From contig JAFXKZ010000002.1 in assembly GCA_017531445.1 (NCBI GenBank), positions 85,213 to 149,212 on the forward strand: a DNA stretch of 64,000 bases, in the 5' to 3' direction. Each line of letters opens with the position of its first letter. The first letter of the stretch is position 1. Of the stretch, positions 1-64,000 are shown in pieces. This stretch comes from Kiritimatiellia bacterium. Lineage in GTDB: Bacteria; Verrucomicrobiota; Kiritimatiellia; RFP12; DVOR01. The notes beneath the pieces were generated by a model. The model ran no database searches, was not told where the DNA came from, and was given only the letters and a program-made list of their open reading frames with translations. The position numbers were made by a program, and so were the translations under genes.

Positions 1-201
1 ATACAGCGCATCGTTAAAAGCGCAGCGTCCCGCACCTTTACGGCATTGCCAACAGCCGATACACCCTTGCACCGGTTGATTGCCGATCCAAAAAAGTTCA
101 CTGCCGATGCCTTCTTCTTTCAGCGTTTCAGCGATTTCGGAGAGCGCAGTATAGGTGCAACCTTCCTTGTGCGGGCTGCCATTGATCAATAAAACGTTCA
201 T
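1..201 (-). CDS. Flavodoxin-family / iron-sulfur flavoprotein (NADPH-dependent FMN reductase-like), N-terminal part; runs off the window edge
   Basis: Manual translation from ATG at 201 (GGAG RBS upstream): MNVLLINGSPHKEGCTYTALSEIAETLKEEGIGSELFWIGNQPVQGCIGCWQCRKGAGRCAFND. It has the GSP FMN loop and the CxxCxxC-x5-C iron-sulfur motif. Not in the ORF track. Confidence 0.85.
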   Translation of the reverse strand, partial: MNVLLINGSPHKEGCTYTALSEIAETLKEEGIGSELFWIGNQPVQGCIGCWQCRKGAGRCAFNDALY

Positions 202-388
202 TTTGGAGTCTCCTTCGCCGGATAGTGTCGCCAAAAATCCACCCGTTTGTCAATGGCTTTCTTTGATAAAACAGGCAGAGATGATGTGGACAGGAGGCGT
301 GTCCGCAGAAACACGGGAAAATAGGAAAACAGACCGCCACGTGCATGGCGGCCTGTTTTTCAATGAAGAATGCGGAGAACACGTTAGA

Positions 389-685
389 CTATTTTGACAA
401 CAATGAGAAGTAGTCAATAATGGTTTCCAGCTTTTCAGCGGATTCATGCGCTGCCACTTTGCTGCGAGAGCTTTCCAAAAGCTGAGCATTGATGGAACGC
501 TGTAACACCACTTGTCCAACGCGGTGAAGAGCTGTCTTCGCCGCATTGATCTGTAAAAGGATATACTCCGTGGGCTTGCCATCCTGAATCATCCGTTCAA
601 TTCCTTGGCATTGGCCGGAGATCTTGTGCAGGCGCGAAAGCAGATCCTTCGTGTTTAGTTCGGTTTCTTTTGAAGGTGACTTCAT
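389..685 (-). CDS. CsoR/RcnR/FrmR-family metal-sensing transcriptional repressor (non-canonical ligand set)
   Basis: LLSRLHKISGQCQGIERMI...ILLQINAAKTALHRVG matches the family core; start taken at MKSPSK (685). Confidence 0.8.
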   Translation of the reverse strand: MKSPSKETELNTKDLLSRLHKISGQCQGIERMIQDGKPTEYILLQINAAKTALHRVGQVVLQRSINAQLLESSRSKVAAHESAEKLETIIDYFSLLSK

Positions 686-754
686 AATGTTCACTGCCTT
701 TTTTGATTTATTCCACTGCGACCGTGAATTTTCACGGCCCCACAAATTGCTTCT

Positions 755-783
755 ACTATAGCGCAATAATGCCGAAATTTCAA
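755..783 (-). promoter_or_regulatory. Sigma70-type promoter for the CsoR-like gene and flavoprotein
   Basis: Minus strand reads TTGAAA-17 nt-TATAGT. Confidence 0.6.
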
Positions 784-937
784 GTCTATGCTGCCCAATC
801 ACACTTGCCTGGCCTTGATTTAGGCGACACTAACAGGGGGGGGGTAGGCGTTTCTTGGCTTTGAAAAAGGACACGTTTCAGGGGCGGTGTTCCACCCTGT
901 AGCGCAGGGTGTTTTTCAGTCAAGGCGCACTTGAAAA

Positions 938-1021
938 GGAAGATGGGCGGCATTGCTTCTCAAAGTGGGCGATGTGCGCGGGCGATATCGCCCATCTTCC
1001 GGGGGCAATGCCGCCCATGTT
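938..1021. repeat. Dispersed intergenic ATGGGCG/CGCCCATGTT element, copy 1 (with internal inverted repeats)
   Basis: GAAGATGGGCGGCATTGC...GCAATGCCGCCCATGTT; related sequences at about 13.5, 39.2 and 52.6 kb. Confidence 0.6.
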
Positions 1022-1320
1022 GCGCAAGCGTGTTGGGGACGGAGGTCTGTGCTTTCGTGCGTGAGGTGGAAGAAGCGGGGAGAAGTTGAGTGCTTACTGT
1101 GAAGCGTGCCGCTTTCCGGGAGGCACAGCTTTTGAATATGACTCCACGATACGATGTGCGAAATCGGCCGAAAAGAGTGTTTGTCTCTGCAATTGGGCGA
1201 GTGAACGTGTGCTGAAGGATGGGAAAGGTGGCATCTATGGACGAAAGGTTTTGCCTTTTTCTTATTTTCGTGTGCTTTAGAGTGTCAAAGCGCACGTTAT
1301 TGTGATAAACTATACGCGTT

Positions 1321-2565
1321 ATGGCGAATTACGAATATCGCGCATTGGACAGTAAGCGAACTCCAAAGACGGGCGTCCTTGAGGCAGCAGATCGTCGTGG
1401 GGTGCTTGTTGCTTTGCGCGGGATGGGGCTGACGCCGTTATCGGTAAAGGAAGTCGCAGGAGGCGCACGTTCGCGCGAAACGGCAAAAGCCGCAGGCTTC
1501 TTTTCATTTTCCAAAGCTCCGGCCAAACGGATGAAACCGGCCGAAGTGCTTTTGTTCACATCGGAATTGGCTGATTTGATTGAGGCCGGAATGACCCTGG
1601 GGGCGGCGTTGAATACGCTGGCCAATCAGGGGGATCGGCATTCAGGAATGTGCGTGGTAGCGACCGATCTGAAAGAACGGATTGTGCGCGGTGAAGCGTT
1701 CTCGGATGCCGTTGATGCCCACCCGAAAACGTTTCCGGCAATCTATGGCAATATGGTGCGCGCAGGCGAAGCTTCGGGGGCGATGGTGGAAGTGTTGCAT
1801 CGCCTGACGGAGCATTATGAACGCACACAATCAATGAAAAGCAAGATTGTGTCGGCATTGACTTATCCGTGCATTGTGCTGGGAATCGGTGTGCTGGCGG
1901 TGATTTTCGCCATGGTGAAAATCGTGCCGCAGTTTATGGAACTCTTCAAGAGTATGGGGCAGGAATTGCCGCTCCCGACGAAGATTTTGATGGGAATGAG
2001 TGAGGGAATGATCCGTTATGGTGTGTTTTACGCACTGGGAGGCATTACGCTGATTCTGCTGTTCCGCAAATGGGTGCAGGGGACCGGACGGATGAAATGG
2101 GATGCGTTCAAATTGAAGATGCCGCTGGTAAAAGGGTTGATTGCAGCCGGGGCCTATGCTTCGCTTGCCTACACGATGCAGACCTTGCTCTCCAATGGTG
2201 TAAATGTCTTGAGTGCATTGCGAATCTCGGAAGAAACAAGCGGCAATGCCGTAATCGGCGCGGAATTGAAAAAGGCGCGTGAACGTGTAACGGATGGAAC
2301 GACAATTTCCGGACCGCTGGCACAGAGCGGTGTCTTCCCGAGGATGATGACCGACATGATGGCGCTCGGCGAGCAAACCGGTAATTTGCCGACCGCACTC
2401 GGGCATATCGGCAAGCGTTATGAAGCGGAGTTGAACCGTAATATCAAGGTGTTTACCACCATGCTGGAGCCGATCCTGATTTTATTTGTTGCTGTTGTTG
2501 TGGGCTTTGTTGCGATTGCCATTCTGTCGGCAGTCTTTTCGGCAACATCGGCAATGGGACATTGA
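1321..2565 (+). CDS. gspF: Type II secretion system F / PilC family inner-membrane platform protein
   Basis: Y.Y.A.D...G start, two GspF domains (FTSELADLIEAG..L; MVRAGEASG; GEQTGNL) and TM segments. Confidence 0.93.
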   Translation: MANYEYRALDSKRTPKTGVLEAADRRGVLVALRGMGLTPLSVKEVAGGARSRETAKAAGFFSFSKAPAKRMKPAEVLLFTSELADLIEAGMTLGAALNTLANQGDRHSGMCVVATDLKERIVRGEAFSDAVDAHPKTFPAIYGNMVRAGEASGAMVEVLHRLTEHYERTQSMKSKIVSALTYPCIVLGIGVLAVIFAMVKIVPQFMELFKSMGQELPLPTKILMGMSEGMIRYGVFYALGGITLILLFRKWVQGTGRMKWDAFKLKMPLVKGLIAAGAYASLAYTMQTLLSNGVNVLSALRISEETSGNAVIGAELKKARERVTDGTTISGPLAQSGVFPRMMTDMMALGEQTGNLPTALGHIGKRYEAELNRNIKVFTTMLEPILILFVAVVVGFVAIAILSAVFSATSAMGH

Positions 2566-2587
2566 ATTAACAGAGAGGAAATGAAAA

Positions 2588-2971
2588 ATGACACAGAATC
2601 GTAAACATCGCCGTGCTGGGTTCACCCTTGTCGAACTCTTGCTCGTGATTACTATTCTCGGAATTTTGGGAACCGTCGTGGTGGTGAATTTTGCCAGTGC
2701 GGGCGATGATGCCCGCAAAAATGTAACGTTAACCTCCATCAATTCCATCAGTCAGGCGTGTGACGTTTACCGGATGAAGACCGGACGCCTGCCCAGAAGC
2801 ATTGAAGATTTGACCACGGGAATCAATGATGATGAGCCGTTGCTGAAGGCCGGGGCGTTGAATGATGCTTGGGGTATTCCCTTTGAATATAAGGTAGAGG
2901 GTAAAAAGTACACGATCCGTTCGGCAGGAATGGATGGCGTGATGAATACGGAAGACGATTTGACCAATTGA
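2588..2971 (+). CDS. gspG: Major pseudopilin, GspG-like
   Basis: Prepilin motif RRAG/FTLVELLLVITILGIL and C-terminal DAWG.PF.Y...IRSAG.DG..NTEDD. Confidence 0.85.
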   Translation: MTQNRKHRRAGFTLVELLLVITILGILGTVVVVNFASAGDDARKNVTLTSINSISQACDVYRMKTGRLPRSIEDLTTGINDDEPLLKAGALNDAWGIPFEYKVEGKKYTIRSAGMDGVMNTEDDLTN

Positions 2972-2998
2972 GATCACAGACAGAATCGGGGGCTGCGC

Positions 2999-4654
2999 AT
3001 GATTACGTTTACGCTTTCGGATCAACAACACGTACAGGTGGCGCATGGTGCACCGCTGTGTGCGGCGTTGCCGGAAAAGGTAAACGGGCTTCCCGTTTTG
3101 GCCGCATTGCTCAATAACGATGTGGTGCCGTTGAATGCGCCTGCGTTGCTGGATGGTACGTTGCGCCCCTTGACGCTTGCCGATGAGAACGGATGGCAAG
3201 TCTATCGCCGGACGCTGTGCTTTCTTTTGGCAAAGGTGCTTTGCGAGCAATTCCCGGAAACGACGTGTCAGGTGCGGCAAAGTTTTGGGCATAACGCGCT
3301 CTATTGGTCATGGGATGTCCCGGCTGAAGAACGCGAAGCCAAGGTTGCTGCGCTGCGGGCAGGTTTGGCAGAATTGATCGAACGCGATGAGCCGATCTGC
3401 CATCATTTGACCGGATATGAGCAGATGATAAGCCTGTTCAAAGCGCGCGGACAGGAGGATAAAGTAAATCTGCTTGCGCATCGTAATCCGCCGTATTTGT
3501 CATTGGCAACGTGCGGGAACTTTTATGATTTGCCGCAAGGCGCATTGGCGGTGCGAAGCGGCGTCATCCGGTTGTTCGACTTGGTGCCGTTGCGCGATGG
3601 CTTCGTGTTGGAGTTTCCGAGTGTGCAGACGCCGTATGAATTGGATCCGATGCCGCCGTTCGATTTTCTCTTTGATGTTTATGCCGAGCATTTGCGTTGG
3701 GGCGAGATTATCGGGATCCGCACGGTGGGCGAACTGAATATGGCAATTGCAAACGGCTCTGTGACGGATGTCATCAACACCGTGGAAGCCTTGCATGAAA
3801 AGCGTCTGGCTTCCATTGCAGACATGATTGCCGCCCGGCAACCGCGACCGCACATTGTGCTGATTGCCGGACCAAGCTCGGCAGGGAAGACGACTTCCGC
3901 AATGCGGTTGTGTACACACTTGCGTGTAATCGGGCTGCGCCCCACATTGATTTCCACTGACAATTACTTTGTTGGGGATGCGCGTAATCCGCGTGATGCA
4001 CAAGGCAATTTGGATTACGAACACCTGGATGCGGTGGATCGGAAGCGTCTGAATGCCGATATCCTGCGGCTTTTGAATGGTGAAACGATTCCCTTGCGGA
4101 AGTTTGATTTCCATAAGCATGAGGGGTATGATTCAGATGAATCGTTGACGTTGGATCGGCAAAGCGGCGTGTTGGTGATAGAGGGGATCCATTCACTGAA
4201 TCCGGATCTTACGCCGAATATTCCACGTGAAGAGAAGTTTTTGATCTATGTAAACGTATTGACGCAATTGGCGATTGATCGGCATAATCGTGTATCAACG
4301 ATTGATAATCGTTTGTTGCGTCGCATGGTGCGTGATGGGCAGTTCCGTGGGCGCAGCCCAAAAGAAACTTTGCGCTTGTGGTCAAGTGTGCGGGCGGGCG
4401 AGGAACGTTGGATCTTCCCATTCCAGCACTATGCAGACGCAGTGTTTAATACGTCGCTGGATTATGAAATCGCCGTATTGAAGACCTTGGCTTCGCCGTT
4501 GCTCAATCAGATTAAACCCTCTGATCCGGAGTTCGTGATAGCCCGGAGGCTCTCGTGTTTCTTGCAGAACTTTGCTTCAATGCCGATGGCAGACGTGCCG
4601 ACGAACTCGATTCTTCGGGAATATCTTGGCGCGAGCCGATTACGTTACAGTTGA
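2999..4654 (+). CDS. Nucleoside (uridine) kinase with N-terminal TGS/ThrRS-like domains
   Basis: P-loop AGPSSAGKTT, LVIEGIHSLN, RLLRRMVRD and VRAGEERWIFP in the C-terminal half; ThrRS-like N-terminal half. Confidence 0.85.
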   Translation: MITFTLSDQQHVQVAHGAPLCAALPEKVNGLPVLAALLNNDVVPLNAPALLDGTLRPLTLADENGWQVYRRTLCFLLAKVLCEQFPETTCQVRQSFGHNALYWSWDVPAEEREAKVAALRAGLAELIERDEPICHHLTGYEQMISLFKARGQEDKVNLLAHRNPPYLSLATCGNFYDLPQGALAVRSGVIRLFDLVPLRDGFVLEFPSVQTPYELDPMPPFDFLFDVYAEHLRWGEIIGIRTVGELNMAIANGSVTDVINTVEALHEKRLASIADMIAARQPRPHIVLIAGPSSAGKTTSAMRLCTHLRVIGLRPTLISTDNYFVGDARNPRDAQGNLDYEHLDAVDRKRLNADILRLLNGETIPLRKFDFHKHEGYDSDESLTLDRQSGVLVIEGIHSLNPDLTPNIPREEKFLIYVNVLTQLAIDRHNRVSTIDNRLLRRMVRDGQFRGRSPKETLRLWSSVRAGEERWIFPFQHYADAVFNTSLDYEIAVLKTLASPLLNQIKPSDPEFVIARRLSCFLQNFASMPMADVPTNSILREYLGASRLRYS

Positions 4655-4677
4655 TTTGATTGGAAGAAGGAGTAAGT

Positions 4678-5706
4678 ATGAGTAATCCTTTAATCGGTCG
4701 TCTCGTAGCAGGTGAAGAATATCAAGTGCAAAAGGCCTATGAAGCCTTTGCCGTTCAACCTGTTACCGAGACGCGCTTGACTGATAACAAAGAGCCTTTC
4801 GGTAATCAGGAAACAACGCTTGAAGGGACAGCGAGTGCTGAAGGCGTCGGGACGTTTGAGCGGCGGCGCAATGCGTTGTTGCAGATCGGACCATCGACTG
4901 TTCCGGGGTGGTGGATTCATCGAACGGATCTGAATGAACAATTGGATGTCAAGGTTTCCGTGCGTAACGTATGGACAAGTGCGCGTAACATCGTATTGCG
5001 TGCAGGCTCGCCGCATAACTACCTGCGTATGGTCGAGCATATTGTTGCGCTGCGCCTGGGCTTGGGTGTGGATAATGTCAGGCTTTCAATTGCAGGTGGT
5101 GATCCGCCGCTCTTTGATCGTTCCAGCCTTGATTTAGTGGAAGCGATTCAAAAGGCTAAGATTATTCCCACCGGCCGGCCGGCGCGTTATGTGACGGTGA
5201 AAGAACCGGTGACAATTGGCGGTACGCGTGGTGACTTTTTAACGTTGTTGCCAGCAGAGAAAGGCGATAAACGCTTGCATCTGGATGTGGCAATCTCATG
5301 GAATACCGTAATCGGTCAGCAACGTATTCAAGTGGATTTGACTCCGGATACCTTCACTTATGGTGCCGGTGCACGGACGAATGCCACGCAGACACAGTAT
5401 ATTTTCTCAAAAACGATTGGGAAATTATTCGCCGATGTCCGGAATATGGGCTATACTAAAGACAACATCTTGATCCATGGAAAGGATGGGTTTGTAACGA
5501 CGCCTCGTCCGGAGTTTGATCTTGGTAATGGGAACAGCTGTGAACCTGTTTGGCATCGGACGATGTTGGATTTGGTCGCGGCGATTGCGCTGGTTGATCG
5601 GGGCAGATTCATTGGTACGGTGAAATCTTATCGCGCAGGGCATACGTTGGATGTGCGTTTGATGACATTGCTGTATATGCTTGATCTGCTTGAAATTGTT
5701 GAATAA
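4678..5706 (+). CDS. lpxC: UDP-3-O-acyl-N-acetylglucosamine deacetylase (divergent)
   Basis: MVEHIVAL, PPLFDRSS, GARTNA, HRTMLDLVAAIAL and AGH motifs; AGGAG RBS before ATG 4678. Confidence 0.75.
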   Translation: MSNPLIGRLVAGEEYQVQKAYEAFAVQPVTETRLTDNKEPFGNQETTLEGTASAEGVGTFERRRNALLQIGPSTVPGWWIHRTDLNEQLDVKVSVRNVWTSARNIVLRAGSPHNYLRMVEHIVALRLGLGVDNVRLSIAGGDPPLFDRSSLDLVEAIQKAKIIPTGRPARYVTVKEPVTIGGTRGDFLTLLPAEKGDKRLHLDVAISWNTVIGQQRIQVDLTPDTFTYGAGARTNATQTQYIFSKTIGKLFADVRNMGYTKDNILIHGKDGFVTTPRPEFDLGNGNSCEPVWHRTMLDLVAAIALVDRGRFIGTVKSYRAGHTLDVRLMTLLYMLDLLEIVE

Positions 5707-5719
5707 GGAGCATTTTGAG

Positions 5720-6802
5720 ATGGAAAAAAGAACAGTTCTTTGGTGGGGGCGTTTCGGTGCAAACTATTCACGCAATCGCGTGTATATTTCATTGTTCAAG
5801 GAACTTGGCTGGAATGTTGAGTTTTTCAACGTGAAGTATTGTTGCGCTTTAGGTGATATTGAATATCTTTTCCGGGGCAAAAAAGGCTTGAAGCCGGATT
5901 TGGTCTGGGTGCCTGTAGCACGACAGAGAGACTGTTTGGCGGCTTGCCGTTGGGCGCATCGCCGGGGAATCCCGGTGGCATTTGATCCGATGATTTCCGC
6001 TTGGGATAAGAAAGTCTTGGAGCAAATGAAGTGGAAGGCTTCGGAAGCCCGGGCAAAACGTTTGTTGAAATGGGAGACGAAGTTGTTCAATGCGGTTGAT
6101 TGGATGCTTTGTGATACTTCGTGTCATGCCGACTTCTTCCACAAGCACATGAATGTCCCTTATGAAAAGTTGCGTGTGCTTTTCACCGGAACAGACGAGA
6201 CTGTTTTCAAGCCGGCAGAGGATGGAGAAGATCCGCCTCATGATCCTAAGGCACCACTGCGCATCCTGTATCATGGTGCATATCTGCCCTTGCATGGGAC
6301 GGAATACATTGTGGAAGCTGCACGGCGTACGCAGCACTTGAATATTCATTGGGACTTTTTGGGGTGGGGTGCTTACAAGGCTCCGACAGAAGAAAAGGCG
6401 AAAGGAATCAAGAATATCACCTTTTTGGAGAAGGTCCCGTATGTGGATGTCCCCCGGGTGATTCGCACGGCAGATATCGTATTGGGTGTGTTTGGCACAA
6501 CGGAAAAGGCCTCGCGCGTCATCGGCAACAAGGTGTATGAGGCAATGGCGTGTTGTCGGCCCGTGATCAATGAATACTGCACGGGTTATCCGCCAGAGGC
6601 AAAGGATTGCCCTGCGATTACGTTGATCCCTCCGGGTGATGCCCAGGCAATTGTAGATGCCGTGGTGCCGTGGATTGATAAACGCGAAGAGTTGAATACT
6701 TTGCGAACGACGGCTCGTGACTTCTTTGAGAAGCATCTTTCGATGAATGTCATTCGTAAACAATTGGCAGACATCCTTTCGGAGATGGGTTTTAACGCTT
6801 AG
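5720..6802 (+). CDS. Glycosyltransferase family 4 (GT-B)
   Basis: NKVYEAMACCRPVI motif, YHGAYLPLHG and ADIVLGVFG. Confidence 0.85.
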   Translation: MEKRTVLWWGRFGANYSRNRVYISLFKELGWNVEFFNVKYCCALGDIEYLFRGKKGLKPDLVWVPVARQRDCLAACRWAHRRGIPVAFDPMISAWDKKVLEQMKWKASEARAKRLLKWETKLFNAVDWMLCDTSCHADFFHKHMNVPYEKLRVLFTGTDETVFKPAEDGEDPPHDPKAPLRILYHGAYLPLHGTEYIVEAARRTQHLNIHWDFLGWGAYKAPTEEKAKGIKNITFLEKVPYVDVPRVIRTADIVLGVFGTTEKASRVIGNKVYEAMACCRPVINEYCTGYPPEAKDCPAITLIPPGDAQAIVDAVVPWIDKREELNTLRTTARDFFEKHLSMNVIRKQLADILSEMGFNA

Positions 6803-6814
6803 TCAGACTCATTC

Positions 6815-7987
6815 ATGCGTCAGGGTTTTTTTGATAAATTTATCTCGCGCCTTGACAAAATTGAGGCGCCGGTAGCATCTGCGCATATCGCAGCACTCGC
6901 CCGAGAACGAGGTTTTTTAGAAACCTTGTTTCAGTCTATTGACGAAGGTATTCTCGTCTTGGGCGATGAGATGCGTCTGCTCTATGCTAATCATGCAGCG
7001 GAGCGGCTTGTTGGTTTTTCAGCAGAAAAAGTGCGCGGAGAATCGTTGAAACGTTATCTTCGTGATTGGGGCATCGAGGCTCTTTTGTTGCAACAGGTGG
7101 GCGATTGGCAGCGAATTGAGACGCGGGAAGTAGAGATTTCCTATCCGGAACACCGCGTAATCAATTATTATGCACGTCCGGTTGAATTTGAAGATCGCGT
7201 AGAATTACTGTTGATGGTGCGCGATGTCACCCGGGAACGTTTGGCAGAAGAAAATACGTTGGCCGATGAGCGTCTGGCTGCGGTAAAGACGCTTGTTGCA
7301 GGTGTTGCGCATGAAATCGGGAATCCATTAAATGCATTGACGATTCACTTGCAGTTGCTGGAGCGTGAAGTTCGCAAGATGACAGATGCAAAGATTCGCG
7401 AGAATTTGAAAGAACTGACAGAGGTCGCATCGCAAGAAGTGACACGTCTTGATGGAATTATCCGGCGGTTTTTGACGGCTTTGCGGCCCACTCAACCGCA
7501 CTTGGTGCGAGGAAATATTCAAGAAGTTGTTGAAACAACGCTGAAATTACTCGCTCCTGATTTAGAGCAACGCCACATTGCACTGCAGTATTCTTCGCCT
7601 GAAGTTATTCCTGACATCTATTTGGATGCACAGCAAATGGAACAGGTGCTTTTTAATTTGTTGAAGAATGCAATGGATGCCATTACGGACTATGGAAAAA
7701 TCGGACTCTCAATTGTGGCGGATGATGCAGCTGTCACAGTCTCGGTTTTGGATAATGGTGTGGGCATTCCGGAAGCATTGCTTGGGAAGATCTTTGATCC
7801 TTATGTGACGACAAAAACAAAAGGGAGCGGGCTTGGATTAATGGTCGTACGCAGGATTGTTCAGAGCCACGGCGGTTCGATTTCCTGTGCAAGTCATGAA
7901 GGTGAGGGAACGTGTTTTACGATTCGTCTTCCCCGTGCGGAACGTCAAGTTCGTACGCTGGAAATGGGGCATGGAGAGGAGAATTAA
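6815..7987 (+). CDS. PAS-domain sensor histidine kinase (NtrB/PilS-like)
   Basis: H-box VAHEIGNPL, N-box NLLKNAMDA, DNGVG, G2 box GSGLGL and an N-terminal PAS region. Confidence 0.92.
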   Translation: MRQGFFDKFISRLDKIEAPVASAHIAALARERGFLETLFQSIDEGILVLGDEMRLLYANHAAERLVGFSAEKVRGESLKRYLRDWGIEALLLQQVGDWQRIETREVEISYPEHRVINYYARPVEFEDRVELLLMVRDVTRERLAEENTLADERLAAVKTLVAGVAHEIGNPLNALTIHLQLLEREVRKMTDAKIRENLKELTEVASQEVTRLDGIIRRFLTALRPTQPHLVRGNIQEVVETTLKLLAPDLEQRHIALQYSSPEVIPDIYLDAQQMEQVLFNLLKNAMDAITDYGKIGLSIVADDAAVTVSVLDNGVGIPEALLGKIFDPYVTTKTKGSGLGLMVVRRIVQSHGGSISCASHEGEGTCFTIRLPRAERQVRTLEMGHGEEN

Positions 7988-7988
7988 G

Positions 7989-9320
7989 ATGAGCACAGTT
8001 TTGATTGTGGATGATGACAAGGCGACGCGTGAAGGCGTGGCGCGTACGCTTCGCTCGGACTATACGGTATTAACTGCTGCGGATGCAGATGCGGCGATGG
8101 CTCTTTTGAATGCAAACGCTGTTGATCTTGTATTGACTGATTTGCGAATGCCGGGGCGGGATGGGCTTTCATTGCTTCGCGATGTAATTACGGCGTATCC
8201 CAATACGCTTGTCATTTTGCTTTCTGCATATGGATCGGTGGAGAGTGCGGTTGAAGCGATGAAGGATGGTGCGTATGACTTCCTTACAAAGCCGATTCAT
8301 TTAGATCATCTTGAATTGGTGGTGCGTCGCGCTTTGAAGCAAAAACATTTGGAATCTCAGAATGCAACGCTTCGCACGCAGCTTGCCGGTCAGTCTGCGC
8401 TTGGTCGATTACAGGGAACATCGGAGGCGATGCAGCGAGTCCGCGAACGGATTCGTCAAGCTGCACCCACTCCGGCAACGGTTCTGATTCAGGGGCCAAG
8501 CGGAACAGGAAAAGAATTGGTTGCACGTGCGCTTCACTCGTTGAGCCCGCGAGCGAATGCACCGTTTGTTGCCGTCCATTGTGCCGCATTGGCTCCATCG
8601 CTTCTTGAAAGTGAATTGTTTGGTCATGTAAAAGGTGCCTTTACTGGCGCGAATGAGAATCGAAAAGGTCGCTTTGAACTTGCGAATGGAGGAACGTTGT
8701 TTTTGGATGAGATCTCGGAGATTGATCTGGGGACGCAGGTGAAATTGTTGCGCGTATTGGAAACGCGCTCGGTAGAACCCGTGGGGTCGGCTGAGCCAAT
8801 TCCCGTTGATATCCGGTTGATTGCCGCAACGAACCGTAATCTTTCCGAATGGGTGAAACAAGGTAAATTTCGCGAAGATCTCTACTTCCGCTTGAACGTA
8901 ATTGACGTGGTTTTACCGCCGCTCAAGGCGCGTGGTGATGATTTGCCATTGCTATGTGATGCATTTGTCCGTGAGTTCAATCCTCTGTTGGGACGTTCAA
9001 TTTTAGGGTTTGACGCGGAAGTGATGAGGGTTTTCCGTGCCTACTCATGGCCGGGTAACGTGCGGGAGTTGCGAAACACCGTAGAGCGCATGATGGTCCT
9101 TTCCAAAGGGGATCGCCTGACGTTGGCGGATGTCCCGGAGAATATTTTGAATGAACATCCGCAGGCGGGAGTGCTTTCTCCGCTTGCAACAGGAAATGAT
9201 GAAGCGGCATTAATCCGTGTGGCACTGCGCGAAACCAAGAGCAAAGCCGAGGCGGCCCGTCGATTGGGGATCCCGCTTCGGACGCTGTATCGTCGACTGA
9301 AAACCTATGGAATACAGTAA
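7989..9320 (+). CDS. Sigma54-dependent response regulator (NtrC family)
   Basis: REC domain (VDDD, DLRMPG), GPSGTGKE, ESELFGHVKGAFTGA, WPGNVREL and a Fis-type HTH. Confidence 0.95.
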   Translation: MSTVLIVDDDKATREGVARTLRSDYTVLTAADADAAMALLNANAVDLVLTDLRMPGRDGLSLLRDVITAYPNTLVILLSAYGSVESAVEAMKDGAYDFLTKPIHLDHLELVVRRALKQKHLESQNATLRTQLAGQSALGRLQGTSEAMQRVRERIRQAAPTPATVLIQGPSGTGKELVARALHSLSPRANAPFVAVHCAALAPSLLESELFGHVKGAFTGANENRKGRFELANGGTLFLDEISEIDLGTQVKLLRVLETRSVEPVGSAEPIPVDIRLIAATNRNLSEWVKQGKFREDLYFRLNVIDVVLPPLKARGDDLPLLCDAFVREFNPLLGRSILGFDAEVMRVFRAYSWPGNVRELRNTVERMMVLSKGDRLTLADVPENILNEHPQAGVLSPLATGNDEAALIRVALRETKSKAEAARRLGIPLRTLYRRLKTYGIQ

Positions 9321-10132
9321 TGGGCTGGCGAATCGTCTTGAAAATCAGGAGACTTTTCGGAAAAAGCGCGGCACTCTGCGCGGCACTCTTGCTTGCATTT
9401 CCAATTGTTGCTGCGGATTCTGAAACGGTAAATAATCTATTTGAAGCCGCGCTTCAGTCGATTTATCCTCCTCCAGCAACCCCACCAGAGGTCGCAGAAG
9501 CAATATGTCTGCAGTGCAAAGGCACCGGTCAGGTGCGAAGCCGGTTCCAGAACAAAGCCACCCCTGCGCCACAGAAACAGACGTCACGTTATCAAACACG
9601 ATTGGATAAGTCGAAGGACTTTATGGTGCCGTGCAACGAATGCAAAGGGCAAAAGCGGTATTTGCGTAAATTGACGTTGAAGGAACGTTTGGAGCGATTT
9701 CACGCTTGTCGCCGTCAATATGATCTGGAGCATGCAAAGCTTTGCCACCTCCCATTTGGACAGGCTTACGTCGCTCTTGGTCAATTGGATGCGCTTGATC
9801 CGGAAACGTTTGCTCGTTTAGCAGCGCAATTTCCCGGTCTGTGCGAGACGTGTCATGGCTTTGCGGCACTTCCGTGTGAGCGATGCGACAGTTTCGGCAG
9901 GATAGAGAAAACGAATCAAGACCAAGATGACGTTTTGCCGGATGTCCGCATAGAGGTTTGTACAACTTGTGATGGGAAAGGCGAAAAACCGTGCAAACGG
10001 TGTGACGGTTCAGGGCTTTTGAAGCGTTGCCGTCGCTGTAAAGGCACTGGAATTGCGCGAAAAGCGGCAACGAAAAAGCGACCGGAAACGCTTGAACGGT
10101 GCCGCTCATGTGAGGGGATGTGTCGGCGTTAG
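9320..10132 (+). CDS. Hypothetical protein with a signal peptide and eight DnaJ-type CxxCxGxG-like repeats
   Basis: CLQCKGTG, CNECKG, CETCHG, CERCDSFG, CTTCDGKG, CKRCDGSG, CRRCKGTG and CRSCEG; hydrophobic N-terminus ending in VAA/DS. Confidence 0.7.
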   Translation: MGWRIVLKIRRLFGKSAALCAALLLAFPIVAADSETVNNLFEAALQSIYPPPATPPEVAEAICLQCKGTGQVRSRFQNKATPAPQKQTSRYQTRLDKSKDFMVPCNECKGQKRYLRKLTLKERLERFHACRRQYDLEHAKLCHLPFGQAYVALGQLDALDPETFARLAAQFPGLCETCHGFAALPCERCDSFGRIEKTNQDQDDVLPDVRIEVCTTCDGKGEKPCKRCDGSGLLKRCRRCKGTGIARKAATKKRPETLERCRSCEGMCRR

Positions 10133-10326
10133 GTGGGAACCGGAAGGAGAGGGGTAGCCACGTAAAAGGTCGCTTGACAAAACTTTTTGGGTGGCAATAC
10201 GGGATTCTCCTGGATGAGGTGCGAAGCAATTTGCCGCTTGATTCATGTGCGGAACGTGTGCATTGGAATGCCATGCTTCAGGGTTTGTTTTCAAAACGAG
10301 TGGCATTAAATCTTCAGACGCAAACA

Positions 10327-10366
10327 AAAAGAACGCCGGATTAAATGAATAAACGGGCGTTCTTTT
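10327..10366. terminator. Possible bidirectional terminator between convergent genes
   Basis: AAAAGAACGCC...GGCGTTCTTTT inverted repeat with a long loop. Confidence 0.4.
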
Positions 10367-10511
10367 GATGTTTTTTGTGCGTCTGATGGCGCAGGCGCAG
10401 TTGCTTGTAGCATGAAATATGCTTTCGGGACGCACTGCTCTACGGCATCATATTTCCGATGTCAAATCTATCCAAAGGAACCTCAAAAGAGGGTTTTGAA
10501 TGCGATTTGAT

Positions 10512-12233
10512 TTATTTTGCCTTGAAGGAGTCTTTCAAGGTTACGGTGCGGTTGAATACCGGAGCTCCGGGTTTTGAAGCGTGGATGTCTGGAGTAAAAT
10601 AGCCAACGCGTTCAAATTGATAGTATTCTCCCGGGCGTGCTTCAGCAAGATGCGGCTCTACATAACCTGTTATGACCTTGACACTTTCAGGAGCAAGTGC
10701 GTCCAAAAAGTTTCCGCTTGGGGCACTCATCGGGTCTTCCAACGCGAACAGCCGATCATAGAGACGCACTTCAACAGCTTTGGCATATGCCGCACTGACC
10801 CAATGGATGGTTCCTTTCACTTTACGGCCATCAGAAGGATTGCCGCCTTTACTGACAGGATCATAAGTGCCATGAATCTCGGTAACAACGCCCTGTTCAT
10901 CTTTTACGACATGTGTGCAGGTGAATAGGCAGAGGCCACGCAAGCGCACTTCGTTCCCAACGGTTACGCGGAAGAACTTCTTAACCGGCACTTCCATAAA
11001 ATCGTCCCGGTCGATCCACAATTCACGTGTTGCGTGGATTGTCCGCTTGCCTGCGCTTTCGTTTTCCGGATTGTTCGGCACTTCTGCGGTGAGTTCAACA
11101 CCTTCCGGAAGATTGTCAATGATGAGTTTTACCGGATTTAATACGGCCATCCGACGTGTGGCATTGCGATTCAACTCGTCACGGACGCACCACTCCAGGA
11201 GGGCAAGGTCGGTGAGCGATTTATATTTGGAGATGCCGGTGCGTTCGCAGAGATCGCGGATGGCCGCCGCCGGATAGCCGCGCCGGCGCATACCTGCTAC
11301 AGTCGGCATCCGCGGATCGTCCCATCCGTCCACGTGCCCTTCCTCAACCAATTGGCGTAACAGCCGCTTGCTCATCACCGTGTAGGTGAGGTTGAGCCGG
11401 GCAAATTCGCGTTGTTGCGGACGAATGGTTTTGCCATTCCTTACAACGAGACGGCCTTGCTCTTCAAGGCGATCGATGACCCAATCATACAGCGGACGGT
11501 GGACTTCAAATTCGAGTGTACACATGGAGTGCGTAACGCCCTCAAGCGCATCTTCAATGGGATGGGCAAAGTCATACATCGGGTAACAGTGCCACGTATC
11601 ACCGGTATGATAATGCGGCTGGTGAACGATGCGGTAGATCACCGGATCGCGGAAATGGATATTGGGCGAAGCCATGTCGATTTTTGCGCGCAGGCAGTGC
11701 GTCCCTTCTGCAAAATCACCGGCGCGCATCCGGCGGAAGAGTGTTAGGTTCTCTTCAACGCTGCGGTCGCGATACGGGGAAAATCGTCCCGGCTCTTGCG
11801 GGATGCCACGGTAGGCTTTCCACTCTTCTTGTGTGAGGTCGCAAACGTATGCTTGTCCGCGGCGAATCAGTTCTTCTGCGATGTCCCACATCGTTTCAAA
11901 CATATCGCAGGCATAGAAAAACTTGTCCCACTTATAACCCAACCACGTGATGTCTTGCTTTAATTGCTCAACGAATTCATCTGTTTCTTTGGAAGGATTG
12001 GTGTCATCCATGCGCAAATGACAGGAACCATTGAAGTGTTTTGCCATGCCGAAGTCCACCCAGACGGCTTTTGCATGTCCGATGTGAATCCATCCGTTCG
12101 GTTCCGGAGGGAAACGGGTGACAACGGTGCCATCGTTTTTACCGGCGGCGAGGTCTTCTTCAATCCATTGACGCAAGAAATGGCGCGCTGTATCGGATTC
12201 TGCCGCAGGCGTGGTGAGTTCTTTTTCTTCCAT
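10512..12233 (-). CDS. glnS: Glutamine--tRNA ligase
   Basis: TRFPPEPNGWIHIGHAK (HIGH), VMSKR (KMSKS-like), QFERVGYF and FNRTVTLKD. Confidence 0.97.
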   Translation of the reverse strand: MEEKELTTPAAESDTARHFLRQWIEEDLAAGKNDGTVVTRFPPEPNGWIHIGHAKAVWVDFGMAKHFNGSCHLRMDDTNPSKETDEFVEQLKQDITWLGYKWDKFFYACDMFETMWDIAEELIRRGQAYVCDLTQEEWKAYRGIPQEPGRFSPYRDRSVEENLTLFRRMRAGDFAEGTHCLRAKIDMASPNIHFRDPVIYRIVHQPHYHTGDTWHCYPMYDFAHPIEDALEGVTHSMCTLEFEVHRPLYDWVIDRLEEQGRLVVRNGKTIRPQQREFARLNLTYTVMSKRLLRQLVEEGHVDGWDDPRMPTVAGMRRRGYPAAAIRDLCERTGISKYKSLTDLALLEWCVRDELNRNATRRMAVLNPVKLIIDNLPEGVELTAEVPNNPENESAGKRTIHATRELWIDRDDFMEVPVKKFFRVTVGNEVRLRGLCLFTCTHVVKDEQGVVTEIHGTYDPVSKGGNPSDGRKVKGTIHWVSAAYAKAVEVRLYDRLFALEDPMSAPSGNFLDALAPESVKVITGYVEPHLAEARPGEYYQFERVGYFTPDIHASKPGAPVFNRTVTLKDSFKAK

Positions 12234-12314
12234 AAGATACATTTCCTTCAAAGTAAAATCCGCATAAGTATAGCAAATTTACGCACGATGAAATTATTTT
12301 GCTACACTGTTGCC

Positions 12315-13247
12315 ATGAAGTTTTCGCTGTCCAGTTCCTATTTTGCAGGGCGTCGTTATACGCCGGATGTGATGGTCGCACAAACGGTTGCGCTCGGATT
12401 TGATGCGCTTGAATTGGGTTATTTTACGCGTGAGGTGGAGTTGGACGCCTGGCAGATGGCGTTGGCACGTGAGGGTGCTTCGGTTTCCAGTATTCACGCC
12501 TTTTGCCCGATGCCGCTTGAAATGCCGCAACTGGGGCCGGAAGTGTTCAGTCTTGCTGCACCGGAGCACGAGGAGCGACAGGCGGCGATACGGGCGATGT
12601 TGCGTACACTGGAAGCGGCGGTGCGCTTCGGTGCGCGTGCGGTTGTTACGCATGGTGGTCGGGTGGAGTTACGCGAGCCGGCGCGTTTGTTTGGTCGTCG
12701 CCCTTACCGTTCACGTTTGTCTCAATCGCTTGAACAGTTGGGATTTATTGATGAATCCCTGGTGGAGCGCGAGCGGGCGTTTCGTGAAAGTGCCGCGCCC
12801 AAGTGGCTGGATGCCGTCTCTTTTTCGTTGGAAGTGCTGTTGCCGCATTTTGAAGCCGCCGGTGTGGCACTCGCCTTTGAGAATCTCCCCGGGATTGAAG
12901 CGTTCCCGGATCCTGCCGAGTGTGCATTTCTGCGTGAACGCTTCCCATCGACCGCGCTTGCTGCGTGGTATGATATCGGGCACGGTGAACGTAAGGCACG
13001 AACGGGCGATTGGCCTGTACAGGAGACATTGTCGCTCACGTATCCGTTTACGGTAGGTGTACATATCCATGATGTACGTGGTTTGGAAGAAGACCATTGT
13101 GCGCCGGGAGATGGAACGGTAGATTTCCGGATGCTGCTGCCGCTTTTGAAGAAAGAGGGATTGATTCGCGTCTTTGAACCTTCGCCGAACGTCTCTGCCG
13201 CCGCGTTGCAATCCGGCCTCCAGCGTATACGCACGCTTCTGGAATAA
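12315..13247 (+). CDS. Sugar phosphate isomerase/epimerase (xylose isomerase-like TIM barrel)
   Basis: SSIHAF, FENLP, WYDIGH, HIHD, DHCAPGDG and FEP metal-binding motifs. Confidence 0.85.
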   Translation: MKFSLSSSYFAGRRYTPDVMVAQTVALGFDALELGYFTREVELDAWQMALAREGASVSSIHAFCPMPLEMPQLGPEVFSLAAPEHEERQAAIRAMLRTLEAAVRFGARAVVTHGGRVELREPARLFGRRPYRSRLSQSLEQLGFIDESLVERERAFRESAAPKWLDAVSFSLEVLLPHFEAAGVALAFENLPGIEAFPDPAECAFLRERFPSTALAAWYDIGHGERKARTGDWPVQETLSLTYPFTVGVHIHDVRGLEEDHCAPGDGTVDFRMLLPLLKKEGLIRVFEPSPNVSAAALQSGLQRIRTLLE

Positions 13248-13451
13248 TTTTCATTCTGCCTTTTTGTTTGTTTTGAAGACAGTCTCTTTTTTACCGGAAA
13301 AGGTAAATACAGAGGGGATGTCTTTCCGTGCGTAATCCCGGAGTCGGCACGCAACAATCCTTGAAAAATGAACACATGCGCATGGAACGCGGGATGAATG
13401 AAAAGGGGTTTATCGGGAGGAGAATTGAATCCCGCCGATACCGGAAGTGTA

Positions 13452-13515
13452 TGTGGGCGAAATGCGGCGTCAATTTCGGCGATGTTCAGGGGGCAAAGCC
13501 GCCCATGTTGAAACA
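13452..13515. repeat. Dispersed intergenic element, copy 2
   Basis: GTGGGCGAAA...TTCGGCGATGTTCAGGGGGCAAAGCCGCCCATGTTGAAACA. Confidence 0.55.
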
Positions 13516-13663
13516 CGATTCCGCCAAGGCGTGGAGGATGAAATGACGTTGGAGAGCGGAGAGGTGTGGCCTCAGTATTCGTTGAAGGCGGTTTACGACT
13601 TATAAAATGTGCGCGTAGGCTGTTCAGGGGGATGTTTGAGGAGCGTGGCACTTAAAAGGGAGT

Positions 13664-13693
13664 TTGTTGTGAGGATGAGCGATATGGTATAAT
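13664..13693 (+). promoter_or_regulatory. Sigma70 promoter with extended -10 for the PKS-like operon
   Basis: TTGTTG-18 nt-TATAAT, with TG one base upstream of the -10 hexamer (TGGTATAAT). Confidence 0.6.
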
Positions 13694-13717
13694 GAAGCAG
13701 GTTTTGGAGTTGCAGTT

Positions 13718-15109
13718 ATGCGATCGAATTCTGCAGAGAGTATTGTTTTTACCGGACTGAGTGGCTGTTTTGCCCGCGCGACGACGCCGAGGGAAATATG
13801 GAAGGCGATTTTGCGCAAACGCAATTTCTTTATGCCACTTCCCGAAACGGCCGATGGGCATACCGCCGATGAATTGATTTCCGGGTGTCCGCTTCCGGAA
13901 GTGTGTGCTTCGCTGGATGATTGTTTTTCTTGCCGGGCGGATCATATCCCGTTGCCGCCGGATGTCGGCATTGGCGATAATACAGATTTTTGGTTTGCGG
14001 CGCAGTTGCTGCATGATGCGCTTTGTGATGCAGGGTTGCCTCCCGGTGCAAATCATACGGATCGAATCGCGCTTTTTGTCGGGTATGATGCGGGGTTGAA
14101 TCCCGCCTTGGTCAATTGGCTGTGGCATGCCAATGCCGTAGGGCAGATTCTGGGGACGCTGCAACGCTTTTTCCCGGATGCAACCTACGAACAGATGGAT
14201 GCTTTGCGGGCGGAAATTACCAATACATTGCCACTGTTGAAGCGGCGTCAACTGGCCTTGTCGCGCGGTGATGGCGTGGTGCGCGCCTTGGCGCAAACCA
14301 TTGGAGCTTGCGATACGGCCAGTCTTTGCACGGCGGGAGAAAGTTCTGTTTTCGCCGGATTGGAAGCCGCTTCAAATGCGTTGCGTCAACGGCAATGCGA
14401 TGTAGCGGTCGTATTAACGTTGCAGCCTCCGATCCCACAAACGCAGATGGCCGGCGAAGCAGCGTTGACACCTTTTGCGAAAGGGGGTGTGCTGGCTCCC
14501 TTTACTGCAACTGCATCCGGAACGCTTCCGGGAGAAGGTGGGGCTGCATTTGTCTTGCGTCGCATGAGCGATGTGTATGGATCTGAGCCGATTTATGCAA
14601 AATTGCATGGTTGCAGTCAGATCTCAGGTATCCCGCCGGATACGCCGGAGGCTCTGGAAGAATCGCTCCGTCGCGCTCTGCATCGGGCGTTGCGTCGCAT
14701 CCCCAATGGTTTCCGTGATATTGATTACTGGGAAATGAATGCCTCCGGTATTCCACAAGAAGATGCGGCAGAAGAAGCGTTATTGAGGAAATTGACTATC
14801 AATCGGGGCGCGCATATTCCCCTGCTGGCTCTTGGTTCGGCAAAGACTTCTTTCGGTCATACGCTTACCGCTGCCGGAGCATTAGGATTGCTGAAAGGTC
14901 TGCTGGCGGTGAAACATTGCGTATTGCCTCCTTCTGTGACGCCTGTGGATGAAACGTTTCGTTTGAAAGAATCGGAGCATGCTTACTATTGGGTTCAGGA
15001 AGCACGCCCCTGGATTGCTTCCTCCATGCGGCCACGGCGATTGGCGGTTTCAACCATCTCTCATACCGGACGCTCCGGTGCTGCCATCCTTGAGGAGGTG
15101 ACCGAATGA
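13718..15109 (+). CDS. Beta-ketoacyl synthase-like protein lacking the catalytic Cys (chain-length-factor type, PUFA-synthase-like)
   Basis: KS scaffold motifs PFTATASGTLPGEGGAAFVLRR, GSAKTSFGHT and KGLLAVKH..LPP; TAGESSV replaces TACSSSL and EMNASG replaces EAHGTG. Confidence 0.8.
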   Translation: MRSNSAESIVFTGLSGCFARATTPREIWKAILRKRNFFMPLPETADGHTADELISGCPLPEVCASLDDCFSCRADHIPLPPDVGIGDNTDFWFAAQLLHDALCDAGLPPGANHTDRIALFVGYDAGLNPALVNWLWHANAVGQILGTLQRFFPDATYEQMDALRAEITNTLPLLKRRQLALSRGDGVVRALAQTIGACDTASLCTAGESSVFAGLEAASNALRQRQCDVAVVLTLQPPIPQTQMAGEAALTPFAKGGVLAPFTATASGTLPGEGGAAFVLRRMSDVYGSEPIYAKLHGCSQISGIPPDTPEALEESLRRALHRALRRIPNGFRDIDYWEMNASGIPQEDAAEEALLRKLTINRGAHIPLLALGSAKTSFGHTLTAAGALGLLKGLLAVKHCVLPPSVTPVDETFRLKESEHAYYWVQEARPWIASSMRPRRLAVSTISHTGRSGAAILEEVTE

Positions 15110-18100
15110 GACTGGAACGATCAGAAGGTGTTTTATGTTTGATTGGTGCAGCATCGATTCCGGCTTTGGCAGATGAGGTGTTGCGCATTCAGGCTTTTAT
15201 TGAAAAAAGCACCGGGTTGCGATTGATTGATGTGGTCTATACGGCCACTTGTGATGCACGTAAGCATCCCTGTGTGGTGGGATTATGGGTAAACTCCTTG
15301 GAGGAGATGGTGCGTAAATTACGCTTTGCCTGTAACGCATTGCGCAGCGGAAGAACGCGAATGCGCGACAAGTCCGGCGTCTTTTTTACAACGCGCCCGC
15401 TCGTTCACTCCGGCGGAAAAGTAGCGTTTGTCTTCCCCGGTACAGGCAGTTTCCACTTGGAAATGATGCGTGATCTCGCCTTGACCTTTGATGGTGTTCG
15501 CCAACGTTTTGACGACATGGAGGAGGCTTTTTCAGGCTTTTGCGATGTTGCTTCCCCCTCTGAATGGCTTTTTTCGACAGCACCGGAGCATACACTTTCT
15601 TTAGCCGCATCGCGTGATTTCCTGCCACTTCTCGCCTCGGCTTCCACCTATCTTGCCAGTAAAGTCTTTGCTGATTTCCTCTTGTCGGTGGGGGTTAAGC
15701 CCGATGCTGTCTGCGGCGTTGGGCTGGGGGCTTTCTCGGCCTTTCATGCAACACACCACAATCCGAAGTTGAGTTTGGTTCAGATTTTGAGAGATGCCGG
15801 GCGTCTTCTATTGCGGTTGAGTTCGGAAGCGACTGAGTTTACCGGATGGACACAGTTGACGGTTTCCGGAATGCCAGTCAGTGCATTGCAAAATCTCGCA
15901 CGGCGCAATCCCCAAAAAATGATTGTCGCACAAACGTTAACTGAGAATGACTGTATTGTGATGGTCTCGCCGGAAAAACGGTCGGAAGCGGAGATTGCAA
16001 TTGCAAACAGTGGTGGTGTTTCAGTGGCAGAGCCACTTGTTATTGCTGTAAATACAGGGCAGACGCCGCCTAATCTTAAGGCGTTGTTTGAACAATTCTT
16101 CCAGCGTCATGTTACTTGTGAACCGCAAGTCCCGTTTTATTCTGCGGTAACAGCAGAGCGTATGGACGCTTCAATGACGGCTGTTGTCGAGGGTCTCGCC
16201 GAGCAGATGTGCCAACCCTTGGATTTCGCTGCAATGATTCGTAAAATGTATGCCGACGGGTGTCGAATCTTTGTTGAGGTGGGTGCGCGTGGATTGTTGA
16301 CGCCATTGATTGCGACCGTGTTGGCAGATGTGGAGGAACCTCCGGCAGTGATTCCAATGCAAGTGCTGCATCGTTCCGGAGGTGTTCAGGTAGGGCAGGC
16401 CCTGGGATTGCTGGCAGCGCATGGTGTTCCGGTGGACTATTCCAAGATACGCTTCTTTAATCATGCAAAACGTTTGGACTTTTCTACTCCGATTGCGGAT
16501 GAAATGAGTAATCTTCTGACGCTGAAGCTTTTGCGTGATTTGCCCGCGATCCGACCGGAATTGATCGATGTTTCACGTGTGTTGAGTATGCAACAGACTG
16601 TCTTTTCCGATGAAACTGGCGCATCACATACGCATACCTTCTCTGCAGAACTTCCGAGGGATGGGTTGGAATCTCCGCTTTTGCGCGGCGCGACAGAGTT
16701 CGCCCGGACGCCGGAGATGCTTGGGTTGCGGTGTGTGCTTCGTCTGGAAGATTATCCATATCTGAATGATTACGCTATCGGCACCTCCGGCGTTTCGATG
16801 CATGATCCGCAAATGCGCGGACTGACACTCTTCTCTGTGACTTCCAGCCTTGAGATTATGGCAGAGACGGCTCAACGGCTTTTGCCGCGCCTTGCGCTTC
16901 ACAGTGTTGAGCATCTTCGTGCGCCTCGCTGGCAATCGTTTACGTTTGGTACATTGAAATTGCGCATTATTGCGGAGTGTATACCTGCGGCTTCGGAAGC
17001 ACTTCGCGCGGTTAAAGTGCGTATTTATCCGGAGGACCTTGCCGGAGAAGCGGCGCATGTCGCGGTGGAAGCGGTCTTTTTCTTTACCGAAACGATTCCG
17101 GAACCGCAGGAAGAATTACCGACTTCGCCTTTGGTCAGCCCGAAAGTGGTTAACTGGATGGCGCATGATATCTATCCACAACGCCTTTTCCAAGGGCCGC
17201 TTTTGCGGAATGTCCGAAAAGTGTCGGGATGGGGCTATAATGGTTTGGACTACGAGGTGCGGATGCCCTCTCGCGCGGCGGCTGTGCGTCATACGCGCAA
17301 TCCGCTTTTTGTGACGATGCCGCTTTTGCTGGACGCTGTCGTGTCAGGATTCCCGTTGTGGCGTTCGCATGAGCGTTTTCATGGTGCGATTTCGCTTCCG
17401 TTCCGTTGCCAAAAAATCAATTACTATGCCACGATGGTGCCGATTGGGACGCGTCTGCGCTGTGCCTTGCGTTTGGTCAATGTTACGGTGCGTACGTTCC
17501 AGGTGGAGATTCTTGTTACGGATCTTTCGGGGCATCCGATTTTACGGATAGAGGGATGGGAAGAGGTCGGCGGTCGTGCCGTAAGGACACTGCATGACTA
17601 TATCATGAATCCGGCCAAGAACTATATCACGAAGCCGTTGCCTTCGGCGATTTTGCCGGATCCGGAAGTCAGTATCATCGGTGCGCTCTATGTGAATGAT
17701 GCGCCGGACTTCTTTATCTCCAATCAGGAGTTGTGGTTGAGTGCGCTGGCTTCAGCCGTATTGACTGCAAATGAACGGGAAAATTATGCCCAAATGGGTG
17801 GCGTAGCTCCGCGTCGTTTGGAATGGTTGTTGGGGCGAACTGCAGCGAAGGAAGCCGTGCGCCGGTTGCTGGTAGAGAACTACAACATCTATGAATCTTC
17901 TGCCGATATTGCGGTTTGGAAAGATAATATGGGCAAACCCCATCCGCTGGGAGATTGGGAGGCACACGTCTCGACACCGATCGATCTTTCCATCGCACAT
18001 ACGGAAGGTCTGATATTGGGTGCGGCAACGGCCCAAGGACGTATTGGTTTGGATGTTGAATCGGTTAAACGCGATTTGACCGAGGAGTTCTTAAGGGGGG

Positions 18101-18399
18101 TCTTCACGCTTGAGGAACAGGAATTGGCCACGATGAGCGGTGATGGTCCTACGGCTGTTTTGCGCTTCTGGTGTGCAAAAGAAGCCATTTCCAAGGCACT
18201 TGGTGTAGGCATCCGATTCTCTCCGACGGATTTGCGCATCCGCACGTCAGATCCTGCTACGGGGATGCTCGGCATGGACCTTTGCGGAGCATGGGCGGAA
18301 CACTTCCCAATGTTTCGGAACACACGTATCGCGATTAAGACCTGTGTGCTGTATGATCACGCGATCGCGTGTTGTATTTTGCCGAACTTCCAAGTGTAA
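15106..18399 (+). CDS. Degenerate PKS protein: AT-like plus double hot-dog DH-like domains fused to a C-terminal Sfp-type 4'-phosphopantetheinyl transferase
   Basis: AT-like VFPGTGSF, GVGLG, FYSAVTA and IFVEVGARG; DH-like PYLNDYAIG, LFQGP and LLDAVV; PPTase EWLLGRTAAKEAV, GKP, SIAHT, IGLDVE and WCAKEAISKALG. ATGA overlap with the upstream gene. Confidence 0.8.
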   Translation: MRLERSEGVLCLIGAASIPALADEVLRIQAFIEKSTGLRLIDVVYTATCDARKHPCVVGLWVNSLEEMVRKLRFACNALRSGRTRMRDKSGVFFTTRPLVHSGGKVAFVFPGTGSFHLEMMRDLALTFDGVRQRFDDMEEAFSGFCDVASPSEWLFSTAPEHTLSLAASRDFLPLLASASTYLASKVFADFLLSVGVKPDAVCGVGLGAFSAFHATHHNPKLSLVQILRDAGRLLLRLSSEATEFTGWTQLTVSGMPVSALQNLARRNPQKMIVAQTLTENDCIVMVSPEKRSEAEIAIANSGGVSVAEPLVIAVNTGQTPPNLKALFEQFFQRHVTCEPQVPFYSAVTAERMDASMTAVVEGLAEQMCQPLDFAAMIRKMYADGCRIFVEVGARGLLTPLIATVLADVEEPPAVIPMQVLHRSGGVQVGQALGLLAAHGVPVDYSKIRFFNHAKRLDFSTPIADEMSNLLTLKLLRDLPAIRPELIDVSRVLSMQQTVFSDETGASHTHTFSAELPRDGLESPLLRGATEFARTPEMLGLRCVLRLEDYPYLNDYAIGTSGVSMHDPQMRGLTLFSVTSSLEIMAETAQRLLPRLALHSVEHLRAPRWQSFTFGTLKLRIIAECIPAASEALRAVKVRIYPEDLAGEAAHVAVEAVFFFTETIPEPQEELPTSPLVSPKVVNWMAHDIYPQRLFQGPLLRNVRKVSGWGYNGLDYEVRMPSRAAAVRHTRNPLFVTMPLLLDAVVSGFPLWRSHERFHGAISLPFRCQKINYYATMVPIGTRLRCALRLVNVTVRTFQVEILVTDLSGHPILRIEGWEEVGGRAVRTLHDYIMNPAKNYITKPLPSAILPDPEVSIIGALYVNDAPDFFISNQELWLSALASAVLTANERENYAQMGGVAPRRLEWLLGRTAAKEAVRRLLVENYNIYESSADIAVWKDNMGKPHPLGDWEAHVSTPIDLSIAHTEGLILGAATAQGRIGLDVESVKRDLTEEFLRGVFTLEEQELATMSGDGPTAVLRFWCAKEAISKALGVGIRFSPTDLRIRTSDPATGMLGMDLCGAWAEHFPMFRNTRIAIKTCVLYDHAIACCILPNFQV

Positions 18400-18425
18400 G
18401 TTTGTGCGTAAAATGGTCAAACTAA

Positions 18426-18459
18426 TGCCGTGCAGAGGTCGTAAAGTCTCTGCACGGCA
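18426..18459. terminator. Hairpin/terminator between the convergent PKS-like gene and hemB
   Basis: TGCCGTGCAGAG-10 nt-CTCTGCACGGCA perfect 12-bp stem. Confidence 0.7.
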
Positions 18460-18480
18460 ATTGATTTCGGTGGCACAAAT

Positions 18481-19485
18481 TCAGCAGTTTTTGCCAAAGA
18501 ACCGTTGATATTGTGAAGCCCAATACGAGATAATCAAATCGCTTCCCGCACGAACAATGCTCATGGTGCTTTCACGGACAAGGTCGCCCAAGTCGCCCCA
18601 ACCGCGTTCTGCCATGGCAATGAGCATTGCGTATTCTCCACTGACATTATAGGCGGCGACCGGCAACAGCGTTTTTTCGCGCACCGCACGAATCATGTCC
18701 AGATAGAACAGTGCAGGTTTTACCATCAGGATATCAGCTCCTTCAGCTTCATCCAGAATAGATTCCATCAATGCATTGCGGGGGTTGGCATAGGAGGCTT
18801 GATAGCTTTTCCGGTCGGAGGGCATTCCCGGGCGCGCTCGCGGTGCGCTTCCTTCTGCATCGCGGAAAGGACCATAACATGCCGAAGCGAACTTGGTAGA
18901 ATAGGCCATTAAAAGGGTGTTTTGAAACGCATTCTCTGTCAAGGCTGAGCGGATGGCTGCGATTTGTCCGTCCATCATGGCAGAGGGTGCCACAACGTCC
19001 GCGCCTGCGGCTGCGTGGGAAAGTGCGGTTTTCGCCAAACACAAACAAGCGGCGTCATGGTCAAGCGATCCATCCGGACGCAAAGGGGCACAATGGCCAT
19101 GATCGGTATATGCGCAGAGGCATACATCCGTCATGATGGTGAGTTGCGGGAATTCGCGCTTCAGCAAACGGACGGCTTGTTGCACTGCGCCGGCATCATT
19201 CCACGCTTGTGAACCGCCGTTGTCTTTGGGGTGATCCGTCTGACCGAACAACAACACAGAGCCGATCCCTTGGTTGACTACAGCTTCAACGCCTTTAAGA
19301 AGCGTATCCGGTGAATAACGGAATTGGCCGGGCATTGAGGAAATTTCTTCACGGATGTTTGCCCCCGGAACAACAAACGTCGGCCAACACCATTTGGCTG
19401 GTGAGGGGACTTCAAGGTCAAACATCGCACGGATGCCTTCAGTTTTACGCAAGCGGCTGAGACGGAGATCGGGATATGTATTCAT
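18481..19485 (-). CDS. hemB: Porphobilinogen synthase (delta-aminolevulinate dehydratase), Zn-type
   Basis: DVCLCAYTDHGHC, APSAMMDGQI, YSTKFAS..YGPFRDA, MVKPA and AYNVSGEY. Confidence 0.97.
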   Translation of the reverse strand: MNTYPDLRLSRLRKTEGIRAMFDLEVPSPAKWCWPTFVVPGANIREEISSMPGQFRYSPDTLLKGVEAVVNQGIGSVLLFGQTDHPKDNGGSQAWNDAGAVQQAVRLLKREFPQLTIMTDVCLCAYTDHGHCAPLRPDGSLDHDAACLCLAKTALSHAAAGADVVAPSAMMDGQIAAIRSALTENAFQNTLLMAYSTKFASACYGPFRDAEGSAPRARPGMPSDRKSYQASYANPRNALMESILDEAEGADILMVKPALFYLDMIRAVREKTLLPVAAYNVSGEYAMLIAMAERGWGDLGDLVRESTMSIVRAGSDLIISYWASQYQRFFGKNC

Positions 19486-19491
19486 CCCACA

Positions 19492-19500
19492 ATTATAACA
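19492..19500 (-). promoter_or_regulatory. Extended -10 element 6 nt upstream of the hemB ATG (leaderless-type)
   Basis: Minus strand reads TGTTATAAT-tgtggg-ATG, with no Shine-Dalgarno sequence. Confidence 0.6.
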
Positions 19501-19628
19501 TGGAATGCGGGTAAACACCTTTGCTATGCGGCGAAAAGCAGGCGAAAACGTGCATTTTTTCAAAACGTTTTGCCACGTGTCGAAAGGATGTCTGCGCAGG
19601 GGAAGATCAATCCCGGCGAAGTTGCGTC

Positions 19629-19669
19629 TCAAAGTCGCCGGGATTGCGTTCAAGAATCGGCGACTTTGA
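19629..19669. repeat. Intergenic inverted repeat (terminator or relative of the dispersed element)
   Basis: TCAAAGTCGCCG-17 nt-CGGCGACTTTGA. Confidence 0.5.
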
Positions 19670-19794
19670 AGTGACGTTTCGGCGAAACGCAAAATCAATC
19701 TCGCTTATGGTGTTTCAACACATCGGGCGAGCGGACGTGAGACAACCGGGAATTGCTATTGAAAGCAGTGTGGGGAATTTGGACATGATGTAAA

Positions 19795-20265
19795 TTATGT
19801 TTGCGGCGCGTTTCGCAAAGCTGCGTGCATCCATCGCAAGTCGCGGCGGCGCATGGCCCGGCGTTCTTCGGCGGTCGCATCATCGGCATCGGTGAGATGA
19901 TCGCATCCATGAGCGATGTAGAGGACGACCTCTTCTTCAAATGTTGTTGTGCCTAAACGCGCTGAAACACGGGCGGCTTCATCCAGATTGACGTAAAGCT
20001 CGCCGATAAGGCCCGGTGCTTCTCCGGGGAAAGCCTCATACCGTTGTGTGATGACATCTGTAGGCCCTTTGTGCCCCAAGATGGCGTCATTCACCTTGGC
20101 ACTCATCGCATCGTGAATCAGATGGATTGTCACTTCCTGCCATGGTGTCTCCGGTTTACTCCAACGTTCCGCTGCGTTTGCACAATAAGCAGCTGCGACT
20201 TCCAGACGCTTTTTCACGAGGGGGGGCGTGAGTTTGCCATGGAGTTCAAGGTGGATGTTGGCCAT
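19795..20265 (-). CDS. ybeY: rRNA maturation RNase YbeY
   Basis: GPTDVIT, GELYVNL and YIAHGCDHLTDADD (H-x3-H-x5-D variant). Confidence 0.85.
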   Translation of the reverse strand: MANIHLELHGKLTPPLVKKRLEVAAAYCANAAERWSKPETPWQEVTIHLIHDAMSAKVNDAILGHKGPTDVITQRYEAFPGEAPGLIGELYVNLDEAARVSARLGTTTFEEEVVLYIAHGCDHLTDADDATAEERRAMRRRDLRWMHAALRNAPQT

Positions 20266-20351
20266 GAGAGTGCTCGAAATTATAAAAGGATGCGATAAAC
20301 TTAAAAAGAAATGACGTACAATGAGTAACCGTCTCTAAAAATGAAATCGGC

Positions 20352-21074
20352 TCACCGCAACCGCGCAAGCACTTCGCATTCAGCAGCGTAGAGTGCGTCA
20401 AGGGCTTCAGTCGCCGAGGTCGCTTCCCGAAGTTTTTGCGTGATTTCGGTGTCGCGAATCATCATGCACAGACGCGCCAGAACGTGGAGATGGCTCATGT
20501 TTTCGCCGCAACACACCAAAAAGAACAAATCCGTGGGAGCATCGTCCTCCGCGCCAAACCAGATGGGCTTCCGGGTTCTGGCTACCAACATGAATGGTTC
20601 CATGATGAGGTATGGATCGGGATGATGCGGGTGCGGCAGGGCGATGCCTCCCGGCAAGGCGGTTGAAGAAACATTTTCGCGCGCTTCAAGCTGGGCAAGC
20701 ATATCGGCCGGATCACACAGAAGATCATGTGCTTCCGCGGCATCAACAAGATCGCGGATAACACTTTTCCGGGTCTTGGCCCGAAAGTCAAGATCGATAT
20801 ATTCCAACTTCAGCAGTTGGGGCAAAAGAATATCTTCACGGATATTTTTCACATCCATGCGTGTCGCAGCAGAGTGCTCCGGCGAGAGCGTTTTCGCACT
20901 TAACGAAAGGATTCTGGCCGAAGCCCAAGCATCCAGTTCGGATGCCTTGAAGACCACTTCCGCCCCTTGTTTGCGGCAGGGGACTTCGCCATATTTCACC
21001 GCATCACGGAGAATTTGCTCCGGGATCCGCAAACGCGCACAGGCTTCTTTGAATGAAAGTTGGCGATGAGGCAT
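20352..21074 (-). CDS. PTS IIA (fructose/nitrogen-type) protein with an N-terminal excisionase-like HTH
   Basis: LSFKEACARLRI HTH, then REN.SST..GGIALPHP, TDLFFLV and HLHVLARL. Confidence 0.85.
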   Translation of the reverse strand: MPHRQLSFKEACARLRIPEQILRDAVKYGEVPCRKQGAEVVFKASELDAWASARILSLSAKTLSPEHSAATRMDVKNIREDILLPQLLKLEYIDLDFRAKTRKSVIRDLVDAAEAHDLLCDPADMLAQLEARENVSSTALPGGIALPHPHHPDPYLIMEPFMLVARTRKPIWFGAEDDAPTDLFFLVCCGENMSHLHVLARLCMMIRDTEITQKLREATSATEALDALYAAECEVLARLR

Positions 21075-21081
21075 AGACAAA

Positions 21082-21681
21082 TCAGGGTTCAGAAGGAATC
21101 GGAATGACGCGGCTTTCCCCGAAATCTTCACTGTTGCCTTCTACGAGTACGGCTGTGACACCCGGACGATCTTCACGATGGCGCTGCAGTTGCAAGAGGG
21201 CAACACTGACAATCGGATCATTGACACGTTTCCCTTCCTGCTCGCGGATTTTACGGGTGATCGGGTTGCCCTCAATGCTGAACTGTTTATCTGATTTCAG
21301 GATAATCGGGTTGGCAATCCCATTCCATACATTCAGCCCGATGATTGAGACTTGATTGTAGTAATGAGGATTGTAGACAAAGAGAAGCACATTATTCTGG
21401 AAGTCAATGGAAGGAGTCAATGCGGTGTTATTTTTGGTGTAGAGACGCCACATTTTGGCAAAGGTCTCTTGATCGTTGATAATTCCCAAGCCATTCGCTT
21501 GATATCGTTCGGGGAGATCTTCATTGAAAAAGCGAATCGGGATATCGTATGAAGGCGTGTCTTGAACCGGAAGTTGGCAAGTGAGCGCGGCTTCATCAAC
21601 GTAGCGCGTCACCGTTGCGGCGCAACCGGTAAAGAAGAGCGCAGCAACGGCAATAAAGAGGAGCGCAGGGAGACTTTGCAT
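21082..21681 (-). CDS. Hypothetical lipoprotein
   Basis: MQSLPALLFIAVAALFFTG/C lipobox; lies in the purH-PTS IIA run. Confidence 0.6.
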   Translation of the reverse strand: MQSLPALLFIAVAALFFTGCAATVTRYVDEAALTCQLPVQDTPSYDIPIRFFNEDLPERYQANGLGIINDQETFAKMWRLYTKNNTALTPSIDFQNNVLLFVYNPHYYNQVSIIGLNVWNGIANPIILKSDKQFSIEGNPITRKIREQEGKRVNDPIVSVALLQLQRHREDRPGVTAVLVEGNSEDFGESRVIPIPSEP

Positions 21682-21697
21682 AGGCGGAGACTTCCTA

Positions 21698-22951
21698 TCA
21701 GTGGCGGAAGCTTCGCTGCCCGGTAAAGACCATCGCCACATCGTGCTCATTGCAACAATCAATCACATCCCAATCGCGAATGGCACCTCCCGGTTGGATA
21801 ATTGAAGTGACACCCTCACGGATGCCAACCATCGCGCCATCACGGAATGGGAAGAATGCGTCGGAGACCATCGCTGCGCCAATCAGTCCGCCCTTGGTTT
21901 CTTTGGCGAAAGCATCGCAAGCGGCGATTTGTGCAGCATCGGTCAATTCATTGTAGGGTTTGCCATATGTTTCGCGTGCAAAACGATCGGCCGTCTTGCG
22001 GTAGGCTTTGTCGCGGGCAATCTCAGCTACCCCTACACGGTCTTGTTCGCCGGTGCCAATCCCCACTGTAACACCATCTTTTACGAAGAGTACAGAATTT
22101 GAAGTTACACCACTTTCCACCAACCAACCGAAGAGAAGATCATCCATCTCCTGCGGTGTGGGCAGACGCTTCATACGGTGTTGCACACCGTCTTTATCTG
22201 TGATGTCTGGCGTAATCAATGCTTCGGCTGTGCGGGCCTCAGGGAGGAAACTCCATTGAGCAATAATGCCACCATCCATCATGCTTTTCATGTCAAGAAA
22301 GCGTTCGGTGGCATACGTCTCAAGACGCTCCATCGCGCCAATACGCATCACTCGGAGATTTTTCTTTGTCGCAAAGAGCGCAAGTGCTTCGTCGGTAAAG
22401 TCCGGAGCTACGACCACTTCAGCGTAATTCTGAGTGATAAGCTCTGCCGTTTCGTAATCACAAGTCCTGTTGAGCGCAATGCATCCGCCAAAGGCTGCAA
22501 GCATATCGGCCTTGTTGGCACGGTCGTAGGCTTCTGCAATCGTACTTCCTTTGGCTACGCCGCAAGGATTGTTGTGTTTAATGATAACCGCGCACGGTGT
22601 TGCCGTCAGAAACCGAAGAATGTTGAGCGCATTGTCCGCATCGGTAAGGTTGATTTTCCCCGGGTGCTTACCGGATTGCAGTAATTCCACATCAGAAACA
22701 AGCGCGCGGCCGGGCTGGATTGTTGTTACATCCCCAAGCACAAGGTTGCCGTTTACCAAACGATACATGGCAGCTTCCTGGCCGGGATTTTCGCCATAAC
22801 GCAAGCCTTTCCGGACACCGTCAATCGTCCACGCGACTTTCTCATAGATCAGAGTTTGACGCTTTTCTCCGTCAATGAACGCGATTTCCATACGGGGGGT
22901 GAAGTGATCGTCCATGACGGTTTTATAGGCTGCTTTAAGATCCGTTGCCAT
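21698..22951 (-). CDS. purH: AICAR transformylase-domain PurH-like protein lacking the N-terminal MGS-like IMP cyclohydrolase domain
   Basis: LRYGENPGQ, IKHNNPCG, AFGG, TSNSV, GIGTGEQDR, SDAFFPFRD, IQPGG and FTGQRSFRH. Confidence 0.8.
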   Translation of the reverse strand: MATDLKAAYKTVMDDHFTPRMEIAFIDGEKRQTLIYEKVAWTIDGVRKGLRYGENPGQEAAMYRLVNGNLVLGDVTTIQPGRALVSDVELLQSGKHPGKINLTDADNALNILRFLTATPCAVIIKHNNPCGVAKGSTIAEAYDRANKADMLAAFGGCIALNRTCDYETAELITQNYAEVVVAPDFTDEALALFATKKNLRVMRIGAMERLETYATERFLDMKSMMDGGIIAQWSFLPEARTAEALITPDITDKDGVQHRMKRLPTPQEMDDLLFGWLVESGVTSNSVLFVKDGVTVGIGTGEQDRVGVAEIARDKAYRKTADRFARETYGKPYNELTDAAQIAACDAFAKETKGGLIGAAMVSDAFFPFRDGAMVGIREGVTSIIQPGGAIRDWDVIDCCNEHDVAMVFTGQRSFRH

Positions 22952-22970
22952 AACCGCTCCAAAATAAAAA

Positions 22971-23047
22971 TGGTGCGAAAGACGAGGGTCGAACTCGTAA
23001 CCTTTGGCTTCGGAGGCCAACGCTCTATCCAATTGAGCTACAATCGC
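22971..23047 (-). tRNA. tRNA-Arg(CCG) with encoded CCA
   Basis: GCGATTG-TA-GCTC..GAGC D arm, TTGGC-CTCCGAA-GCCAA anticodon arm, ACGAG-TTCGACC-CTCGT T arm, CTTTCGC-A-CCA. Confidence 0.93.
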
Positions 23048-23175
23048 ACGTGAATGGGCGAAAGTATATCAAAGTGGGCGACTTATAGCAAGCGTATATT
23101 CCTGATCCGGTTACCTGACAGCTGGCTTGGAGGGGTGAACACTTGTTCGGAATCTCTTTCCGGTGGGGACTTTTT

Positions 23176-23204
23176 TTGAAAAGCGTTGCAACCTTTGCTA
23201 CAAT
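23176..23204 (+). promoter_or_regulatory. Sigma70 promoter for the CDF transporter operon
   Basis: TTGAAA-17 nt-TACAAT with TGn extension. Confidence 0.6.
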
Positions 23205-23219
23205 AATGCAACTGCGCTT

Positions 23220-24140
23220 ATGAAGACGTCTGCGTATGATACGCTTGAATCAAGAACCGCACGGGCCAACAGAGTCACGTGGTGGTCGGTTGTTGTTAAT
23301 GCCGTGTTGGTATTGGCAAAGGTTGTTGCAGGCATTCTCGGGCACTCTTCAGCTCTGATTGCAGATGCATTGCATTCTGTTTCGGATTTTGCCACAGATT
23401 TTGCTGTTTTGATTGGTATGCGACTGGCCCAACGCCCGCAGGATGGCGATCATCCCTATGGGCATGGGAAGTATGAAACGCTGGCTGCTGCGATTGTGGG
23501 AATCGTGTTGGCGGTTGTTGGAGGAGGAATCCTCGTCCACACTGGTGAAGTCTTTGTTGCAGCATGGAAGGAAGAGATTTATCCGGTGCGTCCATCTGTA
23601 TTGGCTTGTTGGGCGGCGGTGTTCTCGTGTGTGGTGAAAGAGGTGCTGTATCAAGTCTCGGTGGATGTGGCGAAGAAAACGCAGAATGATGCGCTTTATG
23701 CGAATGCCTGGCATCATCGCAGTGATGCGCTTTCATCGGTTGGAACGGCTCTTGGTGCAGGCGCAGCGGCGGTATTGGGTGGGCAATGGGTGTTATTGGA
23801 TGCGCTGTCAGCGGCGGTGGTGGGTGGCATCTTATTGAAAATTGCTTTTGATATTGTGCGGGACTCTTTGGACAAGTTGATGGAACAGGGAATGTCCATT
23901 GAGGAGAATCGTCAGATTTATGAACTTGTTCATGCGGTGCCGGGGATTTCGGAGCCTCATCACTTGCGGTCGCGCCGGGTAGGAGCGGTGGCAGTGATTG
24001 AATTGCACTTCCGGGTGCATCCGGAGATGACGGTGCGCGAGGGGCATAACCTTGCAACACAGGTTGAACAGAGTTTACGGACGGTTTTTGGAATGGATGC
24101 GATTGTAACCGTGCATGTTGAACCCCAGAAAGGGGTGTAA
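23220..24140 (+). CDS. Cation diffusion facilitator family transporter (FieF-like)
   Basis: ADALHSVSD, HPYGHGKYE, AWHHRSDA and VTVHVEP. Confidence 0.93.
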   Translation: MKTSAYDTLESRTARANRVTWWSVVVNAVLVLAKVVAGILGHSSALIADALHSVSDFATDFAVLIGMRLAQRPQDGDHPYGHGKYETLAAAIVGIVLAVVGGGILVHTGEVFVAAWKEEIYPVRPSVLACWAAVFSCVVKEVLYQVSVDVAKKTQNDALYANAWHHRSDALSSVGTALGAGAAAVLGGQWVLLDALSAAVVGGILLKIAFDIVRDSLDKLMEQGMSIEENRQIYELVHAVPGISEPHHLRSRRVGAVAVIELHFRVHPEMTVREGHNLATQVEQSLRTVFGMDAIVTVHVEPQKGV

Positions 24141-24176
24141 TAATAGGTTGCAGTGCGGAAAAGTTGGAGTAGAAGA

Positions 24177-25724
24177 ATGAGTAAAACGAAGAGCTTTTTG
24201 AATTTACTGATTGTGCTTTCACTCTTTTGTGCGCCAATGGTGAAGGCAGGGTTGTTTGGCGAGAGCGAGGAAGAAAAGGAAGCTCGGATCGCCAAGCATG
24301 TGGCTGAGGTATTGCGCGAACCGAATAAAGTAATTGCGCAAGCACAGGATGCTGTGGAGAAAAAAGACATTGAAGAGGGGATTCGTCTTTTCCGGAAAGC
24401 TCAAGCACTGTTGGAAGCGGTGGAAGCGAAAGAGGATACATCCGGGAGTGCATTTGCATCGCTGAGATTAAAAAAGTTTCACTGTATTTCAATGCTGGAT
24501 GCATTAGTGCTGAAGCAGTCGGAGGTGATGGATGTGCGGCAGGCGGTTACCGATACATCCGAACTTGCGGCACGGTTGCGTCAGGAAAGGGAAGCATTGG
24601 CGCGTGAAGCAGAGAAATCGGAAAATCAAAATAATTTACCTCGCCCGCCAACGCTTGCAGATCAGTTGGCAGTAGAAGAAGGAAAATTGAATGTGGCGCG
24701 AGCGCAGTTGGAACGTCTTCAAATGGAGCAGCAGAAAATAAGGGCAGACGAACAGCGCGCACAAGAGGCGTTTGCTGTGGCGGCACGTCTGCATACTGCC
24801 GCAGATACAAAGGCTTTTATGGCAGATCAAGCGGTGAAAAAAGCCGAAAAGGAAGGTGCCTCAAAAGCGGTGCTTGCACCATTGATTAACGACTTAACGG
24901 TGGCTCAAAAAGCATTGGATGAAGCAAAAGCGGCATTACAAACGGCGAAAACGTTTCGTCAGTCCGCTATGACGGCAGTGGAAGAGATGGCAAAACGAGT
25001 TCACGCAAGCGAAGAAGAAGTGGCTCAGGCGCAGCGATCAGTTGATGTGTTGCGGAAGGCAATGGCAGATGAGGCGGAGGCAAAACGAAAGAAAATCGCT
25101 GCAGAAAAAGCGAAGCAGGAGGCAGAACAACAACGACTGGCCGCAGAAAATCTGAAGAAAAAGCAAGCAGAAGCAGAAGCTGCAGAGCGTGCGAGAGCGC
25201 AAGCCGAAAAAGTTGCAATTGCCCGGGATGCTGCAGCGAAAGCTAAAGCGGAAACGGAAGCAAAAGCCTTGCAGAGCGAATTGCAGGTGTGTGAAGAATT
25301 GTGGCGAATGAAGCGAATTGAGTCTTTTGAAAAGAGGATTGGAGAGGCTCTTGTTAAATGGCCGGAATCACAGGAGTTGATGGTACAGTTGGCGCGGTTG
25401 CGTTTGGTGCAAGGGCAGGAAGAAGACGCACTTGAATTAGTTGCAATGATTTCCAATGCCGGCGAAACCGGGAAACAGGCTGCATTTGTTGCAGCGGGTG
25501 CATACATGGTGAAAGGAATGCCGCTTGATGCAATGAAGGTGTTGGAACCGGTAATGCTTGCCAATCCAAAGGATCCGGATGTCTTTTATAATATGGCAGT
25601 GGTGCTTGTGCGCCTGCCGGAAGTTGATCCCCATCGTGAAATTGCGGCAAAGTATTACACTAAAAGTATTGAGTTGGGCGGCAGACGTTCGCTGGTGTTG
25701 GAACGTCGGTTGGAAATGGAGTAA
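24177..25724 (+). CDS. Secreted coiled-coil protein with C-terminal TPR-like repeats
   Basis: Signal peptide (LIVLSLFCAPMVKA), long Ala/Glu/Lys coiled coil and DPDVFYNMAVVL...YYTKSIELGG. Confidence 0.65.
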   Translation: MSKTKSFLNLLIVLSLFCAPMVKAGLFGESEEEKEARIAKHVAEVLREPNKVIAQAQDAVEKKDIEEGIRLFRKAQALLEAVEAKEDTSGSAFASLRLKKFHCISMLDALVLKQSEVMDVRQAVTDTSELAARLRQEREALAREAEKSENQNNLPRPPTLADQLAVEEGKLNVARAQLERLQMEQQKIRADEQRAQEAFAVAARLHTAADTKAFMADQAVKKAEKEGASKAVLAPLINDLTVAQKALDEAKAALQTAKTFRQSAMTAVEEMAKRVHASEEEVAQAQRSVDVLRKAMADEAEAKRKKIAAEKAKQEAEQQRLAAENLKKKQAEAEAAERARAQAEKVAIARDAAAKAKAETEAKALQSELQVCEELWRMKRIESFEKRIGEALVKWPESQELMVQLARLRLVQGQEEDALELVAMISNAGETGKQAAFVAAGAYMVKGMPLDAMKVLEPVMLANPKDPDVFYNMAVVLVRLPEVDPHREIAAKYYTKSIELGGRRSLVLERRLEME

Positions 25725-25727
25725 ACA

Positions 25728-26282
25728 ATGATTGATCCGATGGAAGAAAAAACATTAAATACACGACGAATCTTTGAAGGGCGGGCGTTGACGATTGATG
25801 TTCTTGATATAGAGTTGCCAACGGGGCGCACCTCTACACGTGAAGTTTTGCGCCATCGTGGAGCCGTTTGTATTTTGGCACAACATCCCGATGGCGATTT
25901 TGTGCTTGTACGTCAATATCGCAAGGCTGTGGAAAAAACACTTTTGGAATGTGTTGCCGGGTGTATGGAAGCAGGAGAAGCTCCGGAATCGGCTGCAGTG
26001 CGTGAAACACGCGAAGAGAGTGGATATGAAGTGGAGACATTGTTCCCACTTGGGAAATCGTTGCCTGCGCCGGGATATTGTGATGAAGTGCATTATCATT
26101 TTTATGCGCGCCTGAAGCCTCTTGCCGGAGAATTGCAATTGGATACCGATGAAAATCTGAAGCCGGTATTGCTTTCGGAAGAAGCGATTGAATCGGCAAT
26201 AGAAACCGGAGAGATTGATGATGGCAAAACAATCATCCTGTGGGATTTTTACAAACGTGCGAGAAAGCGTGGTGCTGTATGA
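25728..26282 (+). CDS. NUDIX hydrolase (ADP-ribose pyrophosphatase-like)
   Basis: Nudix box AGCMEAGEAPESAAVRETREESG, VRQYR and IDDGKT. Confidence 0.9.
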   Translation: MIDPMEEKTLNTRRIFEGRALTIDVLDIELPTGRTSTREVLRHRGAVCILAQHPDGDFVLVRQYRKAVEKTLLECVAGCMEAGEAPESAAVRETREESGYEVETLFPLGKSLPAPGYCDEVHYHFYARLKPLAGELQLDTDENLKPVLLSEEAIESAIETGEIDDGKTIILWDFYKRARKRGAV

Positions 26283-27073
26283 AGCATTCAGAGCTCTCGG
26301 AACATCCACAAGCGCAATACTGGAACGCTATTTCGGATTATTATCGTCATATTACGCGTATTGATGCAGATGATTTTCATTATGGTCCATTGTTGGCGGG
26401 CGAACGGGAACTTTGTCTTTTGCCGCCGCTTGTTGCCGGGATGACCGCTTTGGAGTTGGGGTGTGGAGAGGGGCAAAACAGCCGTTGGCTTGCACGAAAA
26501 GGATTGAAATGTATTGCCGTTGATATCTCGGAAGGTCAATTGGAATATGCTAGGAGGGATGCCGAAGCGGAAGGTCTTTCAATTGATTTTCGCCAAGGGA
26601 CGATTGAAGCGTTTGAGGTAAACGAAGAGTCCTTTGATTTGATTACGAGCTCGCATGCCTTTGAGTTTGTAGAGCAACCCTTTGAACAGATAAAACGAAT
26701 TGCCCGTTGGTTGAAACCCGGAGGAACGTTGATGATTTCAACGGTTCATCCCGTTTATAATGGCGAGTGGGTTTCGGCAGACGAGGAAGACGGCACCGAG
26801 ACTTGGGGGAGATTGTTGGTGAACTACTTTACTCCCATTGACGATGTGCGTGAACAACCGACAGGAGAGGGGCAGCCGGTGGTCTCCCGGGCATATCCTG
26901 TAAGTGCATGGTTTAACGCATTCCGCGCGGCAGGATTGGTGGTGGATCGAATAGAGGAGCCTCCGGCTTCTCAGACGCCTGCATATGCTTCGGATGACTG
27001 GCTGGAGGCAATGCAGGAATGTTCAGCCATTCCAACGACCATTATTCTTGTTGGGCATAAACCGAAGGTATGA
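26279..27073 (+). CDS. Class I SAM-dependent methyltransferase
   Basis: LELGCGEG, AVDIS, FDLI and LKPGG. Confidence 0.88.
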   Translation: MKHSELSEHPQAQYWNAISDYYRHITRIDADDFHYGPLLAGERELCLLPPLVAGMTALELGCGEGQNSRWLARKGLKCIAVDISEGQLEYARRDAEAEGLSIDFRQGTIEAFEVNEESFDLITSSHAFEFVEQPFEQIKRIARWLKPGGTLMISTVHPVYNGEWVSADEEDGTETWGRLLVNYFTPIDDVREQPTGEGQPVVSRAYPVSAWFNAFRAAGLVVDRIEEPPASQTPAYASDDWLEAMQECSAIPTTIILVGHKPKV

Positions 27074-27142
27074 GTTTTTCCGGAATTCTTATCCCGGAAA
27101 GATCGGAAGTGTACAATCATGCTTCAGGAATGCAAGGAGCCA

Positions 27143-28204
27143 ATGAAACCGGGTATTGAAACGTGGCTTGAACGGGTAAATTCAAAGTGGAACGTGGGAT
27201 TGCTCTCGCATCAGGCAGCCTTGCTCTCTACAGGTGAAACGTCTGCACAAGCCATGCGCCGAGTTTTCGGGACGCATTTCAAAGCTTTGTTCGGACCGGA
27301 GCACGGCTATTTCGGGGGGGCCGCTGCCGGGGAAAAAATGGCGCACACCCGCCATCCGTATTGGGATATCCCCGTCTATTCACTTTATGGTGCCGACCGT
27401 AAACCGACAGCAGAGATGCTGGACGGATTGGACTTGCTGGTGATTGATCTCCAAGATCTTGGCGTACGATGTTATACTTATTTGGCAACACTGTTGCTTG
27501 CCATTGAAGCGTGTGCCGAAAATGGTGTGCAGTGCGTGGTGTGTGAACGCCCCATTCCATTTCACGGCGTGGAAGACGGGCCCGTCGCTGAACCTTCGTG
27601 TTTTTCCTTTGTCGCCCCCTGTGCGTTGCCGTTTGTTTATGGTAAAACACATACTGAAGTGGCTGCGTGGGCAAATGCGGACGTCATTTTTGCGAAAATG
27701 CAAGGTTATGATGATCGGTTTACCTTTGAGCGTCCAACTGTTTTTCCGGAGTTCTTGCCGCCGAGCCCTGCAATTCGTACATGGGAAACGGCGCGTCTTT
27801 ATCCGGCGTTGGTTTTTGCCGAGGCCCTGCCGCAATACGACATTGGCCGGGGAAACGCGATGGCATTTCGGATGTTGGGGGCTCCTTGGATAAATGGTGA
27901 AGCATTCGCTGCTGCAATCAATCGGAAAACGATTCCCGGTATTCGCGCGTTTGACTACACACAGTCTTGCTCACAAGGTGCCGTGCGGTTGCAGATCGTG
28001 GATGATTGCATTTACCGTCCATGGCAGACGGCACGCGCATTGATTGAATTACTGCATGAGAATTATGGGGATGAGTATCTCTTTTCTCATCCCCAGGCGC
28101 GTCCTGCTTGGATGGCTAAACTTTGCGGGTCGCATCAATGGCATACGCACTTCCCTCAATTGCGTATTGCCGACTCCACGCAAACGCGCACTGATTTGCA
28201 ATAG
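27143..28204 (+). CDS. Exo-beta-N-acetylmuramidase NamZ (DUF1343) family
   Basis: LFGPEHG, PVYSLYG, DLQDLGVRCYTY, PPSPAI, YPALVFAE and GRG; AAGGAG RBS before ATG 27143. Confidence 0.85.
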   Translation: MKPGIETWLERVNSKWNVGLLSHQAALLSTGETSAQAMRRVFGTHFKALFGPEHGYFGGAAAGEKMAHTRHPYWDIPVYSLYGADRKPTAEMLDGLDLLVIDLQDLGVRCYTYLATLLLAIEACAENGVQCVVCERPIPFHGVEDGPVAEPSCFSFVAPCALPFVYGKTHTEVAAWANADVIFAKMQGYDDRFTFERPTVFPEFLPPSPAIRTWETARLYPALVFAEALPQYDIGRGNAMAFRMLGAPWINGEAFAAAINRKTIPGIRAFDYTQSCSQGAVRLQIVDDCIYRPWQTARALIELLHENYGDEYLFSHPQARPAWMAKLCGSHQWHTHFPQLRIADSTQTRTDLQ

Positions 28205-28569
28205 TCTTTAGAGAAGAGTCACTTAAACGTGTCGTTCCCCCTCAATACATATATGGGGCTTCACGTGGAATAATCGTAATTGCCCATCCGGCTGTTTGTA
28301 TTAACAGGCTTTCCAAAATCTTATGTAATTTATATCTCAATCTAAGTTGCTTTCCGAGTTGAAGTAAGTTTATTTTATGATGAAAGTAACTTACTTTGAT
28401 TTACCTCTTGTGTAGTGTCACTCTTTTGATTTTGGGGGATAAGCCGAAAACGTGAAAGCGTGTTGTGCTCCAGCAATTCAATGATTCCCTTTGGGAGACA
28501 CTAAAAACATTCCTTTGTTGCGTCCGCATAAAGCCATTTCTCTGCTTCCGTATAAATGGAACGCAACGC

Positions 28570-28598
28570 TTGCACTTTCGAAAGAGATGAGATACAAT
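28570..28598 (+). promoter_or_regulatory. Near-consensus sigma70 promoter about 270 nt upstream of the DUF2971-like gene
   Basis: TTGCAC-17 nt-TACAAT. Confidence 0.65.
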
Positions 28599-28604
28599 AC
28601 TATT

Positions 28605-28830
28605 GCATAGTTTGAGTTGCGATGAAGACGCGTTTGCGCCCTCTCATCACCTCAAGCGCAGAATAAATGCGTTAAACGCATACTTCTTCGTTCGATAGAA
28701 ACGACCAATTTCAAAGACAGAACGAAAGGTATTGCGGAGACGCGTTAGGGTTTCCTTGGCGTGTTATCTGACATGCTGGTTTCTGGCAAGGCTGTGGTAG
28801 GCCTCAGATGAGAACAAGACAATTCAGAGG
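28605..28830 (+). ncRNA. Candidate structured 5' leader or ncRNA (multi-hairpin, with a 14-codon uORF)
   Basis: Consecutive complementary segments: 28612-28655, 28667-28681, 28687-28726, 28740-28764 and 28766-28809. No family recognised. Confidence 0.35.
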
Positions 28831-28873
28831 CACGCCTTTTTTATGCCTTTGAATAAAAGAAAAGAGGCACGAG

Positions 28874-29743
28874 ATGGATTCGCAAGAACAAAGAAGTAAA
28901 CAACTAAAACGGTTATTTAGGGAAGCAGCATTTGCGTCGGGTTCGGCACTGTCTGCTTTTTTAAAGGAGTTTGCCAAATCTCATTCTGGGTGTTACTTTC
29001 AATATACAACGATTAGTGCCTTAAAGGGCATGTATGAGAATGGTTGTTTACTTCTAACGCGTGCAACAGAGTTGAATGACGTAGATGAAATGAAGATTCA
29101 ACCAGCGGAGAAAAAACGCTCGTATGTTGCAAGTTTTTCTGCACTTCGATCTGAATCCATTGCAATGTGGACATTGTATGGAACACCTGCAAAAGAGGGG
29201 ATTCGGATTCGTTTTCCAAAGAAGACGATTGATAAATTGCTTTCTGTCGTGCGAGGAGAAGACAAAAAACTTTTTGCATATGGTGTAAGGTCACTTAAGC
29301 GAATCGGAACGTGTAAAAAAGCTGTACAAGTTGAAGAGGCCTACTTTACAGACGTGGTTTATCGTGGAAAGAATGCATTAACTTGGCGTGATTTGTGTGT
29401 GGCGGGGTTACCTCAATTAGGTCAAATGATAGAGGGAGACTCACTTTTGGGACAGATAAAAGATGATTTTTGGCGTTATGAGAATGAAGTGCGCTTGATT
29501 GTAAAATTAAAAAGCGATGCGAAGAATTACCCTCCAAAGATTGCTATTCCAGTAAAACGACTGTTGAAGGATATGACCGTTGTTTTGGGGCCATGTTTCG
29601 CAGAGGGGGATGAAAGCGAATTTATTAAAGAGGTAGAGGAGAAAGAAAAGGTTAAATTTACAAAGAGTGTTTGTACAAGAAAGGTGCGGTTCCCCAAGCA
29701 TCGCCCATGTAAGGGATGTAAACATTGTATAGTGCATAAATAA
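28874..29743 (+). CDS. DUF2971-like protein
   Basis: FQYTTISAL..., ELNDVDE, SFS...ESIAMWTLYG...GIRI and KDDFWRYENEVRLI match the remembered DUF2971 pattern. Confidence 0.65.
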   Translation: MDSQEQRSKQLKRLFREAAFASGSALSAFLKEFAKSHSGCYFQYTTISALKGMYENGCLLLTRATELNDVDEMKIQPAEKKRSYVASFSALRSESIAMWTLYGTPAKEGIRIRFPKKTIDKLLSVVRGEDKKLFAYGVRSLKRIGTCKKAVQVEEAYFTDVVYRGKNALTWRDLCVAGLPQLGQMIEGDSLLGQIKDDFWRYENEVRLIVKLKSDAKNYPPKIAIPVKRLLKDMTVVLGPCFAEGDESEFIKEVEEKEKVKFTKSVCTRKVRFPKHRPCKGCKHCIVHK

Positions 29744-29779
29744 AGCGTGTTAATTTAATTAGACGAATAGAGGATTTGA

Positions 29780-32700
29780 ATGAAAAAGCTACTTTTGGTT
29801 TTATTGACTTTCAGTTTGGTGGCGATTTTACATGCTGCAACCGCCACAGTTAACGGTATTGAATGGACTTACGAAGTCTCAAATGGTGAGGCGCAGCTTT
29901 TTGATCGTTTTTCTCCTGTAATCTCTACATCCACAAGTGGAGTTATCACTATTCCTTCGACCCTTGGCGGTCTTCCCGTGACCTCCATCGGGTTTCATGC
30001 GTTTCGCAATTGCTCAAATTTGACCTCAGTGAGGATTCCCTCTAGCGTGAGATCCATTGAGGAGGATGCGTTTTACGGTTGCTCTGGTTTGACCTCGGTG
30101 ATGATTCCCCAAGGTGTGACTTTTATTGGCAATGAAGCGTTTTACAATTGTTCTGGCTTGACCGCTATAACGATTCCCTCTAGCGTGACTTCCATCGGGA
30201 TTTCTGCGTTTTCGGGTTGTTCAGGTTTGACCTCTGTAACGATTCCCTCAAGCGTGACTCTCCTCGGGGGTTCTGTGTTTTCTGGTGTTTCTCCGACAAC
30301 GTTGACAGCGGCCTGGTTGCCGTCTGGTATGTCTGCGAGTAAGTAGAAGACATTGGTAATTCCCGAAGGTGTGACTTCTATTGGAGATGAGGCGTTTAAG
30401 AATTGCTCGGGTTTACCCTCGGTAACAATTCCTGAAGGTGTGACGGCTATTGGGGAAGGAGCGTTTCGCAATTGCTCAAATTTGACCTCAGTGAGGATTC
30501 CTGAAGGCGTGACTTCAATTGGGAGTCATGCGTTTTCTAGTTGCCACAAATTGTTTTCGGTGAGGATTCCCTCTAGCGTGACCACCATTGGGAATGATGC
30601 GTTTTGGGGTTGCTCTCGTTTGACCTCCGTTTGGTTTAAAGGTAAACCACCGAGTGTTGACTCCTACGCATTTGCGAATCTTCCTTCGTTTGCGATAGGG
30701 GGGTATTTACCTATGTATGCATCAGAATGGGAGTCTGTGATTGATACAGATGGGAAGTGGAATGGTTTAAAAATGGTGTGTGTGGAAGAATTCCCCGCAT
30801 CATTCTCCTGTGAGATTAAAAATGGTGCGGTGACAATTACAAGTGTTCTGGATGATTATCCTCCTGCTCTTATGATTCCCACCTCTCTCGGCGGCTACCC
30901 TGTGACTTCTATTGGAGATGAGGCGTTTAAGAATTGCTCAGGTTTAACCTCGGTAACGATTCCCGAAGGTGTGATTTCTATTGGAGATGAGGCGTTTTCC
31001 GGTTGCTCAAGTTTGATTTCTGTAACGATTTCCGAAGGTGTGACCACAATTGGGGAAGGAGCGTTTTCCGGCTGCTCAAGTTTAACCTCAGTGACGATTC
31101 CTTCTAGCGTGACATCAATTGGGTGGGGGGTGTTTTATGATTGCACAGCATTGCCTAAAGACGAAAACGGTGTACAGTACGAGAGCGCTAAAAAGGTTGT
31201 TTTAATTCATGTGCCGACCTCTTTAACTGGCGACTTCGTAATTCCTGACAGTGTGCGTTTTATTTATCCATATGCGTTTTCCGGTTGCTCGAATTTGACC
31301 TCTGTGACGATTCCCGAAGGCTTGACCGAAATTGGGGATTCTGCGTTTTATGGTTGCAGTAGTTTGACCTCGGTGCGGATTCCCTCTAGCGTGACATCAA
31401 TTGGAGTGGATGCTTTTAGTGGTGTTGCTCCAGAAACATTGACGGCTGCATGGATTCCTAGTGGAATGTCGGGAGATAAGCTCAAGACGTTGATTATTCC
31501 CGAAGGTGTAACATCCATTGGGGAGAAAGCGTTTTACAAATGCTTGAGTTTGACCTCTGTGACGATTCCTGAAGGCTTGACCGAAATTGGGGTGGCAGCG
31601 TTTAGGGAGTGCTCAGGTTTGACATCCATAACGATTCCCTCGAGTGTGACATCTATTGGGGGTGGGGCGTTTTTGGGTTGCTCAAGTTTAACCTCAATAA
31701 CGATTCCTGAAGGTGTGACCTCTATTAGCAATGGGGTGTTTTATGGTTGCTCAAGTTTGACCTCTGTGACGATTCCCGAAGGTGTAACATCCATTGGAAA
31801 GGAAGCGTTTTACGATTGCTCTTTTACCTCAATTACGATTCCCTCTAGCGTGACATCAATTGGAGTGGATGCGTTTTTTTCTTGCTCAAATTTAACATCC
31901 GTGACGATTCCAGAAGGCGTAACATCCATTGGAGATTATGCGTTTAGGCATTGCTCTCGTTTGTGGACTGTTACGCTTCCTCCGAGTCTAACCTCAATTG
32001 GGAGGTATGTGTTTTACTGTTGCTCGAGTTTGAGCTCAGTGACGATTCCTTCAACTGTGACTTCAATCGGGGCCTACGCGTTTTATGAGTGTTCCAATTT
32101 AGATTCGGTGACGATTCCTTCTAGCGTAACCTCTATTGGAGATTATGCGTTTTACAATTGCGAAGGTTTGACCTCGGTTTATTTCAACGGTAAACCTCCA
32201 CAAGTTGGTTCTAGTACATTTGCTTCTTGGTATACTACGGTAATGGGTTTTTACTTTCCTGCGTATGCACCTGAATGGAAGGCGGTGATGGCACAGGGCA
32301 TGTGGAATATGTTAAGGATGGTGTGTTCAGAAGAGAGTCATGCGTCATTAACCTATAAGATTCAAAATGGTGTAGTGATTATTACAGGTGTTAAAAGTGA
32401 CTGCCCTCCTGCTCTTATCATCCCGTCTACCCTCAGTGGTTATCCCGTAACCTCAATTGAGGACTCTGCGTTTCGCGGTTGCACAGGTTTGGTCTCGGTG
32501 ACGATTCCTGAAGGCGTGACTTCAATCGGGAGTCGTGCGTTTTCCGATTGCTCGAATTTGACCTCTTTTGTGGTTGATTCAAAAAATCAATACTATTCGG
32601 CAATAGATGGATTGCTTTGCAGTAAAGATGGCAAGACGCTTATCCAATGTCCTTTGAGTTTAACCTCTGTGACGATTCCAGAGAGTGTGATCTTCATTGA

Positions 32701-35700
32701 GGACTCTGCGTTTTATAGTTGCTCTGGTTTGACCTCTGTGACGATTCCCGAAGGCGTGATTTCAATTGGGGCTTATGCGTTTAACGGTTGCTCTGGATTG
32801 ACCTCTGTGACGATTCCCGAAGGCGTGATTTCAATTGGGGCTTATGCGTTTAACGGTTGCTCGAATTTAACCTCTTTTGTGGTTGATTCAAAAAATCAAT
32901 ACTATTCGGCAATAGATGGATTGCTTTGCAGTAAAGATGGCAAAACGCTTATCGCATGTCCTAGCGGTTTAACCTCTGTAACGATTCCTGAAGGTGTGAT
33001 TTCTATTGGAGATGAGGCGTTTTCCGGTTGCTCAAGTTTGATCTCTGTAACGATTTCCGAAGGTGTGACCACAATTGGGAGTCGTGCGTTTTACGGTTGC
33101 TCGAATTTGACCTCTGTGACGATCCCCGAAAGCGTAACATCCATTGGAGATCATGCGTTTTACGAATGTTCTGGCTTAACCTCTTTGACGATTCCCTCTA
33201 GCGTGACATCAATTGGAGTAAATGCTTTTGGTGGTGTTGCTCCAGAAACATTGACGGCCGCATGGCTTCCAATTGGAATTTCGGGAGATAAGCTCAAGAC
33301 GTTGATTATTCCCGAAGGTGTGTCCTCAATTGAGGACTCTGCGTTTTACAAATGCTCAAGTCTGACCTCTGTAACGATTCCTTCTAGCGTAACATCCATT
33401 GGGGAGAGTGCGTTTCAAGGTTGCTCGACTTTGACCTCTGTGACGATTCCCGAAGGCGTGACTTCAATCGGGGCTTCTACGTTTAACGGTTGCTCGGGTT
33501 TGACGTCGGTGACGATTCCTTCTAGTGTGACCTCCATTGAGGGTTGGGCGTTTTTTGGTTGCTCAAGTCTGACCTCTGTAACGATTCCTTCTAGCGTAAC
33601 ATCCATTGGGGAGAGTGCGTTTAACGGTTGCTCGGGTTTGACGTCGGTGACGATTCCCTTGAGTGTGACATCTATTGGGGGTGGGGCGTTTAACGGTTGC
33701 GAAGGCTTGCCTAACGATGAAAATGGCGTGCAGTATGAGAGTGAAGCAAAGATTGTTTTGATTGACGTTCCGACATCGTTAACAGGTGTATTTGTTATCC
33801 CCAATAGCGTACGTTTTATCTATTCTGAAGCGTTTAACGGTTGCTCGGGTTTGACGTCGGTGACGATTCCCGAAGGCGTGACTTCAATCGGGGCTTCTAC
33901 GTTTTACGGTTGCTCGGGTTTGACGTCGGTGACGATTCCTTCTAGTGTGACCTCCATTGAGGGTTGGGCGTTTTTGGCTTGCGATAGTTTGACCAAAGTT
34001 TATATTTCGGATATCGATGCGTGGTGTTTAATTAACTTTTCTGACAACTATTCCAATCCGTTGTCCTATGATAAGGGCGATTTTTATCTCAATGGAGAAA
34101 AGATTACAACTGTGATTATTCCTTCAAATGTAACTTCAATCAACAGTTATGCGTTTCGCAATTGCTCGAGTTTGGCGTCGGTGACGATTCCTGAAGGCGT
34201 GACCTCCATTGGCGATGAGGCCTTTGGGGGTTGTACCAGTTTAACGTCCGTCACGATTCCCTCTAGCGTCACCTCCATTGGGGATTATGCGTTTAACGGT
34301 TGCTCGGGTTTGACGTCGGTGACGATTCCCTCGAGTGTGACATCTATTGGGGGTGGGGCGTTTAACGGTTGCTCGGGTTTGACGTCGGTGACGATTCCCT
34401 CGAGTGTGACATCTATTGGAGTGAATGCTTTTGGTGGTGTTGCGCCAGAGCTGTTGACAGCGGCGTGGTGGCCAAGTGGAATGTCGGGAGATAAGCTCAA
34501 GACGTTGATTATTCCTGACAGTGTGACCGAAATTGCTAACGATGCGTTTTCAGGTTGCTCGAGTTTGACTTCTGTGACGATTCCCTCTAGCGTGACCTCC
34601 ATTGGGGATTTTGCGTTTGAAGGTTGCTCTGAATTGACCTCGGTGACGATTCCTTCAAGTGTGACTTCAATCGGGGCATATGCGTTTCGCGGTTGCTCGG
34701 GTTTGACGTCGGTGACGATTCCAGAAGGCGTAACATCCATTGGAGATCATGCGTTTTACTGGTGTTCAGGTTTAACCTCTGTGACGATTCCTGAAGGCTT
34801 GACCTCCATTGGGGACTCAGCCTTTTCGTGGTGCTCGGGTTTGACTTCTGTGACGATTCCCGAAGGTGTGACTACTATTGGGTCTTCTACGTTTTACTAT
34901 TGCTCGAGTTTGACCTCGGCGAGGATTCCCTCTAGCGTGACCTCGATTGGGGATTGGGCATTTTCGGGTTGCTCAAGTTTGATTTCTATTACGATTCCCA
35001 AAGATGTGATCACCATTGGGGCAAAGGCCTTTGAAGGTTGTAGCAACTTAGGGGAAGTAATTTTTAAAGGAAATCCTCCGATAGCGAGCTCAGATTCTTT
35101 CATCTTATGTGATGGTTACTACCCCTCAACTAAAGCAACGGAGTGGTCTAAGGTCATTACGTCTGGGCTTTGGAATAATCTTCGCATGACATCGTATCAA
35201 TCGGCAAACATTACATTTGATGCGAATGGAGGCGAAGGCGGCGGTGATGTGACCTTGGATTATGGTGTGGCACTTGTTGCTCCGACTGTAACCCGTGAAG
35301 GTTACACCTTCCTTGGATGGTCTCCGTCTGTTCCTTCAATGGCTCCTGCTACAAATACAACTTACATTGCACAGTGGCAGATTAATCAGTACACGATTAC
35401 CTTTGACGCTGCTGGTGGTGAAGGAGGTACAAGCGTAACACAAGACTATGGTTCATCTTTGGAGATTCCAATTGTGACGCGTGAGGGTTATCTCTTTATG
35501 GGGTGGTCTCCAACTCCACCTACAATTGTTCCCTCTACGAATATAACGTGCGTAGCCCAATGGCGAAGGGCGTGTAATGTTGTGGTTCATATTGACGGAT
35601 CTGGAACCGTTGTGGGTGAAGGAATTTACCCAGAGGGTGCCGAAATTACCTTGACGGCTACGCCGAGTGAAAAGAGCATCTTTTGCGGGTGGAGTACGAC

Positions 35701-36085
35701 ACCTATGAATGGCAATGAAACGTTGCAGCTCACGGTGCCTGGAGAGGACCTAACGCTTACTGCATACTTTATGGATGCGTCAGCGCTTGATGTTTACCTT
35801 CAAACGCATGAAAGCGTTTCTCAGGAGGTAATTGATGCACGCGTAGAAGAAGTTATTACTGAACGTGGACTGCTAACGCGAGCAGAACTCAAGGCATTGG
35901 CAAAGGACTCGCCTGTGGTTGAGGTGAAAAATGGTGTTGCAACGCTAAAGGTGAATTTAAAGCAAGCCGCATCATTGGAAGAACTTTCATCAAATGCGGT
36001 GGATAGTCCGCAACAACTCAACATTAAAGTTCCCGATGACGAAAAGGTGCTTCTTTACAAGGTCGTGAAGCCAAGTAAGGAATAA
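29780..36085 (+). pseudogene. Large BspA-type LRR (LRR_5) surface protein, about 2100 aa, interrupted by one in-frame TAG at 30344-30346
   Basis: Signal peptide, dozens of TSVTIP(E/S)(G/S)VTSIGxxAFxxC repeats, two InlB-B/Flg_new-like repeats and a C-terminal domain. The two track ORFs are in the same frame; GMSASK*KTLVIP aligns with GMSGDKLKTLIIP elsewhere in the gene. Confidence 0.85.
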
Positions 36086-36125
36086 GTCTTATCCGAGTTG
36101 TTGAATAGTTGAAAGGATTTTGACA

Positions 36126-38966
36126 ATGAAAAAGATTTTATTGATATTGCTCTCATGCGTTTTAGGATTTTACCTTCCCGCTGAGACAGAAACCATTGAT
36201 GGCATTGAATGGACCTATCAAGTCTCAAATGGTGAAGCGCAGATTTATAAGGATTATTGGTCTCCTGTAATCCCATCATCTACCTGTGGCGCCATCACTA
36301 TCCCCTCCACCCTCGGAGGCTACTCTGTGACCTCTATTGGGGATTCTGCGTTTCGCGGTTGCTCAAGTTTGACGTCAGTGACGATTCCCTCAAGCGTGAC
36401 CTCCATTGGGGATTGTGCGTTTTTGTTTTGCTCAAGTTTGACCTCTGTGACGATTCCCTCAAGCGTGACCTTCATTGGGGGCAATGCGTTTTACGGTTGC
36501 ACAAATCTGTGGAAAGATACAAATGGTGTGCAGTATGAAAGTGATGCAAAGGTTGTTTTGATTCAAACGCCTACATCATTAACAGGCGAATTCCTTATTC
36601 CAAATAGCGTGCGTTTTATTCATTCGGAAGCGTTTTACGATTGCTCTGGTTTGACGTCAGTTACGATTCCCTCTAGTGTAATCTCCATTGGGGATTCTGC
36701 GTTTCGCGGTTGCTCTGGTTTGACGTCAGTGACGATTCCCTCGAGTGTGACCTCCATTGGGTATCAGGCATTTTACAGTTGCTCTAGTTTGACCTCAGTG
36801 ACGATTCCCGAAGGTGTGACCACCATTGAGTTTGAGGCGTTTTGCGGTTGCTCGAGTTTGACGTCAGTGACGATTCCCGAAGGTGTGACCTCCATCGGGT
36901 GGGATGCGTTTCTCGGTTGCTCAAGTTTGACATCGGTTCATATTTCAGACCTTGAGGCATGGTGTAAAATTAAATTGGGGTCGGCGACTTCGAATCCTCT
37001 TGGTTATGCTAAAAAACTATATTTGAATGGTAATTTAGTTGATGAGTTGAACATTCCTTCTAGCGTGACCTCTATTGGGTTTGCTATGTTTTACAACTGC
37101 GAGAGTTTGACTTCGGTGACGATTCCCGAAGGCGTGACCTCAATTGGGGGCTCTGCGTTTTCTGGTTGTACAGGCTTGATCTCTGTCATTTTTTTAGGAG
37201 ATGTTCCTTTGGTCAAAGATTCCCCTGCATTTGAATCAACTAAAGGGTATTATACATCACAATATGCCTCTGAGTGGGAAGAGGTCATAGCGGCAGACGG
37301 GACTTGGAATGGCTTAGCGATGCGTTGTATGGAGGCAGGAAAACTTTTCACATTAACCTTTGATGCGAATGGTGGAGAAGGTGGTCAGACGCTTACGCAG
37401 GCATATGGAACAACTTTTATCGCTCCGACGGTCACACGTGAAGGTTATGCTTTTGTGGGATGGTATCCGACCGTTCCGTCCAAAATTCCAGCGCAGGATG
37501 TTACTTACACGGCGCAATGGAAAATTAATCAGTATTCGATTACGTTTGACGCTGCTGGAGGTGAAGGTGGCACAAGCGTAACGCAAGACTACGGCTCTTC
37601 TCTTACCGCTCCAACTGTAACACGTGAAGGTTACACGTTTACTAGTTGGTCGCCTACTGTTCCTACAACTGTGCCTGCCGCGAATGCGACGTACACGGCA
37701 CAATGGCAGATTAATCAGTATACGATTACGTTTGACGCCGCTGGTGGTGAAGGTGGCACAAGCGTAACGCAAGATTACGGTTCTTCTCTTATTACTCCAA
37801 CTGTAACGCGTGAGGGTTATACCTTTATTGGTTGGTCGCCTGAAGTTCCTACAACTGTGCCCGCTGCGAATGCGACTTACACGGCGCAATGGAAAATTAA
37901 TCAGTACACGATTACTTTTGATGCTGTTGGAGGTGAAGGAGGTACAAGCGTAACACAAGACTATGGTTCATCTCTTACCGCTCCAACAGTAACACGTGAG
38001 GGTTATACCTTTATTGGTTGGTCACCTACAGTTCCTGTGACAGTACCTGCCACGAATGCTACTTACACGGCGCAATGGCGAGCGAATCAGTATACACAGA
38101 CTTTTGATGCAAATGGTGGTGAAGGTGGTGCAAGTCTAACGCAAGATTATGCCTCTTCTCTTATCGCTCCAACTGTAACGCGTGAAGGTTATACCTTTAT
38201 TGGTTGGTCGCCTGAAGTTCCTACAACAGTGCCTGCTATGAATGCTACTTATACGGCTCAGTGGCGGATTAATCAGTATACGATTACTTTTGACGCCGCA
38301 GGCGGTGAAGGTGGCACAAGTGTAACGCAAGAATATGGTTCATCCCTTACCGCTCCAACTGTAACACGTGAAGGTCATCGCTTCTTAGGTTGGTTGCCTG
38401 AAGTGCCGTCAATCACACCTGCGGAGAATGCAATTTATGTTGCTCAGTGGGCGAAGGTTTATGAAGTTACGATTAACTGTAAAGGTGATGGCACAGTTTC
38501 GGGTGAGGGATGGTATCAACCAGGTGCATCTGTAGTCCTAACAGCAACGCCAGATGAAGGTGTTACTTTTTGTGGCTGGGATGGGTTTAAGAAAACTGCA
38601 GAGGCAACGATTTCCTTTGTGATGCCAGAGGAAGATGTTGTATTAAGTGCTTATTTTGCAAAATCAAGCGCATTAGATGCATATCTCTCAACCCATGAGA
38701 ATTCAGGTGGAGACGCCGATGACTTAGATTCCCTTGTAGAAGCAGAGATTGCTAAGCGTGATTTACACACTGCAGATGAAATGAAAGAAATGGTTGTGGA
38801 CACGCCTGTGATTGAAGCAAAGAATGGCGTTGTCACAATTCGTTTACAAGTGAAAGATGGCGCGGCAAGTGAAGTAATGGATGGCGGTGAGGTTTCGGTG
38901 GAGATTACACCGAAGGCCGGTGAAAAGGCGGGCTTCTATAAGTTCGTTGTGCCAGATGAGCAGTAA
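36126..38966 (+). CDS. BspA-type LRR surface protein with six InlB-B/Listeria-Bacteroides-type repeats
   Basis: MKKILLILL signal peptide, LRR_5 repeats, ITFDAAGGEGG...PTVTREGYTF.GW repeats and a C-terminal domain shared with the upstream paralog. Confidence 0.9.
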   Translation: MKKILLILLSCVLGFYLPAETETIDGIEWTYQVSNGEAQIYKDYWSPVIPSSTCGAITIPSTLGGYSVTSIGDSAFRGCSSLTSVTIPSSVTSIGDCAFLFCSSLTSVTIPSSVTFIGGNAFYGCTNLWKDTNGVQYESDAKVVLIQTPTSLTGEFLIPNSVRFIHSEAFYDCSGLTSVTIPSSVISIGDSAFRGCSGLTSVTIPSSVTSIGYQAFYSCSSLTSVTIPEGVTTIEFEAFCGCSSLTSVTIPEGVTSIGWDAFLGCSSLTSVHISDLEAWCKIKLGSATSNPLGYAKKLYLNGNLVDELNIPSSVTSIGFAMFYNCESLTSVTIPEGVTSIGGSAFSGCTGLISVIFLGDVPLVKDSPAFESTKGYYTSQYASEWEEVIAADGTWNGLAMRCMEAGKLFTLTFDANGGEGGQTLTQAYGTTFIAPTVTREGYAFVGWYPTVPSKIPAQDVTYTAQWKINQYSITFDAAGGEGGTSVTQDYGSSLTAPTVTREGYTFTSWSPTVPTTVPAANATYTAQWQINQYTITFDAAGGEGGTSVTQDYGSSLITPTVTREGYTFIGWSPEVPTTVPAANATYTAQWKINQYTITFDAVGGEGGTSVTQDYGSSLTAPTVTREGYTFIGWSPTVPVTVPATNATYTAQWRANQYTQTFDANGGEGGASLTQDYASSLIAPTVTREGYTFIGWSPEVPTTVPAMNATYTAQWRINQYTITFDAAGGEGGTSVTQEYGSSLTAPTVTREGHRFLGWLPEVPSITPAENAIYVAQWAKVYEVTINCKGDGTVSGEGWYQPGASVVLTATPDEGVTFCGWDGFKKTAEATISFVMPEEDVVLSAYFAKSSALDAYLSTHENSGGDADDLDSLVEAEIAKRDLHTADEMKEMVVDTPVIEAKNGVVTIRLQVKDGAASEVMDGGEVSVEITPKAGEKAGFYKFVVPDEQ
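37343..38455 (+). repeat. Six tandem 186-bp (62-aa) intragenic repeats
   Basis: ATCAGTA(T/C) anchors recur every 186 bp (about 37525, 37711, 37897, 38083, 38269); boundaries are approximate. Confidence 0.85.
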
Positions 38967-38985
38967 GGCTTTTAGGTTTGTCGTT

Positions 38986-39024
38986 AAAGGAAACCTCTGG
39001 TGCTTGCCAGAGGTTTCCTTTTTT
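38986..39024 (+). terminator. Rho-independent terminator after the LRR genes
   Basis: AAAGGAAACCTCTGG-tgcttg-CCAGAGGTTTCCTTT followed by T-tract. Confidence 0.9.
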
Positions 39025-39138
39025 GTTGTTGGTGTCCGGTTTATCGAAATGGTGAAACGGCTACGCGGTGGTCTGTGAGACATTGCAGAAAGTGGACGGC
39101 GGAGGCGTTTGCGGGTCTGGGCGGGGGTGGGATTGCAT

Positions 39139-39220
39139 ATGGGCGATTGTGCCGGTGAAAATGGGCGGGATGTTCGGGGAAAATCGCCGATGTTCCCCCG
39201 GTAGTGTCGCCCATGTTAAA
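39139..39220. repeat. Dispersed intergenic element, copy 3
   Basis: ATGGGCGA...ATGGGCGG...ATCGCCGATGTTCCCCCGGTAGTGTCGCCCATGTTAAAA. Confidence 0.55.
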
Positions 39221-39564
39221 AAGTAGGGTTTGGGTGGAAGGAATGGAGGAACGTTTGAACCGGTTGTGGGTAGGTCGCGACAACCCGTTTTTAGGGGAGA
39301 ATGGCGGGGTGGCACTCGTTTTGATGGCAGGATGGCTCATCATAAAAGTATCCGCCGGAGATGGCAGGCAAAGAGACGTTTTGTGCGCCGGATATCTGCG
39401 GGAGTCGGTGTTTGGCTGTAATGACATCTCAAGGTAGGTGTCTGCGGCAGCGCATAAATGTTTTTTGATAGAGTGGCGATTTTCCAGTTGTTTACAACAA
39501 TAAATAAAGAAAGAGGAGGGGGCTACTTTACGGAGAGAATGCCGTTGTGGTATTATATAGGTCT

Positions 39565-41085
39565 ATGGATATTGTTTTTACCGACAAGTGTATGGAATAT
39601 GCGCGGCAGCTGCTTGAGAAGTGCCGAGCGTGCGGTGTGCGTCTGGGCACTGCAGAGTCCTGCACGGGCGGTATGCTGGGAGGTATTTTGTCTGCCTTGC
39701 CCGGCGCGAGCGAAGTTTTTGACGGTGCGATTGTTGCCTATCAGAACCGCATCAAAGAAAAACTTCTGAATGTCTCCGCAAAAACGCTTGCCACCGTGGG
39801 AGCCGTGAGTGCGGAGTGTGCCGAAGAGATGGCGCACGGGGTTTGCAATATGCTGGGGGTGCCGCTGGGAATTGCGGTTACCGGCATCGCCGGACCCGGC
39901 GGCGCAACACCTGAAAAACCGGTGGGGCGGGTGTATATTGCAGTGGCCTATCGGGGAATTGTGGCTGTAAATGAAGAGACTTTTGCCGGAAATCGCGCGG
40001 CGGTAAGGGCTGCGGCGATTGAACACGCTTTGCGATTAGCACATTCGTGCTTAGAGAAAGAGACGAAGAAAATGGTCGAGATTGACTGGTCGAATCTTGG
40101 CTTTGCGTATATGCCCACGCGGAGTCATATCAGGTATACCTGGAAAAACGGAACTTGGGATGGCGGAACTTTGGTGAATGAACCCACAATCACGATGTCG
40201 ATTGCGGCCGGTTGTCTTCACTATGGTCAGGAATGCTTTGAAGGATTGAAGGTGTTCCGTCAGAAGGATGGTAAGATCGTGGCGTTCCGTCCGCAGGCGA
40301 ATGCCGAGCGGATGCAGCGGACTGCGTATAAAACGGTAATGCCCCCTGTGCCGACGGAATTGTTCCTGGATGCGCTCAAACGTGTGGTGCGCGACAACAT
40401 TGATTATGTGCCTCCGTATGGCTGTGGTGCTTCAATGTATGTGCGTCCGTTGCTGATTGGGACCGGTCCTCAAATTGGTGTGGCACCTGCAAATGAATAT
40501 ACGTTCATTATGATGGTGATGCCGATGGGGAATTACTACAAGGGCGGGATCAAACCTGTCCGGGCGATTATTTTTGATGAGTATGACCGGGCCGCGCCTC
40601 AGGGAATGGGCGATGTGAAAGTGGGCGGCAACTATGCTGCAAGCCTTTTCGCACATGAAAAAGCACACGAAATGGGCTTCCCGGTGGAGCTTTACCTGGA
40701 TGCTAAAACGCATACCTACGTGGAAGAATTCGCCACTTCCAATTTCATTGGTTTTAAGGCTGATGGTACGTTTGTCACGGTGAAATCCACCTCTGTTTTG
40801 CCATCTGTTACCAATCTTTCATTACAGCAGTTGGCTGCGGACTTGGGGCATCCTGTTGAGATTCGTCAAGTCCCTTACGAAGAACTGCGTGATTTCGCCG
40901 AAATCGGGGCTTGCGGCACAGCAGTCGTGGTCACGCCGGTTTGCGAAGTGCATCGGAATGGCGAGGTGATTGAAATCGGCTCCAAGACCGAGTGCGGTCC
41001 GAACCTGCGGAAGTTGCATGACACCATGCAGGATATTCAATTTGGCCGTGCAGCAGATGCACATGGTTGGTGCTACGAACTCTAA
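39565..41085 (+). CDS. ilvE: In-frame fusion of a CinA C-terminal/PncC (NMN deamidase) domain and branched-chain amino acid aminotransferase
   Basis: TAESCTGG...TGIAGPGG..EKPVG PncC motifs, then from M at 40072 IDWSNLGF, LHYGQECFEGLK, DVKVGGNY and GTA; no stop between them. Confidence 0.85.
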   Translation: MDIVFTDKCMEYARQLLEKCRACGVRLGTAESCTGGMLGGILSALPGASEVFDGAIVAYQNRIKEKLLNVSAKTLATVGAVSAECAEEMAHGVCNMLGVPLGIAVTGIAGPGGATPEKPVGRVYIAVAYRGIVAVNEETFAGNRAAVRAAAIEHALRLAHSCLEKETKKMVEIDWSNLGFAYMPTRSHIRYTWKNGTWDGGTLVNEPTITMSIAAGCLHYGQECFEGLKVFRQKDGKIVAFRPQANAERMQRTAYKTVMPPVPTELFLDALKRVVRDNIDYVPPYGCGASMYVRPLLIGTGPQIGVAPANEYTFIMMVMPMGNYYKGGIKPVRAIIFDEYDRAAPQGMGDVKVGGNYAASLFAHEKAHEMGFPVELYLDAKTHTYVEEFATSNFIGFKADGTFVTVKSTSVLPSVTNLSLQQLAADLGHPVEIRQVPYEELRDFAEIGACGTAVVVTPVCEVHRNGEVIEIGSKTECGPNLRKLHDTMQDIQFGRAADAHGWCYEL

Positions 41086-41185
41086 TAATCGTTTCTACTT
41101 GTTTTCCCGGTGAGTGTCGCATCTGCTTGATGTACGCCGGCATAATGTTGATTTTCCCCATCAGCCTTTGACTGAAAGGAATCCC

Positions 41186-43000
41186 ATGACTCAAATGACC
41201 ACCTCTCAGCGTTATGGCAGTTCGTCTGCCGCCACACCGACACAGGAGATGCTGCGCAAACATGGACGCAGTGGGGCTCAGTGTGTAGTAGATGGCCTGA
41301 TCAGCAATGGTTGTGAAGTGCTTTTTGGCTATCCGGGCGGAGCGGTAATTGATATCTTTGATAAGTTGTATGACGCTCCGCTCAAGTTTGTTTTGCCACG
41401 CCATGAGCAAGGTGGCATTCATATGGCAGATGGATACGCACGTGCGACCGGGAAAGTGGGCTGTGCGTTGGTCACCTCCGGTCCGGGCGCAACGAATGCT
41501 GTTACCGGACTTGCCACCGCTATGATGGATGGCATTCCGATGGTGGTCATCTCCGGTCAGGTGGCAATGAATCTGATCGGAACGGATGCCTTCCAGGAAG
41601 CAGATACGACGGGAATCACGCGTGGCGTGACCAAACACAATTTTCTGGTGCGTTCGGTCGATGATTTGCCGCGCGTAATTGCCGAAGCCTTTTTCGTTGC
41701 CAGCACAGGCAAGCCGGGCCCGGTGCTCGTGGATATTCCCAAAAATATTCAACAGCAGTATACGTTGCAGCCGGATGTGAGTATGCAGGATGTGACGATT
41801 CGTGCCTATCAGCCAACCTTATTGCCCCCACCGGAACAGGTGGCGCGTCTGGCGGAGGCCATCAACAAGTCGCATCGCCCGGTATTGTATGTGGGTGGTG
41901 GAGCAATCGTCTCCAACAGTTGTTCGCTCTTGCGTTCTTTGGCAGAAACATACGACATCCCCGTTTGTACGACCCTGATGGGGTTGGGGGCGTTCCCCGA
42001 AACCAGCCCGCTCTCAATGTGGATGGTGGGTATGCATGGTTCCATCGCTGCCAATTACGCAATCCAGCAAGCCGATCTGGTGATTTCTGCAGGCGCGCGC
42101 TTTGATGATCGCGTAACCGGGCGGACATCCGATTTTGCCTGTGCGGCTCAAATTGCACATATCGATGTGGATGCGTCAGCAATCGGTAAGAATGTTGATA
42201 CAGATATTGCAGTTTGTGCAGATCTCCGTCAGACGCTTGAGGCGTTATTGCCATTGGTGCGAAAGGTGGATCGGTCCGAATGGGTCGCACAGGTGGCAAA
42301 GTGGCGGGAGTTGAAACCGGCGGTTTATCTGCCGCGCAAGGATGGAAAGTTGCAGCCGCAAATTGTGATTGAGGCACTTGATCGCGTTTCGGAAGGTAAG
42401 GCAACAATCGTTACGGATGTAGGACAAAATCAGATGTGGGCGGCACAGTTTTTCCGCTACACACGTCCGCGTTCCTTTTTGAGTTCGGGTGGATTGGGCA
42501 CGATGGGCTTTGGTGTTCCTGCTGCAATCGGGGCGCAATTGGCCCGTCCGGACGCGTTGATTGTCTCAATCAACGGTGACGGCGGCTTCCAGATGAATAT
42601 TCAGGAGTTGGTTGTAGCTGTTGAGCACAAGCTGCCGGTAAAGTTCATTGTTTTGAACAACTCGCATTTGGGAATGGTGCGTCAGTGGCAAGACCTCTTC
42701 TATGGTGGGCGTCACAGTGCAACCGTGCTCACGCAGGATAACCGTCCGGCAAATGAAAAGATTGTGTGCGAAGAGGAAGAACCTGCGTACTTGCCTGACT
42801 TCGTAAAGGTGGGTGAGGCATACGGTATTCGCTCAAAACGCGTATCGACACTGGAAGAAGTGGAGCAGGTTTTTGCTGAAGCATTTGCAGATCCCCATCC
42901 GTGGTTGATTGAATGTATTGTTGCTGAAGATGAAAAAGTTTTACCGATGGTGCCGCCGGGTGCTGCGCTTTCGGATATGATTCTTCCGCCTCGCAAGTAA
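41186..43000 (+). CDS. ilvB: Acetolactate synthase large subunit
   Basis: FGYPGGA, RHEQG, TSGPGATN, FDDRVTG, SGGLGTMGFG, GDGG and LGMVRQWQ. Confidence 0.96.
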   Translation: MTQMTTSQRYGSSSAATPTQEMLRKHGRSGAQCVVDGLISNGCEVLFGYPGGAVIDIFDKLYDAPLKFVLPRHEQGGIHMADGYARATGKVGCALVTSGPGATNAVTGLATAMMDGIPMVVISGQVAMNLIGTDAFQEADTTGITRGVTKHNFLVRSVDDLPRVIAEAFFVASTGKPGPVLVDIPKNIQQQYTLQPDVSMQDVTIRAYQPTLLPPPEQVARLAEAINKSHRPVLYVGGGAIVSNSCSLLRSLAETYDIPVCTTLMGLGAFPETSPLSMWMVGMHGSIAANYAIQQADLVISAGARFDDRVTGRTSDFACAAQIAHIDVDASAIGKNVDTDIAVCADLRQTLEALLPLVRKVDRSEWVAQVAKWRELKPAVYLPRKDGKLQPQIVIEALDRVSEGKATIVTDVGQNQMWAAQFFRYTRPRSFLSSGGLGTMGFGVPAAIGAQLARPDALIVSINGDGGFQMNIQELVVAVEHKLPVKFIVLNNSHLGMVRQWQDLFYGGRHSATVLTQDNRPANEKIVCEEEEPAYLPDFVKVGEAYGIRSKRVSTLEEVEQVFAEAFADPHPWLIECIVAEDEKVLPMVPPGAALSDMILPPRK

Positions 43001-43012
43001 GGGATTTCGGTT

Positions 43013-43489
43013 ATGCAGAGACACATTCTCAATGTATTGGTGGAAAACAGCCCTGGCGTGTTGGCGCGGATTGTGGGGCATATTTCCGGGCGGGGCTACA
43101 ATATTGAGACGTTAAATGTCGGGCCAACGACGGATGCTTCCATCTCAAAAATGACGATTGGTATCTCGGGAGAGCCTGAGGTGATTGTCCAGGTTGTAGC
43201 ACAACTCGCGAAGCAGATAAATGTTTTCAGCGTGGATGATGTCACCGCAAAGCCGCATATCGATCGCGAAGCTGTATTGGTGAAAGTGAGTACACGCGCT
43301 ACCGGGCGTGCTCCGGTGATCGAAGTGGCGATGTTATTTGGTGCCAAGGTGCTCGGTGTGCATCCTGATTCCTTAACTATTCAAATGGTGGGCTCTCAAA
43401 TGCAAGTAGGGCAGTTTTTGACGCTTTTGCAGCCGTTTGATGTGTTGGACATCTCACGTTCCGGCTCAATTGCAATGGCCCAAAGTTGA
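43013..43489 (+). CDS. ilvN: Acetolactate synthase small regulatory subunit
   Basis: VLVENSPGVLARI..RGYNIETL ACT domain and SRSG. Confidence 0.93.
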   Translation: MQRHILNVLVENSPGVLARIVGHISGRGYNIETLNVGPTTDASISKMTIGISGEPEVIVQVVAQLAKQINVFSVDDVTAKPHIDREAVLVKVSTRATGRAPVIEVAMLFGAKVLGVHPDSLTIQMVGSQMQVGQFLTLLQPFDVLDISRSGSIAMAQS

Positions 43490-43552
43490 AGTTCTTACCA
43501 CTGCTTTGTTTAGCGCATTCCTCTTATCCTTAAATGTAAGCGAGAGATAAAA

Positions 43553-44392
43553 ATGAAACGTTTCGCCGTGCTTGGGCATCCGATTGGGCATAGTTTTTCT
43601 CCGGTGATGCACACGGCAAGTTTCAACGCGATTGAATTTGAGGGCGAGTATACGCGCCGGGACGTTCCGCCGGAGAGGTTGCAGGAGGCTCTTTTAGAGC
43701 TTGCCGAAGCGGGATTTTGTGGTGTTAACCTGACAATCCCGCACAAGCAACTTGCGCTTCCAATGATGGATGAGCTTACGCCGGAAGCGCAACGGCTCGG
43801 AGCTGTGAATACGGTTCGTTTCAAAGATGGCAAAATGTATGGTCACAACACCGATGGGCCGGGTTTCCTCGCAGCAGTGCGCGCATCGTTAGATTTCACA
43901 CCAAAAGGGAATACTGCAGCCGTAGTTGGGTGTGGGGGGGCCGGACGAGCTGTAGCGTTATCATTGGCGCATGGTGGTGCTGCATGGCTGGGCGTGATGG
44001 ATGTGGATGCGTCACGTGCCAGACTTTTAGTGGATGAAATAGTTGCAACTACTGCTACTTGTGCTGAAATAATTCCGGTTGAACGTTTGAGGGAAGCGCA
44101 TCTGGTCGCACAATGTTCTCCAAGCGGATTGGCAATTATGCCGGAGCCGGCTGTCCCGGCATCGGCATTTCAAATGTCGCAAGTGCTCTATGATATTGTA
44201 ATTCCTCCCGGCTCTTCAGAGACGCCTACAATGCGGACATATCGCGAAGCGGGCGGCAGACGTTGTGCAAATGGCATCCGTATGTTAGTCGAACAAGGTG
44301 CGCTTTCGTTTGAGTTTTGGACGGATGGCATTGCGGCTGATCGCGCAGCGATGTTTGCCGCTGTGGAGCGAGAGGTGAGCAGTCATGCTTGA
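43553..44392 (+). CDS. aroE: Shikimate dehydrogenase
   Basis: GHPIGHSFSP, NLTIPHK, GAVNT, GHNTDG, GCGGAG and MLVEQG. Confidence 0.94.
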   Translation: MKRFAVLGHPIGHSFSPVMHTASFNAIEFEGEYTRRDVPPERLQEALLELAEAGFCGVNLTIPHKQLALPMMDELTPEAQRLGAVNTVRFKDGKMYGHNTDGPGFLAAVRASLDFTPKGNTAAVVGCGGAGRAVALSLAHGGAAWLGVMDVDASRARLLVDEIVATTATCAEIIPVERLREAHLVAQCSPSGLAIMPEPAVPASAFQMSQVLYDIVIPPGSSETPTMRTYREAGGRRCANGIRMLVEQGALSFEFWTDGIAADRAAMFAAVEREVSSHA

Positions 44393-45467
44393 TTTCCTGA
44401 TGGGGCTTTCTGAAGAGGATGCAACGTTTCTTTCGCGTATCGCAATTGGGTTCGTCGTTTGTTTAGGTGCCGTTATCGGCAGTTTTCTGAATGTTTGCAT
44501 CTATCGGATTCCTTTAGGGCAGTCGGTCAGTCGGCCGCGTTCACATTGTTTCAGTTGCGGGAAAACGATTCCGTGGTATCACAATATCCCGGTGTTGACA
44601 TGGTTCATTCTGCGGGGAAAGTGTTCAAACTGCAGGGCGCCGATCAGCTTTCGTTATCCTGTGATTGAGGCATTGACGGCGATTCTTTTTTTGCTCGTCT
44701 TTCAGATGTGGGGAAATCCTGCGCTTTTGGGCTTGAATCCGCTTTCGATTCCTGAACTGATTCCCATCTTTTGGCTTTTTGTTGCTTCCACGGTGGTCAA
44801 TGTGATGATTGACATTGATCATCGTATTTTACTGGACAGAATTTCAATTGGCGGGACATTGCTTATTTTTGCCGTGTCCGCGGCATTCCCAATACTGCAT
44901 GGTGCAACAGGATGGTTTTCCGGCTTGCTGGCTGCGTTTGGGGGTGCATTGTTCGGTTTTGCACTTGGATTTGCAATTGCTTTTCTGGGCGAGCGTATTT
45001 TTTTGCAGGATGCCTTTGGCTTCGGAGATGTCAAATGGATGATGCTCTTCGGCGCACTTTTCGGATGGGTTGGATTGCTTTGGATCATGTTGCTTGCCTC
45101 TTTTCTTGGATTGGTCATGGGAAGCGGCGTCTTGATTTACAACCGTCTGAAAGGGCTTTCTGACGAACGGGCTGTTGCAATTCCCTTTGGTCCTGCGCTT
45201 GGTCTTTCCGCGCTGCTGTGGCTTTTTTGGGGACAGGCACTTTTAACAGCGTTTATTTCGTTGCGTTCATGGGTATTGATGCACGAGCAAGGCGTTTTGT
45301 TTTGCTTTGTGCCGTTGTTGTGTCTGATGTCTGCATGGCTTATTTTTCGCATTCGAATGATTCGGAAGTATAATCGCGAATGGATGGCATCGGAGGCAGA
45401 AGAGGGGAAGCCATCAGCACAAGTCGTACACGAGTCTGAAGAAGAGGGGGGGACTTCTCATGTGTGA
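44385..45467 (+). CDS. pilD: Prepilin peptidase / N-methyltransferase
   Basis: GSFLNVCIYR, RSHCFSCG, GKCSNC, IDIDH, GFGDVK and IPFGP. Confidence 0.92.
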   Translation: MLDFLMGLSEEDATFLSRIAIGFVVCLGAVIGSFLNVCIYRIPLGQSVSRPRSHCFSCGKTIPWYHNIPVLTWFILRGKCSNCRAPISFRYPVIEALTAILFLLVFQMWGNPALLGLNPLSIPELIPIFWLFVASTVVNVMIDIDHRILLDRISIGGTLLIFAVSAAFPILHGATGWFSGLLAAFGGALFGFALGFAIAFLGERIFLQDAFGFGDVKWMMLFGALFGWVGLLWIMLLASFLGLVMGSGVLIYNRLKGLSDERAVAIPFGPALGLSALLWLFWGQALLTAFISLRSWVLMHEQGVLFCFVPLLCLMSAWLIFRIRMIRKYNREWMASEAEEGKPSAQVVHESEEEGGTSHV

Positions 45468-45819
45468 TAAGATTTTGTTGGAAGGGTTGCGAGTGGAATG
45501 TATCGTAGGGGATCTGCCGCACGAACGCACGTTTCCGCAAGAGCTCTTTCTGGATATGGCACTTGATTGTGATCTGTCTGTGGCTGCTAAGAGCGATCAG
45601 TTGGCGGACACAGTGAATTATGTTGCGGTGATCAATGCCGTGCGTCACAGTTTGATTTCAGCGAAATGTCAAATGATTGAACGTGCCGCACAAGTGGCAG
45701 TGGATGCAGCATTTGCCGTAGATAAACGTATTTCTGCGGTTGATGTTTCACTCCGGAAACCCCATGCGTTGCCGGGGGTGGTCGCCGGAGTCCATATTCA
45801 TCGCACACGTTCGCTTTAA
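45460..45819 (+). CDS. folB: Dihydroneopterin aldolase
   Basis: IVG..PHER, D.L..TVNY, IERAA and KP motifs. Confidence 0.88.
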   Translation: MCDKILLEGLRVECIVGDLPHERTFPQELFLDMALDCDLSVAAKSDQLADTVNYVAVINAVRHSLISAKCQMIERAAQVAVDAAFAVDKRISAVDVSLRKPHALPGVVAGVHIHRTRSL

Positions 45820-45885
45820 TCCTTTCCGAAGGTTCTCACTGATTTTAAGGAGATCCTTTTCTTTTTTCATGAGAAAGTGTTGACA

Positions 45886-47640
45886 ATGCAAATCCCAACG
45901 ACTGCTTTCATTCTGGGCGCCGGGCTTGGAGAACGCTTGCGTCCGATGACGCTCTCAACGCCCAAACCTCTGATGCCCATCTGGAATCTTCCGCTTTTAT
46001 CACATACGCTTTCCTTGCTGGAGGCGTGGGGCATCCGCAAGGTCTACATCAATACGCATTGGCTCCCGGAAAAGATGCGCGCTTTTATGGCCGCATATTC
46101 GGGCCCGCTTCATCTGCATGAACTTTATGAACCTGAGATTTTAGGTACGGGAGGCTGCCTTCGTGCGTTAAAACCTTATTTGCAAGGAGAGCCTTTTTGG
46201 TTGGTAAATGGTGATATTGTTTTTGACTGTCGGCCTGAACCTCTGCTGGATGCATTTGAAACTTCAGGCGGTTTTGCTGCAGCTTGGGTGGAGCCGAAGC
46301 GCGGCCCCCGCACAGTAGAGGTGGATTATGCCGGAAGAGTTACGTGCTGGGCCTCGCCCACGCCCGGCGTGGAACATACGTTTACGTTTACGGGGGTGAG
46401 TCTTTTAAGTGCGGAAGTAATTGATTTTCTTCCGCAAGATCGCGCACAGTGTTCGGTGGTTGCGGCGTTCAATGCCGCGATGTATGCCGGTCGGTTTGTA
46501 CGGGCTGTGGTGCAAAAATCGGCTTATTGGAATGATGCCGGAACGTTTTCAGCCTATCTTCAGGTGCATCGGGACGTCAAAAAGAATTTGTCATTGGCGC
46601 ACTATGCTGCATATGCCTCAACAGCTCCCGCGCCGGAAGTCGTTAAGGCTCTTAAATATTTGAAATGGGATCTTGAAGAAACGATTGTGATTCCGTTAGG
46701 AAAGCGTGGCAGTCAACGCACGTTTTGGCGTTTGGTCGGAGCCCGGAAATCAGTGATTATGATTGCGTATGAAACTGAAGGCCGTGCAGAAAATGCCCGT
46801 TATGCTACGTGTGCAGAGGTGCTTGCCAAGGCCGGGGTCGCTGTTCCACGAGTTCTATTGGACAAGCCGCATTTGCTTGTTTTGGAGGACCTTGGCGACG
46901 ATACGCTCGACCATTATGTAAAGATGATTAGCGAATCGCTTGAAACGGTCCCATATACCTGTGAAGAAGCGCAGCAAGTGTGTGGGACTGAAGCGCATAC
47001 GCATGGGGCTGCATGCGCTTGCGGTCACGATCATTCCCCCCCGTTACAGGCATCAATGTTGACAAGCGTAATGGCATTATTGGCAGCGTTTCATTCTGTA
47101 AAAACAGGGCGGATGAAATTGGAACCACGCTTCGATCAAGCATTGTATGATTGGGAAGTAGGGCTGTATGAACAGTTCGTTGCGCCTTTCTCACCTGAAG
47201 CAAAAGCGGAATGGAAGCAACTGCAAGCAGCGTTGTTGAATGAGCCGGAGGTCCTAGTCCATCGTGATTTTCAGAGTTCAAATATCCTTTGGCATCGAAA
47301 CGCTCCCTGTGTAATTGATTTCCAGGGAATGCGGCGTGGTGCGGCACTTTACGATTTGGCGTCATTCCTTTACGATCCCTATGTGGATTGGGGGGCGCAC
47401 GTTATTTCTGCGGCACTTCACGCATACGCCAAGGCTTCCGGGCGAACGTATGAGACGCTCGCACATCTGTTGCCGTATGCTGCAGTGCAACGGCTTACTC
47501 AGGCGATAGGGGCTTTTCACCGTCTTGCCTCTGTGGGGCAACCCCGCTTTCTTGCCTACGTCCCTGTTGCCCGTCAGCGCGCAGCTGCTTGCGCAGAATC
47601 TGCCGGTTTTTCGGCAATCGCTGAAGCCCTTCGGGGGTGA
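45886..47640 (+). CDS. Fusion of a MurU-like nucleotidyltransferase and an AmgK-like phosphotransferase
   Basis: ILGAGLGERLRP.T...PKPL, GTGG, VNGD and WNDAGT, then GSQRTFWR, LEDLGD, HRDFQSSN, IDFQG and YDLASFL. Confidence 0.8.
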   Translation: MQIPTTAFILGAGLGERLRPMTLSTPKPLMPIWNLPLLSHTLSLLEAWGIRKVYINTHWLPEKMRAFMAAYSGPLHLHELYEPEILGTGGCLRALKPYLQGEPFWLVNGDIVFDCRPEPLLDAFETSGGFAAAWVEPKRGPRTVEVDYAGRVTCWASPTPGVEHTFTFTGVSLLSAEVIDFLPQDRAQCSVVAAFNAAMYAGRFVRAVVQKSAYWNDAGTFSAYLQVHRDVKKNLSLAHYAAYASTAPAPEVVKALKYLKWDLEETIVIPLGKRGSQRTFWRLVGARKSVIMIAYETEGRAENARYATCAEVLAKAGVAVPRVLLDKPHLLVLEDLGDDTLDHYVKMISESLETVPYTCEEAQQVCGTEAHTHGAACACGHDHSPPLQASMLTSVMALLAAFHSVKTGRMKLEPRFDQALYDWEVGLYEQFVAPFSPEAKAEWKQLQAALLNEPEVLVHRDFQSSNILWHRNAPCVIDFQGMRRGAALYDLASFLYDPYVDWGAHVISAALHAYAKASGRTYETLAHLLPYAAVQRLTQAIGAFHRLASVGQPRFLAYVPVARQRAAACAESAGFSAIAEALRG

Positions 47641-47885
47641 GACGGACGCTTTCAAGAAAAATACCTGTTTTGATGAATGACTGTTTGGCATACTTCGGTT
47701 GACACGTGTGCAACGTTCTTTTCGTTCTTCATGTGGTTCATTTTCAATATCGGCGAAACCGCATTTGATTATCGTCGAAATTAAAGCTGAAAATGGGCGA
47801 TTTTCCCACGCAAAGTCGGCGGAGTTGAAATCGTACAAAAGGCGGGAACTGATAGCGTCTAATCCAAGGCACCTGCCATCAAGGC

Positions 47886-47920
47886 AAAAATTGCTCACGT
47901 AAGGCACGTGAGCAATTTTT
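47886..47920. terminator. Bidirectional terminator-like hairpin between convergent genes
   Basis: AAAAATTGCTCACGT-aaggc-ACGTGAGCAATTTTT. Confidence 0.8.
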
Positions 47921-48002
47921 ATTTCAGTGCGTTATGACTCTGATTTCCGGTTAAGAAGCCGGATTGATTTTCTGTTTTTTCTTTTAACCAAGGCCGGAAT
48001 CA

Positions 48003-48047
48003 AAAAATAATCCGGTTGATTCTTACGAATACAACCGGGTTATTTTT
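48003..48047 (-). terminator. Hairpin immediately after the clpC stop
   Basis: AAAAATAATCCGGTTG...CAACCGGGTTATTTTT. Confidence 0.55.
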
Positions 48048-50787
48048 AAGCTTCTTTTTGACGTGCTTTCACAGAAGGGGACTTGCGCCTTGCCGTTGAT
48101 TTGCGCTTGATTGCAGGTTTAACGGCTGAGACTTTTTTCTGTTTTCCCTTCCTGGCGGTTACGCGAGGAGTCGCTACCAATGTCTCCGGCTCTGCTCCGT
48201 TTTCGGTAGGTTTTGGCGAAAGAATAAAGGTCGTAATCGCCATATCGTGCGAGAGCAGGGCTTCAATTAAAGGGTTTTCAATGTGCGTTTCAATTGCACG
48301 GCGCAAGGGACGTGCACCATGTTTCGGATTATACCCCTTTTTCAAGACGAAAGCACGTGCAGCATCTGTCAGTTCAAAGGTGATTCCAGAAGAGGCAAGG
48401 CGCGTTTGAACTTCATTCAATTCCAACGTAAGGATTTTGTCGAGTGCATCATCGGTCAGGGATTTGAACACAAGAATATCATCGAAACGGTTGATTAATT
48501 CCGGACGTAAAGTCTGTTGCACTTCCTTCATGATTCTTTCCTGAAGGGCTGCATGGGGCATCAAAGGCCCTTGGGCATTCACACCCGGAAGAAAACCAAG
48601 GCTTGGCAATTCCATGTTGAAATGGCATCCGATGTTCGACGTGAGCAGAATAATTGTATTGCGGAAGTCGACATAACGTCCGTGCCCATCTGTAAGCGAA
48701 CCTTCTTCCAAGATTTGCAGAAGCGTATTGGCAATGTCCGGATGCGCTTTGTCAAATTCATCAAAGAGGAGAACCGAATAGGGGCGCCGATGCACACGTT
48801 CAGTCAGGAAACCTCCCTCTTCATAACCGACATAGCCAGGCTGAGTGCCAAAGAGTTTTGAGACGCTATACTTGTCCATGTATTCCGACATATCCAGCCG
48901 AATGAGCGCTTTTTCACTTCCAAAGAAGAGCGCAGCCAGTTGTTTTGCCAAGAACGTTTTCCCGACACCACTCGGTCCGGCAAGCAGAAACGCACCAATC
49001 GGACGCTTCGGATCCTTCATGTTCAAGCGTGAACGTTGCAGCACTTTTGCCATGACTTCGACCACTTCATCTTGTCCAATGATGCGCTCTTTGAGTTTGG
49101 AGGCAAACGACAGGAGAAATTGACGGTCGCTTTCGGTGAGTTGATTGGAGGGAATCCCTGTGATGCTTGCGACAGTTTCTGCAATATTTGCAGCAGTAAT
49201 TTTCACCGGAGCACGATTCCGCTGCGCATTCCATTCATCAAATGCTCGATTAAATGCTTCTTGCGCATTCATTTCATGCGTACGATATGTTTTTGCGGAA
49301 TCAAAATCACTCGCCGCAATCGCGCGTTGCTTTTCATGCCGAATTCGTACTAATTCCATTTCAAGAAGATGCAATTCCTCTGGACGAAAGACGGCATTCG
49401 CACGCAAGCGTGAGCCTGTTTCATCAATCGCATCGATGGCTTTGTCCGGTAATTTTCGGGAAGGAATATAGCGCGTAGTCAGATAGACAGCCGCTTCAAG
49501 AGCCTCATCTGTGTAGATAACGCCATGATGAGACGCATAGCTTGGCGCGAGCCGCTTCAAAATGTTGAATGTTTGTTCGGGAGAAGGTTCTTCAATTGTA
49601 ACCGATTGAAAACGGCGCGCCAATGCAGAGTCTTTTTCAATTTTCTTACGATATTAATCAAGGGTTGTTGCACCAATACACTGAAACTCACCGCGTGCGA
49701 GCGGAGGTTTAATAATATTTGCTGCATCCATTTGGCCTTCATGTCCACCAGCACCAACAATCGTATGGATTTCATCCAAAAAAAGGATGACGTCTTTGGA
49801 GTTTGAAGCCTCTTCAATCACCGTTTTAAGACGTGCTTCAAAAGAACCGCGATACTCTGTTCCGGCGACGAGGAGCGTCATATCCAGTGCGATAATGCGC
49901 TTGTCTAGCATATCTTCAGGAACAGAACGTTCGACAATTTTCTGTGCCAATCCCTCTACAATTGCAGTCTTGCCAACGCCCGCTTCGCCGATCAAAATTG
50001 CATTGTTTTTTCTTCTTCTGCATAAAATTTGGATCAAACGATCCACTTCTTTCTCGCGTCCGATAATAGGATCGAGCAGTTCCTTGCGCGCAAGATCGGT
50101 GATATCCTTGCCGAATTTGTCCAATGCCGAGGTTGAACGATGAGAACTCGCTTCATGGGTATGGGGCGAGCCGGCAGGTGAAGACGAGAGCGACTCTTCA
50201 AAACGGCGAAACTTTTCATCAATAATGCCGCTTTCATCATCATCGTCATCATCACATGGCGAATCAACAGGTGCGTGGCCGGTTTCCTGCTTGTTGTCAT
50301 TGTGAGAAGTTTCGGAGGGGATGGATTGGGAAATCGCTTTAAGTAAACGTTCCTCTGTAACTTCGGTATGACGCAGAATAATTGCGCCCAATCCGTCACA
50401 TTCTTTGACAATGGCTAACAGTAAACAGGTGGTATTTACCTGCTTGAAATTCTCTTGAAGCGCAATCGCCTTTGCCAACTCGCAAACCTTTAACACACGC
50501 ACCGACCAGCAAATCTTTTCTGGTGACAGCAGCTTTTTTTGTTGTTCGCTATTTGTTGAAAAATTGGTGAGCGGCTCTGATAAAATCTGGATGTTTGCGC
50601 GCAAAAACTTCTCTGCGATATTGAATTGTTGCAGTAATTTTTTTGCAGAACAATCAATGACACAGCACGCTAAAAGGAGGTGCCCTGTCCCGATATGGTC
50701 ATGAGAAAGTGCAGCAGCCTCAATTTGTGCTTGGCGTAAAACGGCTCTTGCATTTGTGGAAAAGTGCTCTGTATTTGGATGTTTCAT
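48046..50787 (-). pseudogene. clpC: ATP-dependent Clp protease ATP-binding subunit ClpC, split by one in-frame TAA at 49654-49656
   Basis: Clp N domain, [39 protein letters not shown]-like coiled coil, GPSGVGKT and GARPLRR. Both track ORFs are in one frame. Confidence 0.9.
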
Positions 50788-50979
50788 CGTTTGACCTCCT
50801 ATCGCTTACAACTATAAAATTATGTATGAGACTATAACAAAGAAATTTGCTTGTAACAAGAGAAAATTCAGGAGTGGACGGATTTTACGCGAACTGCTGC
50901 ACAAACTGATGAGATCAGCGGTGTTGCTTGTAATTTTGGTATCCATGAATGCGGTTGAAACCGTGCTTATACAACAAAT

Positions 50980-51005
50980 AAGCCCTCACCGGGGAGCGAG
51001 GGCTT
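50980..51005 (-). terminator. Probable terminator after tatA
   Basis: AAGCCCTC-10 nt-GAGGGCTT, followed on the minus strand by a T-rich tract. Confidence 0.5.
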
Positions 51006-51029
51006 GTCGTTTAATTGGAAAGCAATCAA

Positions 51030-51227
51030 TTAGTCAAGATTCTTTTTAATTGCATCCGCTATTTCGCTCACCTTGGTCTCTGCTTCCGCATTACCTTCCT
51101 TCAATCCTTTTTTGAATTCTCCGGACGAGCGACCGAGGGCGCGAGCGATTTCCGGAATTTTTTTCGCTCCGAAAATCAATGCGATAATCAGAATAACAAT
51201 CAGCAGTTGCCAAATTCCAGGACGCAT
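51030..51227 (-). CDS. tatA: Twin-arginine translocase TatA/E
   Basis: LIFGAKKIPEIARALGRS..EFKKG. Confidence 0.93.
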   Translation of the reverse strand: MRPGIWQLLIVILIIALIFGAKKIPEIARALGRSSGEFKKGLKEGNAEAETKVSEIADAIKKNLD

Positions 51228-51253
51228 CTTTGTATACCTTTCCTTAAAAACGG

Positions 51254-51739
51254 TTAGCGATAAAGTCGTGTAGCGCGCTGTGCTGCCCGATCTGCCTCAC
51301 GACGTTTGATAGTTTCACGCCGGTCGTATTGGTTCTTCCCCTGGCAGAGTGCAATCTCGACTTTGACTTTACCGCGTGGGTTCAAGTAGATTCTCAACGG
51401 GATGAGTGAGAGGCCTTTTTGCTCAACTTTCGCACGTAATCGGATGATTTCCGATTTGTGCATCAGAAGCCGACGCGTCCGTAATGATTCGTGGTTGAAG
51501 CGATTGCCGAATTCATATGGCGGAATACGCACTTGCATCAGCCATAATTGATTCGTCTCATCGGTCTTACACCACGCACCCATTAGCCCGCCTTCTCCAT
51601 TGCGCAAGACTTTGACTTCGGTGCCAAGGAGCTCAATTCCGGCTTCGTGTTTCTCCAATACGAGGTAGTCGTGCGTGGCCTTGCGATTGACTGCAAGGTT
51701 GCCCGTGATTACTTTGGAGGATTTTTTATCCGAAGCCAT
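51254..51739 (-). CDS. smpB: SsrA-binding protein
   Basis: NRKATHDY, EAGIEL.GTEVK, RRLLMHK.EI and YDRRETIK. Confidence 0.96.
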   Translation of the reverse strand: MASDKKSSKVITGNLAVNRKATHDYLVLEKHEAGIELLGTEVKVLRNGEGGLMGAWCKTDETNQLWLMQVRIPPYEFGNRFNHESLRTRRLLMHKSEIIRLRAKVEQKGLSLIPLRIYLNPRGKVKVEIALCQGKNQYDRRETIKRREADRAAQRATRLYR

Positions 51740-51761
51740 CGATGCAAGCAACCGTCAAAGA

Positions 51762-52013
51762 TTAGATGTGGCGGCTCCAGAAGCTACGCTTCTTTTCATC
51801 CTCTTCCACAGCCTGCAAATCCATACGAGGGAGAATCAAGCCTGCGGCAATTTCGCGAAGTGCAATATCCGACTTGTCTTCGCGATCGGACAATGGACGC
51901 AAAAGGGGACGGGCGCCACGGTTCAATTGTTTTGTTCGTTGGGAAACAATGTTGATCAATACCGGGATACTCGGAATTCTGCGACGAGCATTTTCAAGTG
52001 CCTCAAGATTCAT
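51762..52013 (-). CDS. rpoZ: RNA polymerase omega subunit
   Basis: LINIVSQRTKQL..GARPL...DIALREIAAG; position between secG and smpB. Confidence 0.8.
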   Translation of the reverse strand: MNLEALENARRRIPSIPVLINIVSQRTKQLNRGARPLLRPLSDREDKSDIALREIAAGLILPRMDLQAVEEDEKKRSFWSRHI

Positions 52014-52043
52014 ATTGACGACTCCTGCAAGCGGTGGGATGAA

Positions 52044-52367
52044 TTATTGAGCGGGGACTTCCGGAATAGCCGGTGCCGCCGGCAGTTCCTGAGTCTGGCG
52101 ATCTGCGAGAGATTGTTCATGGACGCCGCCGCGCATACAAAATGCAATGGCTAAACTGTTGAGAATCAGAATAATGCCCAACACTACCGTGGTGCGCGAA
52201 AGAACATTGCCCGTGTGGCCGCCGAATACATCTTCTCCGAATTTTCCACCGAATGCCGATCCCATCCCGCCGGATTGATCTTTCGGAGGTTGAAGCATTA
52301 CGACTGCAACCATCAAGAGTGCAACAGCAATTTCTACGAAGAAGAGCAGACCAAGCAAAAATGCCAT
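52044..52367 (-). CDS. secG: Preprotein translocase subunit SecG
   Basis: VMLQ...SGGMGSAFGG...FGG..GNVLSRTT with two TM helices. Confidence 0.92.
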   Translation of the reverse strand: MAFLLGLLFFVEIAVALLMVAVVMLQPPKDQSGGMGSAFGGKFGEDVFGGHTGNVLSRTTVVLGIILILNSLAIAFCMRGGVHEQSLADRQTQELPAAPAIPEVPAQ

Positions 52368-52620
52368 GATTAAAATCCTTTCAATACGAAAACCTTGGAA
52401 GTATAGCACACCGGAAATAAAATGTCAAAATCTATTAAATGGTTATAGAGCAACATTCTTGTTTAGTAGAGGAATCGTTATGTGAAAGCAGAATTGCACG
52501 GCGAATGAAGCAATAAGGTAAAAATTGGCGTGTGCTTTCTCAGGGACGATTCAGGGTGTGCATTCGGCCATCGACTCGGAGATGGCTAAATAAAATACGG
52601 ATGCCGTGGATGGCATTTTT

Positions 52621-52686
52621 GAAGATGGGCGAAAGCGTGATTGCAGATGGGCGAAGTTACATAACAATGTCGCCCATGTTGAAACA
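52621..52686. repeat. Dispersed intergenic element, copy 4
   Basis: GAAGATGGGCGA...AGATGGGCGA...AATGTCGCCCATGTTGAAACA. Confidence 0.55.
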
Positions 52687-53599
52687 GAATCTCGTCCGCT
52701 TTGAAAGTGCCCTTGCAGGGAACGTTAATCACGGAAGATAGAAGTATAGTTGGTTTTCAAATCCAAGTAATCTTCCGGTAAAGCAAAGTGTAGGTAAGAC
52801 CATGGGGAAGGTGGCGACATTTTCAAATTAAAACGGCCTTCAGGTAAAACGAAGGAGTTGCCATTTCTTCAATGATTGAGAGCGGACTTCACGCGGATTG
52901 TGGTGCCCGGTTGCTCGCTCATCAGAATCGCCGAAGGGGCTTCCTATAGCGAATGTTCAGGCTAATAAAATGCGTCGCGCTGGGCGTAGGTATCAATATA
53001 CTGTCTTGGTTTTCCAAGTGTTGTGCATTCGAGTATATGTTAACACGTGACAATTGATTCATTGTGTAGGCGCACATGGGTAATAGTACGGAAGTCACAG
53101 AGATATTTGTGCGCCCAGATATTGGGTTTCTCTATGTCTGCGTAAAGTTAGGCCAACTTTACCGGAAAGCACATCGCTACGGCATCTTCAATAGAACCTG
53201 TTGGTTTGATGTAGTTTTCATTCTTGTGTCACAAAATCGGCAACCTTATTACCTATGCCCTTGCGTATGGGGACTATACGGAAGTTCTTTGTGCCGGAAA
53301 AAGAGTGGTATTAGACGGGAAATCGACGCTCAATTCTCGCACGGTTTCTCATGGATGATGAAATAATTGAACACTAATTTCACCGAACAATCGTGCGCTC
53401 TAACGGGATTGACCGATAGAACTGTGTCATTGGTAAGTTACATGGTTGGTGTCTGCTGCATGAAGACGATCGTAGAGAAAGTACAACACTGTCGCTTAAT
53501 TTCTTTCTGGTGTTTAATGGAGGGGGCCTGATAAATTATGGAAGAGAGAGAAATGGTTGCGACAGGTGTCGTAACGATGGGATGGGGTAGATACAAAAG

Positions 53600-53633
53600 A
53601 AAACAGCGTCTCACGAATTGTGAGACGCTGTTT
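53600..53633. terminator. Terminator after lsrF
   Basis: AAACAGCGTCTCAC-gaatt-GTGAGACGCTGTTT. Confidence 0.8.
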
Positions 53634-53655
53634 ATTACAAGAAATATCAACTTGT

Positions 53656-54528
53656 TCAGCGTGCAAGATCTTGATACATCTGGTACGCATCATCCGGTTT
53701 CATATTCTTGTGAATTACGGCAGAAACCGCGCGAATCATCGCAGCAGGATGCTCAGACTGGAAGACGTTGCGGCCCATATCAACGCCTGCTGCACCTTCG
53801 TTCATTGCGCGATAAGCGAGCTCAAGGGCGTCGCGTTCCGGCACTTTCTTTCCGCCTGCGATTACGATTGGCACAGGGCAGGAGGCCGTAACCGTCTCAA
53901 AGCCTTCGGTATAATAGGACTTTACGATGTTGGCACCGTTTTCTGCACACATGCGTGTGGCAAGACGGAAATACTTGGCATCACGTGTCATCTGCTTGCC
54001 GACTGCGGTTACACCCATCACGGGGATGCCATATTTCTGTCCGATGTCTACCGTGTGGTAAAGGTTGGCCATCGTCTTGGCTTCCATGAGTTCATCGCCC
54101 ACAGCCACCATTACTGCCATTGCCGAGACGTTCATGCGGATGGCGTCTTCCGGATCAATCACCACGTTGTCATTGAGATTGGTGAGGATTGAAGAGCCAG
54201 CATCCGAACGCAAGCAGACGGGAATCGTATTGGTCGGAGGAATGACCGAGCGGAGAATGCCGCGCGTACACATCAAGCAATCGGCATACTTCATCAACGG
54301 TACGATCGAAAGGTCAATGCGCTCCACACCTCCGGTCGGCCCCATGATAAAGCCGTGATCGCAGGCCAGCATCAACGATTTGCCGTCCTTGGGATTGAAA
54401 ATTCGCGAAAGACGGTTTTTCATACCCCAATCAAGATTTGAACACCCTTTCAGAGGGAAGCCGACTGTTTTCTGAGGTGTACCGACGCCGAAAGCGGATG
54501 CTTCCTTAAAATTATCCATATCTGCCAT
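53656..54528 (-). CDS. lsrF: 3-hydroxy-5-phosphonooxypentane-2,4-dione thiolase (LsrF; class I aldolase fold)
   Basis: LDWGMKNRLSRIF, MLACDHG..MGPT.G.ERID, TRGILR, IVKSYY, VIAGGKK and GVDMGRNVFQS. Confidence 0.9.
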   Translation of the reverse strand: MADMDNFKEASAFGVGTPQKTVGFPLKGCSNLDWGMKNRLSRIFNPKDGKSLMLACDHGFIMGPTGGVERIDLSIVPLMKYADCLMCTRGILRSVIPPTNTIPVCLRSDAGSSILTNLNDNVVIDPEDAIRMNVSAMAVMVAVGDELMEAKTMANLYHTVDIGQKYGIPVMGVTAVGKQMTRDAKYFRLATRMCAENGANIVKSYYTEGFETVTASCPVPIVIAGGKKVPERDALELAYRAMNEGAAGVDMGRNVFQSEHPAAMIRAVSAVIHKNMKPDDAYQMYQDLAR

Positions 54529-54577
54529 GGAAAAGCTCCTTGTGTTTTAAGATTATTTGGATAGGTGGGGCGAGAGA

Positions 54578-55180
54578 TTAAGCAACAAATGCTGCGAAGA
54601 TGACGGCCATGGAAGCGGATCCTGCGTCAATGGCACCGATGGAACGTTCACCCAGATTGCGGGCTCGACCGAACTTTGCCTGCATTTGTGCGGTGGCTTC
54701 AGACCCGGCTTTTGCGGCGGCGGCAGCAGCAGCAAACATCGCTGCTTCTCCTTGATCTTTGGCTGCGAGCAAAGCCTCGGTGGCAGGTTGGAGCGCATCC
54801 ATCATTGTTTTGTCACCTTTGCGCGCCTTCGTAACGCAGCAGATTTCATCAAAGCCGCCTTCAAACATTTCTGCGAGTTCTTCAGCGTCAAGCTCGGTTT
54901 TTCCTGCGGCGACAGCGTCTGCCATGCCTTCACACCACGCACCATACAGAGAGGACGTGGAGCCGGAGGCTTCGGTTTCAAGCTTTTCTGCCATATCGGT
55001 GATGTAGGCTTTGAAGTCATCACCTTCCGCGTGTACGATTGCGTTCAGTGCGGCAACAATCGCAGTGCCGTGATCACCATCTCCGCCGGTTGCCGCATCA
55101 AGCTCTGAAAACCGCTTCTCGTTTGCGTTGATATCAATTTGGGCTTTTTGCCAAATGGCCTTGAATTGTTCGAGTGTCAT
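54578..55180 (-). CDS. dhaL: Dihydroxyacetone kinase-like ADP-binding subunit L
   Basis: LDA..GGDGDHG, GDKTMMDAL and FGRARNLGERSIG.IDAG. Confidence 0.9.
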   Translation of the reverse strand: MTLEQFKAIWQKAQIDINANEKRFSELDAATGGDGDHGTAIVAALNAIVHAEGDDFKAYITDMAEKLETEASGSTSSLYGAWCEGMADAVAAGKTELDAEELAEMFEGGFDEICCVTKARKGDKTMMDALQPATEALLAAKDQGEAAMFAAAAAAAKAGSEATAQMQAKFGRARNLGERSIGAIDAGSASMAVIFAAFVA

Positions 55181-55208
55181 AGAATGAATCTTCCTTTCAT
55201 TGAGAAGC

Positions 55209-55241
55209 GGGCGATAACAAGTTTGCTTCTTGTTATCGCCC
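55209..55241. other. Intra-operon hairpin between dhaK and dhaL
   Basis: GGGCGATAACAAG-7 nt-CTTGTTATCGCCC. Confidence 0.6.
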
Positions 55242-55252
55242 GGTATGGCGAA

Positions 55253-56260
55253 TCAACCGTTGCAAGTCCAGTAGGGGGTGTTCGCCGTTGCTTTGAGAAG
55301 AGCTTCTGTTTCCGGCGTTACCTTGGCCAGAGTCATCTGGAAGCCGGCCATTTCCTGAACAGTCAAGAGTTCGGTAGCCAGACCATTGACGAGGGAGATG
55401 CCCATGCCCATCAAGACCTTGGCCGCAGCACGGTAGCAAATGAGCATTTCCATTGCGGTGGTGGCACCGGAACCATTGATGATAAGCAGTGCGCGGTCGC
55501 CGGATTCCAATTTCGTGGCGGCAACAAGACGCTCAATCATGATTTTGGCCGTTTCATCTGCGGACTGCACTTTCATTACGCCGCCGCCGCCTTCACCATG
55601 CTGCCCCATGCCGATTTCCATTTCGTCATCAGCGAGCGCGCCGATTTCAGCACCGTTTTGCGGATGCGTTGCGACTTTGAGTGCCACAGAGAGCGTGGCA
55701 AGCTGTGCATGAAACGCGTTGCCGATAGCGAGCACTTCATCGATGTTCTTTCCGGCTTCGCAAGCGGCCCCCATAATCTTCATCAGGGGAATGCAACCGC
55801 CCAGACCACGGCGATCTTCCGGGTCGGCATCGATGCCGGGGGCGATATCTTCCTGAACAATAATTTCCTTCACGTTCTCAATGCCGGCTTTTTCTGCGAG
55901 GCGCAGTGCCTTGCGAGCGGCCATGCGGTCGCCATTGTGGTTGAGCGTGAGCAGAATTACGCCAGCGGGGCGTTTGAACATTTCAATGGCTTCAAAGACC
56001 TTCGGACCGCCGGGTGCGGCAAAGACATCGCCGGCAACGGCTGCGTCTGCCATACCTTCGCCAACGAATCCGTGCATGGCAGGTTCGTGACCGGTGCCGC
56101 CGAAGCAGATCAATGCCACTTTGTCTTCGGCTTTGGGTTGTGCACGCACAACGATGCGTTCGTTGACAATTTTCACCTTGTCGGAGTAGGCGAGACCGAG
56201 ACCTTCCAGCATTTCTGCGGTAAGGTTGGCCGGGTCATTCATAAATTTCTTCATGGGCAT
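55253..56260 (-). CDS. dhaK: Dihydroxyacetone kinase-like substrate-binding subunit K (divergent pocket)
   Basis: KKFMNDP, GGTGHEP, GDVFAAP, NHNGD, RRGLGG, GMGQHGEGG and EMAGFQMT. Confidence 0.88.
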   Translation of the reverse strand: MPMKKFMNDPANLTAEMLEGLGLAYSDKVKIVNERIVVRAQPKAEDKVALICFGGTGHEPAMHGFVGEGMADAAVAGDVFAAPGGPKVFEAIEMFKRPAGVILLTLNHNGDRMAARKALRLAEKAGIENVKEIIVQEDIAPGIDADPEDRRGLGGCIPLMKIMGAACEAGKNIDEVLAIGNAFHAQLATLSVALKVATHPQNGAEIGALADDEMEIGMGQHGEGGGGVMKVQSADETAKIMIERLVAATKLESGDRALLIINGSGATTAMEMLICYRAAAKVLMGMGISLVNGLATELLTVQEMAGFQMTLAKVTPETEALLKATANTPYWTCNG

Positions 56261-56296
56261 GGAAGTGTTCCTTAGTGTGTTAAAGGTTGGTAATCG

Positions 56297-56608
56297 TTAC
56301 TTGGCTTGGTAGAATTCCACCACGGTGTTGTTGTCATAGACGAAGGCGATGTAGGCATTGCCGATATCCATTTTGTCCCAAAGAATGGATTTGCCCGCGA
56401 TGGCCTCATCAATGTTTTCCACGCGATAAGCGACATGGGGTTGTTCTTGAATAGCAGCTGCCATGGGCGAGTCGGGCTCAAAATAGAGGAATTCGATTTT
56501 GTATTTGTCCGTTTCGCCTCCTGCGATCCAAACTTTCAAGGGCTCAACAAAGGTCATGTTCGGCATTTTTTCGCCGACAATCATACCGGTATGCATGTAT
56601 TCCATCAC
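56297..56608 (-). CDS. Small VOC/glyoxalase-like protein
   Basis: HTG..., KIEFLYFE, PHVAYRVENIDEAI and VVEFYQ; GAGG RBS. Confidence 0.6.
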   Translation of the reverse strand: MMEYMHTGMIVGEKMPNMTFVEPLKVWIAGGETDKYKIEFLYFEPDSPMAAAIQEQPHVAYRVENIDEAIAGKSILWDKMDIGNAYIAFVYDNNTVVEFYQAK

Positions 56609-56650
56609 GAGGATTCCTTTTTAGTGAATTGAAGATTGCTGTGGTAAAAC

Positions 56651-57373
56651 TCAGAATGCGACATTCGGGCAGGTGAAGCGCAAGCCGTTGCCATCGTGAT
56701 AGGTGGCATATTCAGAGACGATTGCGCCTTCCGGGCCGCCCATCATGAAGTGCCACGTTTCATCTTTGGCCAAACGATGCACCTGACCATCAGCTTCCCA
56801 CTTTTCCACATGGACGCTCTTCAGCGTAGGAAGCTGGCACTTGGCAAGCATCGCCTTGACTTCGGGATACTGGTCAAGATTGGGTTCGCCGACTTCGCTG
56901 AAACCATAGACGGAGCCATAGCGCACCTGCCAAGCTTCGTGCTTGCACTGCAAGGGCCCCTTGTCATCGGTCGTGGGCTTATGGCTGTGTTCTGCAATGG
57001 ACTGACCGGGCAGAAGGAAAATTTCGTGCGCGAAGTACTGTTTATCACGATTGTTTTCCCAGAAGACGCCTCCCATGCCAAATGCGGCAAAATCGCCCTG
57101 GGCGAAGTCTACCGCCCACAAGAAACCGGGCTCATCGGTATAGCGGGCATAGACCGGCGCACCGAGCTTCTTCATTAAATCAATATAGGCCTGCTTGCCT
57201 TTTTCTCCGTCAAACTTGCCATTGGTGTAGAAATCTGCATTATTCACTTGTACCATCTCCTTTGCTTTCGCAGGTTGACAGGTTGCTTTACCGCAGCAGC
57301 CTGTAGAAAATCCCATTACTGTGGCAACGAGTGCCGCCATCGCGCCAACGCGCACAATTTTAACAATGTCCAT
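56651..57373 (-). CDS. Cupin, D-lyxose-isomerase-like, with a lipoprotein signal peptide
   Basis: LLPGQSIAEHSH..KHE metal motif, WHF and IVSEYATYHD; N-terminal MDIVKIVRVGAMAALVATVMGFSTG/C. Confidence 0.6.
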   Translation of the reverse strand: MDIVKIVRVGAMAALVATVMGFSTGCCGKATCQPAKAKEMVQVNNADFYTNGKFDGEKGKQAYIDLMKKLGAPVYARYTDEPGFLWAVDFAQGDFAAFGMGGVFWENNRDKQYFAHEIFLLPGQSIAEHSHKPTTDDKGPLQCKHEAWQVRYGSVYGFSEVGEPNLDQYPEVKAMLAKCQLPTLKSVHVEKWEADGQVHRLAKDETWHFMMGGPEGAIVSEYATYHDGNGLRFTCPNVAF

Positions 57374-57942
57374 GTGTATTCCTTTCAACGTGAAAGAGCA
57401 GAAACTCCACCCTCCATCATTTACAAGTATTGTAGTTTTTTTTTCTGCTATTTGCAAGTGTAAAACGGTAAAAATAGGGCTGTTTTAGAATAAAAACGAT
57501 GAAAATTTCAATATATTTTGCTATTTCCTATAAGAAAACACGTTTTTGGGGAAGATGAAGACAAGGGGGAGTATTTGGCTTGATTGCACTTTTAGCGGTT
57601 GGCTCTTTGCTTGGTAATGTGTTTTCGCTGTAGCTTCTTTTCAGCAATCAAGGGCTTTCTATTTCAAGTTTTCAACTGTTTTGTACTATTTGGGGTATCA
57701 AATAAGTTATTGTGGGGCAATACTTTATGTCGAGCAAAATGTTTTCCCTAAATAGTGTAGGAAAAATAGTACAAAGTGCTGAAAAACTCTAATTTTTTAT
57801 CCTCAAAGACTGCTGAGTTTTGGCTAAACCCTAACGTCTTTTGCTTTCAAATTGGACCAAACTAAACCTAAAAGATGGTTGCTTTTACTCGGCATCCAGC
57901 CGAGGAAGCGCTTAAAAGACGGTTGAGTTGTCCACTTTTCAC

Positions 57943-57972
57943 ACTTAAGTCATTATACATAATGACTTATCC
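57943..57972. other. Palindromic site at the GC-skew switch: candidate dif-like chromosome dimer resolution site
   Basis: TAAGTCATTAT-AC-ATAATGACTTA (perfect 11-bp arms, 57946-57969). The plus strand is G-rich before it and C-rich after it. Confidence 0.45.
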
Positions 57973-58147
57973 ATTTTCGCAACCTTGAGCAAAAACTCAA
58001 AAAAGCCCCAAAAATGACGTAAAACTTAGTTTACCACAAAAAGCATTTCCACTTTTTCAAAAAAATCTTCAAAGCCTTTACACAGCACTTCAAAATCCAC
58101 AAAACCTCTCCTTTTCGCGCATTCCAAATCACTTCTCTACAAGTATA

Positions 58148-58601
58148 TCACAATGCCAAGCCGCTACATTCACTCGTTACCCCAAAAGAGCACTCAAAAG
58201 CGTAAATGATGCTTAAAATAAAACGCTCAATGTGAAAAGAGGGATTAAGCGTAAAAAGGAGATAGTGTGAAAAGAGCGCAAAGCGCGCACGGGAAATTCC
58301 CGTCCCCACCTCAAAATCAATCCACACGAAAGAAAGCCCTCCCCCAGAACTAGAACGAATCGCTGTAACCCCTGGTAATCCATTAACAGAAGACTCTATT
58401 GGAATTGTCACCAAACGCTCCACCTCATCTGCTGAAAGCCCCCCCAGCCTCCGTCTGAATAACAATACGCGGCACCGAAATGTCTGGAAAAACATCCACC
58501 GAAAGGTTTTTAGAGACATGCCAGCCCATTACCGCTAAAATACCCACAATAGCCAAAATGGTTTTTGGCCACTTCAAAATCAATGTAAAGAAACGCAACA
58601 T
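58148..58601 (-). pseudogene. Truncated, frameshifted CusA/CzcA-family heavy-metal RND efflux gene remnant
   Basis: LSVDVFPDISVPRIVIQTEAGG, then a +1 G in a G7 run (58439-58445), then LSADEVERLVTIPIESSVNGLPGV..IRSSS..GLSFVWIDF. Homology is lost after about 58280. Confidence 0.85.
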
Positions 58602-58681
58602 AAAAAAACACCTTCCTTCAATCAAACGAAACCCATTGAGCGTGAACGCTCAAGGACCTTTCAATTGGAGCAAAAGGCGTT

Positions 58682-59092
58682 TTACGACCGCGGATAAAGT
58701 CGAGGTGCTAGAGAAATATAATCATACGATCGCCACGGAGGGGCCGTTGGCAAAGGGATAACACCGCGTAACAAAAGAGGATTTGACACTTTTATAGCCA
58801 TCACCACAGGGAGCGGCATCCCCACGGGTAAAGTCCCCCTTTTTAATAAAGAACCCTCTAAAAGCGCATCTAAAGCATCAATGGAAATCTCAACACATCC
58901 CTCCGCACCAGACGCAGCGCATCCCGTATCTGAAACATCCTCAAAACAATCACAATGAGCCGTGCCGCAGTTGTCATAATCCTCCACACACAAACACTGC
59001 GAAACACCTAGCAACACACTCATATTCACGACAGCCGCCGCAAGTAACATAGCTCCAACACCTTTTAGAAATTGACGTAACCCACTTCTCAT
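58682..59092 (-). CDS. Small exported Cys-rich protein of the type that precedes heavy-metal RND operons (DUF2946/CzcI-like)
   Basis: Hydrophobic N-terminus, CLC..CGTAHCDC..GC..GC and a C-terminal TAPP; directly upstream of the czcA remnant. Confidence 0.5.
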   Translation of the reverse strand: MRSGLRQFLKGVGAMLLAAAVVNMSVLLGVSQCLCVEDYDNCGTAHCDCFEDVSDTGCAASGAEGCVEISIDALDALLEGSLLKRGTLPVGMPLPVVMAIKVSNPLLLRGVIPLPTAPPWRSYDYISLAPRLYPRS

Positions 59093-59243
59093 AACACCTA
59101 CCTCATAGCATGACGCTTTCACTTTCGCAAGAGAAAACCATCTTCAGAAACAGGCCGAAAAGTTTACAAGCGTACCACAGGGGTAAAAGATGAAATCAAA
59201 GAAGAAGCACATCTTCAATAACACCACACGCTCTCACCATTGA

Positions 59244-60776
59244 CTACTTCGTTGTTTGACTCCCCTTTGCTCGCCATTGAATCTTTTTTTTCGCCTTTAA
59301 ATGCAAAACTTGCCCATACGCACCTGTATCCGACGAAGTGAAACTTGTCGCATTCAAAGCGTCTTTTTGCGCCCATGGTAAGACTACGCGCTCAACCGTA
59401 TCTGGAAGCGTTATCTCTCCAAACAACTTAGGCGGCACATGTACAGGCTGCGTCATATCAGCACGTCGGTATAAAATCCCATCCAATGCGACAAAGGTCT
59501 TATTGTCAGGATGGCAAGCAATATACTCCAATCGTGGGAACTTCTCCCAAAACTCAGGCACAATTGTTGTCACCTGCTTAGGAATGCCCATGCGGACGAC
59601 GTTAATCAATGTGAATTCTGGAATGGGTAATTCTGGTGGCGCGACATCTGCATAAATAAGATTCCCCATATAGCGCGGATTGGGCATTGCCGCCTCTAAA
59701 TCCCCATCAATAAAGGCTTCCGCATAACGCGCATTCATCTGCTTCATGTTATTTTCAACGAATCGCATCACCCCAAAAATACTTGCCACCGCGACCAAAC
59801 AGCCCACAGCAACACAGCCTAACCAAACCCACATCCGATGACGCCGTGCTTTATTTACACGATTCGTCACTGTGGGAAGCTGCTTTAAATAGTCCACAAT
59901 TTCCGCCATAGAGCCCCATCGATTCTCAGGCTTTTTCTCCAAGCACCGCTCAATCAGTTTATCCCAAGCGGAATTCAACCCAAATTCAGAGGGACGCTCC
60001 CACACACCCACAGGATAATACCCCGTTAAAAGACGATAACACATCACACCAAAAGCATAAATATCCGTAGCCGGAGCCGGATGATAGCCTAGTTCATATT
60101 GTTCTGGTGCCATATAATCTGGCGTACCACAAATGCCATTCCCATCAGGATTCTCACTCATATTCTGAAGATGAGCAATGCCAAAATCTGTAATCACAGC
60201 ATGCCCATCTTCTCGCAAAAGAATATTACACGGTTTCAAATCACAATGAATCACCCCATCCCCAAAATTATGTGCATAGTGCAATGCCGCTGCAATCTCA
60301 CTCAAAAGGACTCGCGCCACAGACTCCTTTAATGGCCCACTCTCATGAAGCACATCCTCTAACGTAAGCGCAGTACGTGCCATCATATTAACAGATGACG
60401 TTGCCCCCTGCTTGGCAAACCATGCCCCACCCAAAAGCATCTCTTTTCGACGTGCTGGTGAAACCCCCACATAATCCATCACAATATAAAGTCGCCCTAA
60501 CGCTGGATCAACACCTAATGTGTGCAAGGTGACAATATTACTATGTCGCAAACGTGCTGTAATGCGTGCTTCAGCGAGAAAACGCTGCGTCGCAGTTTGC
60601 TCATTCCCCGCCTGTGTGACAAGATTCATCATCTTAAGGGCAAACACCTCTTCCAATAGAGGATTCACCACCTTATAAACTTCCCCCATGCCACCTGTAG
60701 CACAAAAATGCATCACGCGATAATCACCGATTACCGTAGAAGGACTCAAAGAATTCGTTCCTGTTTGCATTGACAT
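59244..60776 (-). CDS. Hanks-type Ser/Thr protein kinase with a TM helix and an LRR-like extracytoplasmic domain
   Basis: GGMGEVY, FALK, FLAE, IHCDLKPCNILL, DFG, GTPDYMAPE and DIYAFG; TM WVWLGCVAVGCLVAVASIFGVM; C-terminal HPDNKTFVALDGILY..GEITLPDTV. Confidence 0.92.
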   Translation of the reverse strand: MSMQTGTNSLSPSTVIGDYRVMHFCATGGMGEVYKVVNPLLEEVFALKMMNLVTQAGNEQTATQRFLAEARITARLRHSNIVTLHTLGVDPALGRLYIVMDYVGVSPARRKEMLLGGAWFAKQGATSSVNMMARTALTLEDVLHESGPLKESVARVLLSEIAAALHYAHNFGDGVIHCDLKPCNILLREDGHAVITDFGIAHLQNMSENPDGNGICGTPDYMAPEQYELGYHPAPATDIYAFGVMCYRLLTGYYPVGVWERPSEFGLNSAWDKLIERCLEKKPENRWGSMAEIVDYLKQLPTVTNRVNKARRHRMWVWLGCVAVGCLVAVASIFGVMRFVENNMKQMNARYAEAFIDGDLEAAMPNPRYMGNLIYADVAPPELPIPEFTLINVVRMGIPKQVTTIVPEFWEKFPRLEYIACHPDNKTFVALDGILYRRADMTQPVHVPPKLFGEITLPDTVERVVLPWAQKDALNATSFTSSDTGAYGQVLHLKAKKKIQWRAKGSQTTK

Positions 60777-60785
60777 CTCCCACCC

Positions 60786-63700
60786 TCACTTCCTATAAAT
60801 CAATTTTAACGACTTGCTTCCAGACTCTGCACGTAATTGATTCACGGTCTGTTTGAGCTTTCTACCTCTTTTCAGATAAATACTGTTCAAATTTGCCATC
60901 TCATTCAAAGCACCGTCATAAAGTTTAAAGTTTGAACCAACTTCTTCTAAAGAGAGAGACGTGACGCGGGAATTAGTAGCAACAAATGCATTTGGGGCAA
61001 TCCCAACAATCTTTTTCCCGCCAAATTCTCTGGGAAGTTTGGGTGTCGCGTACGAGGCTTGATAAGACCATAACAGACAACTATCATTTGCGACCTTCAA
61101 GAATACCACGTCATTCTTTTCCTCCAACAAATTCCAATAAGGCTCTGCAGCCTTCCCGTTTTTATGTGTCCGAGAAAAGAGCGGATACTTTATGTTTGAA
61201 GGCAACATAAATGAATCTTGTGCAAATACTGGGATCCCTTCCGTTCCCAAAACAATCGTTTTACCACCGAAAAATGCTCCTGGCTCAATCATCAAGCGGG
61301 TAGCATCTTCAAAGTAGAGGTGCCCCACCCAATACTGACTAAAAGCGCCACGACGAATGCAACGAATGGGCTTACCATTGATTTCCGCAGGAATATAAAG
61401 CGTACTATCCGGTGAATTAAAGAATGCACGATCCGGCGTAAAACGTGTAATGGCAACGCCATCCCCAAATGCTTCTACTGCCACCTCGCTAGATTGTAAC
61501 ACACGATAACCGACTTGTTGACGCACTTGAACATTCGTCTGTAACGTCGCAGAGGAAATCGTTGAGGCAGTTGAATCAGACGGCACTAGCGTGTAGACAT
61601 TACCATTTTGTTGGTAACGATAAAGTGCACCATTCCCTTTCAATTCTAAGCGAAATGATGTTGGTACCTCCTCAAACGTGTAGGAGCCCACAATTCGAGG
61701 CAAAGTAGTTTCAGGCATTTCAACCTTCTCGAGTGCGGAACAATGCGAAAAAATAGCTTGAGGAAAATACTTCGGAGCCGAAAGAAAGGTCACCTTCTTC
61801 AAACTCGTACACCATTGAAACATCCATGCCCCCACGTTGAAGACATCCATCTTAAGCGAACGGGGCAGTGTTACTTCTTCCAACTTTTCCATGCGGATAA
61901 AACACGCATTCTCAATACGAGTAATCGTCTCTGGGAGCGTCAATGACCGAACCTCTTTAAAATCACCTAAAGCGCCACTCGCAAGCGTACTGACTTTAAG
62001 ACCATCTATTTGGTCCGGCACCACAATCTTTGTCACCGTTTTCGGCAAGTTACACCTTACAATCTTCAGCGTACCATCATCCAACACCTCCGTATCCCAA
62101 GTACTAAGAACATACGTCCCACTTTTCCACTTCTGTTCTCGTGGACTCCAATGACGAATTTGTTCACCCTCGATATGAAGTTCTAAAATATGTGTCTCAC
62201 TTGTGAGAGCACCTTTTGCAAATATGGGCTTTGCCCCTTTAGGAAAATGGAGCACCACAATGCCATACGGAGCATAATCCGCATTAATCGCCCTATTTTC
62301 AAAGTACACCTCTTTTTGTCCAAAATACAGATCAATCTTATTGTCTGCCGCACTCCCACCAATCCCAGAAAGCGCGTTATACTTAACGCGTGTTATGTTC
62401 GTAAAGTGTATCTCTGCAACCCCAAAACTCCGCCAAAATGGGCCGTAAGGAATCACGCCTGTAGACAATGTTGTTAATTGGGTGTCAAAGTTCAACTTCA
62501 CGTAATCAAATCTGCACCCAGTGATAACACGTCCACCAGTTGATTTCAAATTCTTAGGAAAGGTGATTTGTTTAATCTTTGAATTCTGAAAAACACTCTC
62601 ACCTAAGTTCTCCACAGAGTTGGGCAGTAGCGCGGCCTGAAGGGCTGACGCATTAAATGCCTCATCGCCAATTTCACGTAACCCTTCAGGGAAATTCACC
62701 ATTTGGATAGACGAATCCTTAAACGCTCTTTCGGCTATGCTCTTAATTGTCTTCGGCAAGACAACTTGCTCTAATTGCTTATTTTGCGCAAACGCACTTA
62801 CACCAATCTCAAAAATCTGTACTCCGTTATGTTCTTCTGGAATAACCAACCGCGTAGGAAGACTCACTCCTTTTGAAAAACCTTTTACAATATACCCATC
62901 TCCCCTTCTTTGAACAACTAAACCTGAATCTAATTGTTCAACCTCATTTGTCGTATCCTCTGAAATCAGCGTATACACATTATCCACATGCTCATAACGA
63001 TAGTGCGTCCCATTACCTTTCAATTCTAAGCGAAATGATGCTGGCACCTCCTCAAATGTACAACTACCATCAATTTGAGGCAACATTGTCCCAGGCATCT
63101 CAACCTTCTCAAGTGCGGAACAATGCGAAAAAATAGCTTGAGGAAAATATTTCGGAGCCGAAAGAAAGACCACCTTCTTCAAACTTTTACACCATTGGAA
63201 CATCCACTTGCCCACATCGGGTTCATCCATCTTAAGCGAACGGGGCAGTATCACCTCTTCCAACTTTTCCATGTGGATAAAACACGTATTCTCAATGCGA
63301 GTAATCGTCTCTGGAAGCGTCAATGACCGCACCTCTTTAAATTCTCCCAAGGCGGCACCCGCAAGCGTACTGACTTTACGACCATCTATTTGGTCCGGTA
63401 CCACAATCTTTGTTACCGTTTTCGGCAAGAGGCATTTTATTATTGAAAGCGTGCCATCATCCAGCACCTCCGTTTCCCAAAGGTTCAATTTTGCCGCGCC
63501 TGCCTTCCATTTTTGTTCGTTAAGATCCCAATGGCGTACAGGCTCTCCTTCAATGTGAAGCTCCAGCTGCCTCTTGATGTTAAATAACGCATTCTCCCTA
63601 AATGTCGGCTTCGCCCCTTTAGGAAAATGCAACTCAATTATTAAGCTTAAGTCTTCTTTGGCTGAAGATTCAAAAGCCCATGTATCAAAAATAACATTCT

Positions 63701-64000
63701 TTTGTTGGAAAAAGATCTTTAAACGATTATTCAAAGCCCCATGCCCAATAATGCTAAACGCATCCCTCATTACACGTGTTACGCTTGGCAAGTAAATTTC
63801 ATTAATGCCAAAGGTATACCAAAAAATAGATCGTGTAAGTATTTCTTGCTCCTCCGCAAAGATAATCTTTGCATTGTCAAACGAACATCCTGTCAAAATG
63901 CGTCCACCCATTTGTGTGACTTTCTTAGGGAAACGAATCTTTTTTAAGGCCGAATTTTGAAAAACACTCTCTCCCAATTCCTCCAAATAACTCGGCAATA
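60786..64000 (-). CDS. Large BspA-type LRR protein, C-terminal part (5' end outside the window), with a tandem duplication of about 1380 bp
   Basis: LGESVFQNS, LPETITRIE and IP..I.G..V..I LRR_5 motifs. The frame is open to the window edge; the block at about 63980-62960 repeats at about 62610-61590. Confidence 0.85.
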   Translation of the reverse strand, partial: LPSYLEELGESVFQNSALKKIRFPKKVTQMGGRILTGCSFDNAKIIFAEEQEILTRSIFWYTFGINEIYLPSVTRVMRDAFSIIGHGALNNRLKIFFQQKNVIFDTWAFESSAKEDLSLIIELHFPKGAKPTFRENALFNIKRQLELHIEGEPVRHWDLNEQKWKAGAAKLNLWETEVLDDGTLSIIKCLLPKTVTKIVVPDQIDGRKVSTLAGAALGEFKEVRSLTLPETITRIENTCFIHMEKLEEVILPRSLKMDEPDVGKWMFQWCKSLKKVVFLSAPKYFPQAIFSHCSALEKVEMPGTMLPQIDGSCTFEEVPASFRLELKGNGTHYRYEHVDNVYTLISEDTTNEVEQLDSGLVVQRRGDGYIVKGFSKGVSLPTRLVIPEEHNGVQIFEIGVSAFAQNKQLEQVVLPKTIKSIAERAFKDSSIQMVNFPEGLREIGDEAFNASALQAALLPNSVENLGESVFQNSKIKQITFPKNLKSTGGRVITGCRFDYVKLNFDTQLTTLSTGVIPYGPFWRSFGVAEIHFTNITRVKYNALSGIGGSAADNKIDLYFGQKEVYFENRAINADYAPYGIVVLHFPKGAKPIFAKGALTSETHILELHIEGEQIRHWSPREQKWKSGTYVLSTWDTEVLDDGTLKIVRCNLPKTVTKIVVPDQIDGLKVSTLASGALGDFKEVRSLTLPETITRIENACFIRMEKLEEVTLPRSLKMDVFNVGAWMFQWCTSLKKVTFLSAPKYFPQAIFSHCSALEKVEMPETTLPRIVGSYTFEEVPTSFRLELKGNGALYRYQQNGNVYTLVPSDSTASTISSATLQTNVQVRQQVGYRVLQSSEVAVEAFGDGVAITRFTPDRAFFNSPDSTLYIPAEINGKPIRCIRRGAFSQYWVGHLYFEDATRLMIEPGAFFGGKTIVLGTEGIPVFAQDSFMLPSNIKYPLFSRTHKNGKAAEPYWNLLEEKNDVVFLKVANDSCLLWSYQASYATPKLPREFGGKKIVGIAPNAFVATNSRVTSLSLEEVGSNFKLYDGALNEMANLNSIYLKRGRKLKQTVNQLRAESGSKSLKLIYRK

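Follow-up and report, generated by a model that had tools for sequence, protein, structure and literature searches.

A degenerate polyketide synthase-like gene pair carrying the apparent sole phosphopantetheinyl transferase of a Kiritimatiellia bacterium

The locus and its expression signals

The stretch of DNA analysed here (the window, 64,000 nucleotides of a contig from a Kiritimatiellia bacterium) contains two overlapping open reading frames, ORF A and ORF B, which are flanked by housekeeping genes. The two frames and the signals around them are located as follows:

13685-13693, forward strand: extended -10 element TGgTATAAT, read from the sequence, 25 nt 5′ of the ORF A ATG
13706-13709, forward strand: GGAG ribosome-binding site, read from the sequence, 8 nt before the ORF A ATG
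13718-15109, forward strand: ORF A, 463 aa, non-condensing KS-like protein with the full KS fold of a type I PKS
15106-15109, forward strand: ATGA stop/start overlap of ORF A and ORF B (4 nt), from the ORF coordinates
15106-18399, forward strand: ORF B, 1097 aa, linker-AT-DH-PPTase
18426-18459, no strand assigned: 14-bp G+C-rich hairpin 3′ of the ORF B stop, between the convergent ORF B and hemB

An earlier note on this DNA had described a two-gene operon with its own promoter and terminator, and the layout was found as claimed. The TGgTATAAT element is the predicted promoter of ORF A. Its -35 region is weak (TTGTTG-like, by reading of the sequence), and for this reason it was not flagged in a consensus scan. 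The hairpin is a probable bidirectional terminator, and the ATGA overlap suggests translational coupling of the two genes. The junction between ORF A and ORF B falls exactly on the boundary between KS and KS-AT linker of a type I PKS module. Six related loci (L004, L005, L049, L050, L051 and L052) have an identical overlap at this point, or a junction at which the two genes abut or overlap by slightly more, and in the relatives P0101, P0102 and P0104 KS-AT-DH-PPT is encoded as a single chain. No PP-binding match was obtained in either protein (Pfam), and the PP-binding domain search revealed no carrier protein within the 64-kb window, in agreement with the view that no ACP is encoded at this locus.

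Degenerate KS, AT and DH domains and an intact PPTase

Pfam and NCBIfam assign the N- and C-terminal KS domains to ORF A. The AF2 model is confident (pLDDT 90, pTM 0.91), and Foldseek aligned it to PKS KS domains with TMq values of 0.73-0.80, the best match being the KSQ-AT didomain 7uwr. The Cys-His-His triad of a KS is however lost. TAGESS of ORF A aligns with TAC-SS of PksL, which places the Cys position at G207 (HMMER) or E208 (MAFFT; both within nt 14336-14341), so that Cys is lacking with either aligner, as the earlier note had claimed in assigning Gly to this position. EMNASG aligns with EMHGTG and confirms that the first His is replaced by Asn (N341, nt 14738-14740), while the second His is retained (H381, nt 14858-14860). 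Across the homologue family the Cys position is occupied by G/E, M, G or A.

Cys204, named in the earlier note as a possible alternative nucleophile, was rejected: it lies three residues ahead of the elbow, is replaced by T, N, D or M in more distant members, and its conservation is lost among relatives of less than about 53% identity. A KSQ-like decarboxylase was dismissed because Gln is absent and the first His is lost. A chain-length factor (KS-beta or PfaC CLF), for which Gln or a similar residue would be expected at the Cys position together with both His residues, does not agree with Gly/Glu at this position and Asn for the first His, and the genus lacks an active PKS-type KS as pairing partner. 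ORF A shares with CLF/KS-beta, KSQ and the KS0 of trans-AT PKSs a KS fold without Cys and/or first His. However, in CLF and KSQ the Cys position is occupied by Gln and both His residues are present for decarboxylation, and KS0 keeps its Cys and works inside an active assembly line, whereas ORF A combines Gly/Glu with Asn and has no active partner KS.

In ORF B, Pfam and NCBIfam recognise KS-AT linker, AT, PS-DH and ACPS domains. The AF2 model (pLDDT 85.6) resembles PKS AT and KS-AT-DH structures, with an inter-domain geometry that is uncertain (pTM 0.55). The domains are arranged as follows:

15130-15405, forward strand: KS-to-AT linker, residues 9-100 (Pfam CurL-like_PKS_C, 0.01)
15406-16440, forward strand: AT-like domain, dead, residues 101-445 (alignment, Foldseek, dN/dS)
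16441-16710, forward strand: post-AT linker, residues 446-535, partly disordered (467-505)
16711-17685, forward strand: DH-like double hot-dog domain, dead, residues 536-860 (Pfam PS-DH 8e-6, AF2)
17704-18399, forward strand: Sfp-type (two-lobed) PPTase, residues 867-1097 (Pfam ACPS 3e-15, 4PPT_N)

The first linker aligns with residues 488-580 of CurL and is modelled with a pLDDT of about 90. The AT-like domain was matched by fabD (3e-16) and the PfaA AT (1e-21), and by Foldseek to PKS AT domains (TMt 0.74-0.79). As described in the earlier note, it lacks both the nucleophile elbow GHSxG and the catalytic His: GVGLG (G204-V205-G206-L207-G208, nt 15715-15729) aligns to GHSQG with V205 for His and G206 for Ser, and AVNT aligns to AFHS with N316 for the catalytic His. 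In addition, PGTGSF stands in place of PGQGSQ. Ser211 as a substitute nucleophile was rejected solely for its position in the helix past the elbow. The post-AT linker is the least conserved segment of ORF B (identity 0.51 versus 0.65-0.78 elsewhere), and its residues 467-505 have pLDDT values below 50. In the DH-like domain the catalytic His of the HxxxGxxxxP motif is missing; Y556 (PYLNDYAIG) aligns with this His of intact relatives, as claimed. The homologue family shows Y, F, S, A, R or C at the DH His position and S, A, G, Q, N or V at the AT Ser position.

Sfp-type PPTases transfer 4′-phosphopantetheine from CoA to an apo-carrier protein. In the C-terminal domain of ORF B, two AcpS-like lobes are joined within about 230 aa, as is typical for the Sfp type (group II). 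Its N-terminal half was matched to the C-terminal part of AcpS, and for the C-terminal half matches to AcpS or to the fungal FAS PPT were obtained, the latter being its best PDB sequence match (E 6.5e-5). The region is confidently modelled by AF2. All Sfp motifs are intact, as the earlier note had stated (SIAH965T, GLD983VE985 and FW1022CAK1025E1026AISK1030ALG), and H965, D983, E985, W1022, K1025, E1026 and K1030 are invariant in 66 of 66 aligned homologues. This includes the Mg-binding Asp/Glu/Glu triad (D983, E985, E1026) and the (F/W)xxKE(A/S)xxK motif with K1025 and K1030. In the triad of Sfp-type enzymes the first and third residues are essential (PMC4103896).

Origin of the gene pair and selection on the dead domains

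Intact three-gene relatives, consisting of KS-AT-ACP-KR, KS and AT-DH-PPT, are present in the same class (genome G034) and at metagenome loci, some of them with a PfaD-like NMO. These relatives point to descent of the pair from a Pfa-like (PUFA-synthase-like) synthase; a PfaA/PfaC-like ancestry is thereby supported, in line with the PUFA/PKS-like module described in the earlier note. The uncharacterised Pfa-like clusters L006, L007, L008 and L048 are homologous over the whole KS and linker-AT-DH-PPT (24-30% identity), have the KS gene directly 5′ of the AT-DH-PPT gene and share the C-terminal Sfp-type PPTase of ORF B. In contrast to the pair in the window, they keep Cys/His/His, GHSxG with its His and the DH His, and have an ACP/KR-bearing subunit and often a PfaD-like enoyl reductase. 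A search of the whole G034 genome additionally revealed a separate PPTase of 309 aa, which the window's pair is lacking.

Enediyne PKSEs (KS-AT-ACP-KR-DH-PPTase) are type I PKSs with an integrated C-terminal Sfp-type PPTase after the DH. ORF B has its PPTase in the same position, but a PKSE is a single self-activating chain (about 1,900 aa) in which the domains are active and an ACP and KR are included, whereas the pair in the window consists of two chains with dead sites and no ACP/KR, and its client would be in trans. The PPT of the fungal type I FAS alpha chain (e.g. PDB 4v58) likewise is a C-terminal PPTase beside a KS on a megasynthase of primary lipid synthesis. It is however AcpS-like and located on a fully active synthase with its own ACP, while ORF B carries the two-lobed Sfp type on a catalytically dead one. 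In the literature we found no description of a dead-PKS/PPTase architecture.

About 95 full-length homologues of the pair were collected, down to 29% identity, and the same or equivalent active-site substitutions recur in them. The word-indexed search with the KS-like protein covered relatives down to 32% identity; for KS partners beyond this limit, the contigs carrying distant ORF B homologues were read. Between the G+C-rich relatives L020, L024, L029 and L032, whole-gene omega reached 0.3-0.66 at low apparent dS, a putative effect of convergent GC3 composition between non-sister species, and dN/dS was therefore taken from sister pairs only. Pairs with the window's own gene were saturated at synonymous sites (dS >2 or undefined). 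For six close same-genus pairs (NG86), dN/dS was 0.01-0.11 for the KS-like (KS′), 0.03-0.10 for the AT-like (AT′), 0.06-0.21 for the DH-like domain (DH′) and 0.00-0.23 for the PPTase. With the close clade, AT′ shares an identity of 0.70, DH′ of 0.65 and the PPTase of 0.78. Fold retention, loss of the catalytic residues and dN/dS well below 1 are the features of a pseudo-enzyme under selection, and this part of the earlier proposal, including the check on homologues that it had asked for, holds with values of 0.01-0.21 in the dead domains.

In the rooted tree the losses are ordered: the DH His was lost first, then the AT His residues and then, several times independently, the AT Ser. The intermediates from the intact cluster onwards are thus still visible. 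Such stepwise loss would also be expected if KS, AT and DH drifted neutrally and selection acted on the PPTase only. We regard a decaying relic of this kind as refuted and give it hardly any weight, since dN/dS remains far under 1 for each of the dead domains, no frame is interrupted in any of the 25 same-genus genomes with the gene, full length is retained down to 29% identity, and all domains are confidently modelled. Random decay with only the PPTase conserved, which the earlier note had set against its own proposal, was not seen.

The constraint on the separate KS′ polypeptide is no weaker than that on the PPTase. Simple entrenchment within a fused chain therefore fails to explain its conservation, and KS′ may have its own function. 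One could assume that the pockets of KS′, AT′ or DH′ have been neo-functionalised apart from the PPTase, for sensing of acyl-/malonyl-ACP or CoA and lipid regulation, or as a thioesterase-like enzyme. The very low dN/dS of KS′ would fit to this, as would AGE(S/A)S, a clade-specific conserved motif with Glu at or beside the old Cys position, and the retention of KS Lys376, with the second His also present in most members. However, no polar residue is conserved family-wide at any former catalytic position, the invariant residues in the KS and AT folds are the usual structural motifs of PKSs, and f42, the sole family of the order with a stand-alone PPTase (275-314 aa), has lost the whole scaffold. 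The loss in f42 suggests that the value of the scaffold is tied to the PPTase, and we consider neo-functionalisation unlikely.

PPTase content of the order and the probable client

Only one PF01648 match, the ORF B fusion, was found in the window's genome, the assembly of which is only about 50% complete. Among genomes of the order with at least 85% completeness, 79 of 81 have a match, nearly always exactly one. Outside f42 it almost always lies in an open frame of about 1,000-1,570 aa, frame length being the measure of fusion status across the order; in the remaining orders of the class the PPTases are short. A "sole PPTase" here refers to one HMM (PF01648) applied to draft MAGs, which a very divergent AcpS could escape; the weak PPTases of f42 were still picked up (E 1e-6 to 1e-10). 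By this measure the fusion appears to be the sole PPTase of the window's genome and of most of the order. Depending on the source, the order is labelled Kiritimatiellia or Lentisphaerota.

In the earlier note, the pseudo-module was suggested to dock onto an active PKS or FAS megasynthase from another locus and to provide this partner with PPTase activity or control of chain length, the product being an unusual lipid. The ancestral relatives indeed work with a KS-AT-ACP-KR partner, a small KS gene pair with tandem ACPs occurs in 7 of 20 near-complete same-genus genomes, and an FkbH-ACP-KAS III cluster is present in the window's genome. However, none of these 20 genomes contains a type I PKS, and apart from the small pair their KS genes are limited to FabF and the ORF A-type gene. 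The type I PKS linker domain scored above cut-off in only 2 of the 81 genomes of the order, both of which carry extra stand-alone PPTases, and the accessory KS/ACP clusters are missing from most genomes that keep the pair. Chain-length control is not supported because an active partner KS is missing, and as the only PPTase the fusion must at least serve AcpP. The docking hypothesis is thus improbable to us, and a role in an unusual lipid would give way to that of a general PPTase.

The window's genome has a normal plsX-fabD-fabG-acpP cluster with a canonical DSL AcpP. It contains two PP-binding matches, AcpP and a second ACP, both elsewhere on the contig. The same-genus genomes have 1-5 carrier-protein matches each, all but few in small frames, with a match of AcpP strength in 19 of 20. 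In view of the acpP cluster and of the fusion as the only PPTase found, the most likely client, as judged from gene content, is the housekeeping AcpP of FAS II, that is of ordinary fatty-acid synthesis, together with a few small ACPs.

We consider it probable that the pair is the remnant of a dead PKS, forming a complex that carries the only PPTase of the cell and serves the housekeeping AcpP. ORF A and ORF B would form one KS-dimer-centred complex, KS′/linker-AT′-DH′-PPTase, derived from a Pfa-like iterative PKS. This gut-associated order of the PVC group would descend from an ancestor in which the PKS-integrated Sfp-type PPTase became the only PPTase of the cell, and in which the KS-AT-ACP-KR subunit and the stand-alone PPTase disappeared. 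Decay of the active sites of KS, AT and DH would then have followed step by step, with strong purifying selection still acting on the folds. The live PPTase is predicted to act on AcpP by loading Ser36 with CoA-derived 4′-phosphopantetheine for FAS II, and further for lipid A and phospholipids, and would also load the few other small ACPs of the genome. It is conceivable that the dead domains, which formerly bound ACP, survive as a platform for dimerisation and ACP docking, or that the PPTase depends on them. More specifically, KS′-AT′-DH′ could be a working ACP-handling platform, in which three former docking sites capture apo- or holo-AcpP and make the PPTase processive, or provide FAS II metabolon coupling or acyl-ACP sensing. 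We propose this only tentatively. If true, a whole order would depend for its essential holo-ACP synthesis on an obligate pseudo-PKS with two subunits and about 1,560 residues.

PPTases, which are essential enzymes and targets of drugs, are known from textbooks in three forms: AcpS, the Sfp type and the PPTase integrated into the active fungal FAS. Sole Sfp-type PPTases of broad specificity, like PcpS of Pseudomonas aeruginosa, replace AcpS and serve carrier proteins of primary and secondary metabolism. ORF B resembles them as one Sfp-type enzyme in place of AcpS; PcpS-like enzymes are however free-standing (about 240 aa), while the ORF B PPTase is the last fifth of the two-subunit assembly. 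PcpS is named in PMC8433221, and the term "sole PPTase" is used in PMC13001928. In this order of gut and environmental bacteria AcpS has apparently been replaced by a PPTase built into a dead PKS module, which would be an example from nature of non-orthologous displacement with subsequent pseudo-enzyme entrenchment. The pair may serve as a system for probing non-catalytic contributions of the KS, AT and DH folds. It also calls for caution in genome mining: tools of the antiSMASH type will label such loci as PKS clusters, while most likely no polyketide is made.

At the distant loci, panB, which encodes the first step towards pantothenate and CoA, lies directly upstream and co-oriented in four of seven cases, and all other neighbours are housekeeping genes.

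Architecture and active sites of the gene pair

A and B are co-oriented open reading frames that overlap by the sequence ATGA. The features of the locus are:

13685–13693, plus strand: extended −10 element (TGgTATAAT) 5′ of A
13718–15109, plus strand: A, KS-like, 463 aa (ORF reading)
15106–18399, plus strand: B, linker-AT-DH-PPTase, 1097 aa (ORF reading)
18426–18459, no strand assigned: perfect 14-bp hairpin, followed on each strand by a T-rich tail, between B and the convergent hemB

A is preceded by GGAG, and the hairpin probably terminates transcription in both directions. Around the pair lie housekeeping genes (GlnRS, a sugar-phosphate TIM-barrel protein, HemB, YbeY, PTS EIIA, PurH) together with a sigma-54 two-component pair. 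Upstream, the AP_endonuc_2 ORF (11964–13247, plus strand) likely starts near 12388, because its listed TTG start runs into the GlnRS gene. The 309-aa ORF that overlaps it on the minus strand (12722–13651) has no Pfam match and is probably spurious.

A matched Pfam and NCBIfam profiles for the two halves of a KS, and B those for a KS-AT linker, AT (fabD 3e-16; PfaA AT region 1e-21), PS-DH (8e-6) and ACPS/4PPT_N PPTase (3e-15). AlphaFold2 with family alignments gave a confident model of A (mean pLDDT 90, pTM 0.91), and a model of B (mean pLDDT 85.6) in which residues 9–100, 105–440, 530–860 and 867–1097 form folded blocks and 467–505 a disordered linker. In Foldseek searches A matched type I PKS ketosynthases over its full length (TMq 0.73–0.80), while B matched PKS AT domains (TMt 0.74–0.79) and also KS-AT-DH modules. 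The A/B junction falls exactly at the KS/linker-domain boundary of a PKS module, and relatives P0101, P0102 and P0104 carry KS-AT-DH-PPT on a single chain, which argues that A and B would assemble into one module-like complex.

The earlier note had described a PKS-like module with dead KS, AT and DH sites and an intact PPTase, and alignment bore this out in every item. Against the PksL KS, TAGESS of A stands opposite TAC-SS and EMNASG opposite EMHGTG, so that the first His is Asn; the second His is retained (SFGHT). In MAFFT the register differs by one residue, which leaves G207 or E208 at the Cys position, neither of which is a nucleophile. Against PKS ATs, B has GVGLG for GHSQG, PGTGSF for PGQGSH and AVNT for AFHS, and Y556 occupies the DH His site in the alignment with intact relatives. 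All 66 aligned homologues share the Mg and CoA residues of the PPTase (H965, D983, E985, K1025, E1026, K1030). These agree with the Asp/Glu/Glu triad described in group II PPTases (PMC4103896), and each half of the domain resembles AcpS, as expected of the Sfp type.

PPTase complement, predicted clients and candidate partners

B is the single match in the window's genome to PF01648, a profile that spans AcpS and Sfp types. Among 81 genomes of the order, each at least 85% complete, 79 had a match, nearly all of them exactly one. Outside family f42 of this order it lies within an open frame of roughly 1,000–1,570 aa, with the exception of a few genomes where the gene is apparently split or truncated by the end of a contig. 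The f42 genomes have a stand-alone PPTase (275–314 aa) and lack any sign of the scaffold. For the class's other orders, the frames that hold the match are 130–300 aa long. The pair is best read as the order's predicted housekeeping holo-ACP synthase.

Putative clients are present. The window's genome (G000) encodes plsX-fabD-fabG-acpP, in which FabD is canonical and AcpP bears the DSL motif, and a second ACP beside FkbH-like and KAS III genes:

G000:C2 ~215,000–217,700 (locus L035, 6022–8727), minus strand: FkbH-like protein (499 aa), carrier protein with WDS motif (96 aa), KAS III (FabH-like, 329 aa)

These genes may make up a pathway of the glyceryl-ACP type, with the carrier protein as a second predicted client of B's PPTase. 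Same-genus genomes have 1–5 carrier-protein matches each, nearly all in small frames, and one of AcpP strength occurs in 19/20.

In four of seven distant loci, panB (ketopantoate hydroxymethyltransferase) lies directly upstream of the KS-like gene and co-oriented with it:

L005, 4749–5567: panB
L049, 2746–3567: panB
L052, 2790–3587: panB, one base from the KS-like gene
P0073 contig: panB

This adjacency ties the pair to the supply of pantothenate and CoA; in the window the place of panB is held by the AP_endonuc_2 TIM-barrel gene.

No partner megasynthase was found for A and B. The earlier note had them dock onto a PKS/FAS encoded elsewhere, and a partner PKS was not supported: no type I PKS was present in 20 same-genus genomes, and the type I KS-AT linker domain exceeded the cut-off in only 2/81 genomes of the order, both of which also have extra stand-alone PPTases. 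The pseudo-enzyme scaffold maintained by selection stood. KS genes in the same-genus genomes are FabF, the KS-like A and, in 7/20, a pair of small, mutually adjacent KS genes (frames of 420–660 aa) in a locus with tandem small ACPs (e.g., G031:C84:13249–23214, G118:C35, G141:C109, G139:C137, G145:C16, G147:C13). This accessory locus resembles a PKS or FAS cluster of type II and is missing from the other same-genus genomes examined.

Conservation, selection and order of active-site loss

The search for homologues of B recovered about 95 of full length (29–84% identity, all ~1,100 aa), labelled Kiritimatiellia/Kiritimatiellae or Candidatus Spyradenecus. Lineage naming is in conflict here, since NCBI places the latter taxon, whose protein is 68% identical, in Lentisphaerota. 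Six distant loci examined as DNA have the KS-like gene immediately 5′ of B, either overlapping its start or touching it, and gene calls show a like overlap in a seventh. An uninterrupted copy occurs once in 25 of 26 same-genus genomes. In six genomes (G122, G125, G095, G061, G092, G082) the B homologue is divided into a linker-AT piece and a DH-PPT piece on separate contigs, several of them at contig ends; the cause may be a broken assembly or a genuine split of the gene.

dN/dS by region (Nei-Gojobori, six sister pairs)
KS-like: 0.01–0.11
N-terminal KS-AT linker domain: 0.02–0.34
AT-like: 0.03–0.10
Post-AT linker: 0.01–0.32
DH-like: 0.06–0.21
PPTase: 0.00–0.23

As the earlier note had anticipated, dN/dS was well below 1 in the KS-, AT- and DH-like regions. 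Mean identity of the window's B to its close clade was 0.70 (AT-like), 0.65 (DH-like) and 0.78 (PPTase). The pair is thus a conserved family under selection and not a wreck. Same-genus relatives at L020, L024, L029 and L032 are apparently G+C-rich with many long spurious frames; non-sister species among them showed low apparent dS and pairwise omega inflated to 0.3–0.66, which we took as a presumed compositional artefact rather than relaxed selection.

Active-site decay is ordered. In a tree rooted on intact relatives, the DH His is gone across the whole two-gene family. The basal clade (P0061, P0063, P0066, P0073) retains GHSxG and the AT His; the following clades have GF/YSGGD with PFNT and have lost both AT-region His residues. 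Several independent replacements of the AT Ser followed (by Ala, Gly, Gln, Asn or Val), and the window's clade fixed G(V/I)GLG. In the KS partners the Cys is missing throughout (G, M, A or S instead), and the first His is mostly retained in distant members and Asn in the window's clade. None of the former catalytic positions holds a family-conserved residue; the invariant residues are ordinary structural motifs of the KS and AT folds.

Origin and persistence of the scaffold

Full-text literature searches found no description of a dead PKS module joined to a live PPTase. The architecture combines two known kinds, the integrated Sfp-type PPTase and the pseudo-enzyme scaffold. Specialists in PKS, FAS and PPTase should find this of real interest, and for BGC mining it serves as a caution.

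G034, a genome from another family of the class, carries a three-gene cluster of KS-AT-ACP-KR (1,783 aa), KS and AT-DH-PPT with a full set of catalytic residues, and a separate 309-aa PPTase. Relatives from metagenomes carry this cluster too, in some cases together with a PfaD-like NMO enoyl reductase. The G034 cluster has kept its catalytic residues and ACP/KR subunit, whereas the window's pair has dead sites and lacks that subunit. Among 151 sampled genomes of the phylum, the two-gene form is confined to the window's order. A three-step history is likely: the integrated PPTase would have displaced the stand-alone enzyme, the ACP/KR subunit would then have been lost, and the leftover KS, AT and DH sites would have decayed while their folds were still selected.

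Entrenchment of the fused chain alone is an insufficient explanation for this persistence, since the KS-like subunit, on a polypeptide of its own, is under constraint at least equal to that of the PPTase. Plausible roles for the scaffold are a KS-dimer core that would organise two PPTases, ACP docking on former ACP-binding surfaces, and new ligand sensing.

Follow-up and report, generated by a model that had tools for sequence, protein, structure and literature searches.

An LsrF–DhaKL operon with VOC and cupin genes in a gut Kiritimatiellia bacterium and its probable keto-sugar route

Layout of the operon

The window analysed here, a 64,000-nucleotide stretch of DNA from a gut Kiritimatiellia bacterium, contains an operon of five co-oriented genes on the minus strand (57373..53656), which run in the order lipoprotein cupin, VOC protein, DhaK, DhaL and LsrF. 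The cupin ORF (57373..56651, minus strand, 240 aa) is followed by the VOC ORF (56608/56605..56297, minus strand, 103/102 aa), whose probable start is ATG 56605. The ORFs of DhaK (56260..55253, 335 aa), DhaL (55180..54578, 200 aa) and LsrF (54528..53656, 290 aa) follow on the same strand, and the successive intergenic gaps measure 42-45, 36, 72 and 49 nt. None of the five is a transporter or dehydrogenase gene. Downstream, an intrinsic-terminator-like hairpin (53633..53601, minus strand) starts 22 nt past the lsrF stop and consists of a 14-bp stem, a 5-nt loop and then a T-rich tail with a T-run. An earlier sequence-only reading of this DNA had described five co-oriented genes ending in a terminator, in agreement with the ORFs and hairpin located here. 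A sigma-70-like promoter candidate (57457..57429, minus strand; TTGCAA, 17 nt, TACAAT) lies 56 nt upstream of the cupin ATG; it comes from a consensus scan only and is weak evidence, since such sites are no commoner in the region than in shuffled sequence.

The encoded enzymes

DhaK matches Dak1 at 298 bits and DhaL matches Dak2 at 126 bits, while both fall under the cut-offs of the corresponding equivalogs (dhaK1, 263 bits against 406; dha_L, 118 bits against 138). The closest solved relative of DhaK is that of L. lactis (3CT4). As in the DhaKLM systems of E. coli and L. lactis, DhaK and DhaL are separate proteins, DhaK keeps all three of His58, Asp111 and His221, and DhaL carries the Mg-nucleotide motif, here GGDGDHG at residues 32-38. 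Unlike in those systems, the pocket motifs of DhaK are altered: they read GTGH58EP, LNHNGD111 and GMGQH221GEGG, the E. coli counterparts being KNYTGD and GVGIHGEPG. The sequence-only reading had noted both the kept His/Asp/His set and the altered pocket, and the motifs that it quoted are not only present but family-wide, with LNH[NAS]GD plus G[MA]GQHGE[GA]G conserved in 29 cassette DhaKs and different from E. coli. Judged by these alignments, the altered motifs are the conserved signature of a divergent subfamily, and this signature points to a pocket for a substrate other than dihydroxyacetone (DHA).

The same reading had found no DhaM, and this held on a wider search: there is none in the window, none was linked at the loci examined, and the EIIA-man domain was not found in the source genome. 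With that genome no more than 50% complete, relatives are the better test of this absence: PF03610 occurred in 0 of 41 related genomes while control genomes were positive. Thus, unlike the DhaKLM systems, relatives of the operon lack DhaM throughout the order sample. An ordinary dihydroxyacetone/glycerol kinase operon, with its other neighbours present by chance, would account for the Dak1 and Dak2 domains and their intact catalytic residues, but it would leave unexplained why both subunits score under their equivalog cut-offs, why the pocket changes are conserved, why DhaM is missing from relatives and linked loci alike, and why linkage to LsrF, VOC and cupin genes, partners unrelated to glycerol metabolism, recurs across phyla. 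We regard this explanation as very improbable.

The cupin begins with a lipoprotein-type signal, MDIVKIVRVGAMAALVATVMGFSTG followed by the lipobox Cys26. It has no Pfam or NCBIfam family match at E <= 0.01, PF07385 included. The best folds found by Foldseek with its AlphaFold model (pLDDT 85) were the D-lyxose isomerases 7NZO and 2Y0O (E 6e-13, target TM-score 0.84), and a profile search found 7NZO at E 2.3e-16. Its metal and catalytic residues, His129, His131, Lys144, Glu146, His208, Glu221 and Asp227, do not vary among 15 homologues; all the catalytic residues described for TsLI have a counterpart in the alignment, and the set corresponds to the Mn-binding/catalytic H75, H77, K86, E88, H143, E156 and D163 of that enzyme. 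The operon protein therefore resembles the D-lyxose/D-mannose isomerases (Thermofilum TsLI 7NZO, B. subtilis YdaE 2Y0O, E. coli Z5688) in its cupin fold and in this residue set, but identity is only 25%, and it differs from them in carrying an export signal (lipoprotein or Tat) and an extra N-terminal helical segment. By alignment and model it is a predicted member of that isomerase family with a full catalytic set, and a predicted metal-dependent enzyme of the isomerase/epimerase type.

Signal peptides are conserved among the cupin homologues, and in most lineages the protein is predicted to be exported via a lipoprotein or Tat signal. Being exported, it must act on an unphosphorylated compound, ahead of the kinase. 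Consistent with action on an unphosphorylated sugar, the cupin stays in the cytoplasm where the locus includes a CUT2 ABC importer (L060, Polycladidibacter) and is exported at loci without a linked importer; it is also cytoplasmic in L016 (Pirellulales).

The VOC protein likewise lacks a Pfam or NCBIfam match at E <= 0.01, the Pfam Glyoxalase models included. With a model of pLDDT 95, its best folds were BH1468 (3OA4), Ni-glyoxalase I (3HDP) and methylmalonyl-CoA epimerases, 6BU2 also being matched, and a profile search returned 2QH0/3HDP at E 2e-6. Like members of the glyoxalase I/methylmalonyl-CoA epimerase branch (C. acetobutylicum GlxI 3HDP, human MCEE), it consists of a single chain with paired beta-alpha-beta-beta-beta modules and has a His/Glu/His/Glu metal site, formed by His5, Glu38, His57 and Glu97 (numbered from ATG 56605) and invariant in 15 homologues. 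At about 103 aa it has roughly 30 residues less than the solved relatives. Fold and ligands together suggest a mini VOC-fold metalloenzyme of the isomerase/epimerase type. The sequence-only reading had let either the cupin or the VOC protein substitute for LsrG. The first half of that proposal falls, since an exported cupin cannot stand in for LsrG on a phosphorylated intermediate; the second survives, in that only the cytoplasmic VOC protein could take this role.

LsrF scores 443.7 bits against NF006081, the NCBIfam LsrF equivalog (cut-off 297), shares 56% identity with E. coli LsrF, and matches the structures of the latter (3GKF/4P2V) at 361 bits. It keeps the Schiff-base Lys203, Asp57, His58, Asp250 (E. 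coli Asp251), Arg253 (E. coli Arg254) and the Gly-Gly phosphate loop, Gly225-Gly226, and 10 diverse homologues all share the catalytic residues; residue roles are taken from PMC2728841. These features identify it, at the level of sequence, as an LsrF-family class I aldolase-fold enzyme. The cassette LsrFs form their own clade, apart from E. coli LsrF, and homologues nested within this clade have sugar-phosphate neighbourhoods of quite another kind, featuring epimerases, SDRs and class II aldolases. Thus, the substrate cannot be read from 56-65% identity to E. coli LsrF, and the chemistry of the family may exceed thiolysis.

The same operon could in principle serve a plain isomerase–kinase–aldolase route of the fucose/rhamnose kind, in which the cupin would convert an aldose to a ketose, DhaKL would phosphorylate the ketose to its 1-phosphate, and the LsrF homologue, working as a conventional class I aldolase, would yield DHAP and an aldehyde, with the glyoxalase-like VOC protein handling a reactive 2-oxoaldehyde product. 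D-lyxose isomerases are indeed aldose-ketose isomerases, glyoxalase I is among the nearest solved relatives of the VOC protein, and no enzyme of the operon is a dehydrogenase that could create a diketone. LsrF itself has the fold and the Lys and Asp residues of a class I aldolase, but the invariant Asp251 separates LsrF from FBP aldolases and ADH synthase, being Ser or Ala in true FBP aldolases (PMC2728841). Moreover, the LsrF score lies far over the LsrF equivalog cut-off and far under the aldolase models, and acyl-CoA-using enzymes adjoin the cassette in two lineages, a Pta-AckA-like fusion in L016 and a YiiD-type thioesterase in L026. We consider the plain aldolase route unlikely.

Conservation and neighbouring genes

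DhaK and DhaL genes lie directly beside lsrF in about 62 of the 80 nearest LsrF loci, and the gene order recurs in dozens of species of several phyla, the cassette being spread over Kiritimatiellia, Verrucomicrobiota, Planctomycetota, Bacteroidota, an alphaproteobacterium and Phascolarctobacterium. By HMM search, 72 of 114 loci have the VOC gene and 55 the cupin gene; about 17 DhaKL–LsrF loci yielded no VOC gene. The five-gene arrangement is far beyond chance. A neighbourhood check on lsrF with dhaKL had been proposed in the sequence-only reading, with a combination that is not conserved as a ground for rejecting its proposal; the strong conservation found here removes that ground.

The other Lsr genes, which that reading had listed as missing, were sought beyond the window. 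In none of the 41 relatives did a protein pass the cut-off of the LsrK equivalog NF008187 or of the LsrG equivalog NF007791, and most congeners lack any FGGY match, while 23 of 24 congeners do carry LsrF. Neither LsrK nor LsrG was linked at any of the 114 loci. In the 50%-complete source genome, PF03992 (the LsrG-type ABM fold) was not found, and tblastn with E. coli LsrK, LsrG, LsrB, LsrC, LsrD, LsrR and LuxS gave no match. The absence of lsrK and lsrG is thereby confirmed in relatives and source genome, and that of lsrACDB, as judged by LsrB, LsrC and LsrD, in the half-complete source genome.

Several partner genes recur beside the cassette. Large exported proteins with haem-c and carbohydrate-binding modules, the recurrent ones being di-haem proteins, are physically linked to it in 35 loci, sulfatases in several loci, and a CUT2 monosaccharide ABC importer is another recurrent partner, carried for example by L060. 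These partners argue for a glycan-derived sugar rather than a signal molecule. SorC/LsrR-family regulators, distant members of their family, adjoin the cassette in three lineages (loci L018, L019, L031 and L060 only). Such regulators typically sense phospho-sugars, and together with the Pta-AckA-like fusion and the YiiD-type thioesterase they are consistent with induction by a phospho-sugar and with an acyl-CoA as product.

These contexts also bear on a Lsr-independent consumption of AI-2 (DPD), in which DhaKL replaces LsrK and the VOC protein replaces LsrG: DPD, or an isomer made by the exported cupin, would enter the cell, VOC would turn P-DPD into P-HPD, and LsrF would release DHAP and acetyl-CoA. 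The strong LsrF orthology signal with its kept LsrF-specific Asp251, the presence of LsrF where LsrK and LsrG are absent, and the adjoining LsrR-family regulators favour this possibility. So does the cassette of Phascolarctobacterium, which ferments few sugars, and DPD has a carbonyl-CHOH-CH2OH unit, as does glyceraldehyde, which Dak-family kinases accept. In addition, the fate of AI-2 in bacteria without the canonical enzymes is unknown (PMC7828210). Against AI-2 consumption, no linked binding protein resembles LsrB; the one in L060 matches RbsB best among the NCBIfam models, at no more than 56 bits, and LsrB is not among its listed matches. The haem-c/carbohydrate-binding partners and sulfatases would be needless for a signal scavenger, the cassette LsrFs stand in a clade apart from that of E. 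coli, and we found no paper tying the cassette genes to AI-2. On balance, AI-2 consumption seems to us quite unlikely, and a glycan-derived keto-sugar is more likely than AI-2 itself to be the natural substrate.

A proposed route to DHAP

Judging by their intact catalytic residues, families and folds, the operon's enzymes look active. We favour, at a probability of roughly 55%, a self-contained module that breaks down a small neutral keto- or diketo-sugar and ends in LsrF-type cleavage to DHAP. In this module, the periplasmic lipoprotein cupin, a relative of Mn/Co-type D-lyxose isomerases, would shift the carbonyl of the substrate via a cis-enediol, so that the compound presents a 2-keto, 1-hydroxymethyl (hydroxyacetone-like) end. 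Going by the partner genes, the substrate may be made by the exported haem-c proteins. The compound would then be taken up, for which the candidate genes in relatives are a DUF1097 membrane protein or a CUT2 ABC system. DhaK His221 would bind the carbonyl and the DhaL-bound nucleotide would phosphorylate the terminal hydroxyl; with no DhaM involved, the kinase is presumably ATP-dependent. The cytoplasmic VOC metalloenzyme would epimerise or isomerise the phosphorylated intermediate to a 2,4-diketo-3-hydroxy 1-phosphate, a role like that of LsrG, and LsrF would form a Schiff base through Lys203 and transfer the acyl part to CoA, giving DHAP and an acyl-CoA.

Here we infer the substrate, the order of the kinase and VOC steps, the ATP dependence, and a thiolytic rather than aldol cleavage. 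Several points weigh against the proposed route, among them the varied contexts of the nested LsrF homologues and the DhaKL–LsrF loci in which no VOC gene was detected. With neither a transporter nor a dehydrogenase, the operon does not account for the source of a 2,4-diketone if the substrate is not a diketone from the start, as DPD is. Where DhaK and DhaL are separate subunits, the kinase normally depends on the PTS, and the source genome encodes EI and HPr.

The predicted route is conserved and Lsr-like, and the interpretation given in the sequence-only reading is thus borne out in part. It shares with the Lsr pathway of E. coli and Salmonella a terminal enzyme that is a close LsrF relative, a succession of kinase, isomerase and cleavage to DHAP, and, in some cassette relatives, LsrR-family regulators. 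It departs from Lsr, however, in that a two-subunit Dak-family enzyme takes the place of the FGGY kinase LsrK, a VOC metalloenzyme is the candidate isomerase where Lsr has the cofactor-free LsrG, and the LsrF proteins form a clade of their own; it also adds an exported D-lyxose-isomerase-like cupin and lacks the LsrACDB transporter. The L-fucose and L-rhamnose pathways and the 5-deoxyribose/methylthioribose DHAP shunt similarly end in DHAP and a short carbon fragment, but all of the operon's enzymes come from other families, its isomerase is predicted to lie outside the cytoplasm, and its cleaving enzyme is of the LsrF type.

We found no publication on an LsrF–DhaKL–VOC–cupin module, which spans several phyla yet is apparently unstudied. 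If the AI-2 alternative were true, AI-2 signalling would be quenched in the gut. We conclude that the operon probably encodes an undescribed route by which a small keto-sugar enters central metabolism.

The five-gene unit and its flanks

The cassette is a run of five minus-strand genes (57373..53656) encoding a cupin (57373..56651, 240 aa), a VOC protein (56608 or 56605..56297, 103 or 102 aa), DhaK (56260..55253, 335 aa), DhaL (55180..54578, 200 aa) and LsrF (54528..53656, 290 aa), with intergenic gaps of 36 to 72 nt. On the same strand, a weak sigma-70-like site occupies 57457..57429, and the unit is closed by a terminator-like hairpin at 53633..53601, which has a stem of 14 bp and a T-rich tail. 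The coordinates, gene order, terminator and DhaK motifs quoted in the sequence-only reading all match the sequence.

Scans of both flanks (52410-53600 and 57374-58150) gave no convincing ORF, tRNA or Rfam match. Because the flanks share no synteny with those of congeners at either the DNA or the protein level, they are uninformative on function. The ~1.2 kb at 52410-53600 lies between the operon terminator and secG and has no DNA similarity to the equivalent congener flank. The geneless ~780 bp upstream of the operon (57374-58150) is AT-rich (~40% GC), and two pieces of it (60 and 37 bases, ~90% identical) are repeated ~8.5 kb away at 151788-151969 of contig 2 (C2) of the source genome. Next to it, a 123-aa minus-strand ORF (58148-58519) contains a segment resembling the N-terminal part of an RND efflux pump (VTIPIESSVNGLPGVTAIRSSSGGGLSFVWIDF) and may be a gene fragment. 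We considered a horizontal-transfer island and rejected it on composition: the operon has 52.6% GC, the genome 51.5-52.8%, and the AT-richness is confined to the flanks.

Conservation of the gene set and its missing partners

Searching with the LsrF protein retrieved 35 loci, and among them Kiritimatiellia, Verrucomicrobiota, Pirellulales and several families of Bacteroidota share the order cupin-VOC-DhaK-DhaL-LsrF. In two MAGs, labelled Actinomycetes and Phascolarctobacterium, the set lacks the cupin. An alignment-based scan of species genomes returned at least 592 LsrF relatives, and we inspected the neighbourhoods of the best 80. DhaK and DhaL adjoin lsrF in about 62 of these 80, and neither lsrK nor lsrG occurs at any of them. 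The pairing of lsrF with dhaKL on which the sequence-only reading was built is thus conserved, in a recurrent order across phyla. Of 114 neighbourhoods of LsrF relatives searched with HMMs, 72 contain the VOC gene and 55 the cupin gene.

In a maximum-likelihood tree, all DhaKL-linked LsrF proteins fall in one clade of 104 rows (support 91/91), with E. coli LsrF outside. Within this clade, a well-supported subclade of ten proteins occupies other gene contexts, which include ribulose-phosphate-3-epimerase-like enzymes, SDRs, class II aldolase-SDR fusions, UPF0261 and PEP-hydrolase-like proteins, and a fused ATP-type Dak. LsrF homologues with 62-65% identity to that of the window occur at three loci of Akkermansiaceae and Oceaniferula spumae (L075, L082 and L118). 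The different conserved cluster around them encodes an AraC-PAS regulator, UPF0261, an SDR and proteins resembling PEP hydrolase and ribulose-phosphate-3-epimerase, and may represent a further uncharacterised pathway with LsrF as its last step. A third LsrF context combines a class II aldolase-SDR fusion with xylose-isomerase-like TIM barrels at all four of its loci (L083, L087, L111 and L114). The first three of these also encode a Dak protein from a second clade; the one in L111 is a DhaK-DhaL fusion of 584 aa.

The source genome (1.40 Mb in two contigs) is only 50% complete, so that claims of absence rest on 40 related genomes. It is most closely related to MAGs from the gut of ruminants and other animals, which carry the labels Candidatus Spyradenecus, Kiritimatiellae or Lentisphaeraceae. 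LsrF scored over the cut-off in 24 of the 41 genomes, namely the source genome, 22 of its 24 congeners and one member of another genus; one further congener has a truncated match barely under the cut-off, bringing the congener count to 23 of 24. None of the 41 genomes matched the LsrK equivalog, the LsrG equivalog or the EIIA-man domain of DhaM, and most congeners gave no match whatsoever to an FGGY kinase. EI and HPr are encoded by the source genome.

Protein features and a proposed order of reactions

E. coli LsrF acts by thiolase chemistry. The cassette LsrF scores 443.7 bits on the NCBI LsrF equivalog model (cut-off 297) and far under the cut-offs of related aldolase models, and along its whole length it aligns with the structures of E. 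coli LsrF (361 bits, 56% identity). In the E. coli enzyme, Lys203 forms the Schiff base, Asp57 is the general base, and His58, Arg254 and Gly226/227/253 bind phosphate, while Asp251 is replaced by Ser or Ala in FBP aldolase and ADH synthase (PMC2728841). Across ten diverse homologues that we aligned, none of these residues varies, Asp251 included. An identity of 56-65% to the E. coli enzyme is not enough on its own to assign the substrate, because the same clade spans other gene contexts. Set beside the scores and the invariant residues, a plain aldolase route is one that we consider unlikely, if worth keeping in view.

DhaK and DhaL are clear Dak1 and Dak2 proteins, and both score under the DhaK/DhaL equivalog cut-offs. 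In DhaK, LNH[NAS]GD replaces KNYTGD and G[MA]GQHGE[GA]G replaces GVGIHGEPG. These altered motifs are kept in 29 of 29 cassette DhaKs across phyla, and therefore mark a distinct DhaK subfamily rather than drift. That the pair is an ordinary dihydroxyacetone kinase would agree with its Dak1/Dak2 membership; given the motifs and the scores, we regard it as highly improbable.

The cupin matched no Pfam or NCBIfam model. A structure model built from 15 homologues (pLDDT 85) found its best fold matches in the D-lyxose isomerases 7NZO and 2Y0O (E 6e-13, target TM-score 0.84), and a sequence profile retrieved the same enzymes (E 2e-16). In the Thermofilum enzyme, Mn binding and catalysis of isomerisation depend on H75, H77, K86, E88, H143, E156 and D163 (PMC8378251). 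These align with cupin H129, H131, K144, E146, H208 and E221, all invariant, and with the nearly invariant D227. The cupin carries a lipoprotein signal in the source genome and other PVC bacteria and a Tat-type signal in Flavobacteriaceae and Carboxylicivirga, and is without a signal in a Pirellulales MAG and in the alphaproteobacterium Polycladidibacter stylochi. Since it is exported in some lineages and signal-less in others, its substrate should be an unphosphorylated compound, met outside or inside the cell. This excludes the proposal that the cupin stands in for LsrG on a phosphorylated intermediate.

The other candidate named in the sequence-only reading, the cytoplasmic VOC protein, could be the LsrG substitute. 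The 103-aa protein matched no Pfam or NCBIfam model; its structure model is a VOC domain (pLDDT 95), and its closest solved relatives are BH1468, the C. acetobutylicum Ni-glyoxalase I and methylmalonyl-CoA epimerases. None of the four classical metal ligands (His5, Glu38, His57 and Glu97) varies.

We favour, with a probability of roughly 0.55, a route that runs from the cupin through uptake, DhaKL and the VOC enzyme to LsrF. The cupin would isomerise a compound that is then taken up, DhaKL would phosphorylate it independently of DhaM, the VOC enzyme would epimerise or isomerise the product, and LsrF-type thiolysis would yield DHAP and an acyl-CoA. An acyl-CoA product fits the neighbours of the cassette, as a Pta-AckA-like fusion adjoins it in Pirellulales and a thioesterase lies near it in a Kiritimatiellales MAG. 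AI-2 (DPD) as the substrate would be the special case of this route with an acetyl tail, and we think it rather improbable. The annotation name of LsrF, "3-hydroxy-5-phosphonooxypentane-2,4-dione thiolase", implies the AI-2 pathway, the rest of which is absent from these genomes. Full-text searches found no literature linking LsrF with DhaK or dihydroxyacetone kinase, a cupin, a glyoxalase or lyxose isomerase.

Recurrent neighbours, exported haem proteins and significance

Clustering the neighbouring ORFs identified recurrent extra genes. These encode an exported 1,160-1,330-aa protein with an NPCBM or discoidin module, a hydrazine-synthase-alpha (HZS-alpha)-like haem domain and an FGE-sulfatase fold (35 loci), an exported Mala s 1-like beta-propeller (26 loci), an exported beta-propeller fused to a MauG-like cytochrome c and a fused ResB-CcsA cytochrome c synthase (19 loci each), a cytoplasmic FkbO-N/RidA protein (15 loci), an IclR regulator (9 loci), an S1 sulfatase (7 loci) and a DUF1097 membrane protein (5 loci). 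We argue that these neighbours point to a natural substrate derived from glycans and pre-processed outside the cytoplasm. A TRAP transporter upstream in Verrucomicrobiota loci was discarded as a candidate, the genes there being MarR and an efflux pump. In the cultured P. stylochi (locus L060), the cassette is part of an operon for a CUT2 monosaccharide ABC importer, in which the cupin is cytoplasmic and the regulator is of the SorC/DeoR type, and it directly adjoins a canonical rbsCBRK ribose operon. This makes the organism a handy system for finding the substrate.

The source genome encodes both types of haem protein outside the window. An exported beta-propeller/di-haem cytochrome c of 667 aa (gene at C2:62.3-64.3 kb; two CxxCH motifs and a signal peptide) belongs to a separate minus-strand operon (C2:60494-64264; locus L123, 4494-8264), together with an FkbO-N/RidA-like protein of 337 aa and a GDSL esterase that is likewise exported. 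In many Bacteroidota cassettes, the propeller-cytochrome c and FkbO-N/RidA-like genes lie directly upstream of the cupin. On the plus strand at C2:498195-502070 (locus L124, 6196-10071), a 1,291-aa protein combines a signal peptide, a discoidin (F5/8 type C) module, an HZS-alpha-like haem domain with two CxxCH motifs and, at its C-terminus, an FGE-sulfatase fold; it shares 49% identity with a cassette-adjacent protein of another Kiritimatiellia MAG. We take the two haem proteins to resemble hydrazine synthase subunits.

A more speculative and decidedly unlikely extension is that the cassette supplies the cytoplasmic half, and the two exported di-haem proteins the periplasmic half, of an "oxidative-thiolytic" sugar pathway that is widespread but undescribed. 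The ~1,300-aa protein (carbohydrate-binding module, HZS-alpha-like haem domain and FGE fold) and the propeller-MauG-like cytochrome c would turn a glycan-derived sugar into a 4-keto sugar in the periplasm, the cupin would isomerise this to a 2,4-diulose, and DhaKL, VOC and LsrF would convert the diulose to DHAP and an acyl-CoA able to yield ATP. We retain this extension because both haem proteins are encoded in the source genome and co-occur with LsrF in the 41 genomes. The HZS-alpha domain and LsrF occur together in 24 of these, LsrF alone in 1, the domain alone in 1 and neither in 15, counts that stand for no more than about two independent lineages. B. thetaiotaomicron has an HZS-alpha-type domain and no LsrF, which shows that the link is not obligatory. 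Literature searches on the haem-protein architecture, and on Parabacteroides with dihydroxyacetone kinase, returned nothing relevant.

The cassette is carried by at least about 60 species representatives in six or more phyla, including cultured gut Bacteroidota (Parabacteroides acidifaciens, other Parabacteroides spp. and Millionella massiliensis) and marine glycan degraders. If the module works along the favoured route, it would be an unrecognised entry route to central carbon metabolism. The role of LsrF would then extend past quorum-signal disposal, Dak-family kinases would act past trioses and tetruloses without a PTS, and D-lyxose isomerases would reach the periplasm. Should the substrate be AI-2, the finding would bear on AI-2 metabolism outside the enterobacterial Lsr system, and abundant gut anaerobes would be silently quenching interspecies signalling.

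Follow-up and report, generated by a model that had tools for sequence, protein, structure and literature searches.

The window, by which we mean the whole 64,000-nucleotide stretch of DNA analyzed here, comes from a gut bacterium of the Kiritimatiellia/Lentisphaerota (PVC) group. Near its end lie two adjacent genes on the minus strand, a complete one encoding the small partner of a kinase pair and, upstream of it, one encoding the large partner (Table 1). The small partner matches the Pfam family Pkinase (PF00069) with 134.6 bits over residues 27 to 288 (cut-off, 31.7). The VAIK lysine (here VFALK), the alpha-C glutamate, the catalytic aspartate and asparagine, and the DFG and APE motifs are all intact, and the activation loop is short. 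No arginine precedes the catalytic aspartate; HCD occupies this position in 12 of 12 aligned small partners and also in that of genome G043. Judging from these motifs, the small partner is a Hanks-type Ser/Thr kinase of the non-RD class, as an earlier note made from the sequence alone had claimed, and the one transmembrane (TM) helix described in that note also proved to be a single hydrophobic helix. Because a cluster of positive charges (KARRHR) lies on the kinase side of this helix, the kinase is predicted to lie inside the cell and the C terminus outside. An insertion of ~35 residues (SPARRKEML..GAWF...LTLEDV) in the kinase domain is common to the large partner. A scan of genome contigs with the small kinase returned nothing but distant generic kinases. 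As for the gene's start, the second ATG, at 60770, would give a protein of 508 amino acids (aa); several 508-aa database entries start there, a GGGAG lies 6 nt 5' of it, and it is likely the true start.

Table 1. Features of the two-gene locus in window coordinates
Feature	Coordinates	Strand	Remark
Small partner gene	59244..60776	minus	ORF of 510 aa from first ATG; Pkinase match
Outer domain of small partner, 169 aa, residues 342-510	59247..59753	minus	periplasm-facing; predicted capped minimal BspA/LRR_5 fold
Core BspA repeat unit, residues 393-465	59382..59600	minus	repeatedly aligns to LRR_5 proteins
Hairpin motif HPDNKTFVALDGILY (N..F...DG.LY)	59469..59513	minus	BspA-repeat type
Single TM helix, residues 315-337	59766..59834	minus	hydropathy scan
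Kinase domain of small partner, residues 17-300	59877..60728	minus	
HCD catalytic-loop motif, H177-C178-D179	60240..60248	minus	HCDLKPCN; non-RD
9-nt spacer GGGTGGGAG	60777..60785	minus	large-gene TGA to small-gene first ATG
Large partner, 3' part, residues 810-1879 of 1879	60786..64000	minus	
Tandem duplication inside LRR outer domain	61588..64000	minus	block of ~1.38 kb (~460 aa)

The upstream gene had been described in the earlier note as a BspA-type LRR gene of more than 1070 aa and as the sensor of a sensor-kinase pair. Retrieval of its 5' part, which the same note had proposed, revealed a kinase domain and a TM helix. The full gene leaves the window, reaching the equivalent of position 66425 (L001:3999-9638, minus strand; L001 coordinates plus 56787 give window coordinates), and its 1879-aa product consists of an N-terminal RD kinase (HRDIKPAN; 126 bits against PF00069, cut-off 31.7), a TM helix (about residues 328 to 350), and then LRR_5 repeats. 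Of these parts, the window lacks the RD kinase, the TM helix, and the first LRR_5 blocks. The LRR_5 assignment stands (323 bits against Pfam LRR_5, PF13306, in six stretches and above the cut-off), but the upstream protein is itself a full receptor kinase and not a sensor without a kinase, so that, in place of a sensor joined to a kinase, the pair comprises two kinases, one RD and one non-RD. The activation loop of the large partner is long and conserved (..SLSLR..GT.EYMAPE), and HRD is found in 10 of 10 large partners aligned. Its LRR_5 repeat region covers about 1500 aa and includes a tandemly duplicated block, the copies of which are 74 to 82% identical in DNA; we attribute the length differences between strains (1168 to 1879 aa) to gain and loss of this block. 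Outside the kinase, the best NCBIfam match is the HupY/LrrG adhesin. Other secreted BspA proteins are encoded in the same genome, and the C-terminal domain of those in the window was looked for in the large kinase and is absent.

The two genes are separated by very little. The TGA of the large gene (60786-60788) is followed by a purine-rich, Shine-Dalgarno-like spacer, which puts the first ATG of the small gene 9 nt and the second 15 nt from the stop, close to the 10 bp given in the earlier note. Among the complete junctions, 11 of 12 have an overlap of at most 4 nt or a gap of at most 19 nt (the exception, L144, has 135 nt), and such tight spacing or overlap suggests coupled translation. No terminator-like site was found between the large and small genes. 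From these junctions, the two genes almost certainly form one operon, in keeping with the cotranscription proposed before. Two candidates for a third gene were set aside: related loci have no equivalent of the 146-aa Cys-rich open reading frame that lies downstream (58682-59122), and the window does not have the small open reading frames that follow the pair in L143, L144, and L138.

The outer domain of the small partner carries a motif that had been noticed for its resemblance to BspA repeats; the comparison motif, DSKNQYYSAIDGLLC, occurs in two copies in a BspA open reading frame at 30353-36085. Sequence, profile, and structure searches all lead to LRR_5 proteins. With phmmer, the 171-aa outer part gave 1397 matches at an E value of <=1e-3 among 1.8 billion representative proteins, and the long top matches that were checked were LRR_5 proteins in 7 of 7 cases, each aligned in several stretches. 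A profile of the domain found 4cp6 (PcpA, the best match) at E 1e-6 and 4h09 at E 1e-5 among PDB sequences. An AlphaFold (AF2) model of the domain (pLDDT 87.6) had 4h09, 4cp6, and 4gt6 as its best Foldseek matches, with an E value of 1.3e-5, 32% identity, and an rmsd of about 2.8 Å for 4h09. When searched in isolation against Pfam, the domain matched no family, LRR_5 included, even at E <=10, because a single unit is too short for a model spanning six repeats; a word-indexed homology search returned one near-identical protein and nothing more. By these sequence and model comparisons, the small outer domain derives from BspA/LRR_5, with a likeness far beyond chance. That it might be a recent copy of the partner's own repeats was considered and dropped, since its profile resembles them weakly (E 0.066).

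Constraint between strains differs among the parts of the pair. Conservation is strongest in the kinase domains (omega, 0.06 to 0.09); purifying selection acts on the small outer domain (omega, 0.12 to 0.16), and the large one differs in length and is 63 to 83% identical (omega, 0.18 to 0.39). The large outer domain, by these estimates, diverges faster than the small one. The confident predicted BspA fold of the small outer domain and its low omega together indicate that it is functional.

The pairing itself is conserved, so that, with the LRR_5 similarity of the small outer domain, both grounds on which the earlier note would have been refuted are contradicted. The pair was found at 15 loci: in the window, in genomes G003, G012, G019, G021, and G043, three times in G017, and on six metagenome contigs. 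Three of these (G003, G021, and G017 C8) are near-copies, and contig G017 C46 ends inside the large gene. The distribution is patchy: within the genus, 7 of 28 species have the pair, counting that of the window, and it was not found in any of 173 genomes representing the 44 other genera of the order. Flanking genes change at nearly every locus, even between strains that are 87 to 91% identical. Throughout, the RD/non-RD split is strict, every large partner having HRD and every small partner HCD (the G043 pair likewise), and all catalytic residues are kept in both kinases and in every orthologue aligned. The two kinase domains are 36% identical, and the insertion present in both is unique to them. 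In the kinase tree, the small and large partners form reciprocally monophyletic sister clades (support, 100/98 and 98/97; union, 100/100), the internal branching of the small clade matches that of the large clade, and the nearest relatives found for both are kinases of PVC-group bacteria. The tree and the shared insertion indicate that the two kinases are sister paralogues, which arose by one tandem duplication, codiverged, were kept together, and are inherited as a unit. Recent horizontal transfer, suggested by a local low G+C content and a skew flip, was rejected, as the G+C content of the pair follows the local flanks in every genome, from 44% to 67%; by its composition, the pair is a long resident of its genomes.

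The reading that we prefer, and hold at roughly even probability, is that the two sister membrane kinases constitute a heteromeric, receptor/co-receptor-like signaling pair facing the periplasm. The large and small proteins would be made together and would form one heteromeric unit in the inner membrane. The variable large LRR domain would bind a periplasmic or envelope-associated ligand, and binding would bring the RD kinase into contact with the constant non-RD partner by way of the outer, TM, or kinase parts of both. Trans-phosphorylation could follow, with the RD activation loop as the simplest target, and the activated pair would then phosphorylate cytoplasmic targets encoded elsewhere in the genome. 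The earlier note had suggested contact, host, or phage sensing; in a cell with two membranes, an inner-membrane protein turns its outer domain toward the periplasm, which speaks against its directly touching a host cell or phage particle. A more specific version, offered tentatively, is a receptor/co-receptor system that evolved independently of the plant one, in which a fast-evolving RD LRR kinase may bind an envelope ligand and recruit a constant, minimal-LRR non-RD partner, with ligand-induced pairing and trans-phosphorylation.

Alternatively, the genes could encode two independent receptor kinases that have signaled separately since the tandem duplication and stay adjacent through a shared promoter. 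In favor of this, the large kinase stands alone at one locus (L137), and truncated variants of either outer domain persist: the small partner of L141 (344 aa) has no outer domain at all, and in G012 no LRR_5 is detectable in the large partner, whose small counterpart has a truncated outer domain. These variants mean that contact between the outer domains cannot be obligatory. Independence would also fit the complete catalytic residues of both kinases and the weak similarity of the small outer-domain profile to the partner's repeats. However, the genes remain adjacent at 15 loci despite changing flanks between closely related strains, the small and large trees match, the RD/non-RD split is not only strict but complementary, and the genes are so tightly spaced or overlapping that their translation may be coupled. 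We consider two independent kinases possible but rather doubtful.

Genes around the pair bear on a different explanation, an anti-phage or conflict module whose kinases would detect infection or damage to the envelope and respond by phosphorylating cell targets, so that infection is aborted in the manner of single-gene defense kinases. In G021 and G003, the pair adjoins DarT-NADAR, a UvrD-like helicase, Card1, and a type III-B Cmr CRISPR locus, and one G017 copy lies beside Cas3; the patchy occurrence within the genus (7 of 28 species) and the variable large outer domain could be read in the same way. However, G021, G003, and G017 are close relatives and effectively one observation, and the neighbors at the other loci are housekeeping or envelope genes. 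Matches to defense families in PADLOC and NCBIfam are generic kinase-domain matches far under the family cut-offs (MAD6, 105 versus 460; PglW, 41 versus 990), and PD-T4-6, MADS Mad6, and BREX PglW gave no full-length match and have no partner genes beside the pair in the window. In addition, the outer domains face the periplasm, whereas phage components appear in the cytoplasm. A defense role thus seems very unlikely. The least probable reading is that the large protein is a membrane-anchored BspA-type adhesin, in which the kinase parts play an accessory role or control how it is displayed. Where the role of a BspA/LRR_5 protein is known, it is that of an adhesin, and the HupY/LrrG and PcpA matches and the other secreted BspA proteins of the genome agree with this; but an inner-membrane anchor in a cell with two membranes would keep the LRR off the cell surface unless there is another route, the kinase domains are the most conserved part, and the large kinase does not have the C-terminal domain of the window's secreted BspA proteins.

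Conserved company of the kind known from other bacterial kinases was also looked for. The earlier note had pointed to FHA and PP2C genes as possible neighbors, but no such gene lies next to the pair, and neither these nor any other conserved third gene accompanies it at the examined loci. The genome encodes four FHA proteins, none adjacent to the pair, and no PP2C_2 gene was found in the searched half of the genome. Membership of the PASTA kinases (PknB/Stk1/PrkC) failed as well, with 164 bits against a cut-off of 450 for NF033483, through the kinase part only, and the pair contains no PASTA domains.

Most receptor Ser/Thr kinases known from bacteria carry PASTA, beta-propeller, or small sensor domains, and LRR outer domains are a hallmark of plant and animal surface receptors. 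In this setting, the operon offers a simple two-gene model for LRR signaling across a bacterial membrane, for what is gained mechanistically by pairing an RD with a non-RD kinase, and for the origin of receptor pairs by duplication. It also places BspA repeats, usually read as adhesins, among predicted kinase sensor domains in uncultured gut bacteria. The use of the model is limited by an uncultured organism and by the confinement of the pair to one genus. If the receptor/co-receptor reading is true, bacteria would have their first described LRR receptor complex of two kinases, and with it a natural means of testing why an RD kinase is paired with a non-RD one.

Neither a bacterial BspA-LRR kinase nor an RD/non-RD pair of bacterial kinases was found in the literature searched, which agrees with the earlier suggestion that the pair is possibly undescribed. 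Among known systems, the pknA-pknB operon of Mycobacterium tuberculosis (Actinobacteria) likewise encodes two paralogous Hanks-type kinases, which cross-phosphorylate. As in PknA and PknB, the paralogues lie side by side, each runs from an N-terminal kinase through one TM helix to a C-terminal outer domain, and the sensor domain is large in one partner and very short in the other. However, PknB senses through PASTA domains, both mycobacterial kinases are of the RD type, and their operon has a fixed place with PP2C, FHA, RodA, and PBP genes, whereas the pair described here has a BspA/LRR_5 sensor, one non-RD partner, no conserved neighbor, and a changing position.

The same layout is found in uncharacterized kinase-TM-LRR proteins, such as P0229 of Verrucomicrobiales, which has canonical LRRs, and P0103, an unrelated LRR_5 giant. 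Those are single genes, RD where checked, without the shared insertion, and with kinases only ~30% identical to the ones described here; to our knowledge, none of the kinase-TM-LRR proteins of other bacteria is part of an RD/non-RD paralogue pair. In plants, receptors with a large, variable LRR domain (FLS2, EFR, or XA21) act with co-receptors with a small, conserved one (BAK1/SERK), and such pairs also combine one RD and one non-RD kinase. The bacterial pair resembles them in joining a large variable LRR kinase to a small conserved partner and RD to non-RD. However, the large LRR domain of the plant pairs sits on the non-RD kinase, whereas here the non-RD kinase carries the small outer domain, and, unlike the LRR kinases of the plant RLK/Pelle family, both bacterial proteins have an N-terminal kinase, a C-terminal outer domain, and repeats of the LRR_5 class. 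The likeness is thus one of layout only and convergent at most. In repeat family and fold, the outer domains belong with BspA of Tannerella forsythia, PcpA (4cp6), and the LRR protein of Eubacterium ventriosum (4h09); those adhesins have no kinase and are either secreted or anchored in the wall, whereas here the repeats are carried by predicted inner-membrane kinases.

The gene pair at the end of the window encodes two paralogous receptor kinases, rather than the LRR sensor plus kinase that an earlier note on this DNA had proposed. The window's genome assembly comprises two contigs totaling 1.4 Mb (roughly 50% complete), in which the upstream gene extends another 2.4 kb past the window to give a full product of 1,879 aa. 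The retrieved 5' part shows an N-terminal kinase reading HRDIKPAN, and therefore of the RD type, and a transmembrane (TM) helix at about residues 328 to 350, after RKRKVKR; the C-terminal ~1,500 residues carry six LRR_5 stretches (323 bits). The small partner matches PF00069 with 134.6 bits over residues 27 to 288 (cut-off, 31.7) and retains the VAIK lysine, alpha-C glutamate, DFG, and APE. Its catalytic loop reads HCDLKPCN, making it a non-RD kinase, and its single hydrophobic helix (residues 315 to 337) is preceded by a KARRHR cluster, which places the kinase in the cytoplasm and the last 169 residues outside. The intact non-RD kinase with one TM helix described earlier is thus borne out. 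Aligned over 356 residues, the kinase domains of the two partners share 36% identity (E 8e-63), and both contain an unusual ~35-residue insertion that separates the hinge from helix E, which together indicate paralogy. Because this insertion is conserved in both paralogue groups and not in the other kinases compared, it is a family signature; its pattern is SP.RR.E.L..G.WF ... L[TS]LED[VL].

Features of the window discussed in the text
Position	Strand	Feature	Description
30353-36085		BspA ORF	
48046-50787	-	ClpB/ClpA-type AAA+ chaperone gene	Divided between two neighboring ORFs, one of 377 aa (N-terminal half) and one of 525 aa (C-terminal half)
58148-58625	-	Two overlapping short ORFs	Resemble first ~100 residues of RND (CusA/AcrB-type) efflux pump; frameshifted, truncated
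58682-59122	-	146-aa ORF	Hydrophobic N-terminal stretch, Cys-rich segment; 122 nt downstream of small kinase
59244-60776	-	Small kinase gene	ORF, 510 aa
59754-59876		Small kinase residues 301-341	TM and juxtamembrane part
60240-60248		H177-C178-D179	Catalytic loop of small kinase
~60357-60470		Small kinase residues ~103-140	Hinge-helix E insertion
60786-window end		Upstream ORF (large partner)	Four LRR_5 stretches, 206.7 bits

Sequence and structure comparisons identify the small outer domain as a minimal BspA module. Pfam assigned it to no family, even at E<=10, and a word-indexed search returned a single match, a 93%-identical copy. Searching 1.8 billion representative proteins with phmmer gave 1,397 matches at E<=1e-3 (175 at E<=1e-10), nearly all of them long proteins aligned in 3 to 22 separate stretches by small-kinase residues 393 to 465. 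The BspA-type repeat unit is visible in these alignments, and all seven of the long matches scanned are LRR_5 proteins. A profile built from eight orthologous outer domains matches the sequences of two solved LRR_5 structures, PcpA (4cp6, E 1e-6) and a Eubacterium ventriosum protein (4h09, E 1.3e-5). The AlphaFold model of the domain, built on the orthologue alignment (pLDDT 87.6, pTM 0.81), has 4h09 as its best Foldseek match in the PDB (E 1.3e-5, 32% identity, rmsd about 2.8 A), followed by 4cp6 and 4gt6, all BspA-type LRR proteins. All three approaches therefore uphold the LRR_5-derived ectodomain that had been suggested. The window's BspA ORF contains two copies of the motif used for comparison, DSKNQYYSAIDGLLC.

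The two genes adjoin closely, as had been claimed, and no terminator-like site was found between them; the spacer from the large-gene TGA to the first ATG of the small gene is 9 nt (GGGTGGGAG), not 10. A second ATG lies 6 nt downstream of the first, with a well-positioned GGAG before it, and is the start in several database entries of 508 aa. At 11 of 12 complete junctions, the genes overlap by at most 4 nt or lie at most 19 nt apart, the outlier being a metagenome contig (L144) with 135 nt. The pair occurs at 15 loci in all, including six metagenome contigs (L138, L140, L141, L142, L143, and L144). By whole-genome search, full-length small-kinase orthologues, outer domain included, are present at 47 to 56% identity in 7 of the 28 species of the genus (the window's own counted) and in none of 173 genomes from 44 other genera of the order. 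At every genome locus of the genus, the large-partner gene lies directly upstream. LRR_5 similarity and a conserved pairing, the two points on which the earlier note staked its reading, are thus both found. HCD is kept in all 12 aligned small partners and also in G043, another genome of the genus, and HRDIKPAN with a long activation loop containing SLSLR in all 10 large partners.

Maximum-likelihood analysis of the kinase domains separates small from large partners as sister clades (support 100/98 and 98/97; union 100/100) with matching internal branching, and the nearest outgroups are Verrucomicrobial kinases. This topology indicates one ancestral tandem duplication and subsequent codivergence of the partners. 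The flanks of the pair vary at almost every locus, even among strains 87 to 91% identical, and its G+C content tracks those flanks from 44% to 67%, which suggests that the pair has long been resident, subject to rearrangement and loss, and disfavors recent transfer.

When close strains are compared, each of the two kinase domains shows ~94 to 95% identity (omega 0.06 to 0.09). The small outer domain is 91 to 94% identical, and its omega of 0.12 to 0.16 shows purifying selection and hence a functional domain. The large LRR domain is 63 to 83% identical (omega 0.18 to 0.39), and the large protein ranges from 1,168 to 1,879 aa because a ~460-aa block has been gained or lost; in the window's genome this block is tandemly duplicated (copies 74 to 82% identical in DNA). 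The TM and juxtamembrane part changes fastest in both partners, on few codons: omega is 1.6 to 1.9 over only 41 codons of the small kinase (residues 301 to 341) and 0.54 to 0.82 for large-kinase residues 321 to 460, outside the window.

Chances are about even that the two kinases form a heteromeric signaling unit, the reading we favor. Both proteins would be cotranslated from one mRNA; the RD kinase would bind a ligand with its variable LRR domain, and the constant non-RD partner would be engaged through its own outer, TM, or kinase parts. Trans-phosphorylation, most simply on the long activation loop of the RD kinase, could then initiate phosphorylation of targets encoded elsewhere. Alternatively, the products may act as two independent receptor kinases, which we consider unlikely given how consistently they are paired. 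A large kinase without partner (contig L137), a small partner without an outer domain (L141), and a truncated pair (G012) are evidence against obligatory outer-domain contact.

A role in defense is improbable. In two genomes of the genus (G021, L051:5328-15531; G003, L054), the pair adjoins a defense island that encodes DarT with its NADAR antitoxin, a helicase of UvrD-like type, the CARF nuclease Card1, and a type III-B Cmr CRISPR module; in a third (G017, L056:3566-5803), a Cas3 gene adjoins another copy of the pair. These three genomes are closely related to one another.

The acetolactate synthase encoded in the window shares 88% identity with its counterpart in a Candidatus Spyradenecus MAG and 82 to 87% with those in MAGs that carry the labels Kiritimatiellae, Lentisphaeraceae, and Ca. 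Spyradenecus, of which one or more came from animal gut (water-buffalo caecum). NCBI taxonomy places the genus within Lentisphaerota, in the PVC group. Bacteria of this group have two membranes, so the outer domains of inner-membrane kinases would face the periplasm. With this orientation, sensing of an envelope or periplasmic ligand fits better than direct host-cell or phage contact. A role of the giant LRR proteins as adhesins is improbable. Neighboring genes hint weakly at a connection with the envelope: PBP, MurJ, and LpxK in L141, Amidase_2 in L138, and, in G043 (L145:11954-14973), ddl-like and ftsA-like genes (N-terminal sequences only) directly downstream of the pair, which would be the end of the cell division and cell wall cluster.

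In the window, the 146-aa ORF beside the small kinase has no family match and no counterpart at any related locus. The RND fragment beyond it resembles a remnant bordering the kinase cassette; in L137, a complete RND operon adjoins the solo large kinase. The split in the ClpB/ClpA-type gene may reflect a frameshift, pseudogenization, or misassembly.

The initial observation is confirmed and its interpretation partly supported. We found no studied bacterial BspA-LRR kinase or RD/non-RD pair in the literature searched, in keeping with the suggestion that the system was possibly undescribed; the new element is the conserved pairing of an RD with a non-RD paralogue, one with a giant and the other with a minimal BspA outer domain. 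The kinase-TM-LRR layout by itself occurs elsewhere too: in Verrucomicrobiales proteins, the TM helix is followed by canonical LRRs. Among the phmmer matches, a 2,519-aa protein from an ENA metagenome contig (P0103) is an unrelated RD kinase-TM-LRR_5 giant; it has 15 LRR_5 stretches, and its kinase shares just 31% identity with those of the pair, so the fusion of kinase and BspA repeats arose more than once. The closest bacterial analogue is the pknA-pknB operon of Actinobacteria, which likewise encodes tandem paralogous receptor kinases with one large and one small outer domain but has a PASTA sensor, two RD kinases, and a fixed genomic context. Plant LRR receptor/coreceptor pairs also combine a large variable with a small constant LRR and RD with non-RD kinases, but differ in orientation, LRR class, and which partner is non-RD; the likeness is at most convergent. 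The pair is best described as a variant of bacterial receptor kinases, distinguished by its conserved RD/non-RD pairing with BspA outer domains.
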